The notes beneath the pieces are model-generated. The model was not told the DNA's origin. It saw only the letters and a program-made list of their open reading frames with translations, and searched no databases. A stretch of DNA of 64,000 nucleotides from Calditrichaceae bacterium (GTDB taxonomy: Bacteria; Calditrichota; Calditrichia; Calditrichales; JBFXGD01): assembly GCA_050173015.1 (NCBI GenBank), contig JBFXLE010000007.1:64001-128000 (forward strand), given 5' to 3'. Shown piece by piece: positions 1 through 64,000 of this stretch. How positions within the stretch are numbered: the first letter of the stretch is position 1; the number at the start of each line of letters is the position of its first letter. Made by a program: the position numbers and the translations under genes.

Positions 1-1
1 C

Positions 2-298
2 ACTTACCTTGATCAAAGTTTTGCCAAACATGAACCCTCAACCATCACCGAAATTCGCGAAGCCACCATCTATGCCGGAAAACGCCGTGTGCGTCCCGCG
101 CTGATGACCATGGCTACGACCATACTTGCCCTGATTCCGGTGCTCACTTCCACCGGCCGGGGCTCGGATATCATGGTACCCATGGCGATTCCATCCTTTG
201 GCGGGATGAGTTTCGCGGTTATAACCATGCTGGTTGTGCCGGTTCTTTATTCATGGATAAAAGAAAGCAGATTAAAAACACAAAATAAATCGTTGTAG
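2..298 (+). CDS. CusA/CzcA-family heavy-metal RND efflux permease, C-terminal part (runs off window start)
   Basis: Frame is open from base 2; contains the RND C-terminal motifs GKRRVRPALMTMATTILALIP and GSDIMVPMAIPSFGG. Confidence 0.85.
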   Translation, partial: TYLDQSFAKHEPSTITEIREATIYAGKRRVRPALMTMATTILALIPVLTSTGRGSDIMVPMAIPSFGGMSFAVITMLVVPVLYSWIKESRLKTQNKSL

Positions 299-319
299 AG
301 AATCACTAAGGGGGAAATT

Positions 320-1855
320 ATGAAATATTTTTTAATAGCGTTTATAATGCTTCTTACGGTTTTTATCAACAAAACAGAAGCGCAGAACCGGTGGCATTTC
401 AATCCGGACTCGCTACAGGATATCACTGTATCGGGAAAGGCAATCGTGGATTCCTTTTCCATGCATGGAATGTACTTTCTTGATCAGGATGAGGACGGCG
501 CTGCCGACTACCGTTTGATTTTCGGACCGGTCTGGTATCAGCCTGACAGCAGCGAGGCTATGAGACCGATAAATGATGAACTGATTTCTATCGACGGCGG
601 ATTGCATGAATCAATGATCGATACGATCCCATCCATCGTGGTTTACAATATAAACGGCCACTTCTGGAGAGAGCCCTATGAGGCGGTCTGGAATCAGTTT
701 GGCGGGCATCATGCAGGCGACGGAAGGGGTCATCACGGTGATTCGCACGGGTACGCGTTCGGATGGACGCAGGATTCCGTACGGACAATCAGCGCCGATG
801 GCGTTGTTATCATCGATTCCACATTTTTTCATAACCACTTTTACCTTGATGAGAATACGGACGGTCTGCCGGATTATCTTCTTAATTTTGGACCTCCCTG
901 GTACACGCCGGAATCCGGCGCGGTTCGACCGGAGAATGGTGAATCGGTATCCGTGACCGGCGGCGCGCTTGATCAACACGGAATTCCCATGCTGGTTGTT
1001 TATGAAATTAACGGGCAGATTTGGCGGGATTCCACCAACATCGGACATCATTTCGGGGGTGGTTGGATTGACAGGAATATGAGTGAAGGGCGCTATATTT
1101 ACACGCCATTCGATTCCCTGGATGGGATGTATATCAATCCCGGCTGGCACGGAGGCATGATGAATCACGATCACGGAGGTATGATGGCCGATAGTTTCTT
1201 CTGCCGGATTCTGGAAGTGTACCCCGGAAATATACCCGGTCATGACAGTCTCCATGTATTCGCCGGATACGAAATAGGCTTGTTTAATCCCGCCGGTGAG
1301 AATTCAATGTGGGAAAACGGTCATGGAGGCCGTCACATGAATTTCGCGTCCAACGTCGATTTTTCCATGCACTATACCGAAAGCCAGCTTCATGATTATC
1401 AGATTAACGAGGACATGATTGAAGCCAGGTACTGGGATGATCAGTCGGGCACATGGGTAAAAGCGCCAAATCAGATTCATGACAAGGCCATGAACACGCT
1501 GTCTTTCTCGACCGATGAAGTCAGTAATTACATCATTTTAACCGGATCCATGCTGACTACCTCCATTGACAATCCATCGGCGGGGATCATCAAAGATTTT
1601 GTATTAAGACAAAATTATCCCAATCCGTTTAATCCCGAAACAACCATTGAATTTGAATTAAAATCGGCTTCGGGCGTCGAATTGTCTGTTTATAATATAT
1701 TGGGTCAAAAGATCGCCACTTTGCTTGATAAAAATATGAACGCGGGATTACACAAACTGCAATTCGACGGAAAAAATTTACCATCGGGGCTCTATTTTTA
1801 CCGTTTAAAAGCGGGAACACAGGAATTTATTCGGAAAATGCAATTGATCAAATAA
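320..1855 (+). CDS. Secreted His/Met-rich protein with an internal duplication and a T9SS type A (Por secretion) C-terminal domain
   Basis: Signal peptide; two ~85 aa repeats (YFLDxDxDGxxDYxLxFGPxWY...VVYxINGxxWR); C-terminal LRQNYPNPFNPETTI...LPSGLYFYRL...KMQLIK. Confidence 0.85.
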   Translation: MKYFLIAFIMLLTVFINKTEAQNRWHFNPDSLQDITVSGKAIVDSFSMHGMYFLDQDEDGAADYRLIFGPVWYQPDSSEAMRPINDELISIDGGLHESMIDTIPSIVVYNINGHFWREPYEAVWNQFGGHHAGDGRGHHGDSHGYAFGWTQDSVRTISADGVVIIDSTFFHNHFYLDENTDGLPDYLLNFGPPWYTPESGAVRPENGESVSVTGGALDQHGIPMLVVYEINGQIWRDSTNIGHHFGGGWIDRNMSEGRYIYTPFDSLDGMYINPGWHGGMMNHDHGGMMADSFFCRILEVYPGNIPGHDSLHVFAGYEIGLFNPAGENSMWENGHGGRHMNFASNVDFSMHYTESQLHDYQINEDMIEARYWDDQSGTWVKAPNQIHDKAMNTLSFSTDEVSNYIILTGSMLTTSIDNPSAGIIKDFVLRQNYPNPFNPETTIEFELKSASGVELSVYNILGQKIATLLDKNMNAGLHKLQFDGKNLPSGLYFYRLKAGTQEFIRKMQLIK

Positions 1856-1858
1856 TTT

Positions 1859-2001
1859 GGCGGGGTTAAAACCCGGCGGATGCCAAATGATATAACATTA
1901 AATTCCGGTTTTTGGGGAAATGTAAATTCCGATTGACAATTTGGGCTGAAGCCCACCTTCATTAGGTTTCTCTTTAACCCCCGATCTAAAGATCGGGGCT
2001 A
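1859..2001. repeat. Cluster of REP-like palindromes between convergent genes (may also act as a terminator)
   Basis: GGGTTAAAACCC; TGGGCTGAAGCCCA (1942-1955); CCCCGATCT-AA-AGATCGGGG (1979-1998) abutting the hsdS stop. Confidence 0.6.
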
Positions 2002-3399
2002 TGACACACCATTAAACGCTTCCCGTAAAACCGCCTGCATCAGTTGCCCTACCTGCGCTTTGCGGGATTTGACCTGTTTTTCCAGCACGTCGATTTTTGC
2101 CATTAGCCGGTCCACTTTTTCGACAATGGCTTGTTGTTCGGCAAGTGGTGGTAAAGCAAATACAGCATTCCTTAAAACAGATTGATTCAAATTATTCATG
2201 GTCTGCCCGATAGAATTGCATAACAATTCTTTCTGAAAATAATCTGAGATAAAACCTTGAATGAAAAAACCTTTATTTATGAAATTTGAAACTTTGATAA
2301 AAAATGAACCTGTTCCACATAGCCATCCTTTTTCATTTTCAGAAACAACGGCACATTTACTTAAATCACCACGTCTTGCTAAAACGACATCATTCATATC
2401 TAAAATATATCGAGACAAGCGGTTTTTAGTGGTCTGACTGACCATCATTTTTTTATTCGCAACTATTTGATTAGCAACAATATTCATTGGATTTACTAAT
2501 GGTATTCCATCCTGCACATAGTCTGACTTATGCAACATCGTTCCAAAAGGTCCGGTTGAAAATTTATTAATTAATCCCGTCAACCGACACCAAACCCACC
2601 CTTCCGGCAGGGTAAACGGTTTTTCTGCTTCGCTGATGGGCGGCAGTTCTTTTATTTTCTTCGTGCCCTTTGTGTCCTTTGCGAGCCTGTCTTTTTCGGC
2701 TTTGATTTTTTCCAGCAACGCTTTAGCGGAATAATTGGGATCGTTCTCACAAAGTTCACGAAGTTCACTAAGATTTTTACCGGTTTCCGCGGCCAGTTTG
2801 TTCCATTGCTGTTCACGCCATGTTGCGGTCAGTTTGCCTTCCACCGCTTCCTGTAAAATGGCCTGGCGAAGTTGTTTGAGATTGTCAGACTGTTGAGAAA
2901 TATGAAAATCAATGTCACCAATTTCATTTTCTGTTCTTTTGAAAAATTCAACGATTGATTTTTGTGTATCAATATCTGGTAAATCAATCTTTAATGGTAA
3001 TAGATGTTTTGGTTTAATTTCTGTTTTTATACCACCTTTAACCTGGTCTTTTAAAAGTTGAATGAACTTAGGACTTTTTAAAAATCGTTTAAAATATTCA
3101 ACATTAATTTTTTTATCATCAAACTGATAGGAAGAATAATGAATAGTTGCAGTAATATCGACATCACCACCGTAGACAGCCAAAGCGCCTTTTGCCACAT
3201 TTATTCCGGAAATCACAAGGTCGCCTTTTTTTGCAATAATCATATCCGTCTTTGATGATTTATCAGAAAAATGCATTCCACCAGAGAAATCGATTTTATC
3301 CAGTCTTTTTAGTTTAGATACGATCGGATCACTGGGTTTGTATTTACCGACTCGTTCTTTTAAGAATTCGCTTACTTCTGTTACTTGCCAATCAGCCAT
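1999..3399 (-). CDS. hsdS: Type I restriction-modification specificity subunit
   Basis: Two TRDs with conserved regions (LRQAILQEAVEGKLT, LLEKIKAEK, EKPFTLPEGWVWCRL, LPPLAEQQAIV, LMQAVLREAF). Confidence 0.95.
   Translation of the reverse strand: MADWQVTEVSEFLKERVGKYKPSDPIVSKLKRLDKIDFSGGMHFSDKSSKTDMIIAKKGDLVISGINVAKGALAVYGGDVDITATIHYSSYQFDDKKINVEYFKRFLKSPKFIQLLKDQVKGGIKTEIKPKHLLPLKIDLPDIDTQKSIVEFFKRTENEIGDIDFHISQQSDNLKQLRQAILQEAVEGKLTATWREQQWNKLAAETGKNLSELRELCENDPNYSAKALLEKIKAEKDRLAKDTKGTKKIKELPPISEAEKPFTLPEGWVWCRLTGLINKFSTGPFGTMLHKSDYVQDGIPLVNPMNIVANQIVANKKMMVSQTTKNRLSRYILDMNDVVLARRGDLSKCAVVSENEKGWLCGTGSFFIKVSNFINKGFFIQGFISDYFQKELLCNSIGQTMNNLNQSVLRNAVFALPPLAEQQAIVEKVDRLMAKIDVLEKQVKSRKAQVGQLMQAVLREAFNGVS
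2659..2772. repeat. Inverted pair of 9-bp-periodic arms embedded in frame in hsdS
   Basis: CTTCGTG-CC-CTTTGTG-TC-CTTTGCG-AG (2659-2685) and CT-CACAAAG-TT-CACGAAG-TT-CACTAAG (2746-2772); same unit as the hairpins flanking the GxxExxY genes. Confidence 0.8.
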
Positions 3400-3442
3400 T
3401 ATTCAACTCACTCTTCAACTGTTCCAGTAATTCATCACTTTT
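3392..3442 (-). pseudogene. Diverged duplicate of the hsdM 3' end
   Basis: Translates KSDELLEQLKSELNNG* versus the HsdM end KSDALLSQLKSELNHG* (4486-4536), 13/16 identical. Confidence 0.8.
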
Positions 3443-4493
3443 TCTTACCCCCAGAATTATCCTTACCAGGCTTTTTTCGGGGTAATTTCTTTTTCGCCGC
3501 TTCCAGTTTTTTCACCGTTTTATCAAAATCGCCATCTCTTTTATCCTTAGCAACGATACGTTGAATATTGAATTTTTCATACTCATCTTCGGCAAGGGCG
3601 GCGGCCAATTCCTGAGATATTTTTCCGGCATGGGTTAAAATATCGCGCTCATTCAATTGCAGAAAAGAATCCAGTTTTTTTCGCCAGTCGCGCATAAAAA
3701 CCTGTTTATGCCGTTTGGCCTGATCTTCGGCAAAATCCAGATACATGGTTACCACGCGGTTCAGGGCTTGCAGTTCTTCTTCATTCAAATAATTCTTGGC
3801 AATCCTTACATCGCCTTTGCGTACCTTTTCACCTTTCCATGAAGTTAACCCCATATTGGGTTTGGAAGCATCCGCGCGGTCATGTACAATTTCAGCGGCG
3901 GTTTGTCCGGAAATAGCAAAGTGCAGTTTATTTTGCACTGCCTTAAAAAACTCGGGAGTCTCTTCCGCTATGGGATCATAGTCAACCGCTAATTTGTAAA
4001 TTTCCTTTATTTTTTGATAAAAGCGCTGCTCGCTGGATCGAATATCCCTGATCCGTTCCAACAGTTCATCAAAATAATCCGAACCGATATTATGGACATT
4101 CTTCAAGCGTTCATCATCCATGGTAAATCCCTTGACCATGTACTCGTTCAAACGCGCGGTAGCCCAGCGCCGGAATTGTGTACCACGGTGCGAACGGACG
4201 CGGTAACCAATGGCGATGATCGCTTCCAGATTATAAAATTGTGTACTATAATTCTTACCATCAGCGGCAGTTGTCAAGAAATCCTTGACAACTGAATTTT
4301 CATCGAGTTCGCCTTCTTTAAAGATATTATTTATATGAAGGCTGATATTTTGCTTGGTGGTCTGAAACAATTCCGCCATTAACTTCTGTGTCAGCCAAAC
4401 CGTTTCATCCTGCAGACGCACTTCTATTTTAGTTTTACCGGATTCGGTTTGATAGATGATAATCTGCGAATCGGGTTTGTTGGTTTTAGCCAT
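3435..4493 (-). CDS. RhuM-family (virulence RhuM) DNA-binding protein
   Basis: ETVWLTQKLMAELFQ, YNLEAIIAIGYRVRSHRGTQFRRWA, EYMVKGFTMDDERLK, VQNKLHFA, IAKNYL. Confidence 0.9.
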   Translation of the reverse strand: MAKTNKPDSQIIIYQTESGKTKIEVRLQDETVWLTQKLMAELFQTTKQNISLHINNIFKEGELDENSVVKDFLTTAADGKNYSTQFYNLEAIIAIGYRVRSHRGTQFRRWATARLNEYMVKGFTMDDERLKNVHNIGSDYFDELLERIRDIRSSEQRFYQKIKEIYKLAVDYDPIAEETPEFFKAVQNKLHFAISGQTAAEIVHDRADASKPNMGLTSWKGEKVRKGDVRIAKNYLNEEELQALNRVVTMYLDFAEDQAKRHKQVFMRDWRKKLDSFLQLNERDILTHAGKISQELAAALAEDEYEKFNIQRIVAKDKRDGDFDKTVKKLEAAKKKLPRKKPGKDNSGGKKK

Positions 4494-5934
4494 GGTTCAA
4501 CTCGCTCTTTAACTGACTTAGTAACGCGTCGCTTTTTCTGAATGAATCGTGCAGCATATCCAATAATTCAGCGCTTGTGTGAGTGTGTTCTTCTTCGGCA
4601 ATATGCGGATTTTTAATATCCAGATTAAAACCATTCTTTTCTAATTCTTCAATAGAAACTTTCCAGGCCTGTTCGTTGGCTTCACGCTTTGTCCACCACC
4701 GGCGCAGATTTTCAAATTCAATTTTCTGGATCGTTTTGGTTTTAGAATAAGCCTTCATTCCTTGCGGCAGTTTATGTTCCCAATACCAGATTTCTTTGGT
4801 TGCCTGCCCGCCTGTGGTGGGGCCTTTTTCAAAAAACAACAGATTGGTTGCCACGCTGGCATAGGGTTGGAACACAGAATTAGGTAAACGCACAATGGTA
4901 TGCAGATTACATGTTTCCAGAAAATGCTGACGGATGCGCTGCTTGACGCCATCGCCGGTTAAAGATCCATCCGGCAAAACAATCGCCGCCCGACCGTTTT
5001 CTTTTAAATAGCGAATCATCAAAACCAGAAAAAGGTCGGCGCTTTCCGTGGTGCGGTAATTCTGCGGAAAATTAGTTTCCACACCATCGCTTACCGATGC
5101 CCCGAAAGGCGGATTGGCGAGAATCACATCCACACGGTCTTTATGTCCGATACCGGTGTATTCGCGATTCAGGCTGTCGATATAATCCACATTGGGCACT
5201 TCAATATCATGAAGGATCAGGTTGGTCACACACAGCATAAATGGCAGCGGCTTTAATTCCATACCGTGAATGGTGGCTTCCAGATTTTTTAAATCTTCCA
5301 CGCCTTTTACATCCTGTTTGCGGATATTCTCTATGGCACAGGTTAAAAATCCGCCGGTGCCACAGGCCGGATCCAGCACTTTTTCGCCTAAACGGGGATT
5401 GATCATTTCGGTCATAAATTCGGTTAACGCGCGGGGGGTGTAAAATTCACCGTAATTACCGGCGCTTTGCAAATCGCGTAAAATAGTTTCATAGATATCA
5501 CCAAAAACGTGGCGGTCTTCGGAACTGTTAAAATCGATTTCATTCAGTTTATTGACCACCTGGCGGATGATGGTGCCGTTCTTCATATAATTGTTGGTGC
5601 CGGAAAAGATTTCACGGACAATCAATGTTCGCTTGTTGCCATTGGAAATATCAAGATTTTTCAAGGCCGGAAACAGCGTATTGTCGATAAATTCCTGCAA
5701 CTCGATCCCGGTCATCCCTTCATCATCCGCCGCCCAGTTGCGCCATTGAATAGTTGAAGGGATTGGCGATTTATAATTTTCATTGAGCAGTTCCAGTTCC
5801 TGATCTTTATCATCCAGTATCTTGAGAGAGATCATCCAGCCTAATTGCTCGATACGCTGCGCGTCACCCGAAACGCCCGGATCTTTGCGCATGATGTTTT
5901 GAAGTGTTTTTATGATATTGCCGATATTTTTCAT
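4486..5934 (-). CDS. hsdM: Type I R-M N6-adenine DNA methyltransferase subunit
   Basis: GEFYTPR, motif I DPACGTGGF, motif IV NPPF. Confidence 0.95.
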   Translation of the reverse strand: MKNIGNIIKTLQNIMRKDPGVSGDAQRIEQLGWMISLKILDDKDQELELLNENYKSPIPSTIQWRNWAADDEGMTGIELQEFIDNTLFPALKNLDISNGNKRTLIVREIFSGTNNYMKNGTIIRQVVNKLNEIDFNSSEDRHVFGDIYETILRDLQSAGNYGEFYTPRALTEFMTEMINPRLGEKVLDPACGTGGFLTCAIENIRKQDVKGVEDLKNLEATIHGMELKPLPFMLCVTNLILHDIEVPNVDYIDSLNREYTGIGHKDRVDVILANPPFGASVSDGVETNFPQNYRTTESADLFLVLMIRYLKENGRAAIVLPDGSLTGDGVKQRIRQHFLETCNLHTIVRLPNSVFQPYASVATNLLFFEKGPTTGGQATKEIWYWEHKLPQGMKAYSKTKTIQKIEFENLRRWWTKREANEQAWKVSIEELEKNGFNLDIKNPHIAEEEHTHTSAELLDMLHDSFRKSDALLSQLKSELNHG

Positions 5935-5947
5935 GTGGTTCCCTTTA

Positions 5948-6028
5948 TACTCACTAAGTTCACGAAGGACACAAAGAAAAAATTAACTTTAAAATACTCT
6001 TTGTGATCATTGTGTGCTTCGTGAGAGT
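5948..6028. repeat. 9-bp-periodic hairpin H1
   Basis: CACTAAG-TT-CACGAAG-GA-CACAAAG, AT-rich loop, CTTTGTG-AT-CATTGTG-TG-CTTCGTG-AGAGT. Confidence 0.85.
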
Positions 6029-6409
6029 CTACAATTTTCCGTTAATGATTCGTTTTAGCCCGTTTTTTAATAACACTTCGTTAAAATTTATTACCAATCC
6101 GAGTTTTAAACCGGATAATTTCAGATAAGTTAGTGTTTGTTTGAAATGAATGTCTTCCAGTTTTTTTACCGATTTGAGTTCTAATAGAACCTCATTTCCA
6201 ACAATTATATCCGCTCTAAAACCTTTATCAAACTGCAGATTTTCATAGACGACTGGAATGTCTTTCTCTACGTCAACCGATAATCCTGCCTTATTTATCT
6301 CATAAGCTAAAACATCACGGTAAACCGATTCCAGTAAACCAGGACCCAGTTTTGTATGAACTTTTAAAGCGCATTCAATAATAATTTTAGATATTTCATT
6401 TTCATTCAT
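6029..6409 (-). CDS. GxxExxY family protein (PD-(D/E)XK nuclease fold), copy 1
   Basis: VHTKLGPGLLESVY, RADIIV...LELKS, QTLTYLK, GLVINF. Confidence 0.92.
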   Translation of the reverse strand: MNENEISKIIIECALKVHTKLGPGLLESVYRDVLAYEINKAGLSVDVEKDIPVVYENLQFDKGFRADIIVGNEVLLELKSVKKLEDIHFKQTLTYLKLSGLKLGLVINFNEVLLKNGLKRIINGKL

Positions 6410-6417
6410 TTATTCTA

Positions 6418-6497
6418 TCTCACGATGTTCACGAAGGACACAAAGAAAAAATTAACTTTAAAATACTCTTTGTGATCATTGTGTGCTTCGTGAGAGT
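6418..6497. repeat. 9-bp-periodic hairpin H2
   Basis: CACGATG-TT-CACGAAG-GA-CACAAAG ... CTTTGTG-AT-CATTGTG-TG-CTTCGTG; 469 bp from H1. Confidence 0.85.
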
Positions 6498-6878
6498 CTA
6501 CAATTTTCCGTTAATGATTCGTTTTAGCCCGTTTTTTAATAACACTTCGTTAAAATTTATTACCAATCCGAGTTTTAAACCGGATAATTTCAGATAAGTT
6601 AGTGTTTGTTTGAAATGAATGTCTTCCAGTTTTTTTACCGATTTGAGTTCTAATAGAACCTCATTTCCAACAATTATATCCGCTCTAAAACCTTTATCAA
6701 ACTGCAGATTTTCATAGACCACAGGAATGTCTTTCTCTACGTCAACCGATAATCCTGCCTTATTTATCTCATAAGCTAAAACATCACGGTAAACCGATTC
6801 CAGTAAACCAGGACCCAGTTTTGTATGAACTTTTAAAGCACATTCAATAATAATTTTAGATATTTCATTTTCATTCAT
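6498..6878 (-). CDS. GxxExxY family protein, copy 2
   Basis: Protein identical to copy 1. Confidence 0.92.
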   Translation of the reverse strand: MNENEISKIIIECALKVHTKLGPGLLESVYRDVLAYEINKAGLSVDVEKDIPVVYENLQFDKGFRADIIVGNEVLLELKSVKKLEDIHFKQTLTYLKLSGLKLGLVINFNEVLLKNGLKRIINGKL

Positions 6879-6886
6879 TTTTTCTA

Positions 6887-6966
6887 TCTCACGATGTTCA
6901 CGAAGGACACAAAGAAAAAATTAACTTTAAAATACTCTCTGTGATCATTGTGTGCTTCGTGAGAGT
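6887..6966. repeat. 9-bp-periodic hairpin H3
   Basis: As H2 but CTCTGTG (6937-6943) replaces CTTTGTG. Confidence 0.85.
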
Positions 6967-7347
6967 CTACAATTTTCCGTTAATGATTCGTTTTAGCCCG
7001 TTTTTTAATAACACTTCGTTAAAATTTATTACCAATCCGAGTTTTAAACCGGATAATTTCAGATAAGTTAGTGTTTGTTTGAAATGAATGTCTTCCAGTT
7101 TTTTTACCGATTTGAGTTCTAATAGAACCTCATTTCCAACAATTATATCCGCTCTAAAACCTTTATCAAACTGCAGATTTTCATAGACCACAGGAATGTC
7201 TTTCTCTACGTCAACCGATAATCCTGCCTTATTTATCTCATAAGCTAAAACATCACGGTAAACCGATTCCAGTAAACCAGGACCCAGTTTTGTATGAACT
7301 TTTAAAGCACATTCAATAATAATTTTAGATATTTCATTTTCATTCAT
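6967..7347 (-). CDS. GxxExxY family protein, copy 3 (start corrected to ATG at 7347)
   Basis: 126 aa identical to copies 1 and 2; the ORF-track N-terminal extension only reads through hairpin H4. Confidence 0.92.
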   Translation of the reverse strand: MNENEISKIIIECALKVHTKLGPGLLESVYRDVLAYEINKAGLSVDVEKDIPVVYENLQFDKGFRADIIVGNEVLLELKSVKKLEDIHFKQTLTYLKLSGLKLGLVINFNEVLLKNGLKRIINGKL

Positions 7348-7351
7348 TACG

Positions 7352-7431
7352 ACTCTCGCAAAGTTCACAAAGGCCACGAAGAAAAAAGATTTAACTAAAA
7401 AACTTTGTGTTCTTTGTGCGCTTAGTGAGTA
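7352..7431. repeat. 9-bp-periodic hairpin H4 (diverged)
   Basis: CGCAAAG-TT-CACAAAG-GC-CACGAAG ... CTTTGTG-TT-CTTTGTG-CG-CTTAGTG-AGTA; its outer 11 bp are a perfect inverted repeat of TACTCACTAAG at 5948-5958. Confidence 0.85.
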
Positions 7432-7432
7432 A

Positions 7433-9838
7433 CTATGCTGCTTCCTTATACAATTCTGTTTCAAGTTCTTTAATCATTTTTAGATAGCCGTTTCTACCGC
7501 CAAAAAGTTTGACGATTTCCGCGGGTGTTCCGATTTCACTAAAAGGATCAATACGTAAAACCGCTAAATCTTCGATGTTTTCAATACCTTCCGTTGCGTA
7601 TTTATCAAGCAGGGCATCAATTATATTCCTTGCCTGTTCGCCATATTTAGTAAAGTAATTGCGTTTCTTCACATTTTCAGCCCGTTCGCGCCTTGTCAGC
7701 GCGGGCATATCCCAGGCCACATGACAAATCAGATCAAATAAATCCAAATCCTTTTTAACTTCTTCTTTTAGATTTTCAAGGATAATGCCTTCGGCTTCCA
7801 GTTCATCAATCAACGCTTTTTTCTTTTCGGCGGAATTCCAGCTCGACAAGAATTCATCCAGGCTGCGATATGTTTTAAGGATGTTCCTTTTCGTATAGTC
7901 TTTCAGGCTTTCTGTAATTAATGTACCATCACCATCCAAAAATTGAACACGTTCATTAAGAACTGAAACATCTACTCCCGCCACATAGATCTTATTTCTT
8001 CGTTCAGATACAATTTCTCCGCCTGTAACAGTATGTGGTTCTCCATAATCAGCATTGTTTTCACCCTCAAAGTCAATTTCTTCTCCGGATTCTTCATCTA
8101 TAAAGTCTTCCTGTCCTTCCGGATTTATATCATCATCAGTGAGCGGTTGATCCGCGTCAACTTCTTTGACCATCACCGGATCGCCGTCAAAAGCAGGATC
8201 AGCAAATAAGTCCGTGACATTGCGGAAATCCATAATGGTAAAGTAGGTTTTATCAAATTCTTCATTGATGCGTGTGCCGCGTCCGATGATCTGCTTGAAT
8301 TCGGTCATTGATTGGATATTGGAATCCAGTACAATCAGTTTGCAGGTTTGCGCGTCCACACCGGTCGACATCAATTTGGAAGTGGTGGCAATAACCGGAT
8401 AAGTCTCTTCGGGATTGATAAAATTATCCAGTTCACGTTTTCCTTCATCCTCATCGCCGGTTATGCGCATGACATATTTATAGTTTTCCTGTACCAAATC
8501 TGTATTGAAGTTAGAGATCGCCTGACGCATGCGTTCCGCATGTTCGATATCAACGCAAAAAATAATTGTCTTGTCGAAGCGGTTCGTTTTTGTTAAAAAC
8601 TCAGTAACTTTATTGGCGACTAATTCAGTACGCGGATCGATCACCAAATTGCGGTCATAATCTTTGGTATTATATAACCGGTCTTCTATCAGATTTCCGT
8701 CTTTATCGGTTTTACCTGATTCCGGCCTCCAACCTTCCAAATCCACATTAATTCCAACACGAATCACTTTATATGGCGCCAGAAATCCATCGGAAATACC
8801 TTGTCTGAGAGAATAGGTATAAATAGGATCGCCAAAATATTCTATATTTGAAACATCTCTTGTTTCTTTTGGCGTTGCGGTTAGACCAATATGAGTTGCT
8901 GTATTAAAATATTCCAGAATTTCCCGCCAGGCGCTATCAGCGGACGCGCTTCCACGATGGCATTCATCTACAACGATCAGGTCAAAAAAGTCACGACTAA
9001 ATTCTCTGTAAGCGTCTTTATCTTCATCATAGCTTGTCAAACCCTGATACAGGGCAAGGTATATTTCAAAAGCCTTGTCAATTTGCTTTTTGCGAATAAC
9101 CGTCATGCGCTCTTTGAAATGTTTGAAATCGCCGCGCTTGGTTTGATTGATTAAAGCGTTACGGTCAGCAAGAAACAGAATGCGTTTGGCAGTTCCACTT
9201 TTCCACAGACGATAAATGATTTGAAAAGCCGCGTAGGTTTTACCCGTCCCGGTTGCCATAACGATTAGAATTCTGTTTTGTCCCCGGGCGATGGCTTCAA
9301 CTGTTCTGTTAACTGCTATTTGTTGGTAATAGCGCGGCTTTCTTCCCGAACCGTCAATGAAATAATCATGGGATGAAATACGCTCTTGTTCGCTTGTTTC
9401 AATGCCTTTGAATTTTTTATAGCGGAGCCAGAGTTCTTCCGGAGCGGGAAAATTTTCCAGAGATAACTCTGTTTCGATTTGCCCGGTAGATTTAGTTCGA
9501 TCGTGTTCCAGAAAGCCATCACCATTGGAACTATATGCAACAGGAATATCCAGAATTTCAGCATAATCCAAACCTTGCTGCATACCAGCGCCAACTGAGT
9601 GCTTATTATCTTTTGCTTCAATTACGGCAATTGGAATATTGGATTTGTAGTAAAAAATGATGTCCGCTTTTTTAGCCTTGCCGCGTTTTGTTTTGTTGCC
9701 TTTAACATAAATTCGCCCGGCTGTAAAATAGACTTCCTCCCGAACTTGCTTTTGAATATCCCAACCTGCTTTTTCCAGGTTTGGAATAATATACTTGGTG
9801 ATTATGTCTCGTTCTGTTAAATCTCTTTTTGACGTCAT
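7433..9838 (-). CDS. hsdR: Type I restriction endonuclease subunit R (EcoAI/EcoEI-like)
   Basis: Nuclease ADII..IEAK, Walker A MATGTGKT, DECH box, GLTATP, QIIGRGTR, EcoEI-like C-terminal domain. Confidence 0.95.
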   Translation of the reverse strand: MTSKRDLTERDIITKYIIPNLEKAGWDIQKQVREEVYFTAGRIYVKGNKTKRGKAKKADIIFYYKSNIPIAVIEAKDNKHSVGAGMQQGLDYAEILDIPVAYSSNGDGFLEHDRTKSTGQIETELSLENFPAPEELWLRYKKFKGIETSEQERISSHDYFIDGSGRKPRYYQQIAVNRTVEAIARGQNRILIVMATGTGKTYAAFQIIYRLWKSGTAKRILFLADRNALINQTKRGDFKHFKERMTVIRKKQIDKAFEIYLALYQGLTSYDEDKDAYREFSRDFFDLIVVDECHRGSASADSAWREILEYFNTATHIGLTATPKETRDVSNIEYFGDPIYTYSLRQGISDGFLAPYKVIRVGINVDLEGWRPESGKTDKDGNLIEDRLYNTKDYDRNLVIDPRTELVANKVTEFLTKTNRFDKTIIFCVDIEHAERMRQAISNFNTDLVQENYKYVMRITGDEDEGKRELDNFINPEETYPVIATTSKLMSTGVDAQTCKLIVLDSNIQSMTEFKQIIGRGTRINEEFDKTYFTIMDFRNVTDLFADPAFDGDPVMVKEVDADQPLTDDDINPEGQEDFIDEESGEEIDFEGENNADYGEPHTVTGGEIVSERRNKIYVAGVDVSVLNERVQFLDGDGTLITESLKDYTKRNILKTYRSLDEFLSSWNSAEKKKALIDELEAEGIILENLKEEVKKDLDLFDLICHVAWDMPALTRRERAENVKKRNYFTKYGEQARNIIDALLDKYATEGIENIEDLAVLRIDPFSEIGTPAEIVKLFGGRNGYLKMIKELETELYKEAA

Positions 9839-9940
9839 CGCAAATCCAAAATAATTTACTTACCCGCCATGGACAGCGGGTTAAGAAAGGTAGGTAATTT
9901 TTTAATAACAGACAAAAATATACTCAGAAAATTTAAAAGC

Positions 9941-10070
9941 ATTTAACAGTTAGCATAAGGGGATTTAAACCCCACGGCCAGTAGCTTCAACTTACTAAAT
10001 TTTTCTTCGGTTTAAAAGAAATTCAAAAGAACCGTACGCGTTTAAATTCCCTTTAATGCTTTTGTTATGC
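9941..10070 (-). other. attC-like integron recombination site (130 bp)
   Basis: Minus strand: R'' GCATAAC, 5-bp spacer, L'' CATTAAAG, GGAATTTAAAC ... GTTTAAATCC, L' CCTTATG, 6-bp spacer, R' GTTAAAT; two unpaired extra bases on the R''/L'' arm; begins 1 bp after the GIY-YIG stop. Confidence 0.8.
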
Positions 10071-11003
10071 ATTACTTGAATAAATCAACAACTTCTTTTG
10101 CAGATAACAATTTTTCATAAGAGGTGTATCTCGGGCTCTGCAAAATTCCCTGCTTTGCTCTGCCATATTTTATAGGCCCAATTGGTTTTGCTGGTGCAAT
10201 AAAATTCAATTTATATTTTCCACCATCCCCATAAGGTTCAATAGACTCAACTTCAGCGTAATGCGTCACTGCTGAAATAGGAGCAGTTTGATATGCGGCT
10301 ATGTATTTAATTTCATTTAGTTTTCCACCACCAATTCTAATTGCCCACCAGCAGTTTTCACCAATGAAAACATCTTTAAACCCATCTTCCTGTGCAGGAA
10401 CGATAATAGTATCTTGCAACCCCTTTTTCTTTATTATATTCTGTGGATGAGACGCAACTTCAATTTTCTTGCCCTTTTCAAACACTCTAATTTCAACCAA
10501 AGGCAGAATGCTCAAAATCTCATTAAGAAATTCCTGTGTATCAGCTCGCTCTGCTTCTGTTAATACAGGTTCATTCGGGGTTGCATTATTATCTAATTTT
10601 GATCTGCCAATACTTTTTGCTCTATCAATCAAAGCCCACTCAAGCCAAGTAATGTGTGCCCGATTAAGCCCCCCATTACTTGAGACAAAGATCAAAACTT
10701 TATCCCAGAACTCTTTATTCTTCTCGTGAGAATCAATTCGGTTTCTTACACCGTCCCCCTGACCAATGTAAAGGGTTGGGAGATCATCACCTTCCTGATA
10801 TCCAAAGAGAATATAGGCACCGGCTTGGTCAAGTTCCTTTCTGTTTCTATACTTATCCCAGTTATCTCTTGAAATTTCCAATCCAATACCAGTCCAATTC
10901 ATTTTATCAATAATTTTAAATGTATTTGGGTCCCCATCGGGAACAAATAAACGAATAGTGTAAGGTTTCGACATTTATTTTACCTCAAAATTATAATGCA
11001 TAA
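9947..11003 (-). mobile_element. Integron-type gene cassette carrying the GIY-YIG nuclease gene
   Basis: Starts at G|TTATGC (11004-10998), which is complementary to the attC R'' GCATAAC; single ORF with RBS GAGGT and no room for a promoter; ends in attC. Confidence 0.75.
10072..10974 (-). CDS. GIY-YIG nuclease with a C-terminal putative PUA/EVE-like domain
   Basis: GAYILFG...LYIGQG..VRNRIDSH...WLE; C-terminal DTIIVPA...WWAIRI...YIAAYQTAPISAVTHYAEVESIEP. Confidence 0.8.
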   Translation of the reverse strand: MSKPYTIRLFVPDGDPNTFKIIDKMNWTGIGLEISRDNWDKYRNRKELDQAGAYILFGYQEGDDLPTLYIGQGDGVRNRIDSHEKNKEFWDKVLIFVSSNGGLNRAHITWLEWALIDRAKSIGRSKLDNNATPNEPVLTEAERADTQEFLNEILSILPLVEIRVFEKGKKIEVASHPQNIIKKKGLQDTIIVPAQEDGFKDVFIGENCWWAIRIGGGKLNEIKYIAAYQTAPISAVTHYAEVESIEPYGDGGKYKLNFIAPAKPIGPIKYGRAKQGILQSPRYTSYEKLLSAKEVVDLFK

Positions 11004-11040
11004 CATATTGATTGGACGTCTCAGCTAATTATCATTTTAT
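10998..11040 (-). other. attI-like site 1
   Basis: Minus strand ATAAAATGATAATTAGCTGAGACGTCCAATCAATAT-GTTATGC; non-palindromic, ends in the cassette core site; a second copy lies at 12116-12151. Confidence 0.55.
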
Positions 11041-11365
11041 TCTAAAATTAGAAAAATTAACAATCGTAAACAGTTCACTCCTTCGTTCAACAGAATAAGT
11101 GCCTTTTAAGACACACCGCTGACCATTATGACTTTTTATTGGAATTCCGGCGCAAGATTATATCCATATAATGAGCTGACCTCTATCTGAACCACATTAT
11201 CAACCGTTTGTGTCTGCAATGATTGAAGTAAAAAAATAAAATCGTAATTATTATAAACAAAAGGAATGAAATTTTCAAGGGTGGTTTAACCTACACGTAA
11301 ACGATATACTCCTTTCCCATAGCAATTTTTGTAAACTCCGGGTTTTAATACATTCACTTATTCCC

Positions 11366-11483
11366 AATCCCGAAGGGATTACACGTTAATAGAAAAACAG
11401 ACCCCACATCATCTGCGACCCCGTGGGGGTCGAACTATTACGGCGGAAATCCTATTCTACTAAGCTGTGACACCTCCGGCGTC
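11366..11483. repeat. REP/MITE-like palindrome cluster (IS200/RAYT-associated style)
   Basis: AATCCCGAAGGGATT (11366-11380), CGACCCCGTGGGGGTCG (11416-11432), GACACCTCCGGCGTC (11469-11483). Confidence 0.6.
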
Positions 11484-11581
11484 GGAGTTTCCGGTTTTAA
11501 CCATTGATAATCGTCATACCCTTTTTCTCTTAAAACAGGGTCAATCAAGTAATAATGGGTTTCTGCTTCATTATAGGCCAT
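11438..11581 (-). pseudogene. 5' fragment of a second Type I hsdR, truncated at the REP cluster
   Basis: RBS GGAG then MAYNEAETHYYLIDPVLREKGYDDYQWLKPETP, matching the HsdR N-terminal pattern NEA(D/E)TxxxLIDPxLxxxG(W/Y); frame runs into the palindrome and stops after 47 codons. Confidence 0.65.
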
Positions 11582-11615
11582 TCAATAACTCCAACGTTAA
11601 AAAGAAAAGTATCTT

Positions 11616-11888
11616 TTAGCCACCATAATCTCTTACAAGTTCAAATGTCTTATACCAATAAAAGAATGCCTGCGGATTCGATTTCTTTAATTTGTTTAAA
11701 CGCGTAAAAAATGGTTGAACAGTGGCCCAATCCTTAATTTGAATCGCATTTTCAAATCGTTCCGGCGTGTTTATTTTGAATTTGATCAGCTTGCTCAAAT
11801 AAGCCGCTTTTGCCGCGTGAACAATGGCTTTTTCAATTTGATAGGTATCCGAGAAAATGAAAGCATGTATTTGTGAGATGCCGCTTTG
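11616..11888 (-). pseudogene. 3' fragment of a probable AbiEii-family nucleotidyltransferase toxin
   Basis: Frame QSGISQIHAFIFSDTYQIEKAIVHAAKAAYLS...LNKLKKSNPQAFFYWY, with a stop just upstream and no plausible start at its 5' end; resembles from memory the C-termini of Bacteroidota AbiEii proteins. Confidence 0.55.
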
Positions 11889-12025
11889 CGGTTTTTCTTA
11901 GATACGGAACTTATTCAGTCAAGCTATAATGTATTCATTGAAATCATTTGTAGAAATTACTTAAAACCAGAGAACGCCTTTTTAATCTCGCTAAAATTAA
12001 GTTTCATAATGTTTACAACATACCT

Positions 12026-12062
12026 AATTATTGGCAGCAAATCATTTTAAGTGCCAATAATT
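12026..12062. promoter_or_regulatory. Operator-like inverted repeat
   Basis: AATTATTGGCA-N15-TGCCAATAATT (perfect 11 bp) just upstream of a minus-strand ATG at 12007. Confidence 0.5.
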
Positions 12063-12108
12063 TGAAATTTAAATATATATGGGGGAAATGAAGATCAACT
12101 CCAAAAGC

Positions 12109-12151
12109 AACTAAAATATTGATTAGACGTCTCTGTAAATTATACTTTTAT
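12109..12151 (-). other. attI-like site 2 (degenerate core)
   Basis: 12116-12151 matches 11005-11040 at 30/36 positions; the core reads TTTAGTT instead of GTT. Confidence 0.5.
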
Positions 12152-12216
12152 GCCAATATTGGAAATCCGGCCGAAAATTGTATCCAAATAATGAAAGGAT
12201 GATTAAGGTTGACTGT

Positions 12217-12387
12217 TTCCCGGCCTAAAATAACGTCTCCCCTCTGTATATTTATGCGCCCCTCTTATGATTTACCCTTCCCGCTGCATATTTATGCGCT
12301 CCCGCTAAATTTTTTGGCTTCCCGCTGAATATTTATGCATCCCGTCAGGGGTTTTTAGCTTCCCGCTCCATTTTGACACGTCCCGTC
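12217..12387. repeat. Degenerate 20-21 bp tandem repeat array (~9 units)
   Basis: CCCG/CCCC at 12219, 12239, 12259, 12280, 12301, 12321, 12341, 12362, 12382; CTGnATATTTATGC recurs at 12244, 12284, 12325. Confidence 0.7.
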
Positions 12388-12602
12388 ACGGGTTTGCGGG
12401 ACAAATGCTATCCGGGCCGCTAAAATCTTTCATCGGGACGGAAAAGTTAACCGGTTGGAATTTTGCAACAGATAAAATCATTTACACTATTGATTCGTTA
12501 AGGATCAAATCGTTCGATTTTGATTGACTTAGTGAATGCTAATAACTTAACTTGTCACCTTCTAAAATAATGTACAGTTTAAAATAAAGGCGGGGATCAA
12601 TA

Positions 12603-14849
12603 ATGCCGGGTACAGTTCTGATTATCACAGGGGTTTTGGCCACCATTGTTTCAATTTACCAGTACTTTCTGGTCACCAAAGAAGAATCGATACCTCTGAA
12701 AAAGAGAAAAAACACAGACGCGCATCTCCGGATCGCGCGTTTGAGTTATTATATAATGACCTTCGCTGTTAGTTTGGCGTCCGTCTATTTATTCTATCTT
12801 ATTTTTTCACACCAGTTTCAATTTAAATATGTGTACAGCTATACCTCCCGTGATCTGCCCACAGGATTTTTGTTTTCCGCCTTCTGGGCCGGACAGGAAG
12901 GATCTTTCCTTTTATGGGCGCTGCTTATCGCTTTGATGGGCGCCGCCTTTATAAAAACCGCGAATCATCTTGAAGCCCGATCCATGTTGGTTGTGAATCT
13001 TATTCAGGGATTCTTTCTGGTGATTCTCGTGAAAGCCAGCCCCTTTGCCGTCATGGCGCAAACACCGCCGGACGGAGCGGGATTAAATCCGCTTTTGCAG
13101 AACTTCTGGATGGTTATTCATCCGCCGGTTTTGTTCGTCGGATATGCCGCGGCATCATTCCCCTTAGCGCTTGGTTTAGCGGCGCTGATGAAAAAAGAAT
13201 ACGACGGCTGGGTTAAATTGGCGCTTCCCTGGGCCGCCTTTACTTCCCTAACTCTGGGAGCGGGTATCATTCTTGGCGCGTTCTGGGCCTATGAGACACT
13301 CGGATGGGGCGGATACTGGGGCTGGGATCCCGTTGAAAATTCATCTTTAATTCCCTGGTTAACCACTCTCGCGCTGATACACAGTCTGATCGTTCAGAAG
13401 ATGAAAGGCTCACTCAAAAAAACAAATTTTGTTCTTGTGATCATTACCTTTATTCTGGTGATTTACGCGACATTCCTTACGCGAAGCGGTGTGCTTTCCG
13501 ATTTTTCGGTTCACTCTTTCGCCAACCTGGGCATCAACAATTATCTGATTGTGTTTATGTTGACCTTTTTACTGCTCGGTTTCGGTATATTTTTAATGCG
13601 CAGGAATGATATTCCGTTCGTGGCGATTGATAAAGCGTTCGCCAACCGTGAAAACGGGTTGTTTGTAAGCATTTATGTTTTTCTCGCTTTCGCCTTCCTG
13701 ACATTTATCGGGACATCGTCCCCTATTATAACCGGATTTCTGAGCACCCCTTCACAGGTGAATATCAGTTTTTACAATCAGGTCAACCTTCCCGTGGCGA
13801 TTATTATGGCGCTGCTTCTGGGCATCATCCCTTGGCTGACATGGATTGAGCACAACAACACCGATATCATCAGGCGTTCGCTGCCTTCTCTGGTTTTTGC
13901 GATGGTCGCGGGAATCACCGCCTATGTGTTTGGTATCAATAAACCATTAATGCTTATATTCATTGTCACGGCAGCCTTCACCACCTGGACCAATATCTTT
14001 GTGATTTTTAAGCAGTGGAAAAAGGGATGGCAGAATACCGGCGCGCCGGTTTCCCATTTTGGCATCGGGATCATGATGATCGGTATCGTTGTCTCCGGTT
14101 CACTTGACAAGACGGACCGGCTGTTTTTGACCCAAAATCAACCGACAAACGTACTGGGTTATGAACTAACCTATCTTGGTATATCCGAGAAAGAAGACGG
14201 TAAATCGGTTGTTAATATCAAAGTCAGAAATGAAAGTGAAGAATATACCGCTCAGCCGAGACTCTATTTCAGCCCGAAAAATAACGGCATGATGCGTGAA
14301 CCGGATGTTCGGCCCGGATTTATAGAAGATTTGTATATCTCTCCCCTGGAGAGACAGATTTCCGCCGCGGCGTCAGCGGATCATTCCATGATCATCAAAA
14401 AAGGCGAGAGTAAAATTGCCGGCAATTATAAAATAGAATTTGTCGAATACGATATGAACAGCCATTCCGAATCAGGTAATATGAATATCGGCGCTGTCCT
14501 GAATATTTCGAACGGGTCCTCAGCGATTAAGGCGGTACCGGTCATGGAGATGAGCGCGCAGGGACGGAGACCTATCCCGGCGGCAGTACATTTGGAATCT
14601 GATGGCGGTGAGCCGGCTCACGCGACCGTCTCACTGATCGGAATAAACGCGAGCAACAAGACCGTAGAGTTGTCTATAAAAGGTTTCCCCGGGATGTCGC
14701 ATGCTTCGGTCGCCCCGGCGGAAAAGCTCGTTATTGAAATCAGTATAAAACCGTTCATGACGATTCTTTGGATCGGTACCATCATCATGATGACCGGCGG
14801 GCTTATTTCGGTATTAAAAAGATCTAAAGCGGCCGGTTCAACAGATTAA
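12603..14849 (+). CDS. ccmF: Cytochrome c biogenesis heme lyase CcmF/NrfE
   Basis: WAGQEGSFLLW, GLNPLLQN, IHPP, WAYETLGWGGYWGWDPVEN, TRSG..SVHSF. Confidence 0.92.
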   Translation: MPGTVLIITGVLATIVSIYQYFLVTKEESIPLKKRKNTDAHLRIARLSYYIMTFAVSLASVYLFYLIFSHQFQFKYVYSYTSRDLPTGFLFSAFWAGQEGSFLLWALLIALMGAAFIKTANHLEARSMLVVNLIQGFFLVILVKASPFAVMAQTPPDGAGLNPLLQNFWMVIHPPVLFVGYAAASFPLALGLAALMKKEYDGWVKLALPWAAFTSLTLGAGIILGAFWAYETLGWGGYWGWDPVENSSLIPWLTTLALIHSLIVQKMKGSLKKTNFVLVIITFILVIYATFLTRSGVLSDFSVHSFANLGINNYLIVFMLTFLLLGFGIFLMRRNDIPFVAIDKAFANRENGLFVSIYVFLAFAFLTFIGTSSPIITGFLSTPSQVNISFYNQVNLPVAIIMALLLGIIPWLTWIEHNNTDIIRRSLPSLVFAMVAGITAYVFGINKPLMLIFIVTAAFTTWTNIFVIFKQWKKGWQNTGAPVSHFGIGIMMIGIVVSGSLDKTDRLFLTQNQPTNVLGYELTYLGISEKEDGKSVVNIKVRNESEEYTAQPRLYFSPKNNGMMREPDVRPGFIEDLYISPLERQISAAASADHSMIIKKGESKIAGNYKIEFVEYDMNSHSESGNMNIGAVLNISNGSSAIKAVPVMEMSAQGRRPIPAAVHLESDGGEPAHATVSLIGINASNKTVELSIKGFPGMSHASVAPAEKLVIEISIKPFMTILWIGTIIMMTGGLISVLKRSKAAGSTD

Positions 14850-14864
14850 ATGGGGCTCTGCCGG

Positions 14865-15395
14865 TTATTTTAACAACTCGGCGATCAGCATTACCGCGAC
14901 ACTGCAGATCAGACCGACAATAAAAGACATATAAGCAAGGCGGATAAAGCGGTATTTTTTATCCGCCAAAAATTTTCCGAGCGTATAAATTTCTCTGATT
15001 TGCAGTTCATAACTTTTGGAAGGATCATTCATTGCTTCTTCCATGGCATTTTCAAATTGTCTGTAGTCAAGCCGAACAAAGTTGCCAAAAAACAGCAGAT
15101 TAAATTCGGGGTCATTAACATCCGGAGGTTTTCCCTGTTTAATGGGCACTCGTACCTTGGGCATAACCGTATAAACCGCGAGAACCAGCGTCACGAGACA
15201 AAAGGCGATCAAGACCATCGCCGCCCACTTTAAATCGGGATCCGTTACATACCTGGCCGAAAGTGTGATCACCACCGACGCCATAGTCATAAGAATATTC
15301 GCCTTGAGATCGGCCATTGAACTGAGCTGCACATGATGGTTTCTTGTCTGTCGAACTAACTGATCAAGGTGAGCGCCCGCATGATGAATCTTCAT
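14865..15395 (-). CDS. Pycsar effector-like transmembrane protein (DUF5706/PycTM-like), standalone
   Basis: NHHVQLSSMADLKANIL, three hydrophobic helices, NLLFFGNF, EIYTLGKFLADKKYRFIRLAY; start taken at 15395 after GGGGG. Confidence 0.75.
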   Translation of the reverse strand: MKIHHAGAHLDQLVRQTRNHHVQLSSMADLKANILMTMASVVITLSARYVTDPDLKWAAMVLIAFCLVTLVLAVYTVMPKVRVPIKQGKPPDVNDPEFNLLFFGNFVRLDYRQFENAMEEAMNDPSKSYELQIREIYTLGKFLADKKYRFIRLAYMSFIVGLICSVAVMLIAELLK

Positions 15396-15535
15396 AAATC
15401 CCCCCATAAAAATAGTTTCCAAGGTCATTGTGTTTTGCGTAATTTAACAAAATCTTTTAAAAATTGTAACTACGTTGAATTTTTCATCTCTAACTAATTC
15501 AAGATTATTTTTCTATAACATAAGGAGTCAGAACA

Positions 15536-15922
15536 ATGGGATATCATTTTAGCAAGGAAACAGAGTACGGTTTTCAGGAAGCTATCGATCTTATTACCAT
15601 GAAGCTCAAAGAAGCCGGTTTCGGAATCATTACCGAGATAGATATTACAAATACATTCAAAACCAAACTGAATGTGGATTTCAGAAATTATCGCATTTTA
15701 GGCGCCTGTAATCCGGCGAACTCTTACAAAGTTTTACAACATGACGACAAAGCCGGTACAATGCTGCCTTGCAATGTGGTTGTACAGGAAAAAACAAACG
15801 GTAAAACGGAAATTACTTTTATTGACCCGATCGCCTCATTCAAGGCTGTGGAAAATAAGGAAGTGCAGAAAATCGTTTCTGAAATCAGTAAAACGATGAA
15901 ATCTGTTTTTGAACAAATATAA
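15536..15922 (+). CDS. DUF302 family protein
   Basis: GFGIITEID, YRILGACNP, MLPCNVVV. Confidence 0.9.
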   Translation: MGYHFSKETEYGFQEAIDLITMKLKEAGFGIITEIDITNTFKTKLNVDFRNYRILGACNPANSYKVLQHDDKAGTMLPCNVVVQEKTNGKTEITFIDPIASFKAVENKEVQKIVSEISKTMKSVFEQI

Positions 15923-16113
15923 ATAATTTTCAGAAAAAATCTCGTTATATCCTATTTTAAAATTTTTTAACCGGCGATTCCAAATCATCTTCAGATGAAG
16001 TTAAAAGATTCGTATAGGGTATTTCCCGCCTTATTTGCATCGTTCTTTTTAAACCTTTAAATTTTGAGCAATTATAATCATTATATTTGAAGACGCACGC
16101 GAAGAAAGGCCTT

Positions 16114-17544
16114 ATGACAACCTCCATTCAAAACACTATTATCAGGCTCTTTGAAGACTGGGCGAATGAACCTCATTTAAAGATATATCAACTTCCGAGA
16201 CAGGGATCCGACCGGCAGTACTTCCGCGTTTCCGGCGATAAAAAAACAGCCATCGGAGTGTATAATCCTGATCGTAAAGAAAACACCGCCTTTATCAGTT
16301 TTTCAGAACATTTTTTATCCAAAGGGTTAAATGTCCCCGAAATTTATTCTCAGAATTCAGATAAAAACAGTTATCTCATTCAGGATCTGGGCGACACCAC
16401 TCTCTTTTCATATCTGACAACCAGTCGGGAAACCGACGTGTTTCCACAACCCTTGATGAGCCTTTACAAAAAAGTAATCGACGCGCTTCCCCGATTCCAG
16501 ATCGAGGGCGGCAGAGAAATCGATTACGGTCTCTGCTATCCCCGAAGCAGCTTCGACAGACAATCGATGATGTGGGATCTTAACTATTTTAAATATTATT
16601 TTTTAAAATTGGCAAAAATCCCCTTTGATGAACAGAATCTCGAAGACGATTTTCTTAAATTTACAGATTATTTACTCGAAGCGGATCATGACTATTTTAT
16701 GTACCGGGATTTCCAGTCACGCAATATCATGATCCGGGATGATGAGCCTTTTTTTATTGATTATCAGGGCGGCAGAAAGGGCCCGCTTCAATATGATCTG
16801 GCTTCGCTCCTGTATGACGCGAAAGCCGATCTGCCAAATGAAATCCGTCAGGAGTTGCTTGAGCGGTATATGGAAACTATCGGACAACTTATTAAGTTTG
16901 ACCGCGATAAATTTCTACGGCATTATTACGGTTTTGTTCTCATCCGTATTATGCAGGCATTGGGGGCCTATGGATTTCGGGGATTCTATGAACGCAAAGA
17001 ACATTTTCTGCAAAGCGTCCCCTATGCTATTCAAAATCTCGAATGGATTCTTCGCAATACAGATCTTCCGGCCGGGATCCCGGAGCTCAAAAACGCCTGG
17101 GAACAAATGGTCCAGACCGCTGAACTGCGTCAGTTCGGACACGCGCATTTGCATCTGAATGTACGGGTACAAAGTTTTTCATACAGACGGGGGATCCCAC
17201 TGGATGAAAAAGGAAACGGCGGCGGATTTGTTTTTGACTGCCGGCTACTGCCCAATCCGGGGAGATATGATGAATATAAAGAACTGACCGGGAATGATCC
17301 TGAAGTCATTGCATTTCTGGAAAAAAAAGATGAAGTCTCATCTTTTCTGTCACAATTAAAAACGGTGATTGACCAGGCCGTTGAATCCTATCAAAAACAA
17401 AATTATACGGATTTGATGATCGCCTTCGGTTGTACCGGAGGGCAGCACCGATCGGTTTATTGCGCGAATCAGATGACCGCGCATCTCAGAGAAAAATATA
17501 ATATCAGCGTTGATCTGAGACACCGGGAGCAGGAGAGGAAGTAG
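16114..17544 (+). CDS. AmgK-like MurNAc/GlcNAc kinase (APH fold) fused to a RapZ C-terminal domain
   Basis: GSDRQYFR, QDLGD, YRDFQSRNIM, IDYQGG; C-terminal SFSYRRGIP, FVFDCRLLPNP, GCTGGQHRSV; ATG start at 16114 preferred. Confidence 0.85.
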   Translation: MTTSIQNTIIRLFEDWANEPHLKIYQLPRQGSDRQYFRVSGDKKTAIGVYNPDRKENTAFISFSEHFLSKGLNVPEIYSQNSDKNSYLIQDLGDTTLFSYLTTSRETDVFPQPLMSLYKKVIDALPRFQIEGGREIDYGLCYPRSSFDRQSMMWDLNYFKYYFLKLAKIPFDEQNLEDDFLKFTDYLLEADHDYFMYRDFQSRNIMIRDDEPFFIDYQGGRKGPLQYDLASLLYDAKADLPNEIRQELLERYMETIGQLIKFDRDKFLRHYYGFVLIRIMQALGAYGFRGFYERKEHFLQSVPYAIQNLEWILRNTDLPAGIPELKNAWEQMVQTAELRQFGHAHLHLNVRVQSFSYRRGIPLDEKGNGGGFVFDCRLLPNPGRYDEYKELTGNDPEVIAFLEKKDEVSSFLSQLKTVIDQAVESYQKQNYTDLMIAFGCTGGQHRSVYCANQMTAHLREKYNISVDLRHREQERK

Positions 17545-17579
17545 GAAGTAGGAAGTAGGAAGTAAGAAGTAGGAAGTAA
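17538..17579. repeat. Heptamer tandem repeat (GAAGTAR)6
   Basis: Six units; the first supplies the TAG stop of the upstream gene. Confidence 0.9.
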
Positions 17580-17786
17580 GAATTTTAAGAAAAAAGATAA
17601 AAGAAAAAAGAGTAGAGGTGCAGCACACATGGGCCGCCCGGGCATATTCACGACAGGCCACCATACTTGTCATCCTGGAAGGATCTTTTGCTTTCTCGGT
17701 TGATTCTGTGGTAAATCCCAAATTAACTGACGCGATTCTTCGGGGCGAATTTTCTGTTAAAGCTAAAGCATTAACCCTCCCCTCGA

Positions 17787-17814
17787 TCCCCTCCCTTATG
17801 CATAAGGGAGGGGA
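17787..17814. repeat. Perfect 28-bp palindrome (REP-like)
   Basis: TCCCCTCCCTTATG|CATAAGGGAGGGGA. Confidence 0.85.
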
Positions 17815-17871
17815 AGGGCATGATTTATCAGGCCCGGGGTGGGTTAGAAGAAGCTAAAAGTAAGAAAAAGG

Positions 17872-17907
17872 ATAAAAGAAAAAAGAAAAAAGAAAAAAGA
17901 AAAAAGA
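17872..17907. repeat. Heptamer tandem repeat (AAAAAAG)n
   Basis: Seen directly; a similar run lies at ~17589-17610. Confidence 0.8.
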
Positions 17908-18079
17908 GTTAAGAGAAAATAGTGTAAGAGTTTTTGATAATACCGTTTTGATGCGTTGTTTTTGCAGTAATGAGTTAATGCATCTCATTCCGATGCTTCA
18001 ATTTTTGAGGGAGAGTGAAATTTTAAGTTCTTAAAACTCGGCAAAAATGTGATTAAAGAAGAAGGCTAAAACTTAATCA

Positions 18080-18820
18080 ATGAAAGCGATGATATTCGCG
18101 GCGGGACTGGGAACCAGGCTTCACCCGTTAACCGCCGGAAAACCGAAAGCCCTGGTGGAAATTGCCGGGATACCGATGATTGACCGACTGATCCGCCGCT
18201 TAATATATTTTGGCTTCGATGAGCTTATCATCAATGTTCACCATTTTGCCGATCAGATTATTTCCCATATCAAATCAAAAAATGACTATGGAATACGGAT
18301 TGAAATTTCGGTGGAAGATACACTTCTTGATACGGGGGGCGGGCTGCAAAAGGCAGCCTGGTTTTTTGATGACCAACAACCATTTCTGGTCCACAACGTT
18401 GATGTTCTCTCCGATCTTGATTTGAGAAATTTAATGAATCAGCATCAGCAGACCGGCCCTCTCGCCACCCTCGCGGTCAGAGATCGCAAAACATCACGTT
18501 ATCTCCTGTTTGACAAGAATGACCAATTATGCGGGTGGAGATCCATACGGGAACAGAAAACCATCATTACCCGCCAGTCCGGTGAACTGATCCCCCTGTC
18601 ATTTACGGGTATCCAGATACTTGATCCTGAAATCTTAGGTCTAATTAATGAAACTCCTCCTTTTCCGATTATTGAATTATATCTCAGACTCGCGGGACTA
18701 AACAAACATCTTCAGGGCTTCAGGGCTGATCAGTCAAGATGGATTGACCTGGGTAATACCATAAATTTGGAACTTGCCGAAACGTTATTCAAAAATGATT
18801 TCAGGAACGATAAATTCTAA
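18080..18820 (+). CDS. MurU-like sugar-phosphate nucleotidyltransferase
   Basis: MKAMIFAAGLGTRL..PKALV, LLDTGGGL, HNVD, WIDLG; downstream of the AmgK-like kinase. Confidence 0.85.
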   Translation: MKAMIFAAGLGTRLHPLTAGKPKALVEIAGIPMIDRLIRRLIYFGFDELIINVHHFADQIISHIKSKNDYGIRIEISVEDTLLDTGGGLQKAAWFFDDQQPFLVHNVDVLSDLDLRNLMNQHQQTGPLATLAVRDRKTSRYLLFDKNDQLCGWRSIREQKTIITRQSGELIPLSFTGIQILDPEILGLINETPPFPIIELYLRLAGLNKHLQGFRADQSRWIDLGNTINLELAETLFKNDFRNDKF

Positions 18821-19056
18821 TCCTTGCATTTTATATAGAATTCTTTAAGTTTAAACCTAACTATTACAAACATAAAATAATAGTCTAATACTAAATGACA
18901 TTTTAATCTATATATTGCACATTAATTATTTTTGGGGGATTATCTTGCAGGGTAGTGCAGTGACGGTCATCATGGATAATTTATCCATTCAGGGTATATT
19001 AATAAAACAGTTCTCAAATCCGGCACCCGCCGATCATTTAATAAAACAGGATTTGA

Positions 19057-19464
19057 ATGGACTCTCCAGCTGAAAGACGAACACTGCACCGAATTGAAAT
19101 ACCCGGGACAAAAGTGGTGTATAGAAAACCCGGGGGGATTGATTTATTTAACACCTATTCAAAACCTGTTGAATTAATCAATATCTCGAAAGGCGGTATG
19201 TGTATCACTGTTACAGAGTCCTTTGATTTTGGTGATTCTTTGGCCATGAAAGTCTATTTCCCCGACGGTGAAAAATTAAAATTAAAGGGCCAGGTACGGT
19301 GGCAAAAACCTGAATCATCCAATGGTTCATACACGGTGGGAATACAGTTTTTTGCCTTTGGATATCAAAGAAAATACAACGCCGTCAAATCCCTGGATTA
19401 TCTTCGTACCCTCAAAGACCAGTCTGTGTCCGCGGCAAAGCAACAAGTAAATGCTGAGGTCTGA
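19057..19464 (+). CDS. PilZ domain protein
   Basis: ERRTLHRI (RxxxR) and NISKGG (D/NxSxxG). Confidence 0.8.
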   Translation: MDSPAERRTLHRIEIPGTKVVYRKPGGIDLFNTYSKPVELINISKGGMCITVTESFDFGDSLAMKVYFPDGEKLKLKGQVRWQKPESSNGSYTVGIQFFAFGYQRKYNAVKSLDYLRTLKDQSVSAAKQQVNAEV

Positions 19465-19469
19465 CAATC

Positions 19470-20633
19470 CTATTCCCTGCTATCGATTTTATAAATATAA
19501 CCGTCAAACGCGCAAATATATAACATCCCCGCGCTATCCATCCCAAAAGATGAAATATTTAACCTTGAATCGCTCAAAAGCCAGTGATCCTTCACCTTTC
19601 CGTTTTCATACCGAATCGACCAGATTTTTCCCGAAACATAGTCCGCGTACAAATACGCGCCTTTCAGGAAGTATGGTTTCTCATTTGTATAGAAACAACC
19701 GCCGGTAATGGATTGCCCCACATCGTGATTATATTCCAGAATAGGTATCTCCAGACCTGTTGTATCGCAATTTTGCGCCGGATTGTAGCAGGCGGTTCCC
19801 TCCATAATATTCCAGCCGTAATTTTTTCCTTTTTTAACAATATCGATTTCTTCAAGCCGGTTTTGCCCCACATCCGCTGCCCATAGTTCCCCGGTGACAG
19901 GATGAAAGGCAAAACGCCATGGATTTCTTAGACCATAGGCAAATATTTCTTCTCTGTCACCGGCCCGGTTACCCGCAAATGGATTATCGGGCGGAATTGA
20001 ATAATTTCTCTTCTGATCCGATTGATCGACATTGATTCTTAGAATCGATCCCAAAAGAGATTTTTTATTCTGTCCGTTTCCGTATGGATCACCGGCTGCT
20101 CCTCCGTCACCGACGCCGATATACAGATATCCATCGGGACCAAAGAGAACCTGTCCTCCATTATGATTACCAAACGGCTGATCAAACTCCAGGATAATTT
20201 TTTCGCTCCCGTGATCTGCTTTACGCGGATCCGTTTTGTCCGCCGTATATCGCGCGATAACAGTCCGTCGGGGTTTCGCGGCTGTGTAATTGAGATAAAA
20301 GTAGCCATTGGTTTTATACTCAGGGTGAAATGCCAGTCCCAGCAAACCTTCTTCGTTTCCTGAGTCATTTACTTTCTCCGTAATATCCAAAAATAGTTTT
20401 TTTTCACGGATTTCAGGTTGATTTTGAAATACAAATATCCTTCCCGACTGCTCTGCAACAAAAATCCGGTCTGTTCCGTCCGCCGGACTCTGGAAATCAA
20501 CCGGTCGGGTAAACCTTAACTCCGGATACGCTTTTACTATGCGTATCTTTTCAGGAGGGGAAACCGAGCGGTCATCTGCCAGACATCCGGATGAAATATA
20601 CATCGTGAAAATAAGCATCATGTAGGTTCGCAT
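19470..20633 (-). CDS. PQQ-dependent sugar dehydrogenase (GSDH family)
   Basis: EEGLLGLAFHP, NHNGG, GPDGYLYIGVGDGG, AYGLRNPWR, NYGW. Confidence 0.9.
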   Translation of the reverse strand: MRTYMMLIFTMYISSGCLADDRSVSPPEKIRIVKAYPELRFTRPVDFQSPADGTDRIFVAEQSGRIFVFQNQPEIREKKLFLDITEKVNDSGNEEGLLGLAFHPEYKTNGYFYLNYTAAKPRRTVIARYTADKTDPRKADHGSEKIILEFDQPFGNHNGGQVLFGPDGYLYIGVGDGGAAGDPYGNGQNKKSLLGSILRINVDQSDQKRNYSIPPDNPFAGNRAGDREEIFAYGLRNPWRFAFHPVTGELWAADVGQNRLEEIDIVKKGKNYGWNIMEGTACYNPAQNCDTTGLEIPILEYNHDVGQSITGGCFYTNEKPYFLKGAYLYADYVSGKIWSIRYENGKVKDHWLLSDSRLNISSFGMDSAGMLYICAFDGYIYKIDSRE

Positions 20634-20785
20634 ATCTCAAAAATCTCCTATTATAAAGTCACATTTTGTTTTGTTATTGTATAACTCTTCTATATCTCAA
20701 AGCGTTTGATCGTTAAAAGTTATTTTTCTATATTTAATTAAATCCACATGTATTTATAATTTCACTCTTAATCTGAGAATGATTT

Positions 20786-22024
20786 ATGAAAATTCAACTT
20801 CATTGGCAGATACTTATCGCGCTGATTCTCGGCATTTTGTTCGCTTTCATTTCCAGGATTTTTCATTTTGAGACTTTTGTAATCGATGATGTCTCCATAC
20901 TCGGCACCATCTTTCTTCGCGCCCTGCGTATGATTATAGTGCCGCTCATTGTCTCTTCCATCATCTCCGGAGTAACCAGTATCGGCAGCGCCGAAAACTT
21001 TGGCCGGATGAGTTTGAAAACTTTTACTTACTACATTTCCACCAGTTTGCTGGCTATTCTCACCGGCCTGATATTGGTCAATTTAATTCAACCCGGTGTC
21101 GGGGCGGAGCTGGGATTCGAAAAAATACCCGACGAACTAAGCGCGAATGTCGAAAGACTCGGCGACACGCTCATGGGAATCATACCGACAAATCCCCTGG
21201 CTTCTATGGTCAACGGCGATATCCTGCCAACGATTTTTTTCTCATTATTATTCGGATTTTTTATTACCCGCGCGCCGGAACCGTACAATCAGAAATTAAC
21301 AGATTTTTTTCAGGGTGTTTTTGAAGTTATGATGAAACTTGCTCATTTCATAATCCTTTTTACTCCGATCGGGGTGTTCTCACTCATGGCAAAAATCGTC
21401 GCTCAAACCGGTACTGATGTCTTTCTGCCGCTTGGCGGATATATGATCACGGTTATTCTGGCGCTGTTGATCCACGCGGTAATAACACTTCCGGCGTTAT
21501 TATATTTTATTGGCGGTATCAATCCTCTTTTACACGTAAAAGCAATGTCCGCTGCGCTGATGACCGCATTTTCGACATCATCTTCTTCGGTTACTTTACC
21601 TCTGACCATAGACTGCATCGAAAACAACGCCGGCGCTTCCAATAAAGTGAGCAGTTTTGTTCTCCCGCTGGGCGCTACGATTAATATGGACGGAACCGCT
21701 CTTTACGAATGTGTGGCCGCCATGTTTATCGCTCAGGCTTATGGGATTGAACTGGGATTTACTCAGCAGTTCATTATTGTGTTAACCGCCCTGCTCGCCA
21801 GCATCGGAGCTGCGGGTATCCCGATGGCCGGTTTGGTAATGATGACAATTATCCTCGGCGCCGTCGGCTTGCCGCTGGAGGGTCTTGGTTTAATTCTGGC
21901 CGTGGACCGGGTACTCGATATGATGCGTACTTCTGTAAATGTCTGGAGTGATTCATGCGGAACAATTATAATTGCCAGAAGCGAGGGGGAGCAAAATTTA
22001 AAAGTATCGCGGTCCAATTTTTGA
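20786..22024 (+). CDS. Dicarboxylate/amino acid:cation symporter (GltP/DAACS)
   Basis: TAFSTSSSSVTLP, PLGATINMDGTAL, SIGAAGIP, VDRVLDMMRT. Confidence 0.92.
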   Translation: MKIQLHWQILIALILGILFAFISRIFHFETFVIDDVSILGTIFLRALRMIIVPLIVSSIISGVTSIGSAENFGRMSLKTFTYYISTSLLAILTGLILVNLIQPGVGAELGFEKIPDELSANVERLGDTLMGIIPTNPLASMVNGDILPTIFFSLLFGFFITRAPEPYNQKLTDFFQGVFEVMMKLAHFIILFTPIGVFSLMAKIVAQTGTDVFLPLGGYMITVILALLIHAVITLPALLYFIGGINPLLHVKAMSAALMTAFSTSSSSVTLPLTIDCIENNAGASNKVSSFVLPLGATINMDGTALYECVAAMFIAQAYGIELGFTQQFIIVLTALLASIGAAGIPMAGLVMMTIILGAVGLPLEGLGLILAVDRVLDMMRTSVNVWSDSCGTIIIARSEGEQNLKVSRSNF

Positions 22025-22128
22025 ATTCAGTACGTTAATTTAGATTAGTTTTGTTTAATCACTGATTATGCCATCTTCAGACTTTCTCGGCTGAAGTCTC
22101 TGTATCATTTTATCCAAAGGCTGTTTAT

Positions 22129-22839
22129 ATGGAAATTTCTCTTTCATACCGGGACTCTGTAAGTCTGCTCAAAATTCTGAGTGGCCGCCGGGATATTACT
22201 CCCACAATAAATTTAAAAAATAATCTGCTGACATATTTTGATGAAGCGAATGAAAAAATATTTGATTTTCGTCCTCCTCTCCCCTTTCCGCAAATCCAAT
22301 CAGTTAGCGATCCCGCTTATTATTCAGATTTGCAGAATACCCTGCCGCCGCCGTACCTGATTATATTAATTCAGGCCGGTAACAGCGCTCTTGCATATAC
22401 TAAAGAAGGTAAAATCGAAAAACATAAAGTTATAAAAAAATATATGGTCCGAAAAAAACAGGGCAAATCCCAGATATCCTTTTTGAAGACAAAGGGAAAA
22501 TCACGGGCGGGCTCAAGAGTTCGGCTTGCGAATACAGTACTGTTTTTCGAAGAGATTAATGAAAAACTGCTGGAGTGGACAAAGGGGAACGATATCGGGC
22601 GAATCCTTTACAGCTGGCCGGTGTCCATGACGGCGTTAATATTTAATTCAAAAATCAAGCCTCCCTTTGAAAAAAAAGACAGTCGTCTGATAAAGATTCC
22701 GATGGATGTGAATATTCCAAATTTTGCGGAAATCCAGAGGGTTAACCGGTTTGTGATAACCGGAATTCTCAGACAGTACAAAGAAAACTATCTTGTCAAA
22801 GATTTGCTGGGAGAAATTGAAAAGGTCTCACAAATATAA
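22129..22839 (+). CDS. bVLRF1 (Vms1/ANKZF1-like release factor 1) family protein
   Basis: ILIQAG, HKVIKKYMVRKKQGKSQ (VLRF1 catalytic loop), KGKSRAGSRVRL, PFEKKDSRLIKIP. Confidence 0.8.
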   Translation: MEISLSYRDSVSLLKILSGRRDITPTINLKNNLLTYFDEANEKIFDFRPPLPFPQIQSVSDPAYYSDLQNTLPPPYLIILIQAGNSALAYTKEGKIEKHKVIKKYMVRKKQGKSQISFLKTKGKSRAGSRVRLANTVLFFEEINEKLLEWTKGNDIGRILYSWPVSMTALIFNSKIKPPFEKKDSRLIKIPMDVNIPNFAEIQRVNRFVITGILRQYKENYLVKDLLGEIEKVSQI

Positions 22840-22869
22840 AAAAGGCCGGCCCATCATATTGAGCCGACC
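22838..22869 (-). terminator. Intrinsic terminator
   Basis: Minus strand GGTCGGCTCA-ATATGA-TGGGCCGGCC followed by a T run. Confidence 0.65.
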
Positions 22870-22905
22870 GTTGTGGGGGTATTAAGATTTTTGACAATAG
22901 AACCG

Positions 22906-23427
22906 TTAGTTGTTTTTACCGGCTTGTTTCACATTTCCCTTTGGACCCGTGCCGTCACACTCACCGGAGCCTTCCCCTAAACCTTCTCCGCTCTGAATTT
23001 TACCCTGCATTTTACCATACTGGTTCTGCATTCCTGTTCCATCGGCGGGAGGTGTATAATCTTCATCCTGGCCATTTGGTATGCCGTCGCCGTCTGCGTC
23101 CGGAGCGTTGTCATTAAATCCGTCGCCGTCTTCATCGATATAACCACCGACACCATGCCCTCCCCGCGCTTTGGGACCTGTGTAATCTTCATCGATGGCA
23201 TTTGGAATGCCGTCGCCGTCATGATCCGGCGCGTTGTCATTATATCCGTCGCCATTTTCATCGACAAAATTGAATTTGGATTGTACCTGTGTTTTATTTT
23301 GCGTAGCCGTTTTCACTTGATTCTTGTGACGATTCTGATTTTTTACTTCAAGCGAATCCTGTGCGTTGGCTTCAGCAAAAAAGGCAATAAATAGTAAAGC
23401 CATGATAATTCCTGATAAACGTTTCAT
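22906..23427 (-). CDS. Secreted low-complexity protein with Ca-binding thrombospondin type 3-like repeats
   Basis: Signal peptide; DENGDGYNDNAPDHDGDGIPN and DEDGDGFNDNAPDADGDGIPN; start 23427 after RBS GGAGG. Confidence 0.75.
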   Translation of the reverse strand: MKRLSGIIMALLFIAFFAEANAQDSLEVKNQNRHKNQVKTATQNKTQVQSKFNFVDENGDGYNDNAPDHDGDGIPNAIDEDYTGPKARGGHGVGGYIDEDGDGFNDNAPDADGDGIPNGQDEDYTPPADGTGMQNQYGKMQGKIQSGEGLGEGSGECDGTGPKGNVKQAGKNN

Positions 23428-23474
23428 TTTTAATCCTCCGATGATTAATGAATATGTTAATTTATTATCCATTA

Positions 23475-23492
23475 ATGCCAATGCTGTGCCAA
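23475..23492 (-). promoter_or_regulatory. Putative sigma-54 promoter
   Basis: TTGGCAC-AGCAT-TGGCAT, one mismatch to TGGCAC-N5-TTGC, ~50 bp upstream of the ATG at 23427. Confidence 0.5.
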
Positions 23493-23642
23493 AAATTATT
23501 ATATATTGTTTTTATTGTGTTTAGGGGACTTATTATTAAATGTGATAATATAATAATTCGACGAGATGGTAGATAAAAAACAGATTGTGGTCGAATCTTT
23601 CGGAATTTCCCGGCTAAAATGAAGAAGTATTTTGACAAAAAC

Positions 23643-23667
23643 AAAAAAACCCGGCATGGCCGGGTTT
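23643..23667 (-). terminator. Intrinsic terminator after rocD
   Basis: AAACCCGGC-ATG-GCCGGGTTT with a T run on the minus strand. Confidence 0.75.
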
Positions 23668-23676
23668 CATAAGGGA

Positions 23677-24882
23677 CTATCCTTCAAGCACTTTTTTGAT
23701 ACGATCGAATGCCCAATCGATTTCTTCTTTTTTTATGACCAGAGGCGGGGCAAGGCGAATCACATTTTCATGGGTTTCTTTACACAACAACCCTTCCTTT
23801 TTTAATGCTTCACAGAACGGTCTCGCGCCGCCCGCTTCTTTGTTGAGTTCAATTGCGACGAACAATCCCCTGCCCCGGTATTCCTTTACATGCTTACTCT
23901 TCAAAGTACGCAGTAATTCGAGCAGATAATGACCCAATTCTTCGGACCTGGATGGCAATTTTTCTTCAACAATCACATTCAATGCTTCCCGGGCGATGGC
24001 GCAGGCCAACGGATTGCCGCCAAATGTACTGCCGTGCTGTCCCGGTTCAAACACACTCATTACCTCCTTTTTTCCAACCACGGCAGATACAGGGTAAAAG
24101 CCGCCCGACAATGCTTTACCAATGATAACCAAATCGGGTTTTTCTATATCTTCATGCTGATACGCGAACATTTTCCCCGTTCTTCCCAAACCGGTCTGAA
24201 TTTCATCAGCGACAAACAACACATTATTTTCAGAACAATATTCACTTGCGCCTTTTAAATATCCTGCAGGAGGAATTTTAATACCCGCTTCACCCTGGAT
24301 CGGTTCAAACATGAAGGCAACGGTATTTTTGTTTACCGCTTTTTTAAAAGCGTCCAGATCTCCGTAAGGCACAACTACAAATCCGGGAGTAAAAGGCCCG
24401 AATCCGTCCTTATAATCGTCTTCGGTTGAGAATCCAACAATGGTGGTCGTTCTTCCATGAAAATTATCAGCGCATACGATTATTTCAGCTTTTCCTTCCG
24501 GAACCCCCTTGACCTTATAACCCCATTTTCTTGCCGCCTTTATCGCTGTTTCAACTGCCTCCGCCCCTGAATTCATCGGCAGCACCATGTCCTGTTCACT
24601 TATTTCAGCCAGTTGTTTATAGAAGTAACCAAGCTGATCATTTCTGAACGCTCTGGATGTTAACGTTACTTTTTTTAGCTGCTCCGCCGCAGCCTCCATA
24701 ATCCGCGGGTGACAATGTCCCTGGTTCACAGCTGAATAGGCGCTAAGAAAATCCATATATTTCTTGCCTTCCACATCGGTTACCCAGACTCCTTCTGCTC
24801 TTGAAATAACGATATCAAGCGGATGGTAGTTATGCGCTCCGTATTGTTCCTCAAGCGCTATATAATCTTTGGTTTGCATCAT
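23677..24882 (-). CDS. rocD: Ornithine--oxo-acid transaminase
   Basis: [60 protein letters not shown]. Confidence 0.93.
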
Positions 24883-24917
24883 TACTCCTTTATGATTTCC
24901 TTTATTTAATAGATTTA

Positions 24918-25634
24918 TTATGGATTTGACGGTCGTATATCAATTTCACTGACCATTGCCCTTTGCGGCATTTTGATCATGTGTAAAACACTTTCCGCTA
25001 CATCTTCCGGTCTCAGTATGTTGTTTCGCCTGGGTTCAGGCGTATTATTCTCATCATTAAAAAATTCGGTGTCAACACTACCCGGGCAGATTGCCAGAAC
25101 ACGAATTCCGTTTTTGCGTTCTTCAAGCATCAGACACCGGCTGAAGCCTATAACCGCGTGTTTCGTCGCCGCGTATCCCCCGCCACCGATAAAAGCATTT
25201 CGTCCGGCAAGAGAGGCGATGTTCACAATAACAGACTCTCCTGACTTCCGCAAATATGGAAGAGCTTCTCTCGTCGAAAGAAATAATCCCCGCACATTGA
25301 GATTAAACATCTCGTCCCATTTGTCAGTAGGCATCTCAGCAACACTACTGAAGTATCCCAATCCGGCGTTATTAATCAAAATATCTACTCCACCAAAGGC
25401 ATCAACTGTTTTTTTAACAAAGTTTCTGATGTCATCTTCCCTGCTCATGTCACCGGTATAGTCGATGACGCTTGCTCCTTTATCCTTGAGCATGGCGGAA
25501 GTTTCCGATAAGCTCTTTGCGCCGCGGGCGGAGATGGCGATTTTTGCTCCTTCCTCAGCGAGAGCAAGCGCGATGGATTTTCCGATTCCTTTGCTTGCTC
25601 CTGTAACCAGAGCAATTTTATCTTGAATCTTCAT
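24918..25634 (-). CDS. SDR family oxidoreductase
   Basis: [17 protein letters not shown]. Confidence 0.9.
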
Positions 25635-25823
25635 AATTTCCCCCTTCAAATTTATAAATTTAATAAAATTTAATATGGTTTTCTATCAAATTTAACATTA
25701 TTCGACATGACTAAGGTCATTAATGAGGGATATAATTGCTTCTTCCGTCAGGAGATGACGAAAATCAACCAGCAATCTATATCTGACGGCGAATCTGACA
25801 AGTGTATGCTATAAAATATCGGC

Positions 25824-26429
25824 CTACTTAAATTTATCCGGTTTTATAATGCCGCCTGAAACGACCCATTTCATGCCCTCTTCTACGGTAATATTCAGCG
25901 GAATTGTTTTATTCTCCGGAACCATGATAAAGAATCCTGACGTTGGATTTATGGCAGCCAGAACCAGCACATTTAATTTTTTAACCGACTCACCGGGAAA
26001 CATAATTTCGCCATTAACGAACCCTACCGACCAGATCCCCTCACCCGGATATTCCACAAACACAACCCGTTGAAAAGACTGTTTTTCCTTCTTGGAAAAA
26101 GTCTCCATCAGTTGTTTTGACGCGGAATAGACTACTTTTGCAATCGGGATCTTATACATCAATTTTTCTCCCCAGTTCAGGAGCCGCCCAATTAAGATAT
26201 TGCTCGTCAAAAGGCCTATAAACCAGATAAGAATAATTGTGATGACCAGCCCGATTCCAACCGGCCAGAATCCAAGAAATGGTTCTAAAACGGGTCTGAT
26301 AAGATTATCCAGGGAAATAAAAATTGCTTTTATTACAATAAAGGTGATTACCAGAGGCACAACAATAAGCACCCCGGAAATCAGATAACCTTTACTTTTG
26401 CCCTTAATTTTATAATACAGTTTTGTCAT
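25824..26429 (-). CDS. DUF502 membrane protein
   Basis: KIPIAKVVYSASKQL, VVFVEYP, NPTSGF, EEGMKWVVSGG. Confidence 0.85.
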   Translation of the reverse strand: MTKLYYKIKGKSKGYLISGVLIVVPLVITFIVIKAIFISLDNLIRPVLEPFLGFWPVGIGLVITIILIWFIGLLTSNILIGRLLNWGEKLMYKIPIAKVVYSASKQLMETFSKKEKQSFQRVVFVEYPGEGIWSVGFVNGEIMFPGESVKKLNVLVLAAINPTSGFFIMVPENKTIPLNITVEEGMKWVVSGGIIKPDKFK

Positions 26430-26441
26430 TCTATCTCACAT

Positions 26442-26467
26442 AAAAAAAGCCCGGCACTCGGCCGGGC
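26442..26467 (-). terminator. Intrinsic terminator
   Basis: GCCCGGC-N5-GCCGGGC followed by T7 on the minus strand. Confidence 0.75.
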
Positions 26468-26476
26468 ATGGGTTGA

Positions 26477-29400
26477 TTATTCCTTATTCGGCATATCCTG
26501 CCCGGTCGGGACACTCTCTGCCGGCCTCTCTTTCACAATTAATCGAGTTTCCATTCTGGATTCATCGGTTCCGTCACTAACAGTAACCGTGATAGTACTT
26601 TCACCCGCCTGATTTTCAGCAGGTGTCCAGCTGAATGCGCCCGATTTTGAATCCAGACTTGATCCCGCCGGCAATCCGCTGGCAGTGTATTTCAGATTAT
26701 CTCCATCCGGCTCATCGGCTGAATAAGAGAAGGTCAGTGTTGAACCGGCTTCGGTTTCTTTTGAAGCCGGCCCTTTGATTTCGGGTTTTCTGTTCACATT
26801 GATTACTGTTATTTTTACCGTTGACGATACCGTTATTTCACCATCAGAGACATTAAATGCCACCTCATATTTACCCGACTGATCATAACCCGGTTTCCAG
26901 CTAAATGTTTGCCCATCGAATGTCGCTCCTTCCGGCAAATTCGCTGCGGTGTAATTGAGTGTTGTGCCGGCGTCTTCATCACTCGCTTCGACAGAGAATG
27001 ACAGAGCTTGCTCTTCATTGACAACCTGGTCATTAACCTGACTAAATACCGGTTTTCGATTTACATTATTCACTGTGATAACCACCGGTGATTTAATCAT
27101 CTCTTCACCATCAGTCACACTGAATGAAACCGTATATGTTCCTGCCTGTTCATAATTCGGTACCCATGTGAACAATCGGGCTTGACTATCAAAATTAGCG
27201 CCATCCGGCAGATTTTCGACTGAGTAAATCAAAGTTGTCCCCTGATCATCGTCCGCCGCGTTTATTTTGAAACTAAGCTCCTTATTCTCATCCACCGACT
27301 GATTCTTTAATTCGATAAACTTTGGAGGACGGTTTACGTTTTCAACCGTTATATCGGCAGAGATATTTGACCCTGCTTTTCCGTCACTTACTTTAAAAGT
27401 TACCTTATAAGAACCGGCCTGTTCAAAACCGGGCTTCCAGGTGAAAGTCCTTGCCGCCGGATCAAATACGCTTCCATCCGGTAGATTTTCCGCAGAATAG
27501 GTCAATGTATTATCCGTATCTTCATCCGTAGCATTAACCGCGAAGGACAGCTCGGAATTTTCTTTAACGATTTGAGCCGCCAATTCCTGCATAACCGGCG
27601 CGCGGTTAAGATCATCTATCGTAATAACGCCGGTTTTTGTGTCAGATAATCCTCCCGTATCCGTCACCTTATATTTAATACTGAATGGACCCGCCTGCAG
27701 GAAATTTGGTTTCCATGTCAACAGACCTGATTTGCCATCAAATACCGATCCTTCCGGCAAACCAGCCGCTTCAAAAACCAGATTGCCCTGATCCTCATTA
27801 TCGGGATCACTTGCAGTCAGATTTACCAGCAGTTCAGTATTTTCAATTCCCTTAACGTCTGCCACTGCCGTTAGCACGGGCGGGCGATTTACATGATTCA
27901 CTGTGATATCAAAAGTCTTTTCATCAGTGAGGCCACCCGGATCGACAGCCGTAATTTTTATACCCGCGTATTCACCGGATTGATCAAAATCAGGAGTCCA
28001 TGTAAATGCTCCTGAAACCGGATCAAATACAGCGCCTTTCGGTAAATTTAATACCGATAATGTTATTTTCCCGTTATCCTCTTTATCAGGATCAGAAAAA
28101 TCAATTTTAGACGTCCATTTCGTGTTTTCATCGATAGTTTGTGACTCCATCACCGCAAGCTGCGGAGCCCTGTTAACATGATTCACGGTAATATTCAGCG
28201 GTTTTGTCACGGTAAACTCGCCATCTGACGCTTTTAAAGTCACCGCGTAGGTCCCGGATTGTTCAAAAGTTGGTTTCCATCCCAATGTTAAAGCTTCCGG
28301 ATCAAATATCGCGCCTTCCGGTAATGTCTCGGCCGAGTAAATTATTTTCCCTGCATCTTCTTTATCAGGATCGACGGCCGGCTTGATCACATATTTGAGA
28401 TCCGCATTTTCATCAATGGTCTGTGCCGGCTGATCCGGGAAAACCGGTGTGCGATTGACATGATTAACCCCAATATTCACATTCTTTTCTACAAATAAAC
28501 CCTGTGGATCTGTATTTGTCACTTTAATGACATAAGTTCCGGATTGTTCGAATGTGGGAGTCCATGTTAGTTCTCCCGCCACGGCATTGAAAACCGCGCC
28601 TTCCGGCATGCCGGCCGCAGATAAGACCCATTTCCCCGCGTCTTCCTTATCAGGATCAGAGGCTTCCGTTTTAAAAGTTAGAAGCGTATTTTCATTGACT
28701 GTCTTGTCGGATATCTCCGCCAGCACGGGTACACGGTTAACATGATTTACCGTGACTACTGTTTTCTTTTTATCCGTTAAACGACCGTCACTGACCATAA
28801 ATTCAACAGGGTAGGTTCCGGACTGTTCGAAAGTCGGTGTCCAGATGAAATCCGTACCTTCCAGGCTTGCTCCTTCGGGAAGCCCACTCGCTGAAAAGAC
28901 AAGTTTCCCTGCATCCTCAATATCCGGATCAGATCCGCTTAGACTGAACGTCAGAGACACATTTTCATCGACAATCTTCGGTTCAAGCGCTGCAAGTACC
29001 GGCGGACGGTTGACGTGTTCCACCGATATATTCATTGATTTGCTTTCTTCAAGACCGGCCACATCTTTCACGGTGAAGATTATATTCTGATAATCGCCGG
29101 ACTGCTCATAATCCGGTATCCAGCTAAACAGAAGTGAATCCGGATTAAATTTTGATCCTTTTGGTAAATTGGAAGCGCTATACTTTAATTTTCCTGTATC
29201 TTCTTTGTCGGGATCGTTTCCTGAAATGGTGAACGTCAGCAAACTGTTCTCATTGACAACTTTATCCTTCAAATCTGCCAAAACCGGCGGGCGATTGACA
29301 TTTGCCACGGATATATCAACATCAATTGAATCACTCATGGCTCCGGCTCTGAAGATGAACTGCAGCTTTTTATACTCGCCTGATTGATCATAAGTCGGTG

Positions 29401-31132
29401 TCCAGGAAAATTCTGCCGTTGCCGGATTAAATTCTGATCCCGCGGGCAGATTTTGAGCAAGATAACTCAATTTATCCTGATCTTCCCTGTCAGGGTCACT
29501 CCCGTTCAAAGTAAATTTTATCACGCTTGCTTCAGCGGCAGCGATTGGCATTACCGGTTCAAGCGTTGGTTTCCTGTCAACATGACGAACGGTAATTGTC
29601 GCGCCTTCACGCATTAAAGCTCCCGGCGGATCATGAATCAGAAAATCTATGGTGTAAACTCCGGACTGTTCAAAATTAGGTGTCCAGTTGAATTTCCTGG
29701 TTTTTGAGTCAAAGATCGCGCCTTCGGGTAAACTTTCTGCCGTGTAAGTCAACAGTCCCTGATCTTCCTTGTCCGGATCAGATCCTTCAGGAATAACAAA
29801 AGCAAGAGGCTTATTCTCATCTATATCGTAATCGGGGATTTCCGGAATGGACGGAGGCCTGTTCACATGGATCACATTGACGCTAAATGTGGTTGGTGTG
29901 GTCAGTTCACTCGCTGTGCGTTCAATAACCTTAATCGTCACTCCCGGATAATCACCGGATTGTTCGAAATCCGGGGTCCATGAAAACGCGCCGCTCAAAG
30001 TATCAAACATGGCGCCCGGAGGCAGGTTTTCGATTTCAAAATGTATGGCGTCGCCATCCGGATCGAAAGCTTCTGCCTGTAATGCAAGAGTCATATTTTC
30101 ATCAACAGTCTGATTTTCTATTTGCGTTATTACCGGCGGGTGATTATGTCGGACAATAATTGTTTTATCGTCTGCGGCAATGTATACATAAACATCGTTT
30201 TTCCATACAGCATATACCTTACCTTCAGAAATATAATCCGCTTCCTTGACCGGTTTTTTAAGATCGGTAACATCCACAATTTCAAGTTTTCTTCTAAGTT
30301 CATTGGCGAGATAGAGCGAATTGCCGGCTTTATACGCATTATAAACATAACCATCAATCGGTACTTTGGAAATCAATGATGGAAATTTCGGATTGGTCAC
30401 ATTAATTATCCAGAGACCATCCGGACCATTGGCAACATAAGCGGTTCCATTGTCCACCTGGACTGTTTTCGCGTTACTCATCTGCGCGTATTGCCCGAGC
30501 CTCACCGGCAAAGCAGGATTTGAAATATCCAGTATAATTAATCCGCCGTTTTTATCGGCTACATATAATGTTGATCCTTCTATATACAGACCCCACGCCC
30601 AGCGTGGTGTATCATAGTTTCCGATCAGCTTTGGCGCGTTCAGATCACTGATATCATATATATTTACCCCAAGTAATTCTTCGGCAACATACACATACGG
30701 ATATTCTGCTACAACCCAAAACGCATCGCCCTTTGTCCGGATTCTTCCAACAGATTCGATATTTGACGGATTTGAAATATCAAGAATTTCGACTCCGTAC
30801 AATTCTTCGGACATATATGCGTAGTTTTCATGAACAAATACGTTGTGCGCCCGGTGCTCTGATCTGTAAACACCTAATTCCCTGGGATTTTCGGGACTTG
30901 TTACATCCAGAACCTGAAGCCCTGACCAGACATTCGTTACATATAAACGAAAATCCTTAAAAAAGATATTTTGAATACCATCAGTCACCTGCTCTCCCGT
31001 CAGCAATTTGGCGGGCGGTTTGGAACTGATAAATTCAGCGCTGGCTTTTTGTCCATAGGTGGGATGATTAAGAACTAATCCAAATAACAAAACAAATAGT
31101 AGATTCCGGAACATGCGTCCTCTGGAATTCAT
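26477..31132 (-). CDS. Large secreted protein: LVIVD-repeat propeller plus 13 tandem Ig/cadherin-like domains
   Basis: Signal peptide; GLxILDISNP repeats; 13 units of ~93 aa starting (V)NRxP with DPD and LPxGAxF..F.WTP.FEQSG.Y. Confidence 0.85.
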   Translation of the reverse strand: MNSRGRMFRNLLFVLLFGLVLNHPTYGQKASAEFISSKPPAKLLTGEQVTDGIQNIFFKDFRLYVTNVWSGLQVLDVTSPENPRELGVYRSEHRAHNVFVHENYAYMSEELYGVEILDISNPSNIESVGRIRTKGDAFWVVAEYPYVYVAEELLGVNIYDISDLNAPKLIGNYDTPRWAWGLYIEGSTLYVADKNGGLIILDISNPALPVRLGQYAQMSNAKTVQVDNGTAYVANGPDGLWIINVTNPKFPSLISKVPIDGYVYNAYKAGNSLYLANELRRKLEIVDVTDLKKPVKEADYISEGKVYAVWKNDVYVYIAADDKTIIVRHNHPPVITQIENQTVDENMTLALQAEAFDPDGDAIHFEIENLPPGAMFDTLSGAFSWTPDFEQSGDYPGVTIKVIERTASELTTPTTFSVNVIHVNRPPSIPEIPDYDIDENKPLAFVIPEGSDPDKEDQGLLTYTAESLPEGAIFDSKTRKFNWTPNFEQSGVYTIDFLIHDPPGALMREGATITVRHVDRKPTLEPVMPIAAAEASVIKFTLNGSDPDREDQDKLSYLAQNLPAGSEFNPATAEFSWTPTYDQSGEYKKLQFIFRAGAMSDSIDVDISVANVNRPPVLADLKDKVVNENSLLTFTISGNDPDKEDTGKLKYSASNLPKGSKFNPDSLLFSWIPDYEQSGDYQNIIFTVKDVAGLEESKSMNISVEHVNRPPVLAALEPKIVDENVSLTFSLSGSDPDIEDAGKLVFSASGLPEGASLEGTDFIWTPTFEQSGTYPVEFMVSDGRLTDKKKTVVTVNHVNRVPVLAEISDKTVNENTLLTFKTEASDPDKEDAGKWVLSAAGMPEGAVFNAVAGELTWTPTFEQSGTYVIKVTNTDPQGLFVEKNVNIGVNHVNRTPVFPDQPAQTIDENADLKYVIKPAVDPDKEDAGKIIYSAETLPEGAIFDPEALTLGWKPTFEQSGTYAVTLKASDGEFTVTKPLNITVNHVNRAPQLAVMESQTIDENTKWTSKIDFSDPDKEDNGKITLSVLNLPKGAVFDPVSGAFTWTPDFDQSGEYAGIKITAVDPGGLTDEKTFDITVNHVNRPPVLTAVADVKGIENTELLVNLTASDPDNEDQGNLVFEAAGLPEGSVFDGKSGLLTWKPNFLQAGPFSIKYKVTDTGGLSDTKTGVITIDDLNRAPVMQELAAQIVKENSELSFAVNATDEDTDNTLTYSAENLPDGSVFDPAARTFTWKPGFEQAGSYKVTFKVSDGKAGSNISADITVENVNRPPKFIELKNQSVDENKELSFKINAADDDQGTTLIYSVENLPDGANFDSQARLFTWVPNYEQAGTYTVSFSVTDGEEMIKSPVVITVNNVNRKPVFSQVNDQVVNEEQALSFSVEASDEDAGTTLNYTAANLPEGATFDGQTFSWKPGYDQSGKYEVAFNVSDGEITVSSTVKITVINVNRKPEIKGPASKETEAGSTLTFSYSADEPDGDNLKYTASGLPAGSSLDSKSGAFSWTPAENQAGESTITVTVSDGTDESRMETRLIVKERPAESVPTGQDMPNKE

Positions 31133-31566
31133 AGCGTGCTCCTATTTGTGGTATGCTTCAATGCATAATTAATTGAGAATTAATGATTTAAATTCGCGAT
31201 AATTTACCTTTGTCAGTTTAGGAAATCAAGCTGTATCGTCAAATGGGATTCTTCACAAGTCCTATACTCGGCGATGGCACTTGATTTCTTTAGTAATTAA
31301 ATATTTTACATAACCATAGAATACAGCCGGTATTCCATAGATTTCAGATTGATCCTACTACAAGTTTTTTGCCAAAACCCCGGGGTCTTTTGTATAATTA
31401 ACAATACAATAAATCACCGTTTTTAAATCCTGAAATTGTGCAAAAATTTCCCATCATCAGTATTTTATCACCTCTAAAAAATAACCAAATCCCTAAACGC
31501 TGTGCATGCATATCTGGCCTGAGAATTGCATAGGATATTCTCTGAACAATTAAAAACAGGAATGAC

Positions 31567-32265
31567 ATGCGAAGTATTAAATATATTCTAATACTAGTCT
31601 TCATAACCGTCAATTTAGGTTTAGGCGGAGGCCCGGAGAATCCAGCTCTCAACCAATTCCTCATTGGTTTTGAAAAAAGGATCGATCCCGCCGCAAGAAA
31701 AGCGTTACTCGATCGATATCAGGGAACAATTATCAAAGAAATAAATGGGTATTCATTCCCAGTTTATTTAGTCGAAATCAATCGTGTTTCAACTGACAGC
31801 ATGAATCCTGCTAACGTACTCGACAAACTTGAACATGAAAGCGGAATAATGTACGTTTCATTGCGTGAAAAAAATGACGATGAAAAAGAAATACTTGATG
31901 TTTATCCTACCAATCCGCTGAGGCAGGGTGATTTCAGGATTACAAAACCTCAAACATCAAAATATGCTTCAAATTATAAACCGCAGACCGCAAACTCATA
32001 CGAAGAAATCATTTCGCTTCATATTCCTGAACTACATAAAATCGCCCTAAAGTCCAACACGAACAAAAAATCGGCGAGATATAACTCTGTATTCGAAATT
32101 AGCATCGATAAAAAAGGCGTGGTTACATACGTGCGTATCGTTAAGAGCGGCATTCACGATGCCGGCCTTAGAAAAAAACTTCGTGATTTCATATACAGCT
32201 GGAATGATTTTCCTGAACGAACCGCTCCTGAGACACTTAAAGTTACATTTAAATTTGATATGTAA
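31567..32265 (+). CDS. Exported hypothetical protein: subtilase-propeptide-like N-terminus and TonB-C/AgmX-like C-terminus
   Basis: Signal peptide; NQFLIGF...VYLVEI...LEHESGIMYV; FEISIDKKGVVTYVRIVKS...WNDFP. Confidence 0.45.
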   Translation: MRSIKYILILVFITVNLGLGGGPENPALNQFLIGFEKRIDPAARKALLDRYQGTIIKEINGYSFPVYLVEINRVSTDSMNPANVLDKLEHESGIMYVSLREKNDDEKEILDVYPTNPLRQGDFRITKPQTSKYASNYKPQTANSYEEIISLHIPELHKIALKSNTNKKSARYNSVFEISIDKKGVVTYVRIVKSGIHDAGLRKKLRDFIYSWNDFPERTAPETLKVTFKFDM

Positions 32266-32267
32266 CA

Positions 32268-33128
32268 CTACCGAAGCGATTCGGAACTCGCCGGGTCAAC
32301 CGGCATCACCGGAACCGCGGTATAAACGAACAAAAACCGCTCAAGCAGTTCACCCAAAACCAGAAACATTCCTATAAAATAAAAACTCTCAATCTTGCCC
32401 AGAAAGTGGTATGCCACATATATTAACGGGATGAATAAACCTATAATTATGCGCAGGGCAAAAAGAAAATTATGCTGCATCATCATAATTCGGGCTGTCT
32501 GATATGTCTCGGCAGAACGTTTGGTTAAAAATTTAAACCGCGCGTAGATAATCAGAATTTCAAGCAGAAGTACGGTTAGAATCATATTCGCGATCAAATT
32601 CTGCATTTCCGGCCCCCTGAACACCCAAATCAAGGCAGAAATACCCGTTTTCGCCAAACCCGCCATAATATTTGTCGCCGTTGTCGGATGTCTCCACGCG
32701 GGCAAACCGTCTTTGACCAAAGCGTCCTGGAATCTATAAAACAGATAAATCCCATATCCCGCTGCCGCCAATTCTACTATTTTGATATTTATTCCCGCTT
32801 TATTGAAGAGATAAAAACCATACATAAAAAGGATCAGAACACTAAATCCGTAAAATGTGGGCCGTAATTTTATAGCCCATTCAAACCTTGTCAGCTTTTC
32901 GACATTCGACTGGTATAAAATCCCGACCGGCGTGATGATCAGAGTCGCGAATCCGGCTAAAAACAACAGCGCCTGATAATAAGAACCTATAATTTCAGGA
33001 TTTATTTTTACCCGCGAATATATCACAAAAAACAATGTGACAAATCCACCGACGGCAAGGATAAATGCGTTACTGAAGAGAAACAACCAATTTTTAGCGA
33101 ATCTTTCATTTAGGTCCATATTATTCAT
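32268..33128 (-). CDS. DmsC-like membrane anchor protein (start uncertain)
   Basis: About 8 hydrophobic segments, PAWRHP and GELLERFLF motifs. Confidence 0.55.
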   Translation of the reverse strand: MNNMDLNERFAKNWLFLFSNAFILAVGGFVTLFFVIYSRVKINPEIIGSYYQALLFLAGFATLIITPVGILYQSNVEKLTRFEWAIKLRPTFYGFSVLILFMYGFYLFNKAGINIKIVELAAAGYGIYLFYRFQDALVKDGLPAWRHPTTATNIMAGLAKTGISALIWVFRGPEMQNLIANMILTVLLLEILIIYARFKFLTKRSAETYQTARIMMMQHNFLFALRIIIGLFIPLIYVAYHFLGKIESFYFIGMFLVLGELLERFLFVYTAVPVMPVDPASSESLR

Positions 33129-34392
33129 GTATAATTCTCTCAAGAAAATGGCGGAAATTATCAGTTAAATTCTTTCTGGAGTACTTTTCAATGCCATTGA
33201 ATGTAAATTCCGGAATCAACTTGGTCCACTCCGCCAGCACTCGCGCGATTTCACTGATTCTGCTGGGAGGAATAACTCTGCCAGAATTTGTTTTGACAAT
33301 TAAATCGGCCGCTTCTCCGGTTTCAGGAACAAGCGCGAGAATCGGTTTACGAAGCCTTAGATATTCGTACACTTTACCACCGATAGTCATATCACTTTTG
33401 GAGTACTTATCATCCAGAATGAAACAACAAGCATCCATTCCGCTCAAAAGCTCAAGACAGTTCTTATGTTCCTGATAGCCCCATTCTTTAATATTTGACT
33501 CAATCCCATATTTTTTCGCAAGGGTCTTTAATGAAATCATTGATTTACCGATGTGGTGGAACTGTATTTTACGGATTTTTTCCGGATATTTTTTTTCAAC
33601 CAACGCAATCGCCTTAAAAAGATTCTCCGGATTATTGATATGGGAATAAAAAGTCCCGGAAAACGCAAGATTAAAATAACCATCATCCAGATTTACAGGG
33701 GAGAGAGAATCAAAATCCTCCTCATCAAACCCGTTCGGAATAGTCTCCCAGTTTGCCGCGTCAAATCCCGGGATTGTGTTTTGATAATTATCAACAAGAG
33801 ATTTATAGGCGGCAACACCATATTTAACGCGAGAGATACTATCCAACTCGTATTTGTAATCCATTTTAAAGTGAAATGGTGTGGGGTGTATCTTATACGG
33901 ATTCATTGTCCAGGGATCACGCATATCCAAAATCACAGGTAAACTGACTTCCTGAGTTAACTCGGCCGCCAGAATTGCCAGTGAATACGGAGGGGCGGTT
34001 ATCAAAATACAATCATATTTTTTTTGATTAATTTCAGTCAGGATTGCATTTTTGGCGGGTGCAATCCAATCCTTTCTCATATCCGGAATATAATAAAAAG
34101 CGCTGAGCCATCGTTTCCAATATGAAGCATCCTTGAGAAAAGGAAGATTTTTCAAAACCTGTTTTTCAATGACAGGAAGATTATTTAACACACGTATAAT
34201 CTCAACTTCACCCGGAATTTCCTGTAGAAGCGAGTAATCAGACGGAACACTCTCCAACTGATCTCCCGCGGTCACAACAGAGAAGTTCCAGTCATCCCGT
34301 GAAAGGTACTTTATGAGTTTCAGGATTCTTTGAACCCCTCCGCCGCCTAAGGGTGCAAAATAATAAGAAACAATCAGACACCGTTTATCCAA
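33121..34392 (-). CDS. GT4-family glycosyltransferase
   Basis: YYFAPLGGGGVQRI, TAPPYS, DMRDPW, IPNGFDEED, GKVYEYL. Confidence 0.88.
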   Translation of the reverse strand: MDKRCLIVSYYFAPLGGGGVQRILKLIKYLSRDDWNFSVVTAGDQLESVPSDYSLLQEIPGEVEIIRVLNNLPVIEKQVLKNLPFLKDASYWKRWLSAFYYIPDMRKDWIAPAKNAILTEINQKKYDCILITAPPYSLAILAAELTQEVSLPVILDMRDPWTMNPYKIHPTPFHFKMDYKYELDSISRVKYGVAAYKSLVDNYQNTIPGFDAANWETIPNGFDEEDFDSLSPVNLDDGYFNLAFSGTFYSHINNPENLFKAIALVEKKYPEKIRKIQFHHIGKSMISLKTLAKKYGIESNIKEWGYQEHKNCLELLSGMDACCFILDDKYSKSDMTIGGKVYEYLRLRKPILALVPETGEAADLIVKTNSGRVIPPSRISEIARVLAEWTKLIPEFTFNGIEKYSRKNLTDNFRHFLERIIHE

Positions 34393-35024
34393 TTCTGTCG
34401 TTCCAGTTCCTTAATTGGTTGATAAATTATATTAAAATCATCTTCATTATTTTCAAAATCTCTGTGGGTGGTATCTATAGTCACTACTCTCAGGCCCGCT
34501 GTCTTAGCCCTTTCTATCCAGGCGTCATACGCTTCATTCAGTCGGGCAAGATATTTTGGATCGATGGTTTGTTCATAATCCCTGCCTCTTTTTTGAATAT
34601 GCTGAATCAGACGTTCTACGGGTGATTTCAGATATACAATCAGATCAGGCTGCCTCAGATAACTGACCATTATCGAGAACAAATCCCTGTAATTACTATA
34701 ATCTTTATCAGACATGAATCCCTGTTTATGGAGCGTGTAGGCAAAAATCTCCACATCTTCATAGATAGACCGATCCTGAATACAGGAATCAGGCCATTCC
34801 GTAATTTCCTTTTGACTTCTGAAGCGATTTGACAGAAAAAACACCTGCAAATGAAAACTCCACCTGTTCATATCTTTGTAAAAATCTGACAGATATGGAT
34901 TGTCAATTACCTTCTCAAAATATGCTTTCCAGCCTAATTTTTCGCTTAACATTTTCGTTAATGTTGTTTTCCCAACTCCGATATTTCCCGCTATCGCGAC
35001 AAATAGCTTTCTTTTCTCCGGCAA
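34374..35024 (-). CDS. Deoxynucleoside kinase
   Basis: GNIGVGKTT, QDRSIYED, RGRDYE. Confidence 0.9.
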   Translation of the reverse strand: MPEKRKLFVAIAGNIGVGKTTLTKMLSEKLGWKAYFEKVIDNPYLSDFYKDMNRWSFHLQVFFLSNRFRSQKEITEWPDSCIQDRSIYEDVEIFAYTLHKQGFMSDKDYSNYRDLFSIMVSYLRQPDLIVYLKSPVERLIQHIQKRGRDYEQTIDPKYLARLNEAYDAWIERAKTAGLRVVTIDTTHRDFENNEDDFNIIYQPIKELERQNWINGV

Positions 35025-35043
35025 CGTTCCTGTCTCCTGTGTT

Positions 35044-35976
35044 TCAATTATTTACGGACTTTTCTAATCCATTATATTTATTCATGCTTTTTTTAAATCT
35101 TGACGGCAGACGTTCCAGGTTATGTCCGTACTGACCGGTAACCCATGAAGCCATTCCGCTCGCGAAATTCGCGCTTTTTCTCACATTTCCGGTCCTTATC
35201 AGCGCCGCCAGAAATGCTCCATGGAATACATCTCCCGCATTTGTCATATCTTTCACCCAAGAATTTTTATGGGCGGGGACACTATAATATTGCCCTTCAT
35301 GCAGAAATATACTTCCTTCACCGCCAAGGGTGATCCCCGCTATCTTGACACCCATTCCGGCCAGATACCTTAGAAACTCTTTGGGCTCAAGATTGCTGTC
35401 AACCTGACTCATCATGTCATCAGACACGATAACAGCTCTGACATCTTTTACTATTTTTTCCCATTCCGGCCGTTTACTTCCAATGTCAAGAAACAATCCG
35501 GTGTCATTACGTAAGGATTCTGACTTTAAATTCAGTGTTAACTCAAAATCCCTGCCATCGGTGTATATCCAACGAGTATTCCCGGTAACTTTTTTTAGAT
35601 GTGATTTAGATAGAACGGGTAATATTAACGGCTGTTCTAAAATCACCGTTCTTTCACCCGTCTTCCGATCAATTATTATCACCGCATTGGGCAACGGTAC
35701 TTTTTTACGAATGGATGAATCATTTACTGCTTTTAACCCGGCCCCGGTTGTATATTTTTCAAAAAAATCCGGATTTTCTTTATAAGCGCTCAGCGGTATT
35801 CCCCAGGCAGATTTTAATCCTAAAGATGACATCGTCAGCAATCCAACGGCTGCCGGTCCGCCTAACTGTTCATGCCATTCATAACCATACATTTTACGAT
35901 TCGGCACAGGAAATTCATCAACCTTTATTAATCGGTCGTGAGTAAGAAGCCCGAATCCCACGCAGTCAAACATCAA
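35044..35976 (-). CDS. PfkB-family carbohydrate kinase
   Basis: GGPAA, ITLGGEGS, DMTNAGDVFHGAF. Confidence 0.85.
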   Translation of the reverse strand: MMFDCVGFGLLTHDRLIKVDEFPVPNRKMYGYEWHEQLGGPAAVGLLTMSSLGLKSAWGIPLSAYKENPDFFEKYTTGAGLKAVNDSSIRKKVPLPNAVIIIDRKTGERTVILEQPLILPVLSKSHLKKVTGNTRWIYTDGRDFELTLNLKSESLRNDTGLFLDIGSKRPEWEKIVKDVRAVIVSDDMMSQVDSNLEPKEFLRYLAGMGVKIAGITLGGEGSIFLHEGQYYSVPAHKNSWVKDMTNAGDVFHGAFLAALIRTGNVRKSANFASGMASWVTGQYGHNLERLPSRFKKSMNKYNGLEKSVNN

Positions 35977-35998
35977 TTTTAAATATCCGGTAAAAACA

Positions 35999-36892
35999 TT
36001 AAACAGCCATAACTAAGTTAAGGATTATCGGATAAATATCCAAAAGGGATTTAGGCATTTGCCCATGAAGAATTTCGGATTTTCCCCAAAATGCGGCATA
36101 GGCCGGATTAAAAGTGTGAGACTTGACGGATAAATCTTCAATATTTCCGTGATCACTGATGACAATTACTGCTGTCCTGCTCAAATCTATTATTTCCAGA
36201 ATGCGCGTAATAAATTTTTCCAATTGCGTCAAAATACCGACAGACATCTTCATATCTTTTTTGTGTCCCGCCTTATCTGTCAGGAAATACTCAAACAGTG
36301 TTAAATCATTCTCATCTGAAAGACGCGCCAAATTTTCAGCCGCCTTCTCCACTGTTACTACATCAACTTCAAAACCCATATTCTGAATGATCTCATTTGT
36401 GATATCGTGATAAAGAGCCCGGTGATTCTTTAGATCATCGAACTGCTTAAAAGGAAGTCCGGCACTCTGATTCATAATGATGGTGGCGGAGAGGCTGCTC
36501 CCGCTAAATATTCCAGGAGTAGTAAAAAAGACCGGTCTGAACGCGTTTACAAAAGAACTTCGGAAATTTCGGTTTGAAAGGTCTTTAAAGATAGATTTTT
36601 GTGCCAGCAATTCTCTCAGAGCGGCATTTGGAGCGCGGAACAAGTGATATCCCAACAGACCGGCAGCATTTACCCCGGTATAAATTGATGTCTGACCGGT
36701 GGCGCTCTGCGGCAATCCCTGAACGCCGAGGCACGCGTCGAGGCCTATAGAATATCCATCATGCGGTTGTTGTTTTAAATCGGTATCCCGGAAATGATTA
36801 AAAATTCCTGTTTTTAAGTGACAGCAAGGATTTTTTTTATCATCATTTTCACCGGTACCGAGTCCGTCAATAAATATCAGAAGGACTTTCAC
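35999..36892 (-). CDS. Metalloenzyme of the iPGM/alkaline phosphatase superfamily
   Basis: FIDGLG, PQSATGQT, DKAGH, SDHGNIED, HT. Confidence 0.8.
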   Translation of the reverse strand: MKVLLIFIDGLGTGENDDKKNPCCHLKTGIFNHFRDTDLKQQPHDGYSIGLDACLGVQGLPQSATGQTSIYTGVNAAGLLGYHLFRAPNAALRELLAQKSIFKDLSNRNFRSSFVNAFRPVFFTTPGIFSGSSLSATIIMNQSAGLPFKQFDDLKNHRALYHDITNEIIQNMGFEVDVVTVEKAAENLARLSDENDLTLFEYFLTDKAGHKKDMKMSVGILTQLEKFITRILEIIDLSRTAVIVISDHGNIEDLSVKSHTFNPAYAAFWGKSEILHGQMPKSLLDIYPIILNLVMAV

Positions 36893-38358
36893 CTAAATTC
36901 AAAGAAAAGATTGGTAGAAAAACGTACTTTTTTGCCGTCCACCGTTCCGGATTTAAAAACAAATTTTTCTGCGGCTTCAACAGAGAGCCTGTCGTAGTAG
37001 GCATTCAGACCTTTTAAAACCTGAGCTGATTCAACGAGTCCATTCTTACCTATAACCACGCGGACGATGACCTTGCCCTTTTCCCCCATCCCAAGTGTTT
37101 TATTTGAAACTTGAGGAGCATGTGTTTTTAAGGCCACCTTTTTGTTGTCCAGGAATGGCTCCAGAAAAACCTGATCATAGTCAATGGACGAAACTTCCGT
37201 TTTCTCTTCTACAGGTGCTTTTGGTACTAATTTTTCGGTCGTAAGGGCAATAGGTGTTGTTTCCGGTTTAATTTCTACCTTTGGCGTATCTATGACATCG
37301 GGATCAGAAATATTTTGCTGCTTTTCCGAATTAGTTTTATCCTTAACCGTTACATCCCGGGCGAGTGTCGCCGCTGCGGCCGGCTTGTCGGTTTTTACGC
37401 TTTCCGCTGAAGTCTGAGTTTTCTGCGGTTCTGATTTTTCTTCCGTCTGATTGGTATTCTGAGATAATAACAAAAACTCCTGCAGGTTCCTATTAGCGCC
37501 AAGTATAGGATCTACATCAATTGAACCGAATTTACTCTCGTTGTTGTTATCGTACAGCTTTACAGCAAGCTCATTCCTGCCGGTAAACGTGCCCCAGGAA
37601 TTATTTTCAGCTTTGATCGGTAAGTTGGAATGATTGTAAACTTCATATTCAGTGTTATCAAAAATTCTGTTCTGCCCCGGATTATGGTTCGAATCTTTCT
37701 GAATTGAACCTAGATTTGGTTGAGACAGACTAAATATCACAACGCCAATTTGATTCAAAGTAATTAAATTATCTGACAAAACCGGTTTTGCTCCAAGATT
37801 ACAGATCAATCCCGCATACCCATTTTCACTTAATATATTTTTGTAGATTTTGGGATTCGCTTTGACCTCAGCGCTGATACCCGCGTTAAAATTAAAGCGA
37901 ATCTGAGAATTTCTAATCTGTGGATCACTTTTTTTCACCGTTATACCATTGTAGGCATATTCAATCACGGCATACTCAACAATCGAAACCTGTTTGGGAT
38001 TAAGTATTGTAATTCCGTACCAATCGCCCATTCTGGGTTCATCGCTGTTTGAAGAAAACGAAATCTTATTGCTTATATCACCCTTTGCCATCAGGATACC
38101 TTCTATAATCAGCTCACTCCGTGTCTTATCATTTCCGGCTCTGAGTTTATCCTTATTAGGGGCGAATAATATTTTTGTTCCGGGGGCAATATCAAGCCGG
38201 GCCGAAGAAACTACCGTCACATCGCCTTCAATAACAACCGTCCCGCTCCAGACAGTGTTTTCAGTAATCTTTCCTCCTGTAAGAACTGTATTCTGGGCAT
38301 GTAACAGACCTGAAAAAATTAGAATTACAAAAACTATCAATCCATAAATCTTGCTCAT
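36889..38358 (-). CDS. Right-handed beta-helix protein with a C-terminal TonB domain
   Basis: GDWYGI, IEYAYNGI and N-G-I repeats; C-terminal GKVIVRVVIGKNGLV...F..GTVDGKKV. Confidence 0.7.
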   Translation of the reverse strand: MSKIYGLIVFVILIFSGLLHAQNTVLTGGKITENTVWSGTVVIEGDVTVVSSARLDIAPGTKILFAPNKDKLRAGNDKTRSELIIEGILMAKGDISNKISFSSNSDEPRMGDWYGITILNPKQVSIVEYAVIEYAYNGITVKKSDPQIRNSQIRFNFNAGISAEVKANPKIYKNILSENGYAGLICNLGAKPVLSDNLITLNQIGVVIFSLSQPNLGSIQKDSNHNPGQNRIFDNTEYEVYNHSNLPIKAENNSWGTFTGRNELAVKLYDNNNESKFGSIDVDPILGANRNLQEFLLLSQNTNQTEEKSEPQKTQTSAESVKTDKPAAAATLARDVTVKDKTNSEKQQNISDPDVIDTPKVEIKPETTPIALTTEKLVPKAPVEEKTEVSSIDYDQVFLEPFLDNKKVALKTHAPQVSNKTLGMGEKGKVIVRVVIGKNGLVESAQVLKGLNAYYDRLSVEAAEKFVFKSGTVDGKKVRFSTNLFFEFR

Positions 38359-38438
38359 AGCAATTCCATTTAATATAAATCAACAAAATTAATGTATCAC
38401 ATTTCCAAACGGTTTCGGCTGATTCACCTAAAGCGAGA

Positions 38439-41400
38439 TCAGCTTCCGATTTCTATAAAATCAGACAACACACGAATGAGATCACTCTCCTTGAATGGCT
38501 TAACCAGAAAAGCGTTGGCGCCGATCTCCTCACCCTCCTGCTGTTGAGACATTCCGGCCCTGCCTGTCAAAATGACAATCGGTAAACCTTCATATTTTTT
38601 ATTTTTCCGTATCGACTTAATCAGCTCGAACCCATGCATTTTGGGCATTTCAAGATCAGTAATCATCAGATCAATTTTCTCTGATTTAATTTTAGTCAAC
38701 GCGTCTTCGCCGTTGTTTGATTTAACAATAGTGAAATTGTGCTTTTCTAAAACCGAGCCTACGAAATTTCTAACACTGCTTGAATCATCTACGATTAAAA
38801 TTTGCGGCTTTCGTGATGATATTTTTTTCTTTTTGATTTCTTTCTTTACCGCTTTTCTTTTTTTCGCGGGTTTTGGTTTTTTAATTTTTTCAGCTTCCGG
38901 GATAGTAACTCTGGTTTTACGACCTGAGTATTTGTCAGCGATACTCCCGAAAAACTGAAGTTCTGCCGTCCGGATCACCGCGGAATAATCAAGAATCAAT
39001 GCGACTTCGCCATTACCTAATATGGTGCCTCCGGATACATATTCAACATTCTGCAAATGGGAGCCAAGAGTTTTAATGACAATCTCCAGTCTTCCAATAA
39101 TTTCATCCACACCCAGAGCGATGCTCACTCCCGCGTCATGAAGTACTACCGCGTTGAATTTATTTTGCCCGCTCTCTTCCTTTTTAAATTCGAGCAATTT
39201 ATCTATTTCCAGATAGGGGAGTAGTTTGCCTCTGATTTTTATATACGTTTTTTCCCCTTCAAGAATCAAGTCCTTTTGATCAAACCGAATCGATTCCTGA
39301 ATCGCGATCATCGGTATGGCTACTATTTGTCCGGCGGTCCGTATCATAATCGCCTGCGAGATAATGAGCGTCAGCGGTACACGAATACTAAAGGTAGTCC
39401 CGACATTTTTTTCGGTTTTAATACGAATATTGCCCTTCAGTTTCTGAATTTCATTAGCAACAACATCCATCCCGATACCTCTACCGGAAATTTCATTCGC
39501 CTGATCTCGGGTACTGAATCCCGGATAGAAAATATAATCGAGAATTTCAGCTTCACTTAATTGATCAACCTCTTTACGATCGGCCATTTTTTTGCTGATA
39601 ATCTTCGACTTGATTTTCCCGAGATCTATTCCCTGCCCATCATCCTCAACTTCAACGACAACCTGATTCCTCTCCTGACGGGCCCGCAGATAAAGATTAC
39701 CCGATTCGCTTTTTTTTAACTTTTTACGATCTTTCGGCAACTCAATCCCATGATCAATCGCGTTTCTGATAATATGCATCAGCGGATCGCTCAAAGCTTC
39801 CACCATCGCCCGGTCAAGATCGACGTCCTGTTCTGCAATAACCAGATTTATCTTTTTATTCTGTGATTTAGCCAGATCCCGGACAGCGCGCGGATAACGG
39901 TTAAACAGGTATTCAATGGGAACCATCCTTGCTTTAAGGATATCTCCGTGAAGCTGTTTGCTTAGATTTGAAATTCTACCTACACTTTGTTCAACTCCCT
40001 GAGTGAGCCTGTTTAAATCAAGTGAGACAGTACTCACAGTTTTAAGAATATCCTTAAAATTCCCGGAAAGGATCTTTAGATTATCCATCTGTTCAGGGTC
40101 AAAACTTTTTAATCCCCCATCAGTAAGCACATCTTCTTCTACCACTTCCTCAACGATATCTTCGGATGAATATATTTTTTTCTTTCCGCTTTCAATGTCG
40201 GAAATGATTTTCTTAAATGTATCCAGATATGTGCTGAGTTGCGTTTGGTTAATTACTAAATCCGCAGCCATATCCACCAACTTATCCAGATAATCCGTGC
40301 TCACACGAATATTTTTTTCTTCTTCCTTTATTCCTTCTGAACGTTTTGCCGGTACCTTAGCGGCAGGTATTTCCGCGACTCTCAATTCATCCGGTAGTTC
40401 CTCCATATTTTGATAGAGGAATAATTTATTATCCAGCTCAGAAATCCTTGCCAGGTAAAGCGGAACATTCTCCCCTTCCCCTCTCTGAATTGATGCAAGA
40501 AGATCCTGTATTAAATCGATCGCGGTGAAGGCGGGATTTAGCATTTCACTCTTTGAACCACCTTTTTTTAATTTATAAAGCTGAAAATAATCCTCCAGCT
40601 TGTGGCTGACTTCCCCGATACGACTATAAGTGCTCATTAACGAGCTTCCTTTGAGTGTATGCACATTTCGGAGTACGTCGGCCATGATCGTGTCACTTTC
40701 GGGCATTTTTTCCAGTTCAAGAAGCTCTTTGTTAAGATCTTCGATCAGTTGACCGGCTTCTTCAAGAAATATTTCTTTGATACTATCCGGAACCGTCTCC
40801 GGTTCTTCATTCTCGATCGGCTCTTCCGATAGTTCCGTCTTAAAACTCTTCACGTCTATCGAGTCGAGCAACCCTTCAAGATCACTTTTGCTTATCTTTT
40901 CTCCACTACTTAATCTGCTTATATAATCAACGGCAAGCGTGATATTTTCCTGAAGCCCGGAATCAATTTCTATTTCATTGTTCCGCACAGATTCAACCAT
41001 TGATTCGAGACTTTCCGCTATATGAGAAATGTCTTCGAAACCCATCATTCTGGCAGATAATTTCAATGAATGGGAGGCATTCTCCAATTCATTAAGCGCG
41101 TTTTTGTCCTTTGGTTTTTTCTTGATTTTTTCATGCGACTTATTAATTGTCGCGAGGAAAGTCCTGGCCTCATCCTGAAAGATCTCAACCAGTTCAGTAT
41201 CTGTGTCCTTGCTACTAGAAAACAAAGGCTTCTCATCGTCTGATTCTTCAATCGTGATCTTTTCCGCGGTTTCAGAAACTTCTGAGGACTCCCCATCGAC
41301 GATTTCTATCTTATCAAGCGTATTCTGAAGCATTTCCATTGTCGTTTCAGTTTCAGTCTCCGGATTTTTAATAAGGGCTTCGAGTGAATTGAAACCGTCA

Positions 41401-43799
41401 TCCAAAGCTTGTGGTACATTTGCGGGAACATCTACCTGAATTTTCCCAAAAATTTCGGAAATCTCCTCGATAAGAGAACTTAAATTAACCACGTCCTTCA
41501 AATCCATTAAATGCGCGGATGATTTTATTGAATGCATGGCGTTTTCAATTTCTGCAAATGCTTCTCTGTTGTTTTTATCAGCTTCCAGAAGTGTTAAGGC
41601 CGCCCGGGCTATGTTGATGGATTGCATCGCTTCAGATCTGAAGATACTGTTCAAATCTTCTTCACCGGGACCGTCATCGGCTTTATGATTTGCCATTTCC
41701 GGCAATTCTTCAATTATTTCAGAAAGTACCGAAATAATATCATCCGATGCAGCGTATTTACCTTGATAATTCAGTCTTTCCAATAACAATCCGAATGACT
41801 TCTCAATCTCAAAAACAATATCCTTTGAATACTCCTTTGCTGCTGCTCTGCTGACAATTTTTTCAAAGAATTTAACGGGTTCAAGATAGTTGTCACACCT
41901 CGTATTTTTAAGATCTCTGCCAAAAAGATCAAAAAATGAAACCAGTTTAGCGCGATCCGCTTCGGAGTTTTTCAGAATGGACTTACCTAAACTGCCCTTT
42001 AAGTGCTTCCATTTACGCAGCATCGATTCCGCGAGAGCTTTCACCACCTGTTCATCATTATCGATTTCATACAATTCCGGCTCCGGGATGAGCAGCTTAT
42101 GAACAGAATCGAATATATTGGATAGATCAGATGAATCGATTGATTCCAAAGAAAAATCTTTTTGTCCGGTTTTTTTCCATGAAGTCTGGATGTGAGCAAT
42201 GACCTCTTTCATGTTCTCTCCGGAATAGCCATTTATTTTGCCATAAACAGTTTCCATAGGTTCAAGAAACTCAGAAATCATTGAAGAAAAACCCATTAAT
42301 GCGGATGCAAATTTTAACCTTCCAAGTAAATCGAGAACGCGATTAAAAGCGTCTTTTTCGTTTATTTGGAGATGTTCGTCCCGGATTTTCTTCGCGACCT
42401 GATTAAATAACTCCCCAAAGATTTTGCCCATCGCTTTTTTGTCTTCAAATTGAAATTCCGGTAATCCGGCGGGCTCCATTTCCGGCGCGATTTCCTGGGG
42501 CATCTCTTCTTCCGGTATCTCCGGAATTATGTCTTCAAAAGTATCTCTTAAACCCGAAATTTGATCCTGAACAGATATTAAAAGCTCATCGTCCTTTGAA
42601 ATATTCAGAAATCTGTCTACCGGTGTGAAACGGTTAAGAATTGACTCGATGCTCAGGAATGTGGATTCACTAAAAATTTTATCATTGTTGTTTGCATAAT
42701 TTAGTTCACGTATTATTCCTGAAGAGAGATTTTCAATTCCACTGTAACCATGAATCATGCTTACTTCTTTTAAAGATTTAATTTGTTTTATAATTGTCGC
42801 AATAAAAGCACGATTTTCAGGTTCGTTTCTTAAACTTTCAAGAATGTTAAGCACTTCGGAAATATTATCGTTCAATTCTGTCTGAAAATACTCGCCTAAA
42901 AGATTTTCCAACGATTTAAATTCTTTTTTACTAATTTCTTCTTTTGTCGCTTTTTTCTCTTCTTTCTTAAGCTTTTCTTTTTTCGGATCATATTCGGGCA
43001 GTCTTTGATTCTCTAAAATTGTAAAGAATTGATTACCCGATTTTTCTGCAAAATTCTCGAGTTCACCGACAAATTTATCCAGCTTTTCATCGAGCGTATC
43101 CATCATCTCCACGGCGTTCCGCGGATCTATTACATCGGGCAGCAATTCATCCGCCCGCGTAATTAAGTGAACTATTTCCGGATCGTATTTCTTTTTTAGT
43201 TTTTTGGCACTTTCCTGAGTATTTTCCATAATTATATTAAAAAAGCTTATATAACTCATACTCTTGTCTTCATCATTCAGAGCTTCAAACTTTTTCTCCA
43301 GCCGGCCAAAAAACTCGAGACGGTAAAAATGATCAAAATTAAATAACTCTTCTGTTTTACCTTCCGCTTTTGTCTCAGATTCGACAATTTCAGCAGATTC
43401 TTTCTTCTGCTGGTCTTCAGGTTGTTCCAGGCGGAAGTCTTCCAGCACTTTATTAATGGCTGTGATACTTTCCTGATCTTCGGTCATCAAATTGTAAAGA
43501 TTCACGAAATCGTCAGCAAGATCTGGAAGGGTTTGATATACCATGTCAGGCTCATAATCATTTACCCGTTCGACCATATCAAACAGAAATATTGCGATTT
43601 CATTGGTTCCCTGATGTTGCGCCAGTTTTTCCAGGCCATGAATCACATCTTCGTCCTGAAGCAGATATCCGCTTAATTCATCAAGCATCGAATAATGTTT
43701 TTCCGGTATAACCGAACGGCCCTTTTCGAGCGCATTTTCGAAAAATTCAACCAGAAAAAATATATTAAATGGGATATCTAAATTCTTTTGGGAAATCAT
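38439..43799 (-). CDS. ChpA/CheA-like hybrid chemosensory histidine kinase (multiple Hpt, HATPase, CheW, REC)
   Basis: Hpt motifs MHSIKSSA, SHSLKLSA, VHTLKGSS; HIIRNAIDHGIE, DDGQGID, SGRGIGMDVV; C-terminal REC. Confidence 0.92.
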   Translation of the reverse strand: MISQKNLDIPFNIFFLVEFFENALEKGRSVIPEKHYSMLDELSGYLLQDEDVIHGLEKLAQHQGTNEIAIFLFDMVERVNDYEPDMVYQTLPDLADDFVNLYNLMTEDQESITAINKVLEDFRLEQPEDQQKKESAEIVESETKAEGKTEELFNFDHFYRLEFFGRLEKKFEALNDEDKSMSYISFFNIIMENTQESAKKLKKKYDPEIVHLITRADELLPDVIDPRNAVEMMDTLDEKLDKFVGELENFAEKSGNQFFTILENQRLPEYDPKKEKLKKEEKKATKEEISKKEFKSLENLLGEYFQTELNDNISEVLNILESLRNEPENRAFIATIIKQIKSLKEVSMIHGYSGIENLSSGIIRELNYANNNDKIFSESTFLSIESILNRFTPVDRFLNISKDDELLISVQDQISGLRDTFEDIIPEIPEEEMPQEIAPEMEPAGLPEFQFEDKKAMGKIFGELFNQVAKKIRDEHLQINEKDAFNRVLDLLGRLKFASALMGFSSMISEFLEPMETVYGKINGYSGENMKEVIAHIQTSWKKTGQKDFSLESIDSSDLSNIFDSVHKLLIPEPELYEIDNDEQVVKALAESMLRKWKHLKGSLGKSILKNSEADRAKLVSFFDLFGRDLKNTRCDNYLEPVKFFEKIVSRAAAKEYSKDIVFEIEKSFGLLLERLNYQGKYAASDDIISVLSEIIEELPEMANHKADDGPGEEDLNSIFRSEAMQSINIARAALTLLEADKNNREAFAEIENAMHSIKSSAHLMDLKDVVNLSSLIEEISEIFGKIQVDVPANVPQALDDGFNSLEALIKNPETETETTMEMLQNTLDKIEIVDGESSEVSETAEKITIEESDDEKPLFSSSKDTDTELVEIFQDEARTFLATINKSHEKIKKKPKDKNALNELENASHSLKLSARMMGFEDISHIAESLESMVESVRNNEIEIDSGLQENITLAVDYISRLSSGEKISKSDLEGLLDSIDVKSFKTELSEEPIENEEPETVPDSIKEIFLEEAGQLIEDLNKELLELEKMPESDTIMADVLRNVHTLKGSSLMSTYSRIGEVSHKLEDYFQLYKLKKGGSKSEMLNPAFTAIDLIQDLLASIQRGEGENVPLYLARISELDNKLFLYQNMEELPDELRVAEIPAAKVPAKRSEGIKEEEKNIRVSTDYLDKLVDMAADLVINQTQLSTYLDTFKKIISDIESGKKKIYSSEDIVEEVVEEDVLTDGGLKSFDPEQMDNLKILSGNFKDILKTVSTVSLDLNRLTQGVEQSVGRISNLSKQLHGDILKARMVPIEYLFNRYPRAVRDLAKSQNKKINLVIAEQDVDLDRAMVEALSDPLMHIIRNAIDHGIELPKDRKKLKKSESGNLYLRARQERNQVVVEVEDDGQGIDLGKIKSKIISKKMADRKEVDQLSEAEILDYIFYPGFSTRDQANEISGRGIGMDVVANEIQKLKGNIRIKTEKNVGTTFSIRVPLTLIISQAIMIRTAGQIVAIPMIAIQESIRFDQKDLILEGEKTYIKIRGKLLPYLEIDKLLEFKKEESGQNKFNAVVLHDAGVSIALGVDEIIGRLEIVIKTLGSHLQNVEYVSGGTILGNGEVALILDYSAVIRTAELQFFGSIADKYSGRKTRVTIPEAEKIKKPKPAKKRKAVKKEIKKKKISSRKPQILIVDDSSSVRNFVGSVLEKHNFTIVKSNNGEDALTKIKSEKIDLMITDLEMPKMHGFELIKSIRKNKKYEGLPIVILTGRAGMSQQQEGEEIGANAFLVKPFKESDLIRVLSDFIEIGS

Positions 43800-43813
43800 A
43801 TATTACTCCGGTT

Positions 43814-45607
43814 TCATTCAGCAAGCCTAAATTTTTCAACAGCCTGATTGAGGGTTTTTGATAAAAATTCTAATTTAGACGCTGATTCTTTTGACTGTTT
43901 AGCGCTCTCCGCTGTTTCTTTGGCAATTCCCGCGACATGCACAAGGGAAGCGACAATATCCTGACTGGATTTTGTCTGATTTTGCGTGGCATTAGATATT
44001 TCAACCGCGGATGTGGTCGAAATTTCAACACTTCCGAGGATTTCTTTTAGTACCACTCCGGCGCTGTCAACAAGTTTTGTCCCTTCAGCCACCTCCCCGG
44101 TGCCGTTTTCCATTGCGCGCATCGTTTCTGAAGTACCCGTTTGAATATCATCAATTAATTTTGAAATTTCTTCAGCTGCTTTACTTGAACGCTCAGCCAA
44201 ATTGCGTATCTCATCGGCCACAACAGTGAAGCCTCTTCCGGCTTCCCCAGCGCGGGCAGCTTCGATGGAAGCATTTAATGCCAGGAGGTTTGTCCTATTT
44301 GCGATATCACTGATAAAATCAGTAATCTCCCCAATTCGTGTGGAGTTTTCACCCAGAAGCCGAACCTTTCTTGAAGCTTCGCGAACCGATTCACGGATAC
44401 GATGCATTCCCTCGATTGATTTTTTAACAATTTCTCCGCCGTTTTCGGCAACTTCCTTGGTATTACGCGCGGCTTCGGCAGCTCTTTGCGCGCTCAGGTT
44501 TGTTTCGTTTACCAATGCTGCCATTTCTTTCGCCAACATGCTCATATTTTCTGTCTGAGAAGCCTGATCCGCTGCTCCGTTTGCCATTATTTCTGTATTT
44601 TTAAGAATCCCCTCCGTTGAAGAAGCCACCTGGTCAGAAGCCTTTTTTACATCCCGAATCAGTTCACTAAGATCGCTTATCATCAGATTAAATGAATCGG
44701 ATAAAGCCCCAAGAGTATCCGCGGTAACAGCTGCATTAACAGTGAAATCTCCATCCGCTGCCGCGCTCACTATTTTCAACAATTCTTTGATCTGTTTTTG
44801 TACTTTATCACGTTCTTCTGCCGATTCCTTTTCACCGTCAATTCCACTTTCAAACTTTTTTAGCAGCGGGATAAATTCTGAAAGATACCCTCTGTGTTCA
44901 TCAATTTTATGGAGCGCTTTTCCGCCTTTCAATTTAACCAACAAACTTTCTGTCAGATCAATACCGTTACTCAGCTTTTTTAATTCGACGATGAGAATCA
45001 GGATGGATATAAGCAGAAAAATTCCGCCGCTGATAGCAGGCCATTTGATTGACTCCAATAGTGAAGGCGTGATGGCTGAAATATCTTTTTGAATCATTAA
45101 CAGTCCGGCAATGTTTTTGTCATTGTTTTTTACCGGGGCAAAACCCGCCACAATCAAACGTCCGTATTGATCCGTTATCGATCTTCCCGTCACCTGATCC
45201 GAATTTATGGCTTCATTCATCTCTTGCCACAGATCGTAATTTTTGCCAATCATGTTTGACTTACTGTCCGTTAAAACAAGCTCCGTAATATTTCCTTTTC
45301 TTCGTATAATCCTGATTACCACACCATCCGGACCATACGAATTACGTAATGATTCAACCTGACTGTACGCTTCCCGGTAAGCATCCGAATTATAATCGCT
45401 TTCTCTTTCAATCTGATTTATCAGATCACCGGAAATAATTCCCCCGCCCAACGCAACAATTTTTTTGATTTCATCGAGTTGTGACTTTGCGAATACATCT
45501 GTCTTATTTTTATGACTTAAATAACCTGTAAGACCGACAATAATTATTAAAAGAGGGATCATCAGGACAATAAATTTTGTGATTATTCCAAAACTTGTTT
45601 TTCGCAT
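43814..45607 (-). CDS. Methyl-accepting chemotaxis protein (PilJ-like)
   Basis: Two TM helices, [41 protein letters not shown]. Confidence 0.93.
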
Positions 45608-45619
45608 TCTTGCCTCTTT

Positions 45620-46105
45620 TCAAAATCTATAACTTTTAAGTTCTTTCGAATTTGTCAATGCGGAAATATCTAAAAGATAAATCATACCAAATTTTTTATG
45701 ATCAAAATATCCGTCCAGATACTGAGCCATCTTAACCGGCATTTCCCGGGTCGGTATTTGTATTTTATTAGAATCAATGTTTGCAACATCCATCACTTTT
45801 TCAACAACGATGCCAAACGCGACTTCGTCCTGTTCTATAATTACAATAAGATTGTCTTCCCTGATTGGAGCAACCGGCAGCTTTAGCATCAGCCTAATAT
45901 CCACAACAGAGAAAATCTGCCCACGAAGGTTAAACACTCCAAGCACGGACTCATTAACATTTGGAATCATCGTAAGCTTTGGAAACGAAACCACTTCCCG
46001 CACCTTTATAACTTCGACTCCAAAAAATTTACCTGAAATTTGTAATATGGAATACCTGTATTCCTTTGTAGACGCATTTTTTGAAGTGCTTGTCTTCGAC
46101 ACCAA
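45620..46105 (-). CDS. cheW: CheW-like adaptor
   Basis: VREVV, LGVFNLRGQIFSVVD, FGIVVEKV. Confidence 0.88.
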   Translation of the reverse strand: MVSKTSTSKNASTKEYRYSILQISGKFFGVEVIKVREVVSFPKLTMIPNVNESVLGVFNLRGQIFSVVDIRLMLKLPVAPIREDNLIVIIEQDEVAFGIVVEKVMDVANIDSNKIQIPTREMPVKMAQYLDGYFDHKKFGMIYLLDISALTNSKELKSYRF

Positions 46106-46185
46106 TTATACTCCTGTTCGACTTTTTAAGCCCGGGGTAACAATTCTATAAATTTCCGGTAAATTCTATATTTCAATCCGGGTAT

Positions 46186-47094
46186 TTATTCAGCGATTAA
46201 ATCTTTAATTTTACCCAATAGTTCATCATCTTTAAAAGGTTTTGGTAAAAACTCATCTGCTCCCTCGGATTTTGCTTTTTCCACCATTTGCGGTGAATCT
46301 TTTCCTGACAACATAATTACCGGGATTCCTTTGGATGCTTTGATCGCTTTTAAGATTTCAATGCCATTTATGTCCGGAAGCATCATATCAAGTATCACCA
46401 GATCCGGGTTAATTTTATCTATCAGGGCCAGCCCGTCTTTCCCGCTGACTGCGGTCTCAATATGAAAATTCTCATCTTCAAGAGCGATTTCAACCATTTT
46501 GCGAATGACAATACTGTCATCAACAACAAGTATCTTCTTTTTCCCTGATACGCTCACTTCATCCTGTTCAATTTCTGCCGATACTTCTTCAACAGATTTT
46601 TCTTCCGTGTTTATTTCCGTTTCCGACTCATCCGCTATACTTATCTCAAGATTTTCAGGTTCTTTTTCATCATCACTTTCGTTAAAAACAGACTCTAAAT
46701 CAAAAGTGTCTTCCTGTCCATCTAAAACATCTTCCTGCAAATCTTCTGTCGCCGGTTCCTCTTCGGATATTAAAAGTTCAACTTCATCAGATTTTTCTAC
46801 CGGCTCATCTACCGGCTCTTCCTGCGGCAACACCTCTTCTTCAGGCTTTTCTTCAACTTCTGGACCCGGGGTCACATCAACGGTTTTTTCTGATATTTCT
46901 GTAACTAATTTTTCTGAAACCAGTCTGTTCAATGCATCCTGAATGATGGTCTCTTCTTCTTCAAGGATTGAAGCAATTTCCCCGGCATCTGTTTTATCGG
47001 TAACTAAAAAAAGGACCTTCCAGGCATTGTAAGGAAGTTTAGCCGCGTGAATTTTATCATCGATCTTATCAATGCGTTTATAAAACTTTTCCAC
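46186..47094 (-). CDS. Response regulator with an acidic linker and C-terminal REC domain (PilG-like)
   Basis: KKILVVDDS, DLVILDMMLP, FLPKPF. Confidence 0.85.
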   Translation of the reverse strand: MEKFYKRIDKIDDKIHAAKLPYNAWKVLFLVTDKTDAGEIASILEEEETIIQDALNRLVSEKLVTEISEKTVDVTPGPEVEEKPEEEVLPQEEPVDEPVEKSDEVELLISEEEPATEDLQEDVLDGQEDTFDLESVFNESDDEKEPENLEISIADESETEINTEEKSVEEVSAEIEQDEVSVSGKKKILVVDDSIVIRKMVEIALEDENFHIETAVSGKDGLALIDKINPDLVILDMMLPDINGIEILKAIKASKGIPVIMLSGKDSPQMVEKAKSEGADEFLPKPFKDDELLGKIKDLIAE

Positions 47095-47115
47095 TTTTGA
47101 ATCCTTTCTTAATAG

Positions 47116-47889
47116 TTAAAAGCGGTTATTCTCTTTTTCGATTATTTCTTCTGCAAGTTTTAAATAGCCAACCGCGCCCGGAGACGATATATCTACCAGC
47201 GCGACCGGTTTCCCTAATGACGGCGCCTCTGAAATTTTGGAATTTCTTGGGATTTCTGTATTAAATACCAAATCCTTAAAACTGTGTCTCAGTTCGTCGG
47301 CAATTTCTTTGCTTTTCTTCAGCCTTTTGTCAAACATGGTAATCAGAAGTCCGTTCAATCTTAAATCGGGGTTATACTTTGTCCCGATATTACGAATGGC
47401 CCTGATAAATTTTCCCAGGGCTTTTAATGAATAATATTCGCACTGAACCGGAATAAGTAGTGAATCCGCGGCCGTAATAGCATTCAGAGTCACCGTCCCC
47501 AGACTTGGCGGACAATCCAGCAGAATGTAATCATATTCATTTTTATATGAACTTAGAACACTCCTTAGCAGCTCAGTTTGCAGAGCATTCGTAAACAAAT
47601 CTATTTCATCTTCTTCCCCGTGAACATTTGCCGGAACAATTTCGAGCATATCAAGACCCACATCGACAATTGCCAGGGACAGAGGAATTCTATTTACAAA
47701 AACATCATATGAACCGTAAGTAATGCTTAAATCATCCAGTTGAAAACTTGCCGCGATACTTCCCTGTGGATCAATATCAATTAATAATACCCGTTTTTGG
47801 AATATAGCAAGACTCGCACCGAGGTTAATCGATGTAGTCGTCTTGCCGACACCGCCTTTTTGACTTGTGATAGCGATAATTTCACCCAT
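47116..47889 (-). CDS. ParA/Soj-family ATPase (no parB adjacent)
   Basis: QKGGVGKTT, DIDPQG, DCPPSLG, PVQCEYY, EAPSLG. Confidence 0.9.
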   Translation of the reverse strand: MGEIIAITSQKGGVGKTTTSINLGASLAIFQKRVLLIDIDPQGSIAASFQLDDLSITYGSYDVFVNRIPLSLAIVDVGLDMLEIVPANVHGEEDEIDLFTNALQTELLRSVLSSYKNEYDYILLDCPPSLGTVTLNAITAADSLLIPVQCEYYSLKALGKFIRAIRNIGTKYNPDLRLNGLLITMFDKRLKKSKEIADELRHSFKDLVFNTEIPRNSKISEAPSLGKPVALVDISSPGAVGYLKLAEEIIEKENNRF

Positions 47890-47911
47890 TCTGTCCCAGA
47901 TTTACCCTTCA

Positions 47912-49561
47912 CTATTTCATCATTGGTATTTTTAATTTGTTTTTTTCAGCAAACCGGATGGCCTCCTCATAACCCGCATCCGCATGTCTGAAAACACCAA
48001 GTCCAGGATCATTCGTTAAAACCCGCTGCAACCGAACATCCATTTCATTTGATCCATCTGCCACTATTACCTGTCCGGCATGCTGGGAATATCCAATTCC
48101 CACACCACCGCCATGATGAAATGATACCCAGGATGATCCGGAAGCGACATTGGACATAGCATTCAGTAATGGCCAGTCACTTATCGCATCGCTTCCATCC
48201 TTCATAGCTTCGGTTTCTCTGTTCGGAGACGCAACAGATCCTGTATCTAAGTGATCTCGACCAATAACCACCGGAGCTTTAATTTTTCTTTCTTTAACTA
48301 ACTTATTTAGCTCAAGACCGAAGAGGGCTCTTTCTCCATAACCAAGCCAGCATATCCTCGATGGTAATCCCTGGAAATGCACCTTCTCCCTCGCCAGTTT
48401 TATCCATCGCGCCAGCGCTTTGTTTTCCGGAAATAATTTTAGAATCAATTCGTCCGTTTTGTAAATGTCCTCCGGATCTCCTGACAACGCCACCCATCTG
48501 AAGGGTCCCTTACCTTCACAGAAAAGAGGCCTGATATAAGCCGGAACAAACCCGGGATAATCAAACGCGTTTGCCACTCCGCCCTTTTGAGCCTGCGCCC
48601 TTAAATTGTTTCCATAATCAAACGCGATCGCGCCGGCCGACTGCATATCCAATATAGCTTGGCAGTGCGCTGCCATTGCTTTATATGATTTTTTGATATA
48701 CAAAGAAGAATTTGACTTTCGTAGGTCCAGCGCTTCATCAAAAGACATTCCATTTGGAATATAACCATTTAATTCATCGTGGGATGATGTCTGATCAGTT
48801 ACCACGTCCGGTATAATCCCTTGCTTTACCATCTCAGGTAGAATATCCGCGGCATTTCCAAGCAATCCAACCGATAGTGGTTTTTTATCATCCATCGCTT
48901 TTCGGCACATGGCCATTGCCTGATTGAGGGATGTGGCGGATACGTCAAGATACCCAAACTCAATGCGTCTTTTTATTCGTACTTCATCCACCTCCACACA
49001 CAGCGCCACGCCGTTATTCATTGTGACCGCCAGAGGTTGAGCCCCGCCCATCCCGCCTAAACCGGCTGTTACCACAAGTTTACCGGTCAAATCCTGTGAA
49101 GGATATTGTTTCGCCAACGAGGCAAATGTTTCATATGTTCCCTGCAGAATCCCCTGCGTTCCGATGTAGATCCAGCTGCCGGCTGTCATTTGACCGTACA
49201 TGATCAGTCCTTTTTTCTCCAATTCTCTGAACTTATCCCATGTCGCCCAGTTTGGCACCAAATTCGAATTAGCAATCAATACTCTCGGAGAATATAGGTG
49301 AGTTTTTATTATTCCTACCGGCTTGCCGGATTGAACCAAAAGGGTTTCATCATTCTCGAGATTTTTCAGTGACGTTATTATAGCCTCATATGCTTCCCAG
49401 TTTCTTGCCGCTTTACCGCTTCCTCCGTAAACAACCAAATTATCCGGATCTTCAGCAACCTCAGGATCCAGATTATTCATAAGCATACGCATGGCAGCTT
49501 CCTGGTGCCAGCCTTTACAGGAAATTTCAGTTCCCCGCGGAGCCCGAATTATTTTTCCCAT
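47912..49561 (-). CDS. hutU: Urocanate hydratase
   Basis: [48 protein letters not shown]. Confidence 0.96.
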
Positions 49562-50684
49562 TAATTCCTCCCGTATCTTCTGCAAACACGATCTTATCTA
49601 AATAGTTTTTATTTTCGGTTAAATAGTTATATGAAAACAACGCGTATCCCGCAAAATCCATATTTGACACAAGTTTTACTCTTTGTCTGACTGCATTTTC
49701 GTTCTGATTATACGTTGAAATGCCGATGATTATTCTGTCGTTTGATTGAAGAGATTGCGCAAGGCGGATATTTTGTTTAAACGTATCATAATCGGTATTA
49801 TAATTCATTAAAAGCACTTTATCACATAAATCGTTTTTTAGCCAGGCGCCCCAATCCTGAAAATAACGGTGCCTGGCTTGAATTAAATTCGGTTTTACCG
49901 CGACAGTCAATTCGATTTTGTCATTCACCGCGTGGATATGATTTTTTATTTGGATGAGCATATTATTCATACTGTTTCTTAAAAATTCCCGGTAAATTTC
50001 ATCAATATAGATAAAGGCCTGATACCCCCTCTTTTTTGTAAAATAAGAAACATCAGAATATATTTTTTCAGGATCAATGAAATTCTGCAGCATAAATTCC
50101 GTTCGGGAGTGCGGCGAAATAGAATATTTTATGTCAGGATACCTGAAGTAATCTAGATGAATACCATCAACATGATAGATATTAATAAGATCGGATATGA
50201 ACATCTTAACTTCATGCAGATTGACCGAATCCAGGGGGCTGACAAAATAACCTTCGATTCCTTCTTTTTTCAGAGTATTATATGTCGGAATATCATTATC
50301 AGCAGCGGATCTTAATATTGAGTTTGGAGCCCTGTAAAAGATATGATTTTTGGACTCCGGCTCAATATCTCCTGTCCAAATATACAAAGTATTCAACCAT
50401 GCATGGACCTTAATATTTTTATTTTTTGCTCGCTGAACAAGTAAAGAGAATAGTGCGGGAACATCAGTTTTCTGAAGGGATGAATTATAATTTTCACCCA
50501 GCGCTCTTACCTGAACATAGATATCTGTAATATTAAGTCTTTCTGAAACATAAATAATATTATCTATCTCTTCGGTCGAAGACAGGGCATATCGAACCAC
50601 CCACATAGCGCGTTGATTTTCGCTGGCATGACAAAATGGGTTTGTTAAAAGCAGAAAGAATAAGAGATAAAAAAATCGAATCAT
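49527..50684 (-). CDS. GHL10 (DUF187)-like glycoside hydrolase
   Basis: [34 protein letters not shown]. Confidence 0.8.
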
Positions 50685-50772
50685 AACAGCCTTAACTTTA
50701 TATATTTTGTTAACTTAAATATATAGCTGGTCATATATCAATGCAAGGCATTATTTACACCTCAATCTCGAG

Positions 50773-50808
50773 AAAAAAAAAGCCACCCCTTAATAAAGAG
50801 ATGGCTTT
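50773..50808 (-). terminator. Intrinsic terminator of the alpha operon
   Basis: Minus strand AAAGCCATCTCTT...AAGGGGTGGC then T9, just after rplQ. Confidence 0.8.
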
Positions 50809-50828
50809 AAAATTCGAATAAATGACAA

Positions 50829-51383
50829 TTATTCTTTTTCTTCTGTCTTACTTTCTTTTGCTTTTTTTGGCTTTTTTTCAGAAGATTCTTCTTTAACAGC
50901 TTTTTTCTCGGTTTTTTTCGTTGTTTTTTTAGCTGTTACTTTTTTTGATTCTTTTTGTTCTTCTACTGGTTCTGCTTTTTGTTCGGCTTTCTTAGTTTCT
51001 TTCTTTTTGACAGCTTCGCCGGCCTGTTCAAAACCAACTAACTGCAGTAAGCTAATAGAAGCGGCATCCCCTTTTCGATATCCCAGCCTAATGATTCGTG
51101 TATAACCGCCGTTTCTATCCTGAAATACCGGCGCCACTTCTTCAAAAAGGACTTTAACAGCTTCCTTATTCTGCAGGAATTTAAATGCCAGACGACGATG
51201 ATGAAGAGATCCTTTCTTCCCATAAGTTATAAGGCGCTCAACAAATCTTCTCACTTCTTTTGCTTTTGCATCGGTGGTTTTGATCTGTTTGTGCATGAGT
51301 ACCTGTGCAGCCATGTTGCGCATGAGTGCTTTCTTATGACTTGTCGTTCTGCCTAAATGTGTACCCTTTTTCTTGTGTTGCAT
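50829..51383 (-). CDS. rplQ: 50S ribosomal protein L17 (Lys/Glu-rich tail)
   Basis: LGRTTSHKKALMRN, RNGGYTRI. Confidence 0.97.
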   Translation of the reverse strand: MQHKKKGTHLGRTTSHKKALMRNMAAQVLMHKQIKTTDAKAKEVRRFVERLITYGKKGSLHHRRLAFKFLQNKEAVKVLFEEVAPVFQDRNGGYTRIIRLGYRKGDAASISLLQLVGFEQAGEAVKKKETKKAEQKAEPVEEQKESKKVTAKKTTKKTEKKAVKEESSEKKPKKAKESKTEEKE

Positions 51384-51404
51384 TCTGTATGTCCTTCTTT
51401 AAGC

Positions 51405-52394
51405 TTATACTTTTTCTTCAGGTTTTAAATATTTTTCAACATTCATACCGAATTGCAATCCGCGTTCTTCCAGAATTTTACCCAGTTCCATAAGAGATTT
51501 CCGACCAAAATTTTTGAATTTTAGCATCTCTTGTTCATCTCTTCGGACCAGATCGCCGATTGTTTTAATATTTGCAGCTTTTAAGCAATTGTGAGACCGC
51601 ACAGAAAGTTCCAGCTCATCCACACTCATTTTTAGCAGTTTTTTGATTCGCAGGGTTTCTTCATCAATTTCATTAACTTCTTCTTCTTCAGTATCAATAT
51701 CAAAATTAATGAACAGCTGTATATGGTCTCTTAATATTTTACCGCTATAAGTTAACGCATCATCAGGAGTTATACTTCCGTCTGTTTCAATCTCAAGAAT
51801 CAATTTTTCAAAATCTGTTCTTTGGCCTACGCGGGTATTTTCCACAAAATACCGAACGTTTAATATCGGGGAGAAAATAGAATCTATCGGTATAACACCA
51901 ATCGGCTGGTCTGCCGCTTTATTCTCTTCCGCGGTCACATATCCACGCCCACGACCTATTCTAAGCTCCATTTCAAAATTTGCGTCCTCATTCAGACTGG
52001 CAATATGAAGGTCAGGATTAAGTACTTCAAAATCATTTGTACAATCCTGAATAGTTTTGCCTGTCAGCTCTAAAGGGCCTTTTAGATTCAAAGTAACCTT
52101 GTCCGGGCGTTTATTCATTAGTTTTAATCGTACTTGCTTCAGATTAAGAATGATTTCAGTCACATCCTCATATACGCCGGGAACGGTGGTAAATTCATGT
52201 TGAATATTGTTAATTTTAATAGCGGTAATTGCTGCACCCTGCAGAGAAGAAAGCAACACTCTCCTAAACATGTTTCCAATCGTAACGCCAAATCCTTTTT
52301 CCAGTGGTTGGACATAGAATTTCCCGAAGGTACTGGAATAAGACGACTCGTCTAATTCTATCCTCTCTGGCATCTGTAAGTTAGTCCAGCTCAT
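51405..52394 (-). CDS. rpoA: RNA polymerase alpha subunit
   Basis: PLEKGFGVTIGN, RRVLLSS, LELSVRS.NCLK, NFGRKS. Confidence 0.98.
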   Translation of the reverse strand: MSWTNLQMPERIELDESSYSSTFGKFYVQPLEKGFGVTIGNMFRRVLLSSLQGAAITAIKINNIQHEFTTVPGVYEDVTEIILNLKQVRLKLMNKRPDKVTLNLKGPLELTGKTIQDCTNDFEVLNPDLHIASLNEDANFEMELRIGRGRGYVTAEENKAADQPIGVIPIDSIFSPILNVRYFVENTRVGQRTDFEKLILEIETDGSITPDDALTYSGKILRDHIQLFINFDIDTEEEEVNEIDEETLRIKKLLKMSVDELELSVRSHNCLKAANIKTIGDLVRRDEQEMLKFKNFGRKSLMELGKILEERGLQFGMNVEKYLKPEEKV

Positions 52395-52426
52395 TATTCA
52401 CCCATTCTTTTATTTTTTTGTTGCCA

Positions 52427-53041
52427 CTACTTAGAGTATAACTCAACAATCATATTTTCTTGAACATTTACAGGAATATCCGCGCGTTCCGGCCTTTGGA
52501 TAAAACTACCTTTTAACTGGGCCTTATCCAGAGTCAGCCAGGGATACATATTCTCCGCGCGAACTTTTTTCATGGCATCATGAACGACAGCAAGCCGACG
52601 ACTTTTCTCTCTGATCTGAACCTCATCACCCGGCTTCAAAAGAAATGACGGTATATTTACAACACGGCCGTTCACTGTGACATGCTTATGTAACACTATT
52701 TGTCTTGCCTGAGATCTTGAGACAGCAAATCCCAAACGATAAACAGTATTGTCCAGACGACTTTCGAGAATCTTTAGCAGATTTTCTCCGGTCACGCCTT
52801 TCATACGTTCCGCCTTTACAAAATAATTATGGAATTGTCTTTCCAGCAGTCCGTACATAATTTTTAATTTTTGTTTTTCTCTAAGCTGTAGTCCGTAATC
52901 GGAAATCTTTTTTCTTCCCATCCCGTGCTGTCCCGGAGGATAGGGTTTATTATTCAAAATTTTATCAAATTTTGGATTTCCAAATATATTTTCACCGAAT
53001 TTACGGACAAGTTTCGCTTTAGGTCCTGTATATCTTGCCAT
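52427..53041 (-). CDS. rpsD: 30S ribosomal protein S4
   Basis: MARYTGP, PPGQHG, LESRLDN. Confidence 0.98.
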   Translation of the reverse strand: MARYTGPKAKLVRKFGENIFGNPKFDKILNNKPYPPGQHGMGRKKISDYGLQLREKQKLKIMYGLLERQFHNYFVKAERMKGVTGENLLKILESRLDNTVYRLGFAVSRSQARQIVLHKHVTVNGRVVNIPSFLLKPGDEVQIREKSRRLAVVHDAMKKVRAENMYPWLTLDKAQLKGSFIQRPERADIPVNVQENMIVELYSK

Positions 53042-53062
53042 TAACTAAACTCCAAATTAGGG

Positions 53063-53455
53063 TTATACACGTCTCTTTTTAGGTGGTCTGCAACCATTAT
53101 GCGGGATTGGGGTCACATCCTTAATCGTGGAAATTTCCAATCCAGCCGCCTGTAAAGACCTAATCGCTGCTTCTCTTCCTGAACCCGGTCCCTTTACTTC
53201 GACGTCTACACTGCGCAACCCGAGGTCCATTGCGGTTTTGCTTGCATTTTCTGCGGCAACCTGAGCTGCGAACGGAGTGTTTTTCCTTGATCCTTTAAAA
53301 CCAACATGTCCGGCACTAGCCCAGGAGATAACATTTCCATAATTATCAGTTATCGAAACGATGGTATTATTAAAGGTAGATTTGATATGTGCCTTGCCAT
53401 GCGGTTCAACACGCTCTTTTTTCTTGACCTTTTTTCTAGCCTTAGGTGAAGCCAA
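53063..53455 (-). CDS. rpsK: 30S ribosomal protein S11
   Basis: [27 protein letters not shown]. Confidence 0.98.
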
Positions 53456-53476
53456 ATCACGCCTCCTGAATTATAA

Positions 53477-53848
53477 TTATTTTTTCTTTCCGCCACTAAC
53501 AAGTCTTTTGCGGCCTTTACGAGTGCGCGCATTTGTTTTTGTTCTCTGACCATGTACTGGTAATCCGCGATGGTGACGATACCCTCTCACAGAATTAATA
53601 TCCATCAACCTTTTAATGTTCATATTAATTTCTGCTTTGAGCGCACCTTCAACCTTATGCTCTGTCTGAATGATCGTACGAATCTTTTTCACTTCATCTT
53701 CAGTCAGATCTTTAACCCGGGTATTTACATCGACTCCGGAATCCTTACAGATTTTTTCTGAAGAGGTTTTACCAATACCGTATATATAGGTTAAACCGAT
53801 AACTACGCGCTTGTTTTTCGGTAAATCAACACCAGCGATACGAGCCAA
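53477..53848 (-). CDS. rpsM: 30S ribosomal protein S13
   Basis: [25 protein letters not shown]. Confidence 0.98.
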
Positions 53849-53865
53849 AACTGCCTCCTTAAAAT

Positions 53866-53982
53866 TTAACCTTGACGCTGTTTATGTTTTGGATTTTTAC
53901 TACAAATTACTCTTACAACACCCTTGCGACGAATTATTTTACAACCGTCACATATTTTTTTAACTGAGGCCTGTACTTTCAT
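53866..53982 (-). CDS. rpmJ: 50S ribosomal protein L36 (below the ORF-track cutoff)
   Basis: Translated by hand: [38 protein letters not shown]. Confidence 0.97.
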
Positions 53983-53994
53983 CTTCAATCCTTA

Positions 53995-54216
53995 TTATTT
54001 ATAACGATACACTATTCTTCCCCTGGACAAATCGTAGGGGGATAGTTCCATGCTTACTTTGTCTCCGGGTAATATTTTTATAAAATGCATTCTCATTTTG
54101 CCGGAAATATATGCTAACACCTCATGTCCGTTTTCAAGGGTCACGATAAAAGAAGCATTTGGCAGTGTTTCCTTTATAATTCCATCAACTCTGATTGCCT
54201 CTTGCTTTTTTGCCAA
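53995..54216 (-). CDS. infA: Translation initiation factor IF-1
   Basis: [25 protein letters not shown]. Confidence 0.98.
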
Positions 54217-54231
54217 ATTAATACTCCTTAC

Positions 54232-54981
54232 TTAATTAACCATTGTTAAAATTTTGGGTCCATCCTTCAATATTGCTATAGAATGCTCATAATGGGCGGA
54301 AGGTTTTCCGTCAAGTGTCTTCACAGTCCACTGATCATCCATTATATATACTTTATATGTCCCCAAATTAACCATTGGTTCAATGGCTATGACCATTCCA
54401 ATCTTTAATTTCGGACCCTTTCCCTTTACTCCATAATTGGGTATTTGAGGGTCCTCATGAGGTTCAATACCAACTCCATGACCAACCAGGTCTCTGACAA
54501 TTGAATACCCATGTTTTTCTACATGGTTCTGAACCGCTGCTGAAATATCACCAACCCGGTTACCTTCTCTTGCCTGCTCTATTCCAAGGTACAAACTTTC
54601 TTCGGTTACTTTACAGAGGTTTTTGGTTTCCGGCGAAACATTTCCTACCAGAAAAGTTTTTGCGCCGTCACCATAGTAACCATCAAGCTCAACCCCGACA
54701 TCAATGCCTACAATATCACCATCTGCCAATTTTTTTTCACCTGGAATTCCGTGAACCACCTCATCATTTAATGAGATACATGCCGCGGCCGGAAAACCAT
54801 ATAAACCCTTGAATGCAGGTCGCGCATTCTTACTTAATATGAAATTCTCTATTTCTTTATTAAGAATATTTGTGGTAACACCGGGTTCTATATATTTTTC
54901 AATGAACTTTAGCGATTCAGCAAGGATGATATTACTTTTTTCTATCTTATTTATTTCTTTTTCTGATTTTATATAAATCAT
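54232..54981 (-). CDS. map: Type I methionine aminopeptidase
   Basis: NDEVVHGIP, GHGVG..PHEDP, AIEPM, SAHYEH. Confidence 0.97.
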   Translation of the reverse strand: MIYIKSEKEINKIEKSNIILAESLKFIEKYIEPGVTTNILNKEIENFILSKNARPAFKGLYGFPAAACISLNDEVVHGIPGEKKLADGDIVGIDVGVELDGYYGDGAKTFLVGNVSPETKNLCKVTEESLYLGIEQAREGNRVGDISAAVQNHVEKHGYSIVRDLVGHGVGIEPHEDPQIPNYGVKGKGPKLKIGMVIAIEPMVNLGTYKVYIMDDQWTVKTLDGKPSAHYEHSIAILKDGPKILTMVN

Positions 54982-54991
54982 AACCGACTAC

Positions 54992-56317
54992 TTATTTCCG
55001 CCCTCTGAGCTTGCCGGATTTCATAAAACCGTCATAGTGACGCATAAATAAATGAGATTCCACCTGTTGCAAGAAATCAAGCGCTACACCCACAATAATC
55101 AACAGCCCTGTACCTCCGTAAAATGAGGCGAGACTGTAAGGAATATTGAACCATTTGGCCAGCATCGCCGGTACAATGGCGATAATTGCAAGGAATATTG
55201 ACGCAGGTAACGTTATCCGTGTCAATATATTATCCAAGAACTCAGAAGTTCTTTTTCCAGGACGAACACCCGGAATAAAACCACCCTGCTTTTTCAAATT
55301 ATCCGCGACATCAACAGGATTTAAAGCGATGGCGGTATAAAAATAGGTAAAGAAAACGATCATTACACCATAAACAATCCAGTAAAACCATGACTCCATC
55401 GAAAATAGACCCTGTAGCGTAATCATGAATTCACTTTCGGGCATAAAAGTCAGCACTGTTGTCGGAACAAACATGATTGCCTGAGCAAAGATAATCGGCA
55501 TAACTCCGGCGGTATTGACTTTCATTGGAAAATGGGTATTGGTGCCTCCGTATACTTTTCTCCCCACCACTCTTTTTGCATACTGAACCGGAATTTTTCT
55601 GGTTCCCTGAGTAAGTAGAACCACAAAGTAGATAATCGCAAAAGCAAGTGCCAAAAGCGCGGCTTCAGCGAGTAGCCCGCGTTCACCACTTGAGAAATGT
55701 ATATATTCTTCCGATAAAGCGCTCGGTAAGCTGGCAATAATACCTATAAAGATGATAAGAGAAATACCATTACCAATACCTCGATCATCTATTTGTTCAC
55801 CAAGCCACATGATAAGCATGGTTCCGGAGGCCATGGAAATCATTGTCATTAATTGAAATCCTATACCCGGATCGGGTACGGCGAGCCTGCCGTCCGCAAT
55901 CTGAATACTCTGCAGAAATATAGCAACACCATAAGCCTGCATGGCAGAAATCAACAATGTGCCATAACGGGTATACTGAATGATTTTTTTTCGGCCTTCT
56001 TCACCTTCTTTTTGAAGCTTCTGAAAGTGCGGAACTACGGCTCCCAGCAGCTGAATAATAATGGATGCGCTGATATAGGGCATAATACCCAGCCCGAAAA
56101 TAGCTGCCTTGCTAAACGCGCCGCCGGCAAACAAGTCATACAGACCAAATAAAGTACCTTGTAAGTTCTTAAATCCTTCTGCCAACACACTTGTATCGAT
56201 TCCCGGCGTAACGATATGGGTACCGATTCGCTCGATACCTAAAATCATCAATGTAAAAAAAATACGCCTTCTCAATTCACCGATCTTGAATATATTTCTA
56301 AAAGTATCGAGTATCAT
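54992..56317 (-). CDS. secY: Preprotein translocase SecY
   Basis: LGIMPYISASII, GIGNGISLIIF, AGVMPIIFA, FIPGVRPG. Confidence 0.98.
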   Translation of the reverse strand: MILDTFRNIFKIGELRRRIFFTLMILGIERIGTHIVTPGIDTSVLAEGFKNLQGTLFGLYDLFAGGAFSKAAIFGLGIMPYISASIIIQLLGAVVPHFQKLQKEGEEGRKKIIQYTRYGTLLISAMQAYGVAIFLQSIQIADGRLAVPDPGIGFQLMTMISMASGTMLIMWLGEQIDDRGIGNGISLIIFIGIIASLPSALSEEYIHFSSGERGLLAEAALLALAFAIIYFVVLLTQGTRKIPVQYAKRVVGRKVYGGTNTHFPMKVNTAGVMPIIFAQAIMFVPTTVLTFMPESEFMITLQGLFSMESWFYWIVYGVMIVFFTYFYTAIALNPVDVADNLKKQGGFIPGVRPGKRTSEFLDNILTRITLPASIFLAIIAIVPAMLAKWFNIPYSLASFYGGTGLLIIVGVALDFLQQVESHLFMRHYDGFMKSGKLRGRK

Positions 56318-56754
56318 GATAGCGTAACGGTGCCTCCTAATTTTTCGATCTTTTCCCTGGCTGATTTGCTGATGGCATCAATCGTTAAATTGACTTTCGA
56401 TTTCAATTCACCGTTACCGAGAATTTTTACAGGCACATTTTTTTTACGAATAAGCCCGTTCTGTAATAAAATCTCCCTGGTAATCATCTCTGAACCGGAT
56501 ACTTTCTCAAGATCTCCGACATTTACAACCTGATGGGTTATTTTATTGATATTTGTAAAACCAAATTTTGGTAAACGACGTTGCAGAGGCATCTGGCCAC
56601 CTTCAAACCAGGCTCTTTGTTTCGCGCCGCCTCTGGAACCATAACCTTTATGTCCTCTACCTGCGGTTACCGCGAGACCTGAACCTTCACCCCGGCCACG
56701 TCTTTTTTTCTTTTTGGTTGCCCCACTCGCAGGACGTAATGTACTTAAATCCAT
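56314..56754 (-). CDS. rplO: 50S ribosomal protein L15
   Basis: GRGEGSG, FEGGQMPL.RRLPKFGF. Confidence 0.97.
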   Translation of the reverse strand: MDLSTLRPASGATKKKKRRGRGEGSGLAVTAGRGHKGYGSRGGAKQRAWFEGGQMPLQRRLPKFGFTNINKITHQVVNVGDLEKVSGSEMITREILLQNGLIRKKNVPVKILGNGELKSKVNLTIDAISKSAREKIEKLGGTVTLS

Positions 56755-56782
56755 AATTGAACTATCCCCTATACAATATATT

Positions 56783-56980
56783 CTATTTTACTTCTTCCAC
56801 ATTGACAAGATGCTTAACTTTATTAACCATTCCGAGGATTTGTGGAGTGGCATCATGCACCACGCTATGATTTAATTTTTTGATACCCAATGCTTCAATA
56901 GTCAATTTCTGACCTTTGGGATAGCCTATTGCACTTTTTTTCTGGGTAATCTTTATTTTTTTTAACTTACTTGTTGCCAT
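56783..56980 (-). CDS. rpmD: 50S ribosomal protein L30
   Basis: KITQKKSAIG, GMVNKVKHLV; synteny. Confidence 0.96.
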   Translation of the reverse strand: MATSKLKKIKITQKKSAIGYPKGQKLTIEALGIKKLNHSVVHDATPQILGMVNKVKHLVNVEEVK

Positions 56981-57004
56981 TATTAATATCCTTGAAATTA
57001 GCTG

Positions 57005-57511
57005 TTAACCATGAAATAACTTGCCAAGCGAAATATTTCTTCTCTTCGCAACTTCTTCAGCACTCATCATATTTTTAAGAGCATAAAATGTCGCTTTGCT
57101 GAGATTGTGCGGGTTTGAAGAACCGATCGATTTGGTCAAAATATCAGTAATTCCCGCCATTTCGCAAATTGCGCGGACCGGACCACCGGCAATAACTCCT
57201 GTACCGGGTGAAGCCGGATTTAAGGAGACATAACCAGCGCCGTATTTAGCATTGACCGGATATGAAATCGTACCATTTATCAGTGATACTTTAGTTAGAT
57301 TTTTTTTAGCCTGATCAGTGGCTTTTGAGATAGCATTAATAACTTCATTGGCTTTACCTAAACCAAGACCTATAATGCCACTTCCATCGCCAACTACAAC
57401 AATGGCATTGAACGAGAAGCGCCGACCGCCTTTTAATACTTTGGCGACACGGTTGATATAAACCACCTTCTCTTTTAAATCTAATTCACCTGGATTAATT
57501 CGTTCAACCAC
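57005..57511 (-). CDS. rpsE: 30S ribosomal protein S5
   Basis: [24 protein letters not shown]. Confidence 0.98.
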
Positions 57512-57528
57512 CGTTCACTCCCTATAAT

Positions 57529-57861
57529 TTAAAAATCCAAGCCACCTTCACGGGCACCATCGGCGAACGATTTTACACGCCCATGATAAAGATAACTGTT
57601 TCTGTCAAAAACTACTTTTGACACATTTTTCTTTTTTGCTTCTTCAGCCAGCAATTTACCGACAATAAAAGCTTTTTCTTTTTTTGATTTGGCTTTTTTC
57701 AGAGCATCTTTGACTGATTTACTTATATCAGACAGCCCTAATAACACCTTTTTCTGGGAATCGTCAACGATTTGCCCATGCATATATCTCAGGCTTCTAA
57801 AAACCACTAAACGCGGTCTTTCAGTTGTACCGAATATCCTTTTTTTACTTTTCTCAGGCAT
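57529..57861 (-). CDS. rplR: 50S ribosomal protein L18
   Basis: GTTERPRLVVFRS, VVFDR..YLYHGRV, AREGGL. Confidence 0.96.
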   Translation of the reverse strand: MPEKSKKRIFGTTERPRLVVFRSLRYMHGQIVDDSQKKVLLGLSDISKSVKDALKKAKSKKEKAFIVGKLLAEEAKKKNVSKVVFDRNSYLYHGRVKSFADGAREGGLDF

Positions 57862-57880
57862 CTTAATCGTTCCTATCTAC

Positions 57881-58420
57881 TTATTTTCCTGCCGTTTTTC
57901 CAGCCTTGCGACGTATATGTTCGCCGGCATATTTCACGCCTTTGCCTTTGTAGGGCTCTGGCTTTCTGTAACTGCGAAGCTTGGATGCGATCATTCCCAC
58001 CAATTCTTTATTTATACCCGAAATTTGTATTTCATTCGGACCGGGAACATTTATCGTTATACCCTCAGGTGCAGAAAAAACGATCGGATGAGAAAAACCT
58101 AAATGGAGTACAAGACGACTACCCTTGGTTTCAGCCTTATATCCAACACCAACAATTTCAAGTTTCTTTGTAAAACCGTTTGATACACCTTCAACCATAT
58201 TCGCAATCAGAGTACGGGTTAATCCATGCAATGAGCGACTAACCTTTTCATCATTCATTCTGGAAACCACAATCTCTTTATTTTCAATCACAATATTGAT
58301 CTGCTCTACGAACTGACGGCTCAGCTCGCCTTTTGGTCCTTTAACAGTCAATATTTTATTATCCAGATTAACATTAACGTTATCCGGAATCTGAACTGGT
58401 AATTTGCCGATTCTCGACAC
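57881..58420 (-). CDS. rplF: 50S ribosomal protein L6
   Basis: MSRIGK, PEPYKGKG. Confidence 0.98.
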   Translation of the reverse strand: MSRIGKLPVQIPDNVNVNLDNKILTVKGPKGELSRQFVEQINIVIENKEIVVSRMNDEKVSRSLHGLTRTLIANMVEGVSNGFTKKLEIVGVGYKAETKGSRLVLHLGFSHPIVFSAPEGITINVPGPNEIQISGINKELVGMIASKLRSYRKPEPYKGKGVKYAGEHIRRKAGKTAGK

Positions 58421-58444
58421 TTTATTGTCTCCTATTCCTTCATA

Positions 58445-58843
58445 TTACCAAACGTAACATAAAATTTCGCCACCAACGTGTTGTCTTTTTGCTTCACGAG
58501 CAGTAATTACACCTTTAGGAGTTGTCATAATCGCAATACCTAAATTATTTTTTACCCTGGGTAAATTCTCTACAGGAACATATTGTCTTCTTCCAGGCTT
58601 GCTTACTCTCGTTAAATTCTGAATGATTGGATTTTTATACTGATCGTATTTCAACCAGATTCGTATAAGACCCTGTTTACCATCATCAACTACAACATAT
58701 TTTGCTATATATCCTTGTTCGAGCAAGATACGGCTCATCTGACGTTTAACGTTAGATGACGGTATATCCACATATTTGTGTTTGGCATGCAGCCCATTTC
58801 TTATTCTTGTCAAAAAGTCTGCAATTGGATCTGTCATTGACAT
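58445..58843 (-). CDS. rpsH: 30S ribosomal protein S8
   Basis: DPIADFLTRIRN, SKPGRR.Y, GGEI. Confidence 0.98.
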   Translation of the reverse strand: MSMTDPIADFLTRIRNGLHAKHKYVDIPSSNVKRQMSRILLEQGYIAKYVVVDDGKQGLIRIWLKYDQYKNPIIQNLTRVSKPGRRQYVPVENLPRVKNNLGIAIMTTPKGVITAREAKRQHVGGEILCYVW

Positions 58844-58867
58844 TTATTTATTCTCCTTCAATTGGGT

Positions 58868-59053
58868 TTACCAGCTTGCCTTGGTAACGCCCGGTATTTC
58901 ACCTTGTAAAGCTAATTGTCTGAAGCAAAGACGGCAGATTCCATATTTCCGGAGATATCCCCGTGGACGGCCGCATCTATTACAACGGTTATATTCACGC
59001 ACTTTAAATTTTTGCTTACTTTTAGACTTTTCAATCAAACATTTCTTTGCCAA
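58868..59053 (-). CDS. rpsN: 30S ribosomal protein S14, zinc-binding type
   Basis: 61 aa, CNRCGRP...CRLCFR, ASW. Confidence 0.97.
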
Positions 59054-59068
59054 AGCACACCTCTTATC

Positions 59069-59629
59069 TTAATTTTCCTGTTTCTTGAAAGGGAAACCCA
59101 GTGACCTTAATAGCTCATAAGCTTCTTCATCGGTTTTCGCAGTGCTTACAAAAGTGACATCCAAACCGCGAATTTTATCAATTTTATCAACGTTAATCTC
59201 AGGGAAAATTATCTGTTCTTTGATCCCCAATGTATAATTGCCTCTGCCATCGAATGATTTATCAGAGTAACCTCTGAAATCCCTGATACGAGGAACAGCG
59301 ATACTGATAAAGCGATCAAGAAAATCAAACATCATCTTATTACGTAATGTGACACGGCAGCCTATCTTCATTCCCTGACGAAGCTTGAAATTTGAAATCG
59401 ATTTCTTCGCAGTTGTTATCGCCGGCTTCTGGCCACTGATAACTGTCAGATCACTTACAGCGCCTTCCAGGACTTTCGCGTCCTGAATCGCATCACCAAC
59501 ACCGACATTAAGACTAATTTTTACCAATTTGGGAACTTCATTTATATTTTTATACCCAAATTTTTTCATCATGTGAGGCACAACTTCGTTTTTATATTGA
59601 TCGAACAACCTCGGTACGTATTCAGCCAT
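59069..59629 (-). CDS. rplE: 50S ribosomal protein L5
   Basis: [28 protein letters not shown]. Confidence 0.98.
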
Positions 59630-59652
59630 TTTTAACCTCTAAATATTCCGTG

Positions 59653-59979
59653 CTATACGTTAACTGATATTATTTCGCCGCAATCTTTATTTTTGCAGAA
59701 CCTTACCTTGGAGCCATCATCCAGAAAACGATAGCCTACACGGGTTGGTTTATTACATTTACCACAAACCAGCACGACATTGGAAATGTGTATGGGGGCT
59801 TCTTTTTCAACAATGCCGCCCTGTGTATTTTTTTGTGACGGACGGGTATGCTTTTTAATAATGTTTACACCCTCAACAATTACCCGGTCCTTATCAGGGA
59901 AAACTTTAAGTACTTTACTTATCTTTCCCTTATATTTGCCTGAAACCACTTTAATAGTGTCGTTTTTAACTACTCTCAT
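59653..59979 (-). CDS. rplX: 50S ribosomal protein L24
   Basis: [20 protein letters not shown]. Confidence 0.97.
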
Positions 59980-59999
59980 TTATACAATCCTACCCATAG

Positions 60000-60368
60000 T
60001 TATAGTACTTCGGGAGCCAAAGATACGATTTTCATAAACTGCATATCACGCAACTCGCGAGCGACAGGCCCAAAAATACGTGTTCCCCGTGGTTCATTTT
60101 GGTTATCGATGATTACGGCTGCATTTTCGTCAAAACGGATATAGGTTCCATCCGGCCTGCGTATTTCTTTCTTCGTGCGAACGATTACCGCCTTCTGAAC
60201 TTCACCCTTTTTCACGGTACCCCCGGGAATAGCGCTCTTTACAGCCACAACAATTATATCACCGACTGATGCGTATCTTCTACCTGAGCCGCCCAGGATA
60301 CGAATACACATAACCTTCTGAGCACCGGAATTGTCCGCGACATTTAACCTTGTATATTCTTGAATCAT
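60000..60368 (-). CDS. rplN: 50S ribosomal protein L14
   Basis: [26 protein letters not shown]. Confidence 0.98.
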
Positions 60369-60391
60369 CTTCCAGGTCCTTTTTCAGACAT

Positions 60392-60652
60392 TTATTTAAC
60401 TTTTTCAACAACTTCCACTAAACGCCATCTTTTGTTTTTACTGATGGGTTTGGTTTCCATTACTTTTACAAGATCACCTTCATTGCATACATTTTGCTCA
60501 TCATGCACAGTCAGCTTCATCGTCTTTTTTACGAATTTTCCATACAGAGGATGCTTTAAGCGTCTTTCAACTGCAATGGTGATTGTTTTGTCCATCTTAT
60601 TACTAAGAACTTTACCGATACGAACTTTTCGTAACCCGCGTTCTGTCTTCAT
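60392..60652 (-). CDS. rpsQ: 30S ribosomal protein S17
   Basis: KMDKTI, HPLYGK, ETKPISK.KRW. Confidence 0.98.
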
Positions 60653-60669
60653 ATCTTTCCCAATCTCAC

Positions 60670-60879
60670 TTATGCTTTGATATTTATACCTAATTCCTGC
60701 TGACGTATAAATGTTTTAATGCGCGCAATCTCCCTACGCACAAATCTGATCCGAATGGGGTTAGTCAGCTGATGCGTCGCTTTCTGAAGGACAAGATTTT
60801 CATATTCATCTTGAACTTCACGCAACTTCTCATTTAATTCGTCCAGGGTAAGTCCTTTTATATCTTCTTTGCTCTTCAT
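60670..60879 (-). CDS. rpmC: 50S ribosomal protein L29
   Basis: [12 protein letters not shown]; synteny. Confidence 0.95.
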
Positions 60880-60893
60880 CGCTTTTACCCCTG

Positions 60894-61301
60894 TTACTCA
60901 TTTACAACAAATTTTGTTTTAATTGGTAATTTATGCGAAGCTAAGCGCATAGCTTCTTTGGCCAGTTCAAGATCTACACCTTCCAGCTCGAACATAATAC
61001 GGCCGGGCTTTACCACTGCTACCCAATATTCGGGAGATCCCTTACCTTTTCCCATACGAGTTTCCGCCGGTTTTTTAGTGACGGGCTTATCGGGAAATAT
61101 ACGAATCCAAACTTTTCCACCGCGCTTCACGTGCCTTGTGATCGCAATACGTGTTGCTTCTATCTGTCTGCTGGTAATCCAACCGGATTCCATAGCCTTT
61201 AATCCATATTTACCGAATGCAATATAATTGCCCTTCTGGGCATTACCCTTCATTCTTCCGCGTTGTTTCTTACGATATTTAACTCTCTTAGGCATTAACA
61301 T
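60894..61301 (-). CDS. rplP: 50S ribosomal protein L16
   Basis: [27 protein letters not shown]. Confidence 0.98.
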
Positions 61302-61324
61302 TAGAAAGACTCCTAAAACTCATC

Positions 61325-61957
61325 CTATCTTTTTCCGATTACTTCGCCATTAAAGATCCAGACCTTTACGCCAATTGTTCCATAAGTTGTGTTTGACGTA
61401 TAAGTGGCATAATCTATGTCTGCTCTTAGCGTATGAAGGGGAATTCTTCCTTCTTTATATTGTTCAGTTCTTGCCATTTCAGCTCCGCCGAGACGCCCGG
61501 AACACATAATCTTAATTCCTTCAGCTCCAAGTCTCATTGTCGATGTAATCGCTTTTTTCATAGCGCGACGAAAACTAACCTTGCCTTCCAGCTGCTTCGC
61601 AATGTTTTCGGCAACCAGATATGCGTCTAATTCCGGTTTCTTGATTTCATTGATATTGATCTGAACATCTTTACCTGTTAAAGCTCTCAGTTCTTCTTTT
61701 AACTTATCAACCTCAGAACCCTTTTTCCCGATCACAATCCCGGGCCGGGCCGTATGAACCGTTAAAATGACTTTCTTCACAGTACGTTCGATCTCAATCT
61801 TGGACACCGCCGCTTTCTTCAAACGATTCCTGATGTACTGTCTAAGCTTTAAATCTTCCTGCAGTTTCGCCGCGAAATTCTTTTCGTCAAACCAACTGCT
61901 ATTCCAGGTTTTGATGATCCCTAATCTGAAACCAACCGGATGAACTTTTTGCCCCAA
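61325..61957 (-). CDS. rpsC: 30S ribosomal protein S3
   Basis: [26 protein letters not shown]. Confidence 0.98.
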
Positions 61958-61983
61958 ACCGATTCTCCTTATAGTGAACAGTT

Positions 61984-62325
61984 TTAAATATGTTCAACAA
62001 TAATTGTTAAATGTGATGTTCTTTTACGTATTTTACCCGCTCTGCCCATTGACATAGGACGAAATCTCTTCAGAGTTGCCCCGCCATCTACGAATGCGGT
62101 TTTAATATAAACATCATTCATATTAATACGCTCGCCTTCTTCCTTGTTGCCAAGATTAGCATAGGCAGCCTGAATTGTCTTGGCGATAGGCTCAGCGGCA
62201 TTTTTTCTTGTAAAATGAAGTAAATTCAATGCTTCTTCCACATTCATACCGCGAACCAGGTCCAGGACCCGTCGCATTTTTATCGGGGACATTCTCAAAT
62301 ATTTGGTTTTTGCAATAGCTTCCAT
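61984..62325 (-). CDS. rplV: 50S ribosomal protein L22
   Basis: [18 protein letters not shown]. Confidence 0.97.
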
Positions 62326-62342
62326 CTTTACTCCGATTTTTT

Positions 62343-62630
62343 TTACTTAACACGACTCATGCGTTCAGCCAGCTTACCCCCGTGACCTCTAAATGTACGA
62401 GTCGGAGCAAATTCACCAAGTTTGTGACCCACCATATTTTCAGATACATAAACAGGTATGAATTTTATTCCGTTATGAACAGCAATTGTATGACCTACAA
62501 ATTCCGGTGGAATTGTGCTTCTTCTTGCCCAGGTCTTCACAACTACTTTTTTACCATCAGCATTCAATTTTTCAATTTTACCGGCAAGATTCAGGTCAAT
62601 GTATGGACCTTTTTTTATCGAGCGTGCCAT
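62343..62630 (-). CDS. rpsS: 30S ribosomal protein S19
   Basis: [20 protein letters not shown]. Confidence 0.98.
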
Positions 62631-62643
62631 CTACATAATTCTC

Positions 62644-63468
62644 CTATTTACGCCGCTTCACAATAAACGCATCAGATTGTTTTCTTTTCTTACGAGTTTT
62701 TAATCCCTTGCTTAACTGGCCCCATGGTGAACACGGATGGCGACCGCCTGATGTCTTGCCTTCTCCACCACCCATAGGATGGTCAATGGGGTTCATGGCA
62801 ACACCTCTAACATTGGGACGACGCCCAAGCCATCTTGAACGACCTGCTTTACCAATCGAAATATTCATGTGGTCAACATTCGAAACCTGTCCAATGGTCG
62901 CGTAACAATTCGCATGAATTTTTCGAACTTCACCGGAAGGCAGCTTAACCATCGCGAACTTACCCTCTTTGGCAACCAACTGCGCCGAAGCGCCCGCGCT
63001 TCTTACAAGCTGCGCGCCTTTTTTTACTTTTAATTCAATTCCAAATATTCTTAATCCGACCGGGATTTTCTCCAATGGAAGCGAATTCCCGACTTTAATT
63101 TCCACATTCTCGCCAGAAAGAACTTTATCACCAACTTTTAATCCATCGGCAGCGAGAACATATCTTTTTTCGCCATCCGCATAATTCAAAAGAGCAATTC
63201 TTGCTGTTCTGTTCGGATCATATTCAATTGACGCGACAGTGGCCGGGATATCAAATTTATTTCTTTTAAAATCTATAACCCTGTAACGTCTCTTATGACC
63301 GCCTCCACGATGAAACGCAGTCACTCGTCCATTATTATTTCTTCCACCGGTCTTTTTAAGAGATTCGGTTAATGATTTTTCAGGTTTTGACTCAGTAATC
63401 TGAGCAAAATCACTCACCGTTTTATATCTTTGACCAGGTGTAATTGGTTTAAAACTTTTAATTCCCAT
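62644..63468 (-). CDS. rplB: 50S ribosomal protein L2
   Basis: [30 protein letters not shown]. Confidence 0.98.
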
Positions 63469-63489
63469 TTATAAACCCCGTATCTCGAA

Positions 63490-63789
63490 TTAGGCGTTAC
63501 CAAACAAATCTAATTTATGACCGCTTTCAAGCGTGACTATAGCTTTTTTCCATGCAGGACGCCGACCATAAAATCTACCTTTTTTAGTCATTTGCTGACG
63601 CATCTTCCCGACAACATTCATCGTCTTCACAGATTTAACCTTAACATCGAAGCGACTTTCAACTTCACTCTTAATCTCAATCCGATTCGATTCTTTATTC
63701 ACCTCAAAACCGTACTTATTAAGATTTTCCTGCATACCGGCAAGTTTTTCGGTATATAACGGCCTGATTATTATTCTCTTTTTTTTCAT
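63490..63789 (-). CDS. rplW: 50S ribosomal protein L23
   Basis: IIRP..TEK, WKKAIVTL. Confidence 0.96.
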   Translation of the reverse strand: MKKKRIIIRPLYTEKLAGMQENLNKYGFEVNKESNRIEIKSEVESRFDVKVKSVKTMNVVGKMRQQMTKKGRFYGRRPAWKKAIVTLESGHKLDLFGNA

Positions 63790-64000
63790 TAGCCTAGCAC
63801 CTCATTAACTTTTTCGAGCGCGCCTTCCTGAATCAATATTGTATCCGCTTTCAATAAATCATAAGTGGAAAACGTAATCGAATCTCTAACCTGTACCCTG
63901 AACAAATTCGAAGACGATTTTACAATATTCTTCGATAAGTCCGAAGTGCACAGCAATACGTTCTTATTGTCAAGATTAAAGGCTGATACAAGACTAATAA
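63789..64000 (-). CDS. rplD: 50S ribosomal protein L4, C-terminal part (runs off window end)
   Basis: Translated by hand ...TFSTYDLLKADTILIQEGALEKVNEVLG*; TAATG overlap with rplW; synteny. Confidence 0.9.
   Translation of the reverse strand, partial: ISLVSAFNLDNKNVLLCTSDLSKNIVKSSSNLFRVQVRDSITFSTYDLLKADTILIQEGALEKVNEVLG

Follow-up and report, generated by a model that had tools for sequence, protein, structure and literature searches.

Why does the specificity gene of a type I restriction-modification system carry, within its reading frame, two short repeats of the kind that bracket the GxxExxY genes of the same operon? The operon lies on the minus strand in the first 10 kb of the window, by which we mean the whole stretch of 64,000 nucleotides analyzed here (Calditrichaceae bacterium, GCA_050173015.1 JBFXLE010000007.1:64001-128000). 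Below we describe the two repeats, which we call the L' and R' arms, their distribution and their place in the protein, and then weigh what they may be doing there.

The hsdS locus and its two repeat arms

The gene order is hsdR, three identical GxxExxY genes (each coding for 126 aa), hsdM, a RhuM-family gene and hsdS, with the following features.

1999-3399, minus strand: hsdS, specificity subunit, 466 aa, intact (ORF; PF01420, E 9.5e-17, on residues 265-441; AlphaFold2; Foldseek)
2659-2685, minus strand: L' arm (residues 239-247), whose three 9-base units translate into Leu/x-Thr/Ala-Lys triplets (similarity, motif count, translation)
2686-2745, minus strand: 60 bases between the arms, coding the accessory helix conserved in all homologues (alignment; invariant A225, L228, L229, I232 and E235)
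2746-2772, minus strand: R' arm (residues 210-218), whose three 9-base units translate into Leu-x-Glu triplets in a short helix (similarity, motif count, translation)
3435-4493, minus strand: RhuM-family gene, nested between hsdM and hsdS (PF13310, E 1e-115)
4486-5934, minus strand: hsdM (PF02384, PF12161)
5950-6025, no strand assigned: hairpin 4, separating hsdM from GxxExxY copy 3, with inverted arms of three units (20/27 complementary)
6029-6409, minus strand: GxxExxY gene, copy 3 (PF13366; TIGR04256, E 2e-40)
6419-6494, no strand assigned: hairpin 3 (20/27 complementary)
6498-6878, minus strand: GxxExxY gene, copy 2 (protein identical to copy 3)
6888-6963, no strand assigned: hairpin 2 (19/27 complementary)
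6967-7347, minus strand: GxxExxY gene, copy 1 (ORF; the protein start common to all three copies is 7347)
7355-7429, no strand assigned: hairpin 1, separating hsdR from GxxExxY copy 1 (includes 7355-7381, the arm most closely related to L' of hsdS)
7433-9838, minus strand: hsdR (PF04851, PF08463)

The ORF listed for copy 1 of the GxxExxY gene extends to 7464 from an upstream TTG. The assignment of HsdS is borne out by the presence of hsdM and hsdR in the same operon, and the Foldseek matches of the HsdS model include 1YF2, 3OKG, 5YBB and 2Y7C. TRD1 is visible only as a fold in the AlphaFold2 model, the PF01420 match covering residues 265-441. No GxxExxY gene was found outside the operon in the 4,336,749-base genome.

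The repeat unit consists of a seven-base core, whose second base is A or G, and two free bases. Each intergenic hairpin is made of two inverted arms of three 9-base units each, and the hsdS arms likewise have three units. The first-pass annotation had placed both arms in frame in hsdS, on either side of a conserved helix, and translation of 2605-2922 confirms both peptides as well as the intervening helix. Its arithmetic, that a 9-base unit is three codons, so that gain or loss of units keeps the frame, is also correct.

The two hsdS stretches match different hairpins. Positions 2655-2685 are complementary to 7355-7385 at 28/31 (90%), and the core L' arm is complementary at 24/27 to 7355-7381, in the hairpin next to hsdR. 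Positions 2746-2778 have 73% identity over 33 nt with the arm at 5950-5982, and the core R' arm is identical to 5950-5976 at 23/27. R' and L' stand in inverted orientation to each other and are complementary at 20/27, where the four intergenic hairpins have 19-20/27. The arms of a hairpin do not match more fully, as their free bases and one position of the core are not complementary. Since the cores are conserved and the spacers free, this degree of complementarity fits motif recognition better than base pairing.

A pattern of two units, with at most one mismatch, has 19 matches in the window against 0.15 expected, and none of 100 shuffles reached 19. In the whole genome there are 24 matches in 10 groups. 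Five groups hold several matches each, one in hsdS and one in each of the four hairpins; the remaining five consist of a lone match. Clustering of the motif in this genome is thus confined to hsdS and the hairpins. With their tandem units and conserved core, their inverted pairing and their linkage to a GxxExxY gene, the two hsdS stretches are, with high confidence, solo arms that belong to the inverted repeat bracketing the GxxExxY cassette and have become fixed in the HsdS frame. Unlike the hairpins, the R'/L' pair encloses coding sequence of the host gene, and in most alleles L' is the only arm.

Distribution of the arms and of their parent repeat

The central region was aligned for 88 HsdS homologues. 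R' is present in 4/88, the query and its three nearest relatives, in which the arm and its surroundings amount to about 14-17 extra residues, and it is absent from the other 84. The L' triplets are found in 11/88, with one further partial case; homologues that do not have L' have a lysine-rich stretch at this place that is one residue shorter. About 24 bases of this older stretch have been replaced by the arm, which is therefore not a clean insertion. The alignment supports the arms being a derived state of hsdS. It also bears out the earlier proposal that a nuclease-associated repeat invaded the gene, given that most homologues are without arms and that, as described below, entry has been recurrent and the core type tracks the hairpins. 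Each arm can be found alone, R' in one homologue (P0004) and L' in many; therefore, the two arms entered separately.

The DNA search covered the phylum (86 genomes), 80 species-representative loci (linker parsed in 59) and 80 metagenome loci (62 parsed). Twelve distinct hsdS alleles, belonging to Calditrichota, Brocadiaceae and metagenome contigs, carry L' in their DNA, every time with three units, in one frame and starting at the same leucine codon. R' is missing from 10 of these 12 alleles. No further R'-bearing allele was seen among the 86 genomes of the phylum, so R' is known as DNA from two genomes only. A thirteenth arm, from the MAG of an Elusimicrobia endosymbiont (L085), lies at the same hsdS site in another frame, where it is read as Arg-Lys/Gly-Glu triplets. 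Its own operon has an empty hairpin immediately upstream of hsdR, each arm of which is identical to the hsdS arm at 23/27, and no GxxExxY gene was found in this 2.2-Mb genome. Because the site is the same and the frame is not, there must have been at least two independent entries at one hsdS site.

The core type of the hsdS arm follows that of the operon's own hairpins, as supported by the sequence comparisons. In locus L126, a G-type core is present in both the cassette hairpin and the hsdS arm, which agree at 23/27, and both of the two operons with G-type cores in their hairpins have the same core in hsdS. A GxxExxY gene lies no more than 8 kb away in eight related loci: hsdS has an arm in five of them, a different palindrome at this position in two (L100 and L119) and nothing of the kind in one (L046). 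For the A-type cores, ongoing local exchange is not shown, since the hsdS arm is nearest to its own operon's hairpin in only 3/7 operons. In the other four, it matches its own hairpin at 20-22/27 and the hairpins of other Brocadiaceae operons at 23/27, as would be expected of descent and not of local exchange. The A-type hsdS arms agree among themselves at 21-26/27 and with any hairpin at 20-24/27, and this closer mutual agreement points to descent from one old insertion in Calditrichota and Brocadiaceae. In L044, an hsdS arm is present with no hairpin within 7 kb upstream, and the only GxxExxY sequence in the genome is a decayed remnant. Together with L085, this locus indicates that an arm can persist without its candidate reader.

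The repeat belongs to GxxExxY genes in general and not to hsdS. GxxExxY genes are present in 39/41 related genomes, and of 30 such genes taken from 40 relatives, 14 have the core, scored as 3+N+3, at least six times within 150 nt, where the maximum in 900 shuffles was five. A strict period-9 test on the flanks of the 30 genes was passed in 5, and this test has low power because only 6/9 unit positions are conserved. The cores vary between lineages, and many of the GxxExxY genes lie outside restriction-modification operons. In Brocadiaceae operons, hsdR is followed by an arm, a GxxExxY gene, an inverted arm and hsdM, and the core is identical to that in the source operon. In one of them (L062), the GxxExxY gene is internally deleted and the arms on both sides are intact. 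According to precomputed domain assignments, none of the 88 HsdS homologues has a PF13366 domain inside it. Literature searches through GxxExxY, PDDEXK_3 and PF13366, judged by titles and the beginnings of abstracts, found nothing on repeats linked to GxxExxY genes, nor did we find reports of palindromic or MITE inserts in frame in hsdS.

Protein position, unit number and synonymous sites

An AlphaFold2 model of HsdS was built from a 37-sequence alignment, with a mean pLDDT of 81.5, a pTM of 0.44 and low confidence in the linker. It predicts two TRDs and a coiled coil of helices 143-186 and 419-462, with 44 residues each. After residue 186, the model has short helices at 192-206 and 210-219, the latter containing R', and then the conserved helix at 222-241. 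Residues 242-249, at the end of L', are modeled as disordered with pLDDT below 50, and TRD2 begins at about residue 263. The arms themselves, 210-218 and 239-247, have pLDDT values of 44-74. Between the end of the first helix and the start of TRD2 there are 5 residues in 3OKG and 5YBB, the solved HsdS structures of Thermoanaerobacter tengcongensis, and about 72 here. The model thus places both arms, with low confidence in this region, beyond the coiled coil, in an accessory linker that is missing from the solved HsdS structures. A structure prediction had been proposed earlier as a check on whether the inserts extend the coiled coil, and in this model they do not, since they follow helix 143-186.

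The unit number is three in all 13 hsdS arms for which there is DNA. Logan contigs from three runs of three studies, each spanning at least 2013-3008, differ from the window at 0, 1 and 4 bases and have no indel in the arms. The variation in unit number that the first-pass annotation had suggested looking for is therefore not seen, in contigs from which rare variants would escape. The GxxExxY array is partly uncovered in some runs, as expected for a 99% tandem repeat.

The codons of the arm were compared with those of the flanks in the 12 L' alleles. Lysine is coded by AAG in 34/34 codons of the arm and 18/78 of the flanks, and the leading leucine of the arm by CTC in 12/12, a codon used for leucine in 0/49 cases in the flanks; these codon counts, and the raw probabilities, overstate independence because the 12 alleles form about four related groups. 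The codon of the free residue has C as its third base in 24/24 cases, although eight amino acids are encoded there. The free position of the core falls on the third base of the Thr/Ala codon, and this base varies (G 17, A 16, T 3). Among columns with an invariant amino acid, the third base is kept in 1/9 in the flanks and 3/3 in the arm, and 6/9 columns of the arm have an invariant third base, also where the residue changes. When the window is compared with a Brocadia allele, the codons for identical residues differ in 10/25 cases in the flanks and 0/6 in the arm. The direction is clear: in these alignments, the arm is conserved in the pattern of the repeat and not in that of the genetic code. 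Since its codons keep the repeat consensus while its amino acids vary, the arm is held, or refreshed, as nucleic acid.

Readings of the arms and comparison with known systems

We suggest that arms were copied from the repeat family into one spot of hsdS more than once. The copying may have occurred by short-patch conversion or by template switching onto an A/G-rich, lysine-rich sequence, and short-patch copying is favored, since the arm took the place of about 24 bases and was not cleanly added. With units of three codons, the arms would be read as harmless hydrophilic triplets. HsdS would merely tolerate them, and the spacer of the recognition site would not be set by them. The arms may then have been kept as sites at the level of the nucleic acid, with the array of cores read by the same factor as the hairpin arms. 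This putative arm-reading factor would most obviously be the GxxExxY protein. Such continued use is the reading we prefer, though tentatively, as we regard its truth as about evenly balanced.

The most serious competitor is that the arms have no role and are neutral passengers comparable to the Rickettsia palindromic elements, left behind by a selfish repeat where the linker could accommodate them. Their frozen synonymous sites would in that case reflect either short-patch conversion from hairpin arms, occurring repeatedly, or a linker module that spread recently by recombination between hsdS genes. That the site is permissive follows from other, unrelated palindromes in frame in the same linker (one in L100 and L143, and others in L119, L048 and L103, with a mini-palindrome in L032). 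The persistence of arms where no intact GxxExxY gene was found, the replacement of the lysine-rich stretch in place of a clean insertion, and the 3/7 hsdS arms that are nearest to the hairpin of their own operon are also what would be expected of passengers. However, the hsdS arms of Calditrichota and Brocadiaceae share a third unit that is missing from the local hairpins, and their closer agreement with one another than with hairpins indicates descent and not fresh conversion. Furthermore, the flanks of these same alleles have diverged at synonymous sites to an extent that the arm has not. We consider the passenger explanation somewhat unlikely, though it deserves to be taken seriously.

A role in mRNA structure is a less probable alternative. 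In this case, R' and L' would form a stem around the 60 bases coding the helix, or L' would pair with hairpin arms upstream in the polycistronic transcript, and the pairing would modulate the translation, processing or stability of the hsdS mRNA. The minimum-energy fold of 2640-2790 (151 bases) does pair the arms, at -36.3 kcal/mol, and the complementarity of R' with L' equals that of real hairpins; that of L' with 7355-7385 is 28/31. Nevertheless, the z-score of the fold is modest (-2.13, with 6/200 shuffles as good), the cores pair by just 3+3 bases around a mismatch, and 10 of the 12 alleles have no R' with which to pair. Neither an Rfam family at gathering score nor a T-run after the stem was found. 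Thus, we think it unlikely that structure in the message is what holds the arms.

A bolder version of the preferred reading is that the GxxExxY cassette system actively docks at the hsdS arms. The factor that reads the hairpin arms would bind within hsdS as well, allowing inversion, deletion or cassette loading, for example by recombination between 2655-2685 and 7355-7385, and the frozen synonymous sites would be the footprint of this use. If it were true, a type I specificity gene would be the programmed target of an undescribed mobile nuclease cassette. We consider this improbable. More doubtful again is that the arms are simply a recombination site, serving for exchange of TRD2 or for inversion or deletion of the operon against the hairpin arms. 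The 28/31 inverted repeats are 4.7 kb apart, the arms lie at the border of a conserved region and TRD2, and many different TRD2s occur among the arm-bearing alleles. However, the TRD2s are equally diverse in alleles without arms, and no second hsdS match was found in the source genome. Contigs of four runs have no strand-changing joint, and the only joint listed, from 2001 to 5961 in run X4, has a side of 21 bases and is of a kind flagged as unreliable. We therefore regard a recombination site as very unlikely.

The mechanism proposed in the first-pass annotation was slippage, by which gain or loss of 9-base units would change the length of the central region and so retune the spacer of the recognition site. 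The units are indeed tandem and three codons long, and in the account of EcoR124I/II given in PMC3874165, the number of repeats in the central helix can alter the gap. The arms are placed outside the coiled coil in the model, the units differ from one another and are thus a poor substrate for slippage, all 13 alleles have three units, and the contigs of three studies contain no indel. By arm position, fixed unit number and lack of indels, slippage is largely refuted, and its chance of being right is slight. The arms are accordingly not supported as tuners and, as far as the model can be trusted, do not appear to set the spacer. Finally, chance or protein-level convergence, in which a lysine-rich linker happens to resemble the repeat, as might be thought from the Lys at every third place in arm-less alleles too, is hardly credible and is refuted by the 19 matches against 0.15 expected, the genome-wide clusters only at the operon, the third-base conservation contrary to codon degeneracy and the use of a second frame at the same site in L085.

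What do these findings mean for hsdS and for the repeat? A hardly described repeat family tied to GxxExxY nuclease genes has gone beyond intergenic positions to enter one spot of hsdS repeatedly, in at least three phyla. A coding stretch that appears constrained as DNA or RNA, and not as protein, offers a cheap handle on the role of the arm and of the GxxExxY protein. For annotation, the odd tripeptide repeats of HsdS linkers are explained.

The closest known parallels each share a part of this picture. The tempting analogy with EcoR124I/II is removed by these results. As described in PMC3874165, the TAEL repeats of EcoR124I/II, like the hsdS arms, are tandem and in frame and lie between TRD1 and TRD2 of a type I HsdS, and they are present in 2 or 3 units, which changes the gap from 6 to 7 bp. 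The analogy fails because TAEL lies inside the coiled-coil helix, whereas the arms lie after it in the long linker; furthermore, the arms always have three units, and these are non-identical. Phase-variable type I systems, as treated in PMC7383803, also have simple or inverted repeats in hsdS that are tied to restriction-modification variation. In that account, they work by slippage of homopolymers or short units, or by several hsdS copies and a recombinase, neither of which is seen here.

REP sequences and REPINs, as presented in PMC3116915, are extragenic and linked to the RAYT Y1 HUH transposase. The arrangement is similar in that a small gene is bracketed by inverted short repeats and gene-less hairpins occur elsewhere. 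However, the gene linked to the present repeat is of the PD-(D/E)XK-fold GxxExxY family (PF13366/TIGR04256) and is not an HUH transposase, and there is no genome-wide spread in the source genome.

The Rickettsia palindromic elements, which PMC10969869 describes as about 150 bp long and dispersed in many genes of one genome, are similar to the hsdS arms, as are intragenic MITEs, in being short selfish palindromes in frame in genes, where the fold tolerates them. Here too the host ORF is intact and the linker permissive. In contrast, we find neither a whole element nor dispersed copies: the arms are single, 27 bases long and present in hsdS only, in an operon with the parent hairpins, and they are built of 9-base units whose DNA consensus is kept at synonymous sites. 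In-frame selfish palindromes and gene-linked hairpin repeats are thus known already, from the Rickettsia elements and from REPIN-RAYT, respectively. What is new here is the recurrent entry of solo arms at one hsdS site, the match of their core type to the hairpins, and the constraint at the nucleotide level within coding sequence.

The GxxExxY tandem array and depleted cassettes

The three GxxExxY genes of the window lie in a tandem array with a period of 469 bases (5950-7431), in which each repeat comprises one gene and one hairpin. The repeats are 99% identical, and the proteins that the three genes encode are identical. When the contigs of all four sequencing runs were compared, the array was found to be either collapsed or without cover.

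Cassettes that have lost or lack the gene were seen at other hsdS-homologue loci. In a Brocadiaceae operon (L062:5421-5545), an internal deletion has removed all of the GxxExxY gene except a few codons at either end, and the arms around it are intact. The Elusimicrobia endosymbiont MAG (L085) has an empty hairpin ahead of hsdR and a matching arm within hsdS (3038-3110 and 6181-6207), and a GxxExxY gene was not detected in its 2.2-Mb assembly. Separately, the hsdM frame of Candidatus Brocadia sp. WS118 is apparently split into two ORFs of 219 and 253 aa (L105:4868-6323).

Palindromes within and beyond hsdS

The HsdS linker, between the first coiled-coil helix and TRD2, carries unrelated palindromic inserts, in frame, in other lineages (L100:8546-8815, L143, L119, L048:982-1250, L103, and L032:1495-1833). 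Two Brocadiaceae-type palindromic inserts occupy the exact position of the L' arm, one of the two solo arms in the window's hsdS, and a mini-palindrome of 8 residues is located in the linker ahead of TRD2.

Directly past the hsdS stop is a small G+C-rich palindrome (window 1979-2004), which occurs about 10 times in the genome; three copies, spaced about 147 bases apart, are found on contig C51. The contigs of three runs break at window 2013, and many loose ends fall at 1938-1996. One contig of run X4 joins position 2001, just past the hsdS stop, to 5961, in the hairpin arm before hsdM, leaving out 3959 bases. This joint may come from another organism, since its matching side is only 21 bases.

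The RhuM-family gene

A 52-base direct repeat, 77% identical, is present at window 3394-3445 and 4488-4539, where it spans the starts of hsdS and the RhuM gene, respectively, each with the preceding bases. In the 4488-4539 copy, the bases preceding the RhuM start are the 3' end of hsdM. This arrangement suggests that the RhuM gene entered the operon at the hsdM-hsdS junction and that the tail of hsdM was duplicated in the process.

Follow-up and report, generated by a model that had tools for sequence, protein, structure and literature searches.

Introduction

Two described systems come closest to the locus reported here. One is Ssn with its NTS/SRM repeats (Chenal et al. 2025), for which an SRM is reported near 71% of ssnA homologs (PMC11893778). 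As the article describes it, a small single-domain nuclease gene is flanked by its own hairpin repeats, the repeat variants pair with protein clades and can disperse through genomes, and the enzyme is a hydrolytic nuclease, not a transposase (PMC11893778); our locus shares these traits, the last one as predicted from the fold. The other is the REPtron (TnpA-REP/RAYT with REP/BIME), described as a gene amid variable numbers of imperfect palindromes in mixed orientation, with local, strain-variable amplified tandem clusters, conserved stem mismatches, and repeats lying in frame in open reading frames (ORFs) (PMC3333891, PMC3733652), all of which have likenesses here.

The protein at our locus is a bona fide member of another family, GxxExxY (PDDEXK_3, PF13366, TIGR04256). 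This family is large and common around the organism studied, a Calditrichaceae bacterium (39 of the 41 genomes sampled), and it has neither an assigned function nor a close solved structure. Its table row in PMC3424549 gives the function as "Unknown" and notes multiple transfers; the row holds nothing on flanking repeats, mobility, or two-domain fusions.

Here, we describe a block of GxxExxY genes and hairpins in a restriction-modification (R-M) operon. The reading that we favor, and consider reasonably probable, is that the block is a copy of a widespread nuclease-repeat partnership, in which the GxxExxY gene would travel with its own arms, the enzyme would nick the arms, and host synthesis would copy them. 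Such a unit, in which a nuclease gene is joined to palindromic repeats of its own, is probably selfish DNA.

Results

A tandem array between hsdR and hsdM

In the window (the whole 64-kb stretch of DNA that was analyzed), TRF detected a repeat with a 469-bp period, 3.0 copies, and a 99% match at positions 5950 to 7348. As the first-pass annotation had stated, three genes alternate with four hairpins in the assembly, and profile matches of both flanks confirmed that the array lies between hsdR and hsdM. The features of the operon are the following.

7433..9838, minus strand: hsdR, type I restriction subunit of the EcoAI/FtnUII family (NF046051), upstream flank (profile match)
7355..7431, minus strand: hairpin A, adjoining hsdR, with a left arm (holding one half of the 11-bp terminal inverted repeat), a 21-nt AT-rich loop, and a right arm (sequence, repeat scan)
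6967..7347, minus strand: GxxExxY gene copy 3, the first to be transcribed, 126 aa (TIGR04256, 137.7 bits; PF13366, 132.9 bits)
6888..6963, minus strand: internal hairpin at the junction of copies 3 and 2, a mosaic of downstream and upstream hairpin types (loop 95% like H1 of locus L135; junction in runs X1 and X3)
6498..6878, minus strand: GxxExxY gene copy 2 (ORF, translation)
6419..6494, minus strand: internal hairpin at the junction of copies 2 and 1 (repeat scan, folding, runs)
6029..6409, minus strand: GxxExxY gene copy 1, with 3 synonymous differences from copies 2 and 3 (ORF, alignment, runs)
5948..6025, minus strand: hairpin adjoining hsdM, with an internal-type body and an outer arm end supplying the other half of the 11-bp terminal inverted repeat (repeat scan, runs)
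4486..5934, minus strand: hsdM methyltransferase, downstream flank (profile match)
3435..4493, minus strand: RhuM-family gene within the operon (PF13310; PADLOC PDC-S05) (Pfam, PADLOC)
1999..3399, minus strand: hsdS specificity subunit with two in-frame arms in its central region (profile match, arm scan)
2748..2772, minus strand: right-type arm, in frame in hsdS (LSELRELCE) and belonging to an 18-aa expansion (arm scan, alignment)
2659..2683, minus strand: left-type arm, in frame in hsdS (AKDTKGTK), in place of a native stretch of similar length and shared with the G032 ortholog (arm scan, alignment)

All three ORFs encode an identical 126-aa product, and the single change in copy 3 lies in a hairpin. 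The hairpins start at 5950, 6419, 6888, and 7355 (spacings of 469, 469, and 467 bp), and each is an imperfect palindrome of ∼75 bp made up of three 7-mers at a 9-bp period, an AT-rich loop of 21 to 22 nt, and a mirror arm. Of the arm motif initially given as (CACnAAG)x3, the three 7-mers and their period stand, but the arms are degenerate (CRCnAWG) rather than exact CACnAAG. A perfect 11-bp inverted repeat (5948 to 5958 and 7421 to 7431) bounds the block.

No GxxExxY gene other than these three copies is present in this genome. A scan of the 4.34 Mb for the three-unit 9-bp arm (≤2 mismatches) gave 10 occurrences, 8 in the array and 2 in hsdS, compared to 0 in a 2-Mb Markov control; with all 10 in the R-M operon and none in the control, the arm is not a chance pattern. 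The genome-wide scan found no arms outside the operon, i.e., no genome-wide spread in this strain. The 64-kb window contains no tRNA, and the PTTGGQA insert of hsdM does not recur elsewhere in the genome. A sigma-70-like site (11/12) inside each gene copy was found in only 1 of 170 homologs and was discarded as chance.

Folded as single-stranded DNA, the hairpins gave z values of −1.4 to −3.8 (six folds), which makes hairpin folding plausible as modeled. Because covariation within local hairpins showed no excess over shuffles (395 of 500), the arms may instead be double-stranded operator arrays rather than folded structures; RNAalifold returned a weak, shifted structure. The block might also act as an RNA-level intervening sequence (IVS), with the paired outer arms forming the stem of a processed transcript as in 23S rRNA, and the perfect pairing of the outermost arms does resemble the terminal stem described for such IVSs (PMC4990558). 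Mismatches on the transcribed strand speak against it, since G-T pairs (38) showed no excess over A-C pairs (34) in 49 arm pairs, a set drawn with an arm pattern that caught arms at 62 of 103 loci; the 2-nt spacers were mostly unpaired. Moreover, Rfam gave no match inside the array (and one chance match outside), and the insert lies in mRNA between genes. The arm sequences thus give no sign of RNA structure, and we regard an RNA-level role as very improbable, preferring a nuclease-repeat partnership.

The GxxExxY protein

The 126-aa protein scores far above the cut-offs of 35 bits for TIGR04256 and 22 bits for PF13366, the latter being its sole Pfam match. Its predicted model (pLDDT 95.9) has a PD-(D/E)XK, restriction-endonuclease-like fold, with 3ijm as the best structural match (Z 8.8; rmsd 3.1, 100 aligned), followed by Cas4 (4ic1; 8.3) and Hjc (6.9). 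Foldseek returned no match under an E value of 0.001, and a sequence search of the PDB returned none, i.e., no close solved structure. Residues E27, D67, K79, and Q91 are invariant in 52 sequences, and E77 and Y95 are conserved in ≥90%; we take E27, D67, E77xK79, and Q91xxxY95 to be the PD-(D/E)XK active-site motifs. Profile, predicted fold, and conserved residues all support the earlier designation as a small PD-(D/E)XK-fold protein. The family comprises 14,268 clusters at 50% identity (E up to 1e-10), and dN/dS values of 0.035 to 0.10 in eight pairs indicate purifying selection.

Among the best 150 of 33,429 representatives, we identified 15 natural two-domain fusions. E27, D67, E77, K79, and Q91 are kept by the first domain in all 15, whereas the second domain keeps E27 in 1, D67 in 3, E77 in 0, K79 in 1, and Q91 in 5 of them; G22, G24, Y30, N108, and F109 of the second domain are kept in all 15. 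This split into an active and a dead domain marks the putative catalytic set. Since one active domain is joined to one dead domain in 15/15 cases, the fusions suggest an active/inactive pseudo-dimer and hence a nickase that would cut one strand. In the model of fusion P0003 (pLDDT 89.8; pTM 0.79), solved structures matched one domain at a time; homodimer prediction scored 0.00, which is uninformative either way.

Copy number and origin of the tandem

Four runs (X1 to X4, of which X1 may be the source sample) were compared over positions 5000 to 6445. The head-to-tail junction is present in two of them, as a junction contig in X1 and as a joint reaching back 469 bp in X3, which comes from another study. 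An assembly artefact is thereby ruled out as the source of the tandem as such and could concern at most the third copy. Gene/flank depth was 2.32 in X1 and 2.11 in X3, and junction/flank depth was 1.13 and 1.12, respectively, with expectations of 2.0 and 1.0 for two copies and ∼2.8 and 1.3 for three. Because these ratios lie near the two-copy expectation and contig depth is a poor copy count, we conclude that the tandem has at least two copies in two studies, that the number three rests on the assembly, and that a mixture is possible; the reads thus bear out the tandem that was first annotated, but the depths suggest about two copies, not three. X2 yielded one unbranched contig from hsdR into the gene, compatible with one copy, with thin cover and a gap over the hairpin, and X4 was too shallow for a junction call. 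Each of the three synonymous alleles of copy 1 was seen in X2 or X3, so that these differences represent alleles that circulate between strains. The hairpin adjoining hsdM is of another kind in X3 and X4.

At locus L135, a single gene has two hairpins on each side. Our internal hairpin starts like the first downstream hairpin of L135, has the loop of the first upstream one (H1, 95%), and ends like the second upstream one. The loop of hairpin A matches that of H2 at 20/21 positions (alignment by eye), and the terminal hairpin of X3 and X4 agrees with H4, the last hairpin of L135, at 14 of 18 variant sites. The internal junction is therefore a downstream-to-upstream join, as expected of unequal exchange or template switching between repeats. 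Judging from these sequences, recombination between hairpins accounts best for the tandem, so that its copying would be ordinary, and in the window strain the internal hairpin type would thus have overwritten the terminal one.

Adjacent GxxExxY copies are the exception (4/39 GxxExxY-bearing genomes). The other tandems arose at non-R-M loci: L031 has identical copies with a diverged 41-nt spacer, L032 (a one-contig genome) has a pair with 14 synonymous and 4 nonsynonymous changes in which both genes are intact, and L033 has a deleted copy beside a full one. Among the tblastn matches listed, none of 80 metagenome loci held two full copies. The first-pass annotation had proposed a REP/RAYT-like mobile, amplifying unit in a defense operon. 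A nuclease gene with a cognate palindrome does appear to have colonized the operon, as empty junctions and the wide company of gene and arms indicate (see below), but the view of the 469-bp unit as an autonomous mobile, amplifying module is weakened by the scarcity of tandems and by a mosaic internal hairpin that points to ordinary repeat-mediated duplication.

Filled and empty hsdR-hsdM junctions

We scanned the best 80 of 317 HsdM relatives and could score the junction in 59, the other 21 having no upstream hsdR or ending too soon. Empty sites, for which the annotation had suggested a search, make up 39 of these 59 junctions (stop to start, ≤13 nt); 7 contain GxxExxY (one truncated), 4 contain arms only, and 9 contain other inserts, several of them from other, unrelated palindrome families. 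The three closest operons within this sample of the best 80 (L055, L056, and L058; 87 to 93% in HsdM) are empty. With empty alleles in homologous operons, sequence comparison shows the block to be an optional insertion between the hsdR stop and the hsdM start. By eye, no target-site duplication was seen between filled and empty junctions, and no fixed ends were seen among the junction inserts. L147 was dropped as an R-M junction locus, its hsdM being distant (27%).

These counts bear on the earlier proposal that the array raises the dosage of an accessory nuclease serving the type I R-M system. The genes are co-oriented with the operon, their clade is enriched at the junction (11 of the 13 genes of the window's clade lie at R-M junctions, in a sample biased by most being found via hsdM), and duplicates such as those of L032 are kept intact. 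However, the gene is absent from 52 of the 59 scorable operons (same best 80 of 317), sister genes of 80 to 82% identity lie at non-R-M, non-defense loci, tandems also arise outside R-M loci, and PADLOC assigned the protein to none of its families at an E value of 0.01. We thus disfavor this proposal and think it scarcely likely; under the nuclease-repeat partnership, the R-M operon would be host site and vehicle, not functional partner.

Filled and empty states alternate on the hsdM tree (11 changes on 66 rows; shuffled mean, 15.3). In close pairs, synonymous divergence of the gene is in step with that of hsdR/hsdM, which argues for mostly vertical inheritance; on a longer scale, the sequences point to repeated gain or allele exchange at the junction. 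A more active process would be homing-like re-invasion, in which cleavage of empty hsdR-hsdM alleles or of incoming DNA by the nuclease would lead repair to insert a copy of the element, with related genes recolonizing the same junction. It would fit the five junction GxxExxY genes, which form a 99/92 clade while their hsdM sequences are rejected as one (AU P = 0.0001), and the fact that the window's closest hsdR/hsdM are empty alleles (pS of 0.42 to 0.64, versus 0.59 to 0.79 for filled ones, one 16-codon comparison being left out). Yet repeated loss by allele exchange gives the same pattern, and with unrelated palindromic elements at the same junction, this may simply be a tolerated site, so that we give homing a slim chance. 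In a co-conversion comparison, the first 30 nt of hsdM gave 0.84 versus 0.79; the hsdR half was misregistered and is invalid. We return to the favored reading, the partnership of gene and arms.

Gene and arms beyond this operon

The association between GxxExxY genes and arms that the first-pass annotation suggested looking for in related genomes was indeed found. With a motif-free inverted-repeat score, 78 of 126 GxxExxY gene flanks reached ≥24, compared to 12 of 105 flanks of other ORFs at the same loci. Arm type, in classes that were defined after viewing the flanks and that label 147 of 170 genes, follows the gene tree with 12 changes, versus 40 to 42 in the five shuffles printed. Linkage of gene and arms alone can give a joint phylogeny, and a joint tree is no proof of co-evolution. 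In the window's gene clade of eight (99/98), two members lie at unrelated loci. The arrangement of arms is free (left-gene-right, hairpin-gene-hairpin, right-gene-right, and others). Pairing of the outermost 7-mers is perfect in 10 of 13 junction inserts (two near duplicates among the 13), including locus-specific variants, versus 18% of 156 cross-pairs, and the pairing extends 2 to 6 bp outward; the annotated 11-bp inverted repeat is thus a real feature of the class. Gene-less derivatives exist at L072, L108, and L059. The arm pattern matched in 23/41 genomes, with up to 168 matches (control, ≤1) and 5 exact matches in the genome studied here; in some relatives, the arm forms a dispersed REP-like family, with dispersed and clustered gene-less palindromes like those of REPtrons. 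Since none of 50,697 phage records, only 8 of 72,556 plasmids, and two viral contig loci (both arm-flanked) gave a GxxExxY match, phages and plasmids are not the usual carriers.

The gene could nonetheless be a passive passenger, with a host function (e.g., repair or defense) unrelated to the arms, the arms being independent REP-like repeats or operator sites and the tandem a neutral duplication between repeats. The strong purifying selection, the vertical co-divergence with the flanks, the local hairpins without covariation, and the 23 of 170 genes without an arm type by the patterns used are all compatible with this, and REP-type repeats are reported at a minority of E. coli duplication joints (PMC1428787). 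Against it stand the clade-specific arm type across unrelated loci, the outermost arms that co-vary across the insert, the gain or loss of gene and arms together versus clean empty junctions, and the restriction of hsdS arms to operons whose junction carries the element. In our estimation, the passenger is an unlikely explanation, though the strongest of those weighed here against a nuclease-repeat partnership. What the sequences show is insertion at an optional site, a link of gene to arm type, paired termini, recombinational remodeling, and an intact active site.

Arms within hsdS

In addition to the array, and absent from the first-pass annotation, hsdS itself contains two arms (2659 to 2683 and 2748 to 2772). 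The HsdS central region is 61 to 77 aa long in 31 of 36 aligned segments, mostly 76 to 77 aa; in-frame arms lengthen it to 94 aa here, 96 aa in L069, and 100 aa in L072. In all three operons, the arm type in hsdS is that of the operon's own junction. Linker arms occur in 4 of 8 element-bearing operons versus 0 of 26 others (P = 0.0015; one duplicate merged), and the operons with hsdS arms fall into three or more independent lineages. The arms spread locally, or else the operons came from arm-rich donors.

Discussion

The favored reading can be set out as a series of steps, mostly conjectured. First, as the empty alleles show, an element entered the site where hsdR stops and hsdM starts. It would then have been copied head to tail through recombination, or a template switch, involving the hairpins on the two sides of the gene. 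The array may still expand, contract, and be homogenized, to which the mosaic junction hairpin, the strain differences, and the depths point indirectly. The enzyme is probably dimeric with a single working active site; it would bind the inverted 7-mer arrays and nick at or near the extruded hairpin or single-stranded DNA, making the locus recombinogenic. A hydrolytic PD-(D/E)XK enzyme forms no covalent intermediate. Because the enzyme has no tyrosine for strand transfer, the host must do the copying, presumably by polymerase and recombination from the 3′-OH. Arms would be written in this way into new tolerated sites, such as stop/start junctions and in-frame hsdS loops, and the gene would be moved occasionally.

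A bolder version, which we put forward tentatively and hold to be possible rather than probable, is that GxxExxY drives an undescribed nuclease-repeat system, which would be the third after RAYT/REP and Ssn/SRM. In it, a minimal asymmetric-dimer PD-(D/E)XK nickase would cut its own 9-bp-periodic palindromes, and host repair would copy arms and gene; the system would re-invade operon junctions, amplify itself in tandem, and rewrite loops of neighboring proteins (the HsdS linker), possibly altering R-M specificity or expression.

If the arms are what the enzyme acts on, there would be a testable substrate for a named family of unknown function, a third nuclease fold among the hairpin-nuclease partnerships, a supply of many 126-aa site-specific nickases with differing specificities, and an explanation for one class of palindromic repeats and of in-frame peptide inserts from uncultured bacteria. 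The locus is a convenient test bed, as empty, single, double, and triple alleles exist alongside arm-modified hsdS alleles. The tandem as such is ordinary; the partnership of gene and arms is not. We found no paper linking GxxExxY to repeats in a search that covered few subscription journals, and the supplements of PMC11893778 and PMC3733652 could list such repeats. The gene-repeat partnership appears to be widespread and unstudied. The present analysis newly describes a gene-bearing tandem supported by reads, a mosaic hairpin at its junction, the link to arms in hsdS, termini that co-vary, and fusions of an active with a dead domain.

Among more distant systems, IS/MITE pairs and Rickettsia palindromic elements, as described (PMC10969869), share paired termini, gene-less derivatives, and in-frame protein insertions with the GxxExxY element, which differs in having no transposase family, no target duplication (none seen by eye), and no fixed ends. 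The attC cores of integrons are AAC/GTT, whereas the hairpins here end in CTC/GAG (by eye), and the integron integrase profile TIGR02249 gave nine weak matches in this genome (97% complete), none over the cut-off and none on contig C7. ORF-bearing 23S rRNA IVSs are similar in enclosing an ORF in a long terminal stem and in their sporadic distribution; our element differs in not lying in rRNA, in its nuclease fold versus a four-helix bundle, and in showing no RNA-strand wobble bias (PMC4990558). The element is neither an IS nor an rRNA IVS, and it is probably no integron array either.

The REPtron is nearer. RAYT is an HUH Y1 enzyme capable of strand transfer, however, and profile searches gave no HUH Y1 match for GxxExxY. 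REPs are described as carrying GTAG/CGTC tags; here, GTAG stands before the arm in only 5 of the 15 hairpins aligned, each time supplied by the last codon and stop of the gene (by eye). REPtrons are reported not to move as a unit (PMC3333891, PMC3733652), whereas the GxxExxY gene is found with arms at many sites and is tandemly copied. Ssn is as near in organization and differs in other respects. It is a GIY-YIG enzyme, while ours is PD-(D/E)XK (PF13366) with no GIY-YIG domain in Pfam. Its repeats are described as single hairpins of 20 to 50 nt and its cleavage as proven (PMC11893778); the arms here form 75-bp inverted arrays of three 7-mers at a 9-bp period, and the GxxExxY nuclease is predicted, being known here from sequence. 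By analogy, then, the element is one that works like Ssn/SRM and RAYT/REP-BIME and departs from both in the fold of its enzyme.

The hsdR-hsdM junction and its surroundings

The hsdR-hsdM junction is a general hot spot: among homologous loci of relatives, it holds several unrelated palindrome families (L062, L070, L099, L051, L053, L054, L127, and L075), and at L075 the GxxExxY gene itself is disrupted by a different palindromic insert. The operon lies in a block of the window (roughly 2 to 12.5 kb) that has a lower GC content and, given the RhuM gene (PADLOC PDC-S05) and the upstream PDC-S14 match listed below, is a defense island. Repeats were also seen elsewhere in the window.

10072-10974: gene for 300 aa, located upstream of hsdR, with a match to PDC-S14 (a PADLOC candidate)
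11370-11480: stretch of decayed palindromes within the gap, poor in genes, that lies upstream of the operon
12240-12395: intergenic tandem repeat of 20/41 bp, degenerate
17356-17721, minus strand: short ORF region
17536-17582 and 17862-17930: 7-bp tandem repeats flanking that ORF region

The ORF region and its 7-bp repeats possibly constitute a further repeat-flanked mini-element. Judged by eye, the stretch at 11370-11480 resembles a transposase-associated REP cluster.

Inserts and fusions in coding sequence

In HsdM, FFEKG is followed by a short insert, PTTGGQA (window 4792-4827, minus strand), which is absent from the homologs scanned and of which no second copy was found in the genome; it looks like a relic of a further palindrome family. 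In L102 and L119, the central region of HsdS has in-frame inserts of 8 to 9 aa from a different palindrome type.

Sequence comparison of the natural two-domain GxxExxY fusions (P0001-P0009, P0013, P0014, P0019, P0025, P0027, and P0056) showed that domain 1 is intact and domain 2 is catalytically degenerate. In P0147 and P0109, GxxExxY is fused in frame C-terminal to a further domain (in P0147, a putative Nudix-like domain, judged by its motif), and the linker ahead of GxxExxY resembles translated arms.

Maintenance and amplification of the element

The AT-rich hairpin loops of the window are 95% identical to those of L135 (positions 262-462), a locus with one GxxExxY gene and two hairpins on each side, although gene and flanks differ at 64 to 71% of their synonymous sites; either the loops are under constraint or AT-rich DNA changes slowly. 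L031 (positions 780-900) holds two identical element copies. The spacer between them repeats, in diverged form, the final 41 nt of the host gene upstream, which suggests that the duplication is old and that conversion has kept the copies identical.

Every GxxExxY copy of the array contains a sigma-70-like site (11/12) directed at hsdM (6204-6231, 6673-6700, and 7142-7169). The site is not conserved, being present in 1 of 170 GxxExxY homologs; array amplification nevertheless raises the number of such sites.

Arms also occur in clusters without the gene, with periods near 110 to 125 and 257 bp, in four sampled genomes (G016, G010, G040, and G025). These clusters represent local amplification resembling that of BIMEs.

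Follow-up and report, generated by a model that had tools for sequence, protein, structure and literature searches.

The window, a stretch of 64,000 nucleotides from one contig of a Calditrichaceae genome, carries directly upstream of the hsdR gene of a type I restriction-modification (R-M) operon an integron cassette that was probably inserted by an IntI-type integrase at a stand-alone promoter+attI platform and that encodes a GIY-YIG nuclease with a predicted reader of modified bases. About 15 such platforms are scattered over the genome, in which the search for an intact intI came back empty. Judged from its letters, the gene is a real mobile gene cassette, and one cassette alone would be ordinary. 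Integrase-less cassette clusters are mostly read as ruins or random insertions, in part because attI is unsearchable in most species, as stated in the accessible part of PMC4889954. The platforms described here would represent a further origin of such clusters, in which copies of attI and a promoter come to occupy many loci and take up new cassettes, strains differing by swaps with exact junctions. This amounts to a testable claim on how cassette clusters and defence islands arise, cognate intact integrases being present in relatives, and the cargo is a candidate, widespread and uncharacterised, for a nuclease that targets modified DNA.

The attC site follows the nuclease gene closely (Table 1). 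After the stop codon TAA, a single T precedes R'' (GCATAAC), a 5-bp spacer and L'' (CATTAAAG), while at the far end of the palindrome L' (CCTTATG) is separated by 6 bp from R' (GTTAAAT). The minus-strand site, which the sequence-only reading had described with the same 130-bp extent, distance from the stop and cores, therefore shows the complete order R''-spacer-L'' ... L'-spacer-R' with AAC and GTT cores. When folded, its bottom strand gives a hairpin in which the L boxes and the R boxes are paired (-18.6 kcal/mol, z -3.29; none of 200 shuffles was equally stable). The two extra bases that had been proposed exist as unpaired bases, but the minimum-energy fold sets them next to each other rather than apart; the canonical separated placement gives an equal count of paired bases, with A as the first extra base (bottom strand). 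The usual first extrahelical attC base is G, and A in this position is common to a subfamily of attC-like sites in this genome. A geometry scanner run over the 64-kb window reported positions 10070-9941 as the sole attC-like site, with a score of 13, a value reached by no site in 100 local shuffles of the window (six scored 11 or higher). A model of the sequence only of 16 other attC-like sites of the genome, built with the window site left out, recovered the window attC as its sole match in the window at E 1.2e-9. Rfam gave no match anywhere in the window.

Table 1. Features of the window discussed in the text, in window coordinates.
Feature	Position	Strand	Remarks
Type I R-M operon	1999..9838	minus	hsdR (EcoEI-like) 9838-7433, three GxxExxY genes, hsdM 5934-4486, rhuM-family gene, hsdS 3399-1999
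attC	9941..10070	minus	R'' 10070-10064, L'' 10058-10051, L' 9960-9954, R' 9947-9941
Inferred attC crossover G|TT	9947/9946	minus	
Gene cassette	9947..11003	minus	1057 bp between two inferred G|TT crossovers
Cassette ORF, 300 aa	10072..10974	minus	GIY-YIG ~22-160; predicted C-terminal PUA-superfamily domain (ASCH/EVE/YTH-like) ~186-294; PDC-S14 over 1-177
Ribosome-binding site GAGGT	10982..10986	minus	
attI/cassette junction core GTTATGC	10998..11004	minus	exact reverse complement of R''
Platform B (promoter, ~200-bp leader, attI)	11005..11287	minus	~15 copies in genome
attI left part	11005..11056	minus	holds a single TTTCTA..TAGAA palindrome (11056-11035) and a stretch that ends AATCAATAT; shares homology with the attI of the order's co-oriented integrons
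Predicted sigma70 promoter TTGAAA-17-TATAAT	11250..11278	minus	11/12 consensus; faces cassette (Pc-like); conserved among copies
REP-like triple-hairpin repeat	11366..11485	minus	joined to platform by linker common to other copies
hsdR-like N-terminal fragment, 33 codons	11483..11581	minus	ends where REP-like repeat starts; 41% over 32 aa, E 1e-5 pairwise; weak, unmatched in other searches
Broken AbiEii-like gene end	11619..11897	minus	behind decayed platform copy; PDLC02299, E 3e-24
Second platform copy	12112..12194	minus	decayed, internally deleted, GTT lost

At the other end of the cassette, GTTATGC sits 11 bp upstream of the ribosome-binding site and is complementary at seven of seven positions to the R'' of its own attC, while the downstream R' departs from complementarity at three of its four variable positions. 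Both observations agree with the sequence-only reading, which had taken this asymmetry for the footprint of an IntI-type insertion, and the same footprint recurs across the platform copies: in eight of 11 copies the four variable bases after GTT (positions 4-7) are the exact complement of the next attC R'', against a mean of 1.27 under permutation (p=5e-6), the test comprising those 11 of the 15 copies that have an assigned attC (three of these attCs were picked by eye, and the four copies without attC were left out). The remaining three footprints are imperfect. That the palindrome is a terminator or chance hairpin, matched coincidentally by the heptamer, is hardly conceivable even in DNA as AT-rich as this, in view of the model match, the permutation result and the failure of any shuffle to do as well; there is also no terminator-like call at the site, and identical junctions flank homologues of the gene at two loci of another genome (L075 and L076, see below). 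The footprint repeats, homologues are cassettes elsewhere, and the DNA upstream is homologous to real attI sites, so that these sequence comparisons give good support to insertion of the cassette by an IntI-type enzyme immediately before hsdR. The integron remnant of the earlier claim calls for refinement, in that the upstream DNA is no leftover of an integron once resident here: it bears no intI trace and is one of about 15 promoter+attI copies. In run X2, from a second study, the same cassette is found at the same place.

The 280 bp upstream of GTTATGC constitute a dispersed repeat whose similarity stops at GTT. BLAST with one platform query gave 18 matches in this genome and five in the sister genome, and none in 29 other genomes outside the genus; across 39 genomes, there were just matches of 23-39 AT-rich base pairs at E 2.9e-4 or worse, all of which failed an HMM check. 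An HMM of the attI end hit 15 sites in this genome at E<1e-5, ten of which keep GTT and five of which have lost it, a count that is partly circular as the platform HMMs were built from the same copies. The copies, mutually about 65-80% alike, share the elements TTGAAA-17-TATAAT, a leader of about 200 bp, one to four TTTCTA..TAGAA palindromes and the end AATAT|GTT; the promoter/leader part is also found without attI, ahead of ordinary genes. The cargo of the platforms takes in R-M genes, a KAP NTPase, an AAA protein and non-defence genes, and five of the six hsdM-like hits in the genome fall within about 5 kb downstream of a platform, the sixth being located behind a second attI family. Large multi-gene cassettes with exact footprints were observed at L040:18671-14021 (4.5 kb), L047:9736-6434 (3.2 kb) and L043:5748-8716 (2.9 kb), one of which carries radC and a fused R-M system. 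At L048:2468-2600 (contig C10 from 92467 on), a tRNA-like sequence comes immediately after a platform copy with an internal deletion, and a gene fragment comes next.

Insertion of the cassette at a random secondary (attG) site, which would make it an ordinary isolated cassette (SALIN), is experimentally precedented (as reported in the accessible text of 10.1101/2022.09.11.507474) and would account for the single attC without an integrase nearby. It is nevertheless very improbable here, since the cassette sits at the conserved end of a repeat into which cassettes have gone at many loci and which is homologous to the attI of complete integrons. Three other identities for the platform were discarded: a structured RNA (RNAalifold placed no pairs across 13 copies), decayed intI coding DNA (tblastn was matchless over the copies except for a fusion on contig C5) and the intI-attI spacer of divergent integrons (at 12 intI loci of the order, an HMM of the whole platform gave nothing below E 2.4). 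A link to integrons emerged just for the 3' end and the co-oriented type, in which intI and the array lie on the same strand.

In a complete genome of the same order (G003), one strand carries in succession intI with one internal stop, a small ORF, the same palindromes as in the platforms, the junction CTAATAT|GTTAAAC and repeated attC cassettes. Its attI stretch aligns to four long platform ends with scores of 100-121 and to the window end with a score of 67, compared with shuffle means of 39-54; none of 2000 shuffles reached the respective score for any of the five platform ends. Homology to the platform attI extends to the attI sites that follow co-oriented intI genes in G018, G031 and G010, and in G018 and G031 the small ORF follows a stop-free IntI and precedes palindromes and the AATAT end. 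The attI thus probably stems from a co-oriented integron, and the sequence comparisons make it likely that the repeated promoter/leader replaces intI and the small ORF in the other copies. By homology and footprint, an attI heads the array at the window locus. The small ORF, present in seven of the 39 genomes of the order, has a homologue in this genome as a relic upstream of the platform copy on contig C3, where a short stretch before it resembles mid-IntI by eye only and was not reported by tblastn. As a side observation, this ORF between intI and attI of co-oriented integrons encodes 112-125 aa (L033:2466-2840; C3:3130-2807) without a Pfam family, and its product could bind the TTTCTA..TAGAA palindromes.

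The genome search for intI that the sequence-only reading had called for came back negative for an intact gene, both in this genome and in its sister G001. In this genome the best hit to the IntI model reached 87.6 bits against a cut-off of 265, and the long tyrosine recombinase hits were all far below it; two long tyrosine recombinase hits came up in the sister genome, where at E 1e-60 nothing matched the IntI model. At the window locus there is no IntI similarity and no intI adjoining attI. IntI passes the cut-off in 18 of the 31 genomes searched in the order, and the assembly, 97.5% complete, consists of 54 contigs, with arrays or platforms near the ends of several of them (C3, C4, C20, C45), so that intI could lie in a gap. 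One ordinary intact integron missed by the assembly might then serve the scattered platforms, which would make the system multi-site but not integrase-less. We regard this as quite unlikely, as it would have to escape detection in a nearly complete assembly with no recombinase hit approaching the cut-off, the sister genome also lacks IntI, and the cognate intI - small ORF - attI locus of this genome is a relic only. A second dispersed attI family, composed of the decayed 3' end of a short co-oriented integrase and its own attI, occupies five sites (C5:153.6-153.9k, C9:105.8-106.1k, 110.3-110.6k and 119.1-119.4k, C43:2.4-2.7k; L045, L046, L053). It shows 7/7 footprints at three sites, two of its copies begin directly after an attC in the manner of a cassette, and an intact version exists in G025 (L111); on C5, the platform B promoter/leader is fused to a copy of this family.

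Comparison of strains indicates turnover at the platforms. Two loci from relatives (L091 and L092) are 96-98% identical to C4:31.9-39.5 kb of this genome. The match breaks off immediately behind AATAT|GTTA and is taken up again from the R' of the last attC; between these points, two other cassettes, the first with a 7/7 footprint, replace a 2.9-kb three-gene cassette. At the window platform itself, a contig of run X3, from another study, follows hsdR as far as 9829 and resumes in the platform at 11001; in between it has 909 other bases, an insert known by its length and flanks. The junction on the platform side is exact; the boundary on the hsdR side lies 117 bp past the attC crossover, and X3 therefore fits a clean cassette swap less well. 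No locus orthologous to that of the window was identified in the sister genome, where a ccmF-like best match reached 41%. Given that related strains differ in what these sites contain, the platforms are probably still being loaded, by an enzyme supplied from elsewhere. The alternative that the cassettes are frozen fossils, caught while intI was still present, with strain differences arising by homologous recombination or whole-locus transfer, is unlikely. It would explain why GTT is lost in a third of the platform copies, why integrase-gene relics persist at C3 and at the five sites of the second family, why the replacement in X3 extends past attC and why neither this genome nor its sister yields an intact intI. 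Yet strains 96-98% alike differ exactly at both crossovers, although the platform copies themselves have diverged to the extent given above, and homologous replacement could carry such an allele only after it had arisen at the same integrase-less platform; moreover, the window ORF is intact and has close homologues elsewhere.

Under the reading we prefer, insertion by IntI at a stand-alone platform, an ancestral integron (intI - small ORF - palindromic repeats - attI) would have lost intI, its attI would then have fused to a repeated strong promoter/leader, and this unit would have multiplied, often together with a REP-like repeat. IntI acting in trans, from a visiting element or from a gene in an assembly gap, would load cassettes by attC x attI recombination; the folded attC of a circular cassette would have recombined with the platform attI, here directly before hsdR. 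The platform promoter would express the promoterless cassette, and the nuclease may complement the type I system next to it, whose targets are unmodified sites. According to the available part of PMC2095811, an integrase is specific for its cognate attI, and the donor IntI should accordingly be of the G018/G031 type. Taken further, this leads to a tentative picture, to which we give slightly less than an even chance, of a distributed integron: the genus may have made the promoter+attI unit multicopy and spread it without the integrase, giving at least ten expressed capture sites for any visiting cognate IntI; these sites would seed defence islands, one of them having captured a GIY-YIG/PUA-like nuclease against modified phage DNA.

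Compared with a complete integron, the window locus shares an attI-headed array (by homology) and differs in having no intI beside attI. With SALINs and CALINs, as described in the accessible portions of PMC4889954 and 10.1101/2022.09.11.507474, it has in common one or few attC cassettes without intI nearby, and mobilisation in trans has been proposed for those elements in the same sources; here, by contrast, the locus retains attI together with a predicted Pc-like promoter, a pair of which the genome has about 15 copies. The definition of SALINs given in the available text of 10.1101/2022.09.11.507474 specifies no other att site nearby, which excludes the window locus since an attI-homologous site lies directly upstream. 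Origins of CALINs listed in the accessible part of Cury et al. (2016; PMC4889954) are loss of intI, secondary-site insertion and rearrangement, multiplied attI not being among them there, and the CALINs at fixed loci in Xanthomonas are described, in the portion of 10.1101/2025.06.18.660453 available to us, without attI platforms. Integrons with a co-oriented ('inverted') integrase, for instance in Treponema, appear in the part of PMC4889954 at hand, and an attI downstream of intI is reported for archaeal integrons in the accessible text of PMC9668308. The attI of the co-oriented type is homologous to that of the platforms, in which the repeated promoter/leader takes the place of intI and the small ORF and the unit occurs at scattered loci instead of once. 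Delta-attI-type cassettes of mobile integrons resemble the platforms in having a recombining attI away from its home platform; according to the accessible part of PMC12901181 they are partial attI sites serving as cassette ends within one array, whereas here full promoter+attI units head separate loci. Our literature searches, within the papers accessible to us, found no report of multicopy integrase-less attI platforms, nor of such platforms among integrons of the lineage to which the protein features point. A metagenome scan for the platform pattern gave two records only, and viral contigs contained neither the pattern nor a homologue of the cassette gene.

The cassette protein has no Pfam or NCBIfam hit. 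Its designation as a GIY-YIG protein, made initially from the sequence, is upheld by fold search, conserved residues and the names of homologues. The structure model of the full protein (pLDDT 88) places a GIY-YIG fold at the N-terminus (2lwf, Z 7.8; UvrC 1ycz, Z 6.0), and residues 186-294 match ASCH (Z 7.9, rmsd 3.1, 105 aligned), YTH (7.6), EVE-like (7.3) and the VcaM4I reader (6.4); nearly all top matches of this region are ASCH, YTH or EVE domains, each at Z below 8, and Foldseek gave none at E 0.001. The single-sequence model of the C-terminal domain alone (pLDDT 51) was left out of the fold search, and the Atlas lead is 'Pua-like' at 0.81, for 18% of members. Y54, R79, H83, E112 and N129, which we take to be the GIY-YIG active site with a catalytic role as in I-TevI, are invariant in 90 sequences, as are W209, R213 and Y228 of the C-terminal domain. 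Based on these models, we see roughly equal chances for and against the protein being a modification-dependent nuclease that binds modified bases via its PUA-like domain and cuts nearby. Residues 1-177 match five PADLOC PDC-S14 models (best E 2e-54), while the C-terminal 120 residues lie outside the match; PDC systems are uncharacterised candidates according to the accessible text of PMC10855318. Fusions of PUA-type domains to nucleases, GIY-YIG included, are presented in the available parts of PMC7641849 and PMC11037411 as known or predicted modification-dependent restriction enzymes, often situated beside type I systems. The window protein shares with such fusions (EVE-HNH VcaM4I, EVE-GIY-YIG) the pairing of a nuclease and a predicted PUA-like domain beside type I R-M genes; it differs from them in that GIY-YIG comes first and in that the C-terminal domain, without a Pfam family, is unassignable to EVE, YTH or ASCH. 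Integron cassettes as anti-phage genes are already known, as reported in the accessible portion of 10.1101/2024.07.02.601686. The present analysis contributes this platform copy, the strain-level swaps and the predicted PUA-like domain.

The protein has 2206 homologues, up to 94% identical to it, and a search of the other 38 genomes of the order for the gene gave nothing, which makes it a likely recent arrival. At three of 30 loci the stop codon of the homologue is immediately followed by an attC, and the core upstream is complementary at 7/7 positions, one from a Thiotrichaceae genome (L066) and two from one Sedimenticolaceae genome (L075 and L076). The latter two show the same GTTATGC and GCATAAC as the window and are situated in arrays of repeated attCs. 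At L064 the R'' end alone is retained, scanner hits at L069 and L080 were rejected as attC because their cores mismatch, and at the remaining 24 loci there is no attC; none of the 30 has intI within 4 kb. An R-M gene is nearby at three of the 30 loci, and at L063 the homologue directly precedes hsdR. A separate observation concerns L075:2530-4741, where about 1.3 kb of inserted DNA interrupts the homologous gene near codon 55, both cassette junctions being intact.

Many platform copies follow the REP-like hairpin repeat via a common linker, and this fixed linkage, together with the hsdR-like stub ending at the repeat, hints at REP-linked movement of the platform. The repeat occurs at about 45 other places in the genome, often in tandem, and ORFs with the look of IS200-like transposases are found elsewhere in the genome. 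The AbiEii-like remnant has a 2-base difference at 11851 in runs X2 and X3. Further upstream, 14865-15428 (minus strand) encodes a stand-alone Pycsar effector-like (PycTM) membrane protein (E 2e-22), beside which a cyclase was looked for in vain by eye.

Downstream of the cassette, the R-M operon as part of the cassette was rejected for lack of a terminal attC; as no attC follows hsdS, the operon lies outside the cassette. A hairpin at 9884-9860 stands ahead of hsdR. Between hsdM and hsdS it contains a RhuM-family gene (PADLOC PDC-S05) at 3435-4493 (minus strand). Three tandem GxxExxY (TIGR04256) genes, identical at the protein level, occupy 6029-7347 (minus strand) between hsdR and hsdM with a period of 469 bp, each bounded by short CACGAAG-type repeats. 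The contig depth of this repeat is about 2.4x, 1x and 2x in runs X1, X2 and X3, respectively, which hints at a variable copy number of the GxxExxY genes.
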